Below are positions 1 through 21,205 of a stretch of 21,205 nucleotides of DNA, one piece after another. How positions within the stretch are numbered: position 1 is the first letter of the stretch; every line of letters starts with the position of its first letter. The notes beneath the pieces were generated by a model. It searched no databases. It saw nothing but the letters and a program-made list of their open reading frames with translations, and was not told where the DNA came from. The position numbers and the translations under genes were made by a program. Origin of the DNA: Ginkgo biloba (taxonomy: Eukaryota; Plantae; Ginkgophyta); NCBI GenBank assembly GCA_024626585.2, contig JANKJI020000002.1, positions 100,755,748 to 100,776,952 on the forward strand. The letters are read 5' to 3'.

Positions 1-2097
1 TGTACCCAAGTAATTTCTCAGATTCATAGGCCTAAAAACCACAATTAAGAGAACTTTACCAAATCTGCCCCAACTGATATCAACGCTAAATTTTAGATCG
101 GATGTTACTCCTTTTATCAATTTTTTGATATAGAAGAGTCCACAAAAAACTATAGTTTTCTAAAATAGATCCTTCACTAAATAGAAGTCTCTAGTAACTC
201 TTACAATAACCACTAAGAAAATATTCCCTACTAGCAAATTAAGAAGATAAGACAAGGATCTTAATAGCAACAAGAGCATATAGCACAAAGATTAAGAGTT
301 TGTGCACAACTAACCCATAGAGAGGCAAAGCTCCATTTTTGCCCAAAGAGAGGATTTCTCTAAAATTCTTTATTCCCCAAAGTTGAATAATGTAACGTAG
401 GCTACTTTGGAGTCTTTTAAGCTAATGAAAAGCCCAAAAATGTCTAACTCGTAACTTCAACTTGCTTTTTATGATTGGCCTAAGCATCCTCTCATGTTTT
501 AACTAATTTACTAATTTTAACACTTCTTGAAGACTCTCTAAACGGTTGAATTATGAGCCATTAATCCTAACTAATACTTTTCATCAATTAGGAATCCTTA
601 GTCCATTTTTTTGAGCTATCTTTAAGTAAGTCAAATCCTTACTGACCTACATCCCTCTAAAACACTAATTGGTTGTTATTTATAGATAGATACCTCAACA
701 AGCCAAAATATAAGATCGAAATTACTCCTGTGACCAAGCCACCAACTAGAATCAAAGCCCACTAGGAACCATTTCAAATTTTAGGACTTATTTGAATGTT
801 AAATTTTTAGATAGGACACCAGGGACCTTATTCCAACACTTAAACAAATTTCGAAAAACCTTTGAAAGAGCCATAACACTTTTAACTTTGATTTTTCTTG
901 ATATTTAGATTTCTACTACCCTAAAAAGAGCAATTTCCATTTGATAGCTTCGTTTTTCAGCTCTATGGCATTTGCTTGAAACCATTCACAACAAAACCTC
1001 CTTGAGCCATTTCATGAATAATGTATTGGATGTTCAGATGAACCTTTGAGATTGCTTGAAATCTATAAGAAAATTGGCAAAGTGCTTATAAAAAGATAAC
1101 TTACCACACTTGGTGCAACAACACAAGCCTTTCCACAACCTTAAGGAACAAAATGACTTCTAAAAGGTAATCTCCAACTCCTTGTAGGTATAATCAGACT
1201 GCTTTAGGCTCTCTTGAAAAGAATCAAGGATAGGGTAACAAAGAGCACAAATATGTCAAGTGTAGAAAAGCAAACATGGGTTATAATTAGGTCAACAGCG
1301 TTAACAAGAGTTAGTAATCCATAGAGGTGTTTGGAGTTTGAGAACATATGCAGCTCAATAAAGGGAGAAGGCACAATAACTGGATCCTCTAGACCAAGAA
1401 CACCCAAATTACGAAACAATGCCTTTCAAAACAAGCGTTAACGTTGTCCTCGATCATATAGAGGACATCAAAGGTTCAAACTCCATAAATTCCACATTTC
1501 TAAGTTCCTATTCTAGCTTCTCGAAATTTGGGCTCATTTTTAGACAACGAGCTCTACCATGTTGATTGTGGGCCTCAATAGAACACAGAGACAAAGTCCC
1601 AAGAGAAAAGTTGAAATGAAGCGAACGTAGACCAATCTTCTTGAGAAGATATTCAAAACTATCCGCAAGGATAGGGCAAAGAAAAGAAGAGGACCCTTGC
1701 AAACATCAAAGAGGGCCCTTAAGCCTTAAAGAAAGAAACCAACAATGATGAAAGAAACCCAATTGATAAGAGAAATCAAGTATAAAGGCATAAAAGGATT
1801 ATTCTAATAATGACATGCAAATGTAGCTACGGCAACAAATGTTCAACCTCTGAACAACAAGAAGGGGGCCTGTAACTTAAAGGCCGCACACTAGGAACCA
1901 TGAACTTGACATCCACAATTGATGACTTGTAAGGAACTTTAGAAAACTTTGGAATAAAAAACCAGTCTCTCGTGTGGGATATGATAACAGATCTACCTTC
2001 ATCAAAAATAAAGTCGATGGGTTTTTCGACAAACGTACATATTTCATTGTTAGATATTGGATACTAACAAACAAACATATCTCTATGGACGGCGCCA
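1..2097 (-). mobile_element. Heavily decayed LTR-retrotransposon-derived sequence
   Basis: PBS-like TGGCGCCGTC at 2097-2088, a PPT-like AGAGGGA followed by TGTAGG at 658-646 on minus, and weak gag-like peptides near 860-1020 (FMKWLKEV...KVKSVMAL). No intact ORF, and probably a composite. Confidence 0.45.
2088..2097 (-). promoter_or_regulatory. Primer-binding-site remnant (tRNA-Lys/Tat-type TGGCGCCGTC)
   Basis: Minus strand reads TTTTGGCGCCGTCCATAGAG. The first 10 nt from TGG match the TGGCGCCGTCTGTGGG PBS of non-chromovirus Gypsy elements. The adjacent LTR (...CA) is missing. Confidence 0.5.
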
Positions 2098-2763
2098 AAA
2101 GAAATTTCTATTGTATCTCCTCTTGAAAAATTTTGGCAATGATGTGAACAACAAAAATCGATCGATTGCCTAAGAAGCAACCCTTATAGCAACTGCAGTT
2201 ATATGAATTGACATGACAATACATTCTTCAATTAATATCACAGCAAATGACCCGTTCTCTTAGTGGAACACTCTTGGCATGCTTTTGGTCAGGAAACAAA
2301 TTCCAAACGAATTTTGTTCTTTGTTAGAAGCTTCGCAAGTGCTTATCAAAAGGTTGACCAACTCATCATATGCTAGTTGAAAACCAGCAATAGAAAGTAA
2401 CTTTACTTTCAGTCAAAAGGGATCAAACTTGAATAAAATTTGGTTTAACTAGCTTAAAACGATCATGCCAATTCTTGACTTTTATCTTACAATAATTCGA
2501 TGGATTTGAACCCTAATCTCTTACTTTTAGTAGATGGGCTACATGAATAAACAAGTATATTGGCCTTCTTTAAGAAATTGAATTCACCTCTTAAGATGAA
2601 ATAAAAATTTGCACTTAAACAAATATTTTAAAACAGAAAAAAAAAGTACTTAACAAGGATGCCTCGTGACCCACAAATCCTCATAAAAGTTATTTGCAGC
2701 ACATAAAGCACCTTCTAGCCTCGCAATATAATCTTGGCCACTTGTAAAAGAAACCATTAAATG

Positions 2764-2769
2764 TTTATT
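2764..2769 (-). promoter_or_regulatory. Candidate polyadenylation signal AATAAA for cytochrome b5
   Basis: tttatt on the + strand, about 265 nt downstream of the stop codon. Position is plausible but the motif is common in AT-rich DNA. Confidence 0.35.
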
Positions 2770-3033
2770 GGTGGAAAGACCAATAAGTAATAACATAATA
2801 TTGATTAATTAAATAATTTAAATCACATGTTTCTCTACTCCACTGAGCTTCATTGGTGTATTGCAGTCACAAATAGTTGTTGATGGTATAATCTTGGTAC
2901 TAGGCTTCCAAGGGACTCCAAACATGGAAAGCTGGTCCAAAGAATAATATCTCAAAGTTTTGGTGCCTAAAGCAGTTAATTAGTTACTAAAATGAAATTC
3001 TTTAGGCTATAGCTAAAAATATGCCCCTAAATT

Positions 3034-3275
3034 TCATTTTGGCTTGGTATAGAAGCGAACTGCAACAACCAAGCCCAGAAAAGCCAATGGAACCGCAAAT
3101 TGCAAAACTTTGATCATAATTTCAGGAATTTTGTCAGAATTGTTAGGTGCTTGCTTAAATATTGGCTTTGTGGAAAAAGACGAGGGATCTATATCTCCAA
3201 TGTAATATTCTTCCATTGTTTCTCTGGCACTATTACTGTGTCCAGCACTTTCAAACTCCTCTGTTGCATCTTTCC
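3034..3275 (-). CDS. CB5: Cytochrome b5, terminal coding exon (second heme-ligand His, linker, C-terminal transmembrane anchor)
   Basis: The acceptor ...ttcctattcctgcgcag| (AG at 3277-3276) is followed by (G)KDATEEFESAGHSNSARETMEEYYIGDIDPSSFSTKPIFKQAPNNSDKIPEIMIKVLQFAVPLAFLGLVVAVRFYTKPK*, with the TGA at 3036-3034. The G-x-D-A-T and GHS motifs, hydrophobic tail and RFY luminal motif are typical of plant Cb5. The phase-1 join with the upstream exon gives GGG (Gly). Confidence 0.96.
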
Positions 3276-3485
3276 CTGCGCAGGAATAGGAAGATGCACA
3301 TGATCAATAGCACCAGAAACAAGCAAGTTTGTTCTTTCTACTAAAAATGTTTACTTGATCAAGAAAGATAAAAACTTTGCTATAATATGGTAATCCTTGG
3401 TGTTTCTACATAAAAAAACCACATTGAACAAGAATGTTAAAAGGAAACAATCTTCAAAATATTTTGATTGAGAAAGTCACCATAC
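3276..3485 (-). other. 210-nt GT-AG intron of cytochrome b5
   Basis: GTATGG donor at 3485 and polypyrimidine+CAG acceptor at 3276; T-rich on the minus strand. Confidence 0.93.
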
Positions 3486-3552
3486 CAGTTGCTGACAGCA
3501 ACACATCATCTCCTCCTGGATGCTCATCCAAGTAACTGGTTACGTCATACAC
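3486..3552 (-). CDS. CB5: Cytochrome b5, internal coding exon (67 nt; HPGG heme-binding motif)
   Basis: Sequence reads ...cttctctcaatag|GTGTATGAC...GCAACTG|gtatgg and translates as [22 protein letters not shown](G). Boundaries are canonical AG/GT and the exon splices in frame to 3275. Confidence 0.96.
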
Positions 3553-4514
3553 CTATTGAGAGAAGTGCATCACTTTAGATCTTGCCAAAAGAAAGCAATT
3601 CTTAATGAATATTAGATATTGCTAACATTCTTGCTTGAATAAGAAATAATTAACTGGTCGTATAAGAAACCAAATGCCTATTAAATGTCATAGTAGTAGG
3701 CAATGACATCTAAAGAGGCTCACAATTCCATTCTAAAAATCTTATTTGCAAATTTGCAAGAAACAAAAGTCTCAAGCAATAAAAAATTTAAAAAGCAATT
3801 AGACTGTTTCTCAGGTGTAAGGTTGTCCTAGTGTGGTATCACTAGGGAGTTTAATTCACACATATTTAAATTGATAATCCAAAAGATAAGGGTGCTCCTG
3901 AACGTCTTCTTTAGCAGCTGTCAATTTCAGCAATCTCTAAAGTTCTTGTGATAGTGGGTCCTTTCACAAAGCAGAAAAGTTCAATGCAAGTTAACTGACA
4001 GAAAAACTGAAGAGTTGGCAAACCACGGTGCAAAAGGAACAATTGTGAATTTCACAAATTTGCAGTCAATGGGTGAAATTCATACTGGCTAGGTCAACCT
4101 GGTTGAGAAGAATGAAAACAGGGATCAGAAATCACCCAGCCATTTTTCAGAAGGAAGCAACAAAGAAAGAACCACCATAACCAACCTGACTAAATTTTGG
4201 CTTGCACAGGAATTTTTAAACTTGCAAGCACATTTTGAGCTATTTTGAAGCCCCCGTGGGTTGTTCAGGGCACTTTGGAGCTGTGACAGTGAGCTGAAAT
4301 AATTTTAGGGCACAAGCACAATTTTGAGTGATTTTGTGGTGCCCTATGAACCTGATCCTTAATTCTAAGAATGGCTGTGCTTCAGATAATAGGCCTGTAA
4401 ATGTAAAATTTATTCATTTGATGACAAAGTGATTCTTACAACCATAAGTATCATGTTCATGTCTGTATTCGTATTCAAATTCAACAAGCAAAAAGTTCAC
4501 TAGAAAGTTTGCCA

Positions 4515-4532
4515 ATATATATATATATATAT
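4515..4532. repeat. (AT)9 microsatellite
   Basis: Directly visible. Confidence 0.95.
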
Positions 4533-4867
4533 AAAATGTTTGAAAATTTGTCAAAGACTCAAATGTTGAACAACATTCAAGTTTTCAAGGATACAAAAGA
4601 AGATGTGAAAATTTGGACATCAAAATGAGCTAGAGCTGCATACTAACTAAAATAATTTCCNNNNNNNNNNNNNNNNNNNNNNNNNNNNNNNNNNNNNNNN
4701 NNNNNNNNNNNNNNNNNNNNNNNNNNNNNNNNGAATATAGTGAAGTAAAATCACTAGAGCACCACTGATACATGAACACTGCCTACATTACCAATTCCCT
4801 CATTATTAGCATCCACTAGTGAATCAGAAGAAACATCAGATGGATCCTTGGGCACATTTTGAGTAGA

Positions 4868-5380
4868 CTATTGCAGCTTGCCATAGACATAAACCAGATC
4901 TGCCAATTTATGCAGCAGTAATTTGTATCTATTCTTTGANNNNNNNNNNNNNNNNNNNNNNNNNNNNNNNNNNNNNNNNNNNNNNNNNNNNNNNNNNNNN
5001 NNNNNNNNNNNNNNNNNNNNNAGTGCAACTCGAGTGCTTATGCACAACATATTTCTTGTCATTCACCCAAACGAGGAAAAACATCTCAACCTCTGTATCC
5101 ACTCTAACACCAAATGCTTTAATGTTAGAGATCTGGATAGTTCCAGTAAAGTCAGCCAATGTAGTAGAACCAACCATCAGGTCCAATAGAATAGGGTCCA
5201 TTTAGTTATACGTACCCCATTTAGTTCTTGCCAATTATTCAGTCTTATCCATCATGAATTTTGTTGTACAATCTTACGTTGCCACTCACACAACCTGGAC
5301 AGTCCTTCAAGGAGGCAGTTGCAGGTGTTTATAAGATTACCAGTCAGGTGCCTTTATTCACGTTCAGAACAGCGTGTATG
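4868..5380 (-). mobile_element. hAT-family transposase remnant (C-terminal dimerisation domain)
   Basis: SKNRYKLLLHKLADLVYVYGKLQ* (4939-4868) resembles the hAT consensus SKKRNRL..KL.DLVYV.YNL. ALELH (5037-5023), preceded by GE* and KKY, resembles WW..YG..APELQ. The 82-N gap between them is about the 27 codons expected for the LS...SSS.CERNWS segment. Extension to 5380 is weak. Confidence 0.65.
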
Positions 5381-5382
5381 TG

Positions 5383-6511
5383 TGACGAATCCCAACTTAG
5401 AGGTTCAGAGAAACCAAACAGAAACATTTAAGGCTGATATATTTCAGATAAACACCACAACACAGCCGATCTAGGATAAAACACAATGGCTCTGCCCCGA
5501 CTAAATTTCTACTATGATCTTCACTAAATTTCCAATATCTATAAAACTTGAAGGACAGTAATTATAAAAGAACACAATCACGATTAATAGTCGGATCCAG
5601 GATTAGCAAACCCAGACACTAATAGAGCCTAAACTTTATTGAATATTCTCAGAAAATTCTGAGCTAAGATCAATTCTGAAGTAGAAAACACTACTAAACA
5701 CAGCGAACCACTACTATCAATTTCAGAACTGACATATTCAGAAACACCACTAAACTAGGGCTGAATGAAGAGCAGCTCTAACAAATAAAGTCAGTACAAA
5801 ATCTGAGTCAGTACATCAAGTACAGCAACCCGTCCTAAGTCTTAATCATCACAGAAAATATGCAGTTAGCACAGCAGATCTGATCTGACTTAATCGATAA
5901 TAGGGCAATATACTACTACAGTAGTGTGGCACAGAGATGAAACCAAAACAGTTACAGTGCTGCTGGAAAGAATGCATTCAATAAAGATAGTTTACATGTG
6001 AAGCACTGGAAACAGTGGGATTTCCTCCTTCAAATGGAAACAGTCCACTGTCTGCGCAAAAATGTGTGAAATCCCTACTGGAGTAGAGATACGGTGGCTT
6101 GAGAACAATGCTAAATTGTTGTGTTAAAACCAACAGAACAGTCGAACTGGAATTCAATGCTTTGAAATTGTAGTAAACTGCCACAGATTGGATAGACTTC
6201 AGTCAAGTTAGAAATGTAGTTCTTAGAGGGGACTAGACTCTCTTGATTCTTAGGGGAATCACTCCCAACAGACATGCAATTCCCAACACCAAAATAACTA
6301 ACTCNNNNNNNNNNNNNNNNNNNNNNNNNNNNNNNNNNNNNNNNNNNNNNNNNNNNNNNNNNNNNNNNNNNNNNNNNNNNNNNNNNNNNNNNNNNNNNNN
6401 NNNNCCAATTAATGGAAAAACAGATAGAATTTTGAGGCGGATTAATCACAAGAACACAAAAAGGGGTGAGAAAACAGAGCCAATGATGGGGACACATCAA
6501 TATCTGTATCA
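5383..6511 (-). mobile_element. Candidate 3' LTR (~1.1 kb) of the NRP-carrying element
   Basis: Imperfect terminal inverted repeats: TGACGAATCCC (5383-5393) and GGGACACATCA (6489-6499), 8/11 match with TG...CA ends. On minus, a PPT-like tract precedes TGATAC at 6511 (alternative start TGATGTG at 6499). The segment is non-coding and no partner LTR is visible. Confidence 0.45.
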
Positions 6512-6514
6512 ATA

Positions 6515-6522
6515 TTCCCTCT
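6515..6522 (-). promoter_or_regulatory. Polypurine-tract remnant
   Basis: Minus strand ...CTTTAGCGATAGAGGGAATAT|TGATAC resembles the Gypsy PPT-LTR junction. Confidence 0.45.
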
Positions 6523-6599
6523 ATCGCTAAAGATTAGCATTCTCTAGCATGAACCCAACTTGACATTGCTTTGGTATGCCTCAGATGATTTTGATTTCT

Positions 6600-7270
6600 C
6601 TTGTTAGGAAACAAAAATTGTNNNNNNNNNNNNNNNNNNNNNNNNNNNNNNNNNNNNNNNNNNNNNNNNNNNNNNNNNNNNNNAGCCATAACAGCCAAAA
6701 ACTCTCTCACTGAACCAGTTAAAAAATCTATCAATTTTTAATGGTTGTTTCTCACCTTTTTTCTCAGGATTCTTTGGTTTTGTTAGATCCATTCCTTCTT
6801 TTCAATGGGGAGCATTCCCTATTTCTATCATTGAAGCATCATTCACACACTTAAAACCCTTAGAAAGATTGTCTTCAAAATAAGGGTTTCGCCCAAACTC
6901 AAATGTACTTTTGTAGCCTGACTTTATGTTGACCAAGTCCTCAACATTCATAGACTTCAAATACTTGAATNNNNNNNNNNNNNNNNNNNNNNNNNNNNNN
7001 NNNNNNNNNNNNNNGATGGATTAAGAATGTTGTAAGCCAGAATTCTAGACTCGTTTCGATTACTTCATTGTGCCTTTGGTAAATTGGCCTCGTTTTCTCT
7101 ATGTACAATTGAACCAATTGTTCAATCTCAAGAACCTTGTCATTATCTTATTCATTTGCCTTGTCTAAGTCATCCCAAGCCTCTTAAAGGTGTTCCATGG
7201 ACATAAGAAGACAAGGGTCCATGACTTCAAGGTCCTCCACTTCATTTACATTTGCTCTCTTCATGTCCAT
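6600..7270 (-). pseudogene. NRP1/2-like: Intronless (retroposed) NAP1-related protein / SET-TAF-I histone chaperone pseudogene
   Basis: Manual translation gives MDMKRANVNEVEDLEVMDPCLLMSMEHL*EAWDDLDKANE*DNDKVLEIEQLVQLYIEKTRPIYQRHNEVIETSLEFWLTTFLIH[44 N]FKYLKSMNVEDLVNIKSGYKSTFEFGRNPYFEDNLSKGFKCVNDASMIEIGNAPH*KEGMDLTKPKNPEKKGEKQPLKIDRFFNWFSE. This is colinear with plant NRP motifs (KVLE.EQ.Y...R.P.Y..RN, FWLTAFL.HP, FKYL.SL.VED..D.KSGY, NPYFED, W.EG, SFF.WFS). Stops occur at 7186-7184, 7150-7148 and 6804-6802. No introns and no acidic tail are visible. Confidence 0.9.
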
Positions 7271-7470
7271 TTTCGTGCCGCCTCTGATATCAATAGCATA
7301 ATGCCCACGATTAAAACACATTGGCCATCACAACTAACACCTTGAGGATCATCCTTCTTTAAATCAATTGCTTATGATGACTCTGTATCTTCTTCCAGTC
7401 CTACAAGAGACTCTAGGATAGTTTGCTTTGTGGGGATTGACTCTGGCCACTAATGGTTACCGGCTGAGCT

Positions 7471-7896
7471 TCATTTCTGATTAGTTACAATAGTAAAACA
7501 GGTTGACAAGTTGAAAGAACCATTGGATATATGAACAGAATCCCATGGAACTGCATAGTAAGTAGCTTCTTTCTCCAGAATAATAATAGATAGATGATTA
7601 TTAACAATTGTATCGTTTACAAAATGTTTCTTGATTAGCATTTCCTCTTCACTTCGCTTCTTGTCCTTTAACCGAGAGCTCCAAGATGCATTGGCTAAGC
7701 TCACGGGTATCTTCTTCTCTTCGTCCATAGGATTCTGACTGAAGTATTGTTTGAGCTTATGAATTCTAGCCATAACTTCCATTCCATCTTTTATCTTGGC
7801 GAACTTAGGTATCCCAACCCTTGGCTTCTTAGGTGGAAGTAATTGAGGTCCAACATTACCTTTATGATTCTTATTCCTCTGCTGATTCATACTCAT
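7471..7896 (-). mobile_element. Internally deleted Ty3/Gypsy gag remnant
   Basis: PRVGIPKF...ARIHKLKQYFSQNPMDEEKKI resembles the Gypsy gag N-terminal motif (V..PKF.G...AW..KL..YF...PM.EE..I). KEATYYAVPWDSVHIS resembles a decayed K.LCF.C..PW.PGH.C knuckle. Confidence 0.6.
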
Positions 7897-8060
7897 CTTC
7901 TACGATAAATTAACAATGNNNNNNNNNNNNNNNNNNNNNNNNNNNNNNNNNNNNNNNNNNNNNNNNNNNNNNNNNNNNNNNNNNNNNNNNNNNNNNNNNN
8001 NNNNNNNNNNNNNNNNNNCGTCGTGGTTGACTTTAGATTTAAATGCTTCTTATTATCATC

Positions 8061-8378
8061 TTACTTTTTGTTGAAAAGTTCTTGATCCTTTTTTTTAAAT
8101 TGTGTAGATAATCGACACATCTGATTTATGAGAAAATACGGATATAAACTTCTTCTCACACACCACCTAATTGAAGTTGCAGTGTTTTTCATACTGGCAA
8201 TACCATTGTAGTTGGTGAGGTTATACAAAGTGTGAAAATAGATATATCGACAAGCAATGTGACACACTATGTTGTTCCACAACCTTTTAGACCTTTTTAC
8301 GTGCTCCTCAGGTTTGGTATCATTAGCATATTTTGGTAGGTTTGGACCGTTACTACCCCTAAACCTAGTAGTGAACAT
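8061..8378 (-). mobile_element. Second Ty3/Gypsy gag remnant (Tat/Ogre-like N-terminus)
   Basis: FRGSNGPNLPKYANDTKPEEHVKR resembles P..FK.P.IPKY.G..DP.EH of retrotransposon gag. Sequence is degenerate downstream. Confidence 0.5.
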
Positions 8379-10739
8379 AACTTATTCGAATATCATGCTT
8401 TAGCATGGAGTAAGAACCAACTTAACTCATAGCCTCATAATGTTAGGGAAAATTGTTTTCCCCGTGACACTTTCCATTCAAAATTTTATTCCTCCCATCG
8501 TCGTTCACACGCCTTGAGATGTTTAGCATCATTTTGAATCTCTAGAACAAACGTGGTGGAATCAAGTTGGTTAGTAGTGTACTTAACTTCTATGCTTTCA
8601 TCNNNNNNNNNNNNNNNNNNNNNNNNNNNNNNNNNNNNNNNNNNNNNNNNNNNNNNNNNNNNNNNNNNNNNNNNNNNNNNNNCAATTCTTTTTCATGTTG
8701 TAACATGTATGTTGATTGAGCTCATATGCCTTTCATAACCAGTTTACCATGAAGCATGCAAAGTCATCATCAGAATTTGCATCGCTTTCTACTTCTCCCT
8801 AATTGTTGGGCTCTAATGCTTCAGTTTATGACATGCAATGTAATGTCAATTTGAAGTATGAACTAGCCATGGATTTTGAGGATACTATAATAGTTGAAGC
8901 ATGATCCTCTACTTTCACATAAGCTAACTTGTCTATACCCATCAGTAGTGGTACAACCTCACCATCCTGCCACAAAGTGAACGTATGGGTCCACCAATCT
9001 TGTATAACTCTAGTCTTGTGCACCAATTCTCATCCAAACAATGAAAGATAGTATTAGCCCTTTGCTGACATCTTAAATATTGTGAAGTCTTATAAGACAA
9101 CCCTACTTCCGTGATTGGTACATTCTCAACTATTTCCAATGGTCAGTGTGTAGTAGGCAAGTGTCAAGGTTGGGCTTCTTATGGCCTTCCAAGTATTCTT
9201 ACGGATTACANNNNNNNNNNTCATTATAGATCCTTCATCTATGATAGCTTTATCGACAGTGCACCCCAATTATTGCATGGTTACGTAGGGATCTTGATCC
9301 AAGTTTAGGTAAGTTTGTCATACGGGCATTGTGTCTTTGTTTTAAATAATTTATTGATATGATGCACCTATTCCAAATCCCATAAGTGAAAATTGGTGGA
9401 TAATGGTATAATTAATTTTAAATCATTAACAAAATCTTTGAATACTTCCAANNNNNNNNNNNNNNNNNNNNNNNNNNNNNNNNNNNNNNNNNNNNNNNNN
9501 NNNNNNNNNNNNNNNNNNNNNNNNNNNNNNNNNNNNNNNNNNNNNNNNNNNNNNNNNNNNNNNNNNNNNNNNNNNNNNNNNNNNNNNNNNNNNNNNNNNN
9601 NNNNNNNNNNNNNNNNNNNNNNNNNNNNNNNNNNNNNNNNNNNNNNNNNNNNNNNNNNNNNNNNNNNNNNNNNNNNNNNNNNNNNNNNNNNNNNNNNNNN
9701 NNNNNNNNNNNNNNNNNNNNNNNNNNNNNNNNNNNNNNNNNNNNNNNNNNNNNNNNNNNNNNNNNNNNNNNNNNNNNNNNNNNNNNNNNNNNNNNNNNNN
9801 NNNTAGTTTACATTATAGTTATTATTATTGTTGCATTTATAATTGCCTTTGTTTCCTCGTCCTCAATATGGGTTATTTTGGCGTTTGTGAGGAATTGAAT
9901 AACACTCTTTCATGTCATGTGTATCTTTCTCGCAAATTAGACGCTAGAGTTTTCTAGTGGTATTATTTTGCTCCTCTTAGGTTGCCTGGTTACAACTAAT
10001 GTTGTTTTCCTTTGGTTTTTGCATGCGTTCTTGTGTTGGCTCTTGTTTTTGTAGTTTTAGTTTGGCAATTTCAATATGAAGTTTCTGAATATCGCTTTAG
10101 TTTTTGGGGTTGTCCAATTCATATTCCACTAAGTGTATGACACATAGTCAAGTGGGAAATCTTCTAGTTGCCAGTCTGGTTAGTGTAGGTTTCGGGTGTC
10201 CATACACGGTTGTTTGTCAAATGCCATCGCCAAATATCGTACTTATTTATAGCTCTCAATTGGATGATGTATTATTTTTTCTTGATATGGTGGCAACGAC
10301 CCATCTACGAAGTAATTCATCATTACAATTGGCACCATTGTGTTTGAGCCATCAAGTTTTGATGCTAAGAGTTTTAATCTTTTTTCATAATTTTGCATCG
10401 TTTCACCAAATCTTTGCTTGATCTCCTTGAACACTTTATTAATATTAACTATTATGGGATTGCACAAAAAGGTCTTGGACTACTGCCCATAAATGATGCC
10501 TCACAAACGAGAACCACAACAGGGCTTGATCTTCAAGGGTGGAAAAGAATCTTTGCTTTATTTCTTCTTCGGTTGTGATGTGATAGAGTGTGATGTTGTT
10601 AGGAAACAATGTCGAATGTTTAGATGAGTCATGGTTGCTTGCCATTGCATATTAAGTGATAGTGAAAAATTTGGTGGTACGTATATCGAGGTTGTTCCTT
10701 TATGGTGTCCACGTTTTTCACAATTGTTATGTCCTCTAT

Positions 10740-11230
10740 TACAATTTCTACCATTAAAGTTGCTGAGGTGATCTCCATTGAAATTTCCACCATTGTTGGA
10801 ACTTTTGTGTTGTAATTTTTGTTGTTATAATTTGCACCGTTATGAAAATTTCTTCTATTGTTGAAATTCTACCATAGTTAAAGTTTTTGCCACTGTTATT
10901 GAAGTTCCCACCATTATTATCTAAACTGTCGAGATTATCATAATTACCTCCATACAGATTGAAATTGCCGCTATTAGTATTGGGTTTCTTCTCATGGTTG
11001 TCGAAGGAGGTGCTAGTATTATAGGCTTGGAAATTATTGTTGTTGTTGAAGTTGAAATTACCACCATAATTATTGCCAAGGCTTTTTTGATGTTGTTGTT
11101 ACTTGCGAATCCATCGTTGTTAAAATTATTATTGTTGAAGTTGCCTCCATTTGTACTTAGAATGTTATTAATGCTTGGGTTTTCACTGTTGATTACATCA
11201 TTGTTGTTACTTGGTAGGTTTCTAAAATTT
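10740..11230 (-). repeat. Asn/Gly-rich imperfect coding repeat (GGNFNN units) upstream of gag
   Basis: Repeated GG(T/A/C)AATTTCAA(C/T)-like units. Stitched frames read TNGGNFNNNNFNNDGFASNNN / GNNYGGNFNFNNNNNF...NSGNFNLYGGNYDN...NNGGNFNNSGKNFNYG / NFNNRRNFHNGANYNN / SNNGGNFNGDHLSNFNGRN. Confidence 0.75.
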
Positions 11231-11693
11231 GTTATTATCATTGTTTGACTAGCTGAAACTAACGAGAGGGTTGAATAGCCCTCCAATTGCATTGTTGGAA
11301 CCGCCAAATATGTTGTTCTGATTGCTGGTGAAATTACCAAAAGTGTTGGTCTAGCTACTGCAACTGCTGCTTTGATTATTGGTGAAATTATTCTATCCTC
11401 CAAATAGGATGGCCTTGAATTCGAATGGGATGTTTTGGTTTTGCCCATTGCTTGTGTTAATCTATGGATTATTGAGTTTTAGTGAGTTTGTTCTAGCATT
11501 AGATTGATTTGGGTTGTTATTATTTACAAAGCTCATGTGGTAGGCTTTAAAGGTATTACCATTCTCTTGATGGTTCTGCTTTTGTTTATTGCTTCCTCCC
11601 ATTATCTAGTTAGGACAAAAGTTCTCTGTATGACCTCCTAGTGAGGCTTCTTGTTGGGGGCTTGGAAACTTGAAAGGTGGTAGTGTTGCCATA

Positions 11694-11711
11694 TTTTTTT
11701 TTTTTTTTTTT
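11694..11711. repeat. T18 homopolymer
   Basis: Directly visible. Confidence 0.95.
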
Positions 11712-12456
11712 CATGTATGCTATAGGGGGTTTGCAGTTGCTATGTCTCAATGAGCAAATGTTGTCTCGACGACTCTAATTCATTACAACTTAGACTGTTA
11801 GAAATATCTTCTACAAGTACGCTTGATAGCTACTTAGCCTGTATGGTGGTGAATGTCTTATTACTTAATGCAAGTTTCACCTCAAAGTCTAGGGGGTCTT
11901 CTCCTATTTCACGTTGAGATCAAGACTTTGCCATATTTTCTCTTCTTCTATCACTTATGACTATATCTCCTTCGTATTATTGCTCATGGCTATTCCGACT
12001 GGCATAGGAAGTGGTTCCTCAATAATCACATCCTTTTGGTAAAGGTGAGTGCTACTATAACTACTTGCTCTTCTATGAGGTGTCCTCCCCTATTTTCCCC
12101 AAAGCCTCGAGATCCTTATGTTTTCCCCCTTTAGGAGTTGTTATATGCTTCAATTGGTCGGTCATTTTACTCGATTATCTTCTTTTAGTTGCTTCTTGCT
12201 CCTTCGTCTAGCGAATATGTCTTCTTGTTGTGATCTCTTTCTTCAAATTCGTTTAACCTTATGGCAGCATCAGGAGACTCCCTATCTACGAGTGGGTTTA
12301 GTTAGAACCCATTGTTGTGTCTGTAGCCAAAGGTCATTTGTAATTCAGACATCAACTCACCTGGTTGACCTCACCTTAGTGGTTAGGACCCCTCTCATCA
12401 TCACTAGATCCATTATCCCCTTTGAATTTCAACGAGGTCTAGACATAAGAACCAAA

Positions 12457-14421
12457 TGTTGACTAATTATGGTCCCCTACAACAAGCCCACTATCAACAA
12501 CAGATTAGCATACATACATAAAGATTAAGGCATGCATTTATTACCAATAAGCATCATAGAATCATTGCACAAACATCAATAAATGAGAATTAGGGTACAA
12601 AAATCTCATTTATTACTTCATTAATGATAATACATTAGCACAAAAACCCTAGACAATGGCCTCTCACACCAAACCCTAGGATCTTGTACTAGGTTCTCAC
12701 ATCTAGACTCCACATTCTCTCTTATTTATATTTTTGCTCTTTTCATAAATGCAAATATCATGACTTTTTAGAATGAAATGGTGTAACCCTAACCCTAGGA
12801 CTCTTCATTTATTACAATGTCCATTCATTTATGGCCTCATTATATGTGCCTCATTAAGGCTAATAAATGCACCCTTATGGTCTTCAATAAACGCAACTTG
12901 AATTCAGTGTTATCTAGATGAAATTGAAGCTTCATCAATTTGTCAATGATAGGGCATTAACTGCATTGACTTTCTTTTTCCTAGATGACGTCAACAATCT
13001 TGCATTAAATGTGGGTTCTTGGGCTTCATAAATGCATTTTAGNNNNNNNNNNATCAGCCTATTTTTAATGTGCCTTTGTTGGTTGAGGTCATCCATTGTA
13101 CTTTTGGTTCATTATGCCAATGTCATGCACTGAATTTCCTACTCTACGACTACAATAAATGCACTCAATCTACCATAAATGTAACTTTCTTTCAAGCTGA
13201 CATCATATTTTTTAGGGCTATCATCATCATTTAATGTGCTGCCACATCATTGGTCACGTTGCCTTGTCATCTTTTAATGTGCTAACACGTCATTTGGCAT
13301 GCTACTACATCATCAAGCATGTTGCCACATCATCATGGCACTATTCATTGTCATATTTATGTCCTTTTGTCATTCCATTGTCATTAGCACATCATCTGTC
13401 ATTGTTTTTGCCATGTTGTCGATATGTCGCAATTATCTTGCTAACAATTATTAGTGCTCTCAAGAAATGATGCTTGGAAATTGCTTATCAAGCAAAACAT
13501 TCAGGCTAGTAATGCCATGGGTAAATCCTCTTGGAAAGAGTTGTCCTTATAGTCTTTGATTCTAACATGTGCAAGAGTCTAGGTTACATAGCTGCTATCT
13601 TTAAAAGTGTTTGACAAGCTTCGGATTGGAGAGGTGTAAATATCCTAAGCGGGTTAACAATAGCCAACCAATCCATTTGATGGTCTCCTCTAATAATGGA
13701 AGGTGACAAATGCCTTGGTGAGATCAAATGGTTCTGTGGCATTGAACCATTTGAGAGGAATCAAAACTCTCATGAACTTGTTTGATTCCAAAACTAGTTA
13801 GTGGAAGCCTTGGGAAGTACTCAAGACAAATTTCAATCTTAGCAACTAAGATAAAATAGCCCTAGACAAGATCATGTCAATGTTGTCTAATTACTTTGGG
13901 CTTAGAATGGTCTCCAATGACCCTCAAGCATGGTGGAAGTACTAGATATGGCATGGGTCCAAGGTCATGAGCAAAATCTCTACTTCTCATATCTACTCTC
14001 TTCTTGCACCTGAAGGTAATATCACTAACAAAATAAATGCCAAATGCATTATGCGAAGCTCTAACTGATTTGGAATCACATCAATAAACACCTAATTTAA
14101 TAGGATCAAATTGGTTGGGTGAGGAGAGATGCAAAGAGGCAAACTGGTGCTCAACAAGTGCAAAACCCTAAGTGAGAGAGAACCAACTCAATTCTTCATT
14201 TCATTAAAAAGAGCTCACTATTTATAAGTGAGTACAAAAGGGACTTTTCACTTTTACAAATGTGGGATATACCCTTTTAAGTGAAAAGTCAAAAGGTGCA
14301 AATACACTTTGATGAACTATTGAACTATTGACTTTAAGTTAAAAATAAAGTGAAACTATATTAAACTGAAAAGACAAGTAATGTACACTTTACATGATAG
14401 TTCATCAAATGGGGATTAACA
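12457..14421 (-). mobile_element. Candidate 5' LTR (possibly composite) of the gag-protease Gypsy element
   Basis: Termini are TGTTGA (12457) and TTAACA (14421). On minus the junction reads ...GTCAACA|TTTGGTTC (PBS position, degenerate). TATAAATA occurs on minus at 12730-12723 and 14226-14219, with AAACCCTA telo-box motifs near 12645, 12671 and 14163 and CCAC(A/G)TCA-like subrepeats at 13200-13350. Confidence 0.55.
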
Positions 14422-15202
14422 CACATGCATAAGTAACTCATCAATGGGCATACATTCATAATGAAATAACATTAATTGCTCATGCACAAATAACAGGGAG
14501 ACTCAATTCTAGGGTACAAAATCTTCATTAATGCTTATAAATGATAGTACAATGTCATTAATGCCACCTTAGCCTCTCACACTAAGATGTGCAGTAAACA
14601 CTATTGATTACATTAGGTTCTCACATTGAGATATGTATTTAATACTCAACTCTCACATGGTTTTCAAGGGAAATTCACTCTCCTATTTTTACTTTTCTCT
14701 CTTCATTAAACGACATGGCTTCCTAGATTAGGTCATAACCCTAGGATTCTCTCTCTTAATTAAATGCACCCTCTTTAGGACATTAAATGCAACCTAATAA
14801 TGAGGTTAAATATGCATTGTCCTTTTCTCCTTAAATATAGATCATTATGAGTAATTAATGCACATAAATTAATCCTAAGTCATCTTTGACCAAGTATGAC
14901 AACATCATAATGCTCCTTAATTAACGTTGACATCATAATTGTGACTTAAGTCAACTTAGCCTATGTTGATCAACATTGATTGTGTCATAATTGCAACTTA
15001 TTTAATGTTGACATCATAAATGTAGTTAAGTCGGCTTACACTGTGTTGACTAGCATTGACTGCATCATAAATGCACATAATTTAAGTCAATTTTGACATG
15101 TGTTGACCATAATTAATGCATCTCACTTTAAGTTCGTTCTAATCCTGTGACCATGACTTTGACTAAGTTTGACCAACAAATTATACACCATTAATTATTT
15201 TC
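14422..15202 (-). mobile_element. Truncated LTR of a related, diverged family
   Basis: Shares colinear blocks with 12510-12880: TGCACAAA, TAGGGTACAAAA, AATGATA(A/G)TACA, GCCTCTCACAC, TAGGTTCTCACAT, TAACCCTAGGA(C/T)TCT, TAAATGCACCCT. Confidence 0.65.
14921..15081. repeat. Imperfect ~81-bp tandem duplication within a GTTGAC/CATCATAA subrepeat array
   Basis: Units start ttaacgttgacatcataattgtg (14921) and ttaatgttgacatcataaatgta (15002), both continuing ttaagtc..ctta...tgttga...cattga..g..tcataa.tgca. Confidence 0.8.
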
Positions 15203-15599
15203 NNNNNNNNNNNNNNNNNNNNNNNNNNNNNNNNNNNNNNNNNNNNNNNNNNNNNNNNNNNNNNNNNNNNNNNNNNNNNNNNNNNNNNNNNNNNNNNNNN
15301 NNNNNNNNNNNNNNNNNNNNNNNNNNNNNNNNNNNNNNNNNNNNNNNNNNNNNNNNNNNNNNNNNNNNNNNNNNNNNNNNNNNNNNNNNNNNNNNNNNNN
15401 NNNNNNNNNNNNNNNNNNNNNNNNNNNTGTTGGGGTTGTGCCCTTTGTTTGATTTATTTTCATATTATCTCTGATTTTCTATACATTTATACTTTGTGCA
15501 TGTTTGGCACTATAATAGTGATTTCCAGGATTATATTGGTATGCATATGTCACCCTTTTGTTGTACTCTATGTAATTGAAGTGTAGTTTCCATTGAAGA

Positions 15600-17260
15600 G
15601 ACATTCCCCTTCTGGGAAATAGTGGAAATGGCTTCAACAAACCCAAAAATAGGTTTCCATGCAACTAGATGAGGAATTTTACACTAAGAAGGAGCACGAG
15701 ACATATTGACATGAAGCTCCAAACATAGGACCACCCTCATCAATCACCAAGCCAACAACAGTTTCACTTCTAGGAAACTGATCAATCCAAATTGAACAGG
15801 TGTGTCATTGATGGTGATGTTCTTTGGTCATCATAATATGTAGGTCCTCAGACTAAGCTTTCCTACTCATTAAGTATGGCGCATTCCATGGAAATGAGTG
15901 GTCTCTACAACCAAATTTGTGGATCATTCAGTTCTCCTTTCAATTTTCCACAGTCCAACACAAACTCAGACACCTTCAAAAGACATTCTCACCATTTCTT
16001 CAACTGCATTACAACGGAAGCAAAGGCCAACATCCATTCAAAACTTAAGATTTTAAGGATGACGAATTGTGTGCACACTCCTCGTGACAAGGGCAAAGGA
16101 CTTGATAAGATAACGTCATCATACAATCACTCGAATTACAAAAATATCTAAGATATACTACTGGCTGCTAAAGGCAGTTTCATGCTCAGTTATGCTAGTA
16201 ACAGAATCATATAAGTGGCATATAACACCGTATTGAGCACACGAGGAAGCACTAGTTCAACTATGCTTCAAAAACAAAGCATCTTAAGGAAGCATGGCAT
16301 GTAATGGACCTAAATAAGGGGTAAACATGTTAATAAGAAAAAAAAAAAAAAAAAGAAGTTAGTATGTTAATTAAAAGTCAGTTAGATGAAGGTTCATATA
16401 GTTAGCAATTAAAGAAGAGGTGCCTGTCCAAGAACCTTTTCTGTTGATCACCCTATATAAGCTATTTGTCCAAATTGTATTCATCATCATTCATATATCA
16501 ATTGATTACATTATTTGGTTATAACAAGTAATTCTAGAAGCTTTCAGGAGCCATCCATCAAGTTGATTCAAGCAGCATGTCAAATGTCAAAACAGGCATT
16601 AAAACTGCCAAGAGGGAGCAAGATTAGATAAATAAGAACAAGATAAAGCTGCCAAGGATGAGAAAAAGCAACAAAAGAGTGTCTGTGATCCCTCCTGGAC
16701 ACCCTCTTAGACAGATACACTTTGTCACAAGATACTCCCCCCAACACTGACCCAAACAGGCCCTCTTCTAGAAGATTTCACCAAAAAGGTATATGGGGAG
16801 AAAATGCAATGAAAATTTTCACCATACCCTTTGATCTTTGGGTTATGCATTTTGAAAATTATTTGCAGTTGTCAAAAACAGATCAAGCCAAGAACTCAAC
16901 TTGCAAGGTAAGGCTCAAACTTCGTACAACCACAAAATTAACCAGAGAAAGGACAACCATATTTTTAATGAAGATGAGGCATGTAATTTGTATCCAAGAT
17001 CACTTTGGTAAGGCAATCACCCAATTTTATTTCCACCCCATATAGGTCAAGGTTAGCTGTCCACATGGAAAATCTTAGGTCGTCTAGTATCATGTAGGCA
17101 AAACCATAACCCTCTGTCTAGTATTGAGTATTCTCAATATTGCAAAGGAAGAACAGTTTGTCATGGGTCTCAAGAATACCACCAGACACGTGGTAGAACA
17201 CCCCAACAGTAAGGCACCTTGGCACAAGCAATGGCCTTGGTAAAAAGTTATATCAGGATT
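15600..17260 (-). mobile_element. Internally deleted, decayed L1-type LINE
   Basis: ORF1-like motifs: FFLCNIEN...FSMWTANLD, WIQITCL (16996-16976) and VWVSVGGSIL*QSV. ORF2 C-terminal zinc finger: IKSFA...GLCFRCNAVEE../NVF*RC (~16120-15965). RNase H-like start WKPIFGFV......KGN (15659-15603). Domain order is correct but EN and RT are absent. Confidence 0.6.
16338..16354. repeat. A17 homopolymer
   Basis: Directly visible. Confidence 0.95.
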
Positions 17261-17444
17261 AAATGACTACACAACAGCCAACGAGTACAAGAAGTCCTGC
17301 ACAAGGCCAAAACAACAATTTCTCTTTTATTGAGTACAGTGGTTCAAGAAGGAAGAGGGGACATTTGAATTCAAATTCAGATTTAGAATCAAGGAGCAGC
17401 CAAAAGTCAAATTCCCTACATTTCAGCCAATGGGCAAAATAGGC

Positions 17445-17560
17445 ACATGAAAGAGACCATCCTTTTCTGCTTCCCGACTGAAGGAGACCACAAGAAAGAT
17501 TAATACATGAAAGAGAACATTTCTTTCTGCTTCTATACGGATGGACACCACAAGAAGATT
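17445..17560. repeat. Imperfect 60-bp tandem duplication
   Basis: acatgaaagaga(c/a)cat..(t)ttctgcttc...gga(g/c)accacaagaa starts at both 17445 and 17505. Confidence 0.85.
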
Positions 17561-19036
17561 GCCCATTAATGCTAGAGAACAGCATAACTGGTGACTGCTA
17601 CTAGATCAATTACAACCCAATGGACAAATATGTGGCAGTTGACCCCTCATTCACTGTGGGAACCCACAGTCATGTTGCATTGCTATGCACACTGTAAAGG
17701 ACAATGTATAGTACTTTCTGACACAGGTGAAGAACAAGACATAGTCTCATAGAATCTCACCATGCACTTGGGCCTTACACCAATAGAAGCAAGTCCCTTA
17801 TCATTGGCATCTGCCTTCAAAGAAGAGATAAGCAAGCATTATCTTTGATAATGGGCATTTCATGCACCACTCAATAACGCAATTATGCTGTGTCACTCCA
17901 GGGAATGGCTATTTACTCCATATTGGACAGGGAGGTCAGCAGTGTGACATTCCTGGCAAAGGGACAAGTCACCATTTGTGCAGTACAAGTTGAATCCTCC
18001 ACTGGGTTTTGCCAACCCAGCCCAGTGGAATCCTCAGCCACAGTGACACTAGACGATTGAAGATTGCAATGGACATCAACCAGATCTGCTCATTAAATCA
18101 GAACTAATGTGTATCTATTCTTTGAGTATATGCATGAGACCTTGCCTTAACTCTCAAATGGGCAAATGCTGTGACTCTAGTTCTTATGCACCATTAAATC
18201 CAACAGATTTCTTCCCCCCTTTGGCTGCATTTGAATCAAATGTCAGAACCTCTGGCCTGTGTGCCAAGAGCTGTGCCAGAAACTTCCTTTGGTCATCGGG
18301 TTCTGAATTCAGCTCTAGAATAAGCACAGACTAGCCTAAGTCATCAAAACAAACAAAACTTGGAACCAACCCATCACTGTTCTAGTCACTTTCATATATG
18401 CTTCCAACAATCCTACCAAACAGGCGAGATACTGACGTGAAACTCAATCTAGGTTTGCCTCGGTTATGTCCTGAAACCTGAAAAATAGCAAAATCTGCCC
18501 TTAAACCAGAAAATTTCACAATCCATACTATACCAAACTATAAACGATTCCAGCAGATAATACAATACTTAGAGTTCAGATTTACTGCACGGTAAGCACA
18601 TTACCACCTTACACTAAAGTTGAACAAATATGGATCCTTTCCTTTGTGGCAAATTATATAGTCATATGCCATGGTTTCTTGTTTATTCATGAAAAATCCA
18701 CGCATGCTTAGGCCTTTTGTCAGCTGAGCTTTATATTCATAGGGAATGGTTCCTCCCAAGGGGTTTGGATTCATAATATGCTTTGGGCCACATATTATTT
18801 TGCAACAGAGGAACTTATGGCATATGATCACTTTGCACTGACAGCTAGCTTTAAGTAACAAGAAAAAATCATTTTGTTTGAGGGTTAACTTACAGTAGGT
18901 GCTAGCATGTTCCTTACTGTTATCATCAGGTATATTGTGGAAGCACCAAAAACCTAAGCCGATAAGTCAAGTTTGCCTTTACAAAAATCGCTTAACAGAA
19001 TGCACAGAAAAAGCTGCAAACAGGCCGCTTCAAGAT

Positions 19037-19859
19037 NNNNNNNNNNNNNNNNNNNNNNNNNNNNNNNNNNNNNNNNNNNNNNNNNNNNNNNNNNNNNNNN
19101 NNNNNNNNNNNNNNNNNNNNNNNNNNNNNNNNNNNNNNNNNNNNNNNNNNNNNNNNNNNNNNNNNNNNNNNNNNNNNNNNNNNNNNNNNNNNNNNNNNNN
19201 NNNNNNNNNNNNNNNNNNNNNNNNNNNNNNNNNNNNNNNNNNNNNNNNNNNNNNNNNNNNNNNNNNNNNNNNNNNNNNNNNNNNNNNNNNNNNNNNNNNN
19301 NNNNNNNNNNNNNNNNNNNNNNNNNNNNNNNNNNNNNNNNNNNNNNNNNNNNNNNNNNNNNNNNNNNNNNNNNNNNNNNNNNNNNNNNNNNNNNNNNNNN
19401 NNNNNNNNNNNNNNNNNNNNNNNNNNNNNNNNNNNNNNNNNNNNNNNNNNNNNNNNNNNNNNNNNNNNNNNNNNNNNNNNNNNNNNNNNNNNNNNNNNNN
19501 NNNNNNNNNNNNNNNNNNNNNNNNNNNNNNNNNNNNNNNNNNNNNNNNNNNNNNNNNNNNNNNNNNNNNNNNNNNNNNNNNNNNNNNNNNNNNNNNNNNN
19601 NNNNNNNNNNNNNNNNNNNNNNNNNNNNNNNNNNNNNNNNNNNNNNNNNNNNNNNNNNNNNNNNNNNNNNNNNNNNNNNNNNNNNNNNNNNNNNNNNNNN
19701 NNNNNNNNNNNNNNNNNNNNNNNNNNNNNNNNNNNNNNNNNNNNNNNNNNNNNNNNNNNNNNNNNNNNNNNNNNNNNNNNNNNNNNNNNNNNNNNNNNNN
19801 NNNNNNNNNNNNNNNNNNNNNNNNNNNNNNNNNNNNNNNNNNNNNNNNNNNNNNNNNNN
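19037..19859. other. 823-nt assembly gap (largest of many N runs)
   Basis: N run. ORFs spanning it are artefacts. Confidence 0.99.
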
Positions 19860-19912
19860 TGTTATTGCAATAACAAAGTACTTGTATTATAAAAAATATA
19901 TTTTTTTTGCAT

Positions 19913-19928
19913 TATATATATATATATA
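19913..19928. repeat. (TA)8 microsatellite
   Basis: Directly visible. Confidence 0.9.
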
Positions 19929-20019
19929 TTATATTATAGGTATAATAATCTTGATTGATGTAGTTATGTTCTTAACAATTCAATTAATCGTGTGCTTCTA
20001 TTTACAAGAAAAGAAAGAT

Positions 20020-20067
20020 TATAATAAAATTATAAGCTTATGGTATAATAGAATGATAAGCTTATGG
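20020..20067. repeat. 24-bp tandem duplication (22/24 identical)
   Basis: tataataaaattataagcttatgg followed by tataatagaatgataagcttatgg. Confidence 0.9.
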
Positions 20068-21205
20068 CAAAAGTTTAAGCTTTGATGTCACTTCATTATT
20101 AGATGGATCAACTCAATTNNNNNNNNNNNNNNNNNNNNNNNNNNNAGAGTCTTAATCAATGGAGTTCGTAAACTATTCGAAGTTTTCTCAAATAATGCAA
20201 TATCAAAGTATATTTGGATTGCTTCATCATCAATATTTTTGAGTTCCATATCTTTTTTGTCTGGTTGATTTTGTAAGAAACTTATCCACGAATTAAATGA
20301 TAAGTTGATAACTTTGTTTACTTGTGAACCGAAATAATGTTGCTTAAATGATGTTGAGCCATTACTAGGAACTTCAATTATGTCTTTTGCCATTATTTGA
20401 TGAATGTAATTAGAATAAACTTGTAGTTCATTGACAAATTAGAATAAATGTGAACAAATGAATATTGAAGTAAAGTGTGCAATTCTTATTATTTTTTATT
20501 ACTTATATTTTTTTCTAAATATTTCTAATAATAAATTTATAATTCATATGAAAAGTGGCATGTAGTTTGTCTTAGTTAAAATTCTATAGCAAACTAAAAA
20601 ATAATATGCAAACGAATGTTAAAGTAACATATGTAGTTGCAATTATGTTCATTAGATAAATTTTTGCAGCTACCATAATCATTATAATGAAGACCAAAAT
20701 CATATGAAATAACTGACTATTTTAATACATAAAAGGAAACATAACAATCAATGAGAAATGATATGATTACAAAACGCACAACATAATTCAACAATTTGAA
20801 CTTAAATAAACTATAAATAAAATACATATTTTTTTAGATTTTGAGATACTATTTACAATATAGGTATTGATTTAACTATTTTCACCTATATCTATGAACA
20901 CTATTTTTTATATGAATGATACGTAGTCATAAAAACCCTTAAAATTACTATGCGCATGGTTCTAATCTAATGTNNNNNNNNNNNNNNNNNNNNNNCCACT
21001 TCGATCGTGTATGATATATCCTATAATGATGAAAAAGTTTAAGCATAAGTTAATTAGTGTTAATGTAATAAACTACTTTTACATATAAATTAATTTTATG
21101 ATGTTTAGTATTACTTGCCTCCTTATAAAAACAAAAATATTCAAGAAGCAACATGTCCAATGTAATGCTTTGTTCGTATTTTGTGATAATATTATTCTTA
21201 TCAAG

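Follow-up and report, generated by a model that had tools for sequence, protein, structure and literature searches.

Can a plant transposable element carry its own nucleosome chaperone? A stretch of Ginkgo biloba DNA raises this question: in the 21,205 nucleotides that we analysed (the window, whose coordinates are used throughout), the minus strand from 7896 to 5383 places an intronless coding region of NRP type among what look like the parts of a retrotransposon. Plant NRP1 and NRP2 are NAP1-related H2A/H2B chaperones of the SET/TAF-I type (Pfam PF00956). The first-pass annotation took the locus for a Gypsy element that had acquired an NRP cDNA in place of pol, possibly to the benefit of its integration or its escape from silencing. 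We consider it somewhat probable that 5380–7918 (minus strand) is instead a degenerate member of a dispersed mosaic-repeat family that has no pol, one whose lineage would have gained NRP through template switching by reverse transcriptase and then been copied. What happened here belongs to a familiar type of gene-fragment capture; it did not yield a transposon equipped with a functioning chaperone. The features discussed below are collected in Table 1.

Table 1. Features of the NRP-bearing locus, in window coordinates.
Feature	Position	Strand	Remarks
Assembly gap	7919–8018		22 nt upstream of the ORF ATG; hides the element's 5' continuation
141-codon ORF, 5' module of the repeat family	7471–7896	(-)	From the ORF list; 51 phmmer hits
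Gag-like ORF start, first 62 codons	7711–7896	(-)	Motif PK.F..DG....I...EQFF, weak; compare Ty3/gypsy gag N-terminus
JmjC gene fragment, REF6/ELF6 type	7453–7713	(-)	Source region lies just after the JmjC domain
Family-conserved spacer ending ..AIDIRG	7281–7452	(-)	Canonical copies diverge from the window here
Probable NRP 5'UTR remnant, CGGCACGAAA	7271–7280	(-)	Separates the repeat from the NRP ATG
NRP cDNA fragment	6700–7270	(-)	Codons 1–187 of the 258-codon Ginkgo NRP gene Gb_36879
Tail module of the repeat family (..EIKVISGIPEQCQAGFMLENAGIFDDRGNIDADI..)	6495–6699	(-)	Includes assembly gap 6622–6683
'PPT', AGAGGGAA	6515–6522	(-)	Codons for (D)RGN within the conserved tail; adjoins no repeat boundary
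Deletion breakpoint	6494–6495	(-)	About 75 nt missing relative to canonical copies; moderate confidence
Repeated non-coding 3' segment ('LTR')	5380–6494	(-)	Includes gap 6305–6404

The NRP identity proposed at first pass is upheld by tblastn and by matches to known structures. With the Ginkgo NRP protein as query, tblastn aligns residues 1–82 of Gb_36879 to 7270–7016 (71% identity) and residues 97–187 to 6969–6700 (77% identity); three collinear minus-strand pieces match residues 37–76, 91–135 and 148–179 of A. thaliana NRP2/NRP1 (PDB 6jqv, 5day), and the PDB matches of the window pieces are NRP1, NRP2 and SET. Pfam gives one piece a weak match to NAP (E 7e-4, under the curated cut-off). The coding region had been drawn from 7270 to about 6600; the intronless NRP sequence is real, but its homology ends at 6700—parental NRP mRNA reads, 80–95% alike to the window, diverge there into EEELVVGMMQ, residues 188–197 of Gb_36879 and thus the parent's own continuation. 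Homology stops at codon 187, and the window copy holds no NRP 3' end, 3'UTR or poly(A), just as the missing poly(A) tail had been described.

Two assembly gaps in and beside the NRP piece are bridged by window-identical contigs: the one at 6971–7014 has a true length of about 40 nt, exactly 14 missing codons in frame, and the one at 6622–6683 a true length of about 49 nt; among the contigs listed, none bridges the gaps at 6305–6404 and 7919–8018. The window is contiguous across the first gap, which is only about 40 nt long. In the Amborella NRP2 gene, the reference from which the intron positions of Ginkgo NRP itself are inferred, introns follow about residues 43, 85, 100, 123 and 161—at least five sites within the copied part—and the window copy runs contiguously across all of them, with no intron at any. 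This exon structure supports a cDNA origin for the NRP piece.

The sequence on either side of NRP belongs to a repeat family. In two DNA runs its modules are covered 10–40 times as deeply as single-copy sequence, family sequence occurs in at least 25 Gb_ gene models, and at least eight other Ginkgo gene models combine this 5' module with this tail around a middle of 40–230 aa that differs from NRP; two contigs link position 6600 to 7297. Subfamilies contain fragments of Vps54 (Vps54_N), ABC1 or AMP-binding, and Aldedh is a further cargo named in the mosaic. The spacer between the ORF and NRP, first put at about 200 nt, measures roughly 190 nt; four family proteins align with it down to 7291, and 14 contigs (one run) diverge near 7297 into canonical AIDLRGVNYD. 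At the other end, gap 6622–6683 begins 16 nt beyond the 3' NRP–repeat junction, and seven family proteins match 6616–6496 in tblastn, with their tails aligned. What NRP replaces is not pol, as had been proposed, but a stretch of about 60 codons or more in a mosaic that had no pol to begin with.

The 5' junction recurs elsewhere in the genome. Among the other copies, which were compared as protein gene models that may be spliced artificially, Gb_17055 reads ..AIDIRGNTE/MDKKRANV.. unbroken (slash, junction), identical at this junction to the window, and Gb_24070 has the upstream module followed by TR/MDKKKANV, with the same 5'UTR remnant; the residues before the NRP methionine (GTK/NTE/TR) are alike in the three copies. 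All three NRP copies have the derived change K7N, which is absent from all true NRPs examined. Exact-match look-ups with the ORF protein, the Gb_17055 and Gb_24070 models and a Cryptomeria NRP returned no record. The same element–cargo junction is thus found in independent copies, and the earlier suggestion of a multicopy element carrying NRP holds good, with the cargo in sense orientation and the 5' arrangement at no fewer than two other Ginkgo loci. The recurring module–NRP arrangement and the common K7N together point to one capture, which would later have been copied. In a maximum-likelihood tree built on 72 columns of the 5' module, the three NRP-bearing copies do not group; the alignment is too short and the tree largely unresolved.

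The ORF upstream of the spacer had been called a truncated gag; the 141-codon frame is present, but it is mostly a fragment of a JmjC gene, and the gag likeness of its first 60 or so residues is weak. Its best phmmer hits are Ginkgo gene models and its distant ones JmjC proteins, with no gag among the 51; there is no Pfam match, and a word-index protein search with the 141-aa sequence, limited by length range and word matching, returned nothing where phmmer gave 51. Residues 62–119 and beyond show homology to REF6/ELF6-type proteins with JmjN, JmjC and C2H2 domains, with 41% identity to residues 466–523 of one such protein and 49% over 84 aa to Ginkgo Gb_15928. On the exon map this fragment continues, intron-free, across a point where two exons meet in the angiosperm gene, which supports an RNA-mediated origin of the other cargo as well. 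The first 60 or so residues are possibly gag-derived: residues 25–52 align weakly with residues 138–163 of a chromovirus gag on a JGI contig (BLASTP E 0.027, hhalign E 0.0083), and both pairwise alignments fall on the motif before the chromovirus capsid domain. ESM Atlas look-alikes for residues 1–62 were uninformative. Two JGI contigs with a related JmjC piece (about 75% identical over 190 nt) were set aside as another family, and Pfam gave no support to the kinesin-like start of a related JGI-contig ORF.

Downstream of NRP, the locus had been read as a polypurine-like AGAGGGAA at 6522–6515 followed by an LTR. The letters are there, but they are family-conserved DRGN codons rather than a PPT; family protein homology (DRGNIDADI) continues through 6522–6496. 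Just beyond, at 6494, we place a deletion with moderate confidence, at which an Argonaute-Mid-like piece (NGHWNFNNKTMI..WALVNY) would have been lost: the piece is kept in four canonical family proteins, and 19–21 contigs matching the window at 6494 and below carry ..KMMGFNLSPSL before that point. One canonical family protein matches Pfam ArgoMid (E 4.4e-7). The remaining 3' segment has a sharp outer edge at 5377–5383, adjoining single-copy DNA, and a summed contig depth 2–12 times the single-copy level; a paralogous contig aligns to 5377–6062, and Gb_25559 has the 5' module followed by a match to 6266–6183. The family middle and tail were also considered as Argonaute PAZ-L2 and rejected, the family profile finding nothing in PDB and one sequence giving AGO10 537–564 at E 0.75. 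Argonaute likeness is retained only for the short, Pfam-supported ArgoMid piece.

Is the carrier an LTR retrotransposon? The TG...CA LTR proposed from 6511 is not supported: its boundary lies inside conserved family codons, the segment is rarer than the internal modules by contig depth, and neither self-BLASTN nor a repeat search finds a partner of 5380–6494 in the window, although a 5' LTR could hide in gap 7919–8018. Two family proteins align up to 7917, at the edge of that gap, and a contig of another run has 839 unplaced letters left of 8019, so the gap may exceed its written size. A solo-LTR reading of 5380–6494 was rejected, as the two flanking pentamers (at 6494 and 5380) differ and the inner edge coincides with the deletion point; the element's 5' end lies outside the read sequence. 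The lone tRNA-iMet match within two mismatches (1.15 expected by chance) falls in the spacer at 7292–7281, where the PBS-like TGATATCAGAGG sits exactly at the repeat–NRP junction; canonical copies do not have it, and we attribute it to chance. No PPT adjoining a terminal repeat was found, the candidate being internal to the tail with homology on to 6496. Neither the ORFs scanned in 5000–9200 nor the family members contain pol domains (protease, RT, RNase H, integrase), and Pfam yielded nothing usable for the further ORFs submitted from 8000–20500. The name Gypsy is likewise not supported, the ORF being mostly JmjC fragment with weak gag likeness. We infer an LTR-type retroelement as carrier; its status as an LTR retrotransposon is unproven, because the search for a second LTR, PBS, TSD, pol and a PPT beside a terminal repeat turned up none of them.

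The sequence of events that we favour would run as follows. A Ginkgo family is composed of host-gene pieces that lie in sense orientation and have no introns: a brief start of possible gag origin, a JmjC fragment of REF6/ELF6 type and, in the canonical copies, a piece resembling Argonaute Mid. In one lineage, a stretch of spliced NRP mRNA about 580 nt long (10 nt of 5'UTR and Gb_36879 codons 1–187), with both junctions clean, took the place of roughly 60 or more internal codons. The most likely mechanism would be two reverse-transcriptase template switches, from element RNA to NRP mRNA and back to element RNA, of the kind put forward for maize Bs1 and other LTR retroelements; the resulting chimera would have been copied at least twice. 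The identity, extent and intronless state of the NRP piece, the replacement and the recurring 5' junction are demonstrated by the data above, whereas the template switches and the LTR-type carrier are proposals built on them.

Other origins must be considered. A chromosomal break in a repeat copy could have been repaired by end joining with NRP cDNA as filler, at a loss of about 190 nt or more, and the product later spread by segmental duplication or by the repeat's ordinary mobility; this would account for an NRP piece that replaces sequence, has clean ends, is 3'-truncated and has neither poly(A) nor TSD, and would fit NRP-bearing copies that number only about three while canonical ones are counted in tens. 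We think it unlikely, however: the remainder of the family, too, is a sense, intron-free gene mosaic, which indicates an RNA-level process that recurs during the element's life cycle, and end joining does not require the sense orientation that is true of all pieces. Still less likely is a DNA transposon (Helitron, Pack-MULE or Pack-CACTA) that took up pre-existing processed pseudogenes, NRP included, at the DNA level. The one-orientation mosaic (JmjC, ArgoMid, Vps54_N, ABC1, AMP-binding, Aldedh) is typical of Helitron and Pack-type cargo, and no LTR features were found; however, DNA-level capture usually retains introns, and here at least five intron sites in NRP and at least one in the JmjC piece are all intron-free, with neither TIRs nor Helitron ends at the 5377–5383 edge and inverted repeats absent from the window.

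A LINE-made processed pseudogene of NRP that landed in the repeat by chance is highly improbable. Like an L1 product, the NRP copy is intronless and dead; it differs in being 5'-complete, cut at codon 187 and devoid of 3'UTR, poly(A) and TSD—the opposite of what target-primed reverse transcription produces. It replaces repeat sequence rather than merely interrupting it, its junction recurs in other copies, and the divergence of parental reads at 6700 excludes an NRP remainder with an A-tract in the 49 or so nucleotides of 6622–6683. The first-pass annotation was right to see a cDNA cargo that is no L1-type retrocopy.

As for what the cargo could do, it is homologous to plant NRP1/NRP2 (71–77% identity to Gb_36879 over residues 1–187) but truncated. 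The parental NAP domain spans residues 70–217, and the copy, ending at 187, is without the final 30 or so residues of that domain and without the acidic tail; it also contains three in-frame stops (7186–7184, 7150–7148 and 6804–6802, the last private to the window copy); near 7106, 9 nt are duplicated in tandem, and 3 nt have been deleted. Its amino-acid divergence from the parent, 23–29%, is consistent with neutral drift at roughly 10–15% nucleotide divergence, and no poly(A) RNA reads at least 95% alike to the locus were found. Because of the missing NAP end and acidic tail, the near-neutral drift, the stops and the lack of poly(A) RNA, we regard the NRP cargo as an inert pseudogene fragment. 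A working NRP-type H2A/H2B chaperone that aids integration or escape from silencing, the element's 'own nucleosome chaperone' of the earlier reading, is the least credible explanation of all: the frame survives over 187 codons, both indels come in multiples of three when the true gap length is used, and the NRP parts of the Gb_17055 and Gb_24070 models read through, but against these stand the decay just described and the small number of NRP-bearing copies.

Among the closest known systems is maize Bs1, reportedly studied by Jin and Bennetzen in 1994 and by Elrouby and Bureau in 2001 and 2010. Bs1 and its capture mechanism are treated in PMC13317346. Like Bs1, the Ginkgo repeat is pol-less, has as its internal region a hybrid reading frame of a gag-like start (weakly so in Ginkgo) and several transduced, intron-free, sense fragments of unrelated host genes, and occurs at low to moderate copy number; in contrast, Bs1 has defined LTRs, PBS and PPT, which the Ginkgo repeat does not demonstrably have. 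The donors differ too—H+-ATPase, glucanase and xylanase in Bs1, and a JmjC demethylase, Argonaute, NRP and others in Ginkgo—and only in the Ginkgo repeat did one cargo replace part of an earlier one. LTR-mediated retroposition has yielded chimeric retrocopies in rice and sorghum (PMC3726574) and in metazoans (PMC5131818); these are likewise intronless, poly(A)-free and element-flanked copies of host mRNA, template-switched by a retroelement RT, but they are usually flanked directly by an LTR, whereas the Ginkgo NRP is flanked by internal mosaic and its LTRs are putative. Gymnosperm genomes are reported to contain an average of about 400,000 TE-captured gene fragments each (PMC13477047); these captures are also host exon fragments within TEs, ancient and numerous, and a minority of the TEs hold at least two. 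That work is a statistical survey, whereas the Ginkgo locus is a single dissected case in which both junctions, the donor and sister copies are identified.

The co-occurrence of JmjC, Argonaute and NRP is curious, and could be chance among many captured genes. It is very improbable that a Ginkgo retroelement lineage repeatedly took up pieces of genes for chromatin and silencing factors (a JmjC demethylase of H3K27 type, Argonaute and NRP) whose transcripts or small RNAs serve as decoys or as triggers of trans-silencing against the donors; if true, such cargo would let the element blunt host silencing, which goes beyond random capture. What the locus does offer is a clean example of retroelement-type repeats shuffling host exons in a gymnosperm giga-genome, with the donor gene, both breakpoints, replaced segment and sister copies identified and with one cargo that overwrote an earlier one. 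The 25 or more Gb_ 'genes' that carry family sequence are chimeras on this repeat, and domain-based annotation is misleading there.

The chaperone sequence in the window is a spliced cDNA fragment, as the first-pass annotation had proposed. Three collinear minus-strand pieces match A. thaliana NRP2, NRP1 and human SET (solved structures), and the Ginkgo parent is the gene model Gb_36879 (P0053; 258 aa, Pfam NAP at residues 70-217), whose residues 1-82 align to 7270-7016 at 71% identity and residues 97-187 to 6969-6700 at 77%. In Amborella the NRP2 gene covers 7.9 kb and its introns follow approximately residues 43, 85, 100, 123 and 161; at least five Amborella intron sites lie inside the copied part, and the window is uninterrupted across them, so the piece is cDNA-derived. 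Ginkgo's own NRP gene presumably has the same introns.

Poly(A) RNA reads (sequencing run X24) over 6700-7270 show only 80-95% likeness to the window, and derive from the parental NRP mRNA rather than from this locus. At 6700 they depart from the window with EEELVVGMMQ, parent residues 188-197; the copy therefore ends at codon 187, short of the ~6600 first suggested. Missing from it are the final 30 NAP-domain residues, the acidic tail and the 3'UTR, and, as already noted in the first pass, there is no poly(A). Besides its stops and tandem duplication (see the table), it carries one 3-nt deletion, and its stop at 6802 is replaced by a Trp codon in all other contigs and all RNA reads. Amino-acid divergence is 23-29%, at roughly 10-15% nucleotide divergence, which would be about the expectation under neutral drift. 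The idea of a working chaperone borne by a transposable element (TE) is not supported—there are three stops, the NAP domain is incomplete, the acidic tail is missing, and none of the X24 reads on 6700-7270 reaches at least 95% likeness.

Features of the NRP copy and of the single-copy flank (window positions)
Feature	Position	Strand	Remarks
In-frame stops in NRP copy	7186-7184, 7150-7148, 6804-6802	-	
9-nt tandem duplication in NRP copy	near 7106	-	
Cytochrome b5-type gene, C-terminal exon	3037-3303	-	Pfam Cyt-b5, E 1.7e-7; then membrane anchor; single-copy part

The carrier is multicopy, with modules at 10-40 times single-copy contig depth, and is a mosaic repeat, for which the gypsy reading is not supported. 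Close protein relatives of its ORF are all Ginkgo biloba gene models, about 25, whose common parts are a 5' module (7896-7291) and a tail (6616-6496); both modules occur in eight (Gb_20652, twice; Gb_08025, Gb_39527, Gb_23004, Gb_15212, Gb_22282 and Gb_25407), with 40-230 residues of different sequence between them. Canonical members go on from the tail with ..GNIDADINGHWNFNNKTMIRATVIKSWALVNYSPSL.., an Argonaute Mid piece by Pfam (P0001, E 4.4e-7), and then enter Vps54_N, ABC1, AMP-binding, Aldedh and other fragments, several of them found in more than one member; because some keep their order from one member to another, they are subfamily cargo rather than neighbouring genes. These ~25 annotated "genes" (P0001-P0025) are chimeras on the mosaic repeat. 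Their partial domains comprise ArgoMid, Vps54_N, ABC1, AMP-binding, Aldedh, M16C_assoc, DUF608, AIR9 and WEMBL.

In the window, the NRP piece stands in place of family sequence. Canonical copies run ..AIDPRG/IDYENPF.., ~60 or more residues, and ../KGCFVV..EIKVIS.. (slashes mark junctions); the window runs ..AIDIRG/GTK-MDMKRANV.., NRP, ..FSERV/FGCYG, an unread 49 nt, and ..EIKII-GIPKQCQVGFMLENA... Near 7297, 14 contigs of run X1 diverge into canonical AIDLRGVNYD, and two contigs join 6600 to 7297. The 5' junction recurs elsewhere: Gb_17055 (P0009) has a continuous module, spacer, ..AIDIRGNTE and MDKKRANVDEV.., joined as in the window, and with only 46-70% identity to it represents a different locus; in Gb_24070 (P0004), the module leads into TR-MDKKKANV... 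NRP position 7 is Asn in the window and both models, and Lys in every genuine NRP examined. The shared junction and Asn 7 fit a single capture, later copied; the 5'-module tree is built on too short a stretch to show whether or not the NRP-bearing copies form one clade. Exactly at the repeat-NRP junction lies TGATATCAGAGG (7281-7292, minus strand), two mismatches from a tRNA-iMet primer binding site (PBS); we reject it as such, the match being at chance level and missing from canonical copies.

The 141-codon ORF at 7471-7896, first read as a truncated gag, gave no match in a Pfam scan and 51 hits in an exhaustive phmmer search, the distant ones being 1200-1600-residue proteins with JmjN, JmjC and C2H2 fingers (REF6/ELF6 type). 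Residues 62-119 are 41% identical to residues 466-523 of one such protein (P0035), just after its JmjC domain, which removes the gag reading there, and an 84-residue alignment links window 7713-7462 to the Ginkgo JmjC model Gb_15928. In an angiosperm gene the copied stretch begins at an exon boundary and spans the next; this piece, like the NRP piece, looks spliced. A gag origin is possible only for the first 60 residues, whose weak likeness to genuine chromovirus gag (PKIDMRKF-DGKDPVTWILQMEQFF; BLASTP E 0.027; family profile E 0.0083, probability 5%) is suggestive, not significant.

The proposed polypurine tract (AGAGGGAA, 6522-6515) and LTR start (6511) do not hold, as both fall in codons DRGNIDTDID of the conserved tail, whose family homology extends to 6496. 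In the window, ..NIDTDID passes directly into VSPSL.. at 6494, where canonical copies have an Argonaute-like 25 residues in between; in ~20 contigs that match the window from 6494 downward, the letters just before the match read ..KMMGFNLSPSL, which is how that piece ends. We therefore take 6494, with moderate confidence, as the point of a ~75-nt deletion, not an LTR edge. The segment 6494-5380 is indeed a real repeat with a sharp outer edge (5377-5383), and at least one further model (Gb_25559) ties it to the mosaic family; its depth is 2-12x, below the internal modules. We found no partner copy within the window and no PBS for this putative LTR-containing segment.

Template switching by a reverse transcriptase between co-packaged RNAs best accounts for the NRP capture, and would put a piece of NRP mRNA into the repeat. 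In favour of this reading, the copy is sense-oriented, keeps an intact 5' end together with a few UTR nucleotides, breaks off internally on its 3' side and has no poly(A); it also replaces resident sequence, and its host family is itself made of intron-free gene pieces in a chain. Such switching is described for LTR retroelements and maize Bs1 (PMC13317346; PMC5131818). These features place template switching ahead of two rivals, capture of a cDNA at a chromosomal break and capture at the DNA level by a Helitron or Pack-type element. LINE retroposition, which the first pass had also dismissed, is contradicted by the missing 3' end.

Gymnosperm TEs are reported to have captured gene fragments on a massive scale, ~400,000 per genome, with ~14% of carrier TEs holding at least two (PMC13477047), and the Ginkgo NRP case is a well-resolved example of this reported process. 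Two JGI contigs (sample 3300072920; L003:1201-3760 and L004:2717-6272) have in common a 3.5-kb unit (94% identity), which is a long JmjC (REF6/ELF6-type) retrocopy free of introns and adjoins a complete Ty3/gypsy chromovirus (330-bp LTRs, PBS TGGTATCAGAGC, PPT AAGGGGAGGGGAA). Each LTR is bordered externally by a 338-bp block.

The window contains 14 runs of N, and its stretch is present almost letter for letter in more than 10 studies. Left of ~5400 it is single copy (contig depth 77 in run X1, 8.7 in X2); from 5402 to ~9100 it is repeated throughout. Run X15 has contigs, identical to the window, that bridge 6584-6895 and 6892-7130 but are 13 and 4 letters shorter there, respectively, so the gaps 6622-6683 and 6971-7014 are truly ~49 and ~40 nt; with the latter size, the 42 nt between the NRP halves equal the 14 residues (83-96) absent from the parent alignment, in frame. 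None of the contigs listed bridges 6305-6404. One X2 contig, matched at 8019-8602, continues leftward for another 839 letters with no match to 7180-7918; the written 100-N gap 7919-8018, in which the 5' continuation of the element falls, may underestimate the true length. X15 (small, labelled "RNA?") has contigs identical to the window at 6584-7130, 8039-8311 and 9110-9400 and none over the single-copy flank 4400-5400, which could reflect low-level repeat transcription or low-coverage DNA. By reading only, a decayed gag-like stretch (minus strand, 10246-10651 and 10757-11478; ..EEEIKQRFFSTLEDQALLWF.., ..QRFGETMQNYEKR..), to which Pfam gave no significant match, is preceded by an Asn-rich low-complexity ORF. 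A direct repeat of ~100 nt (4837-4939 and 18023-18125; 76-82% identity, 13.2 kb apart) brackets the whole repeat-rich block.
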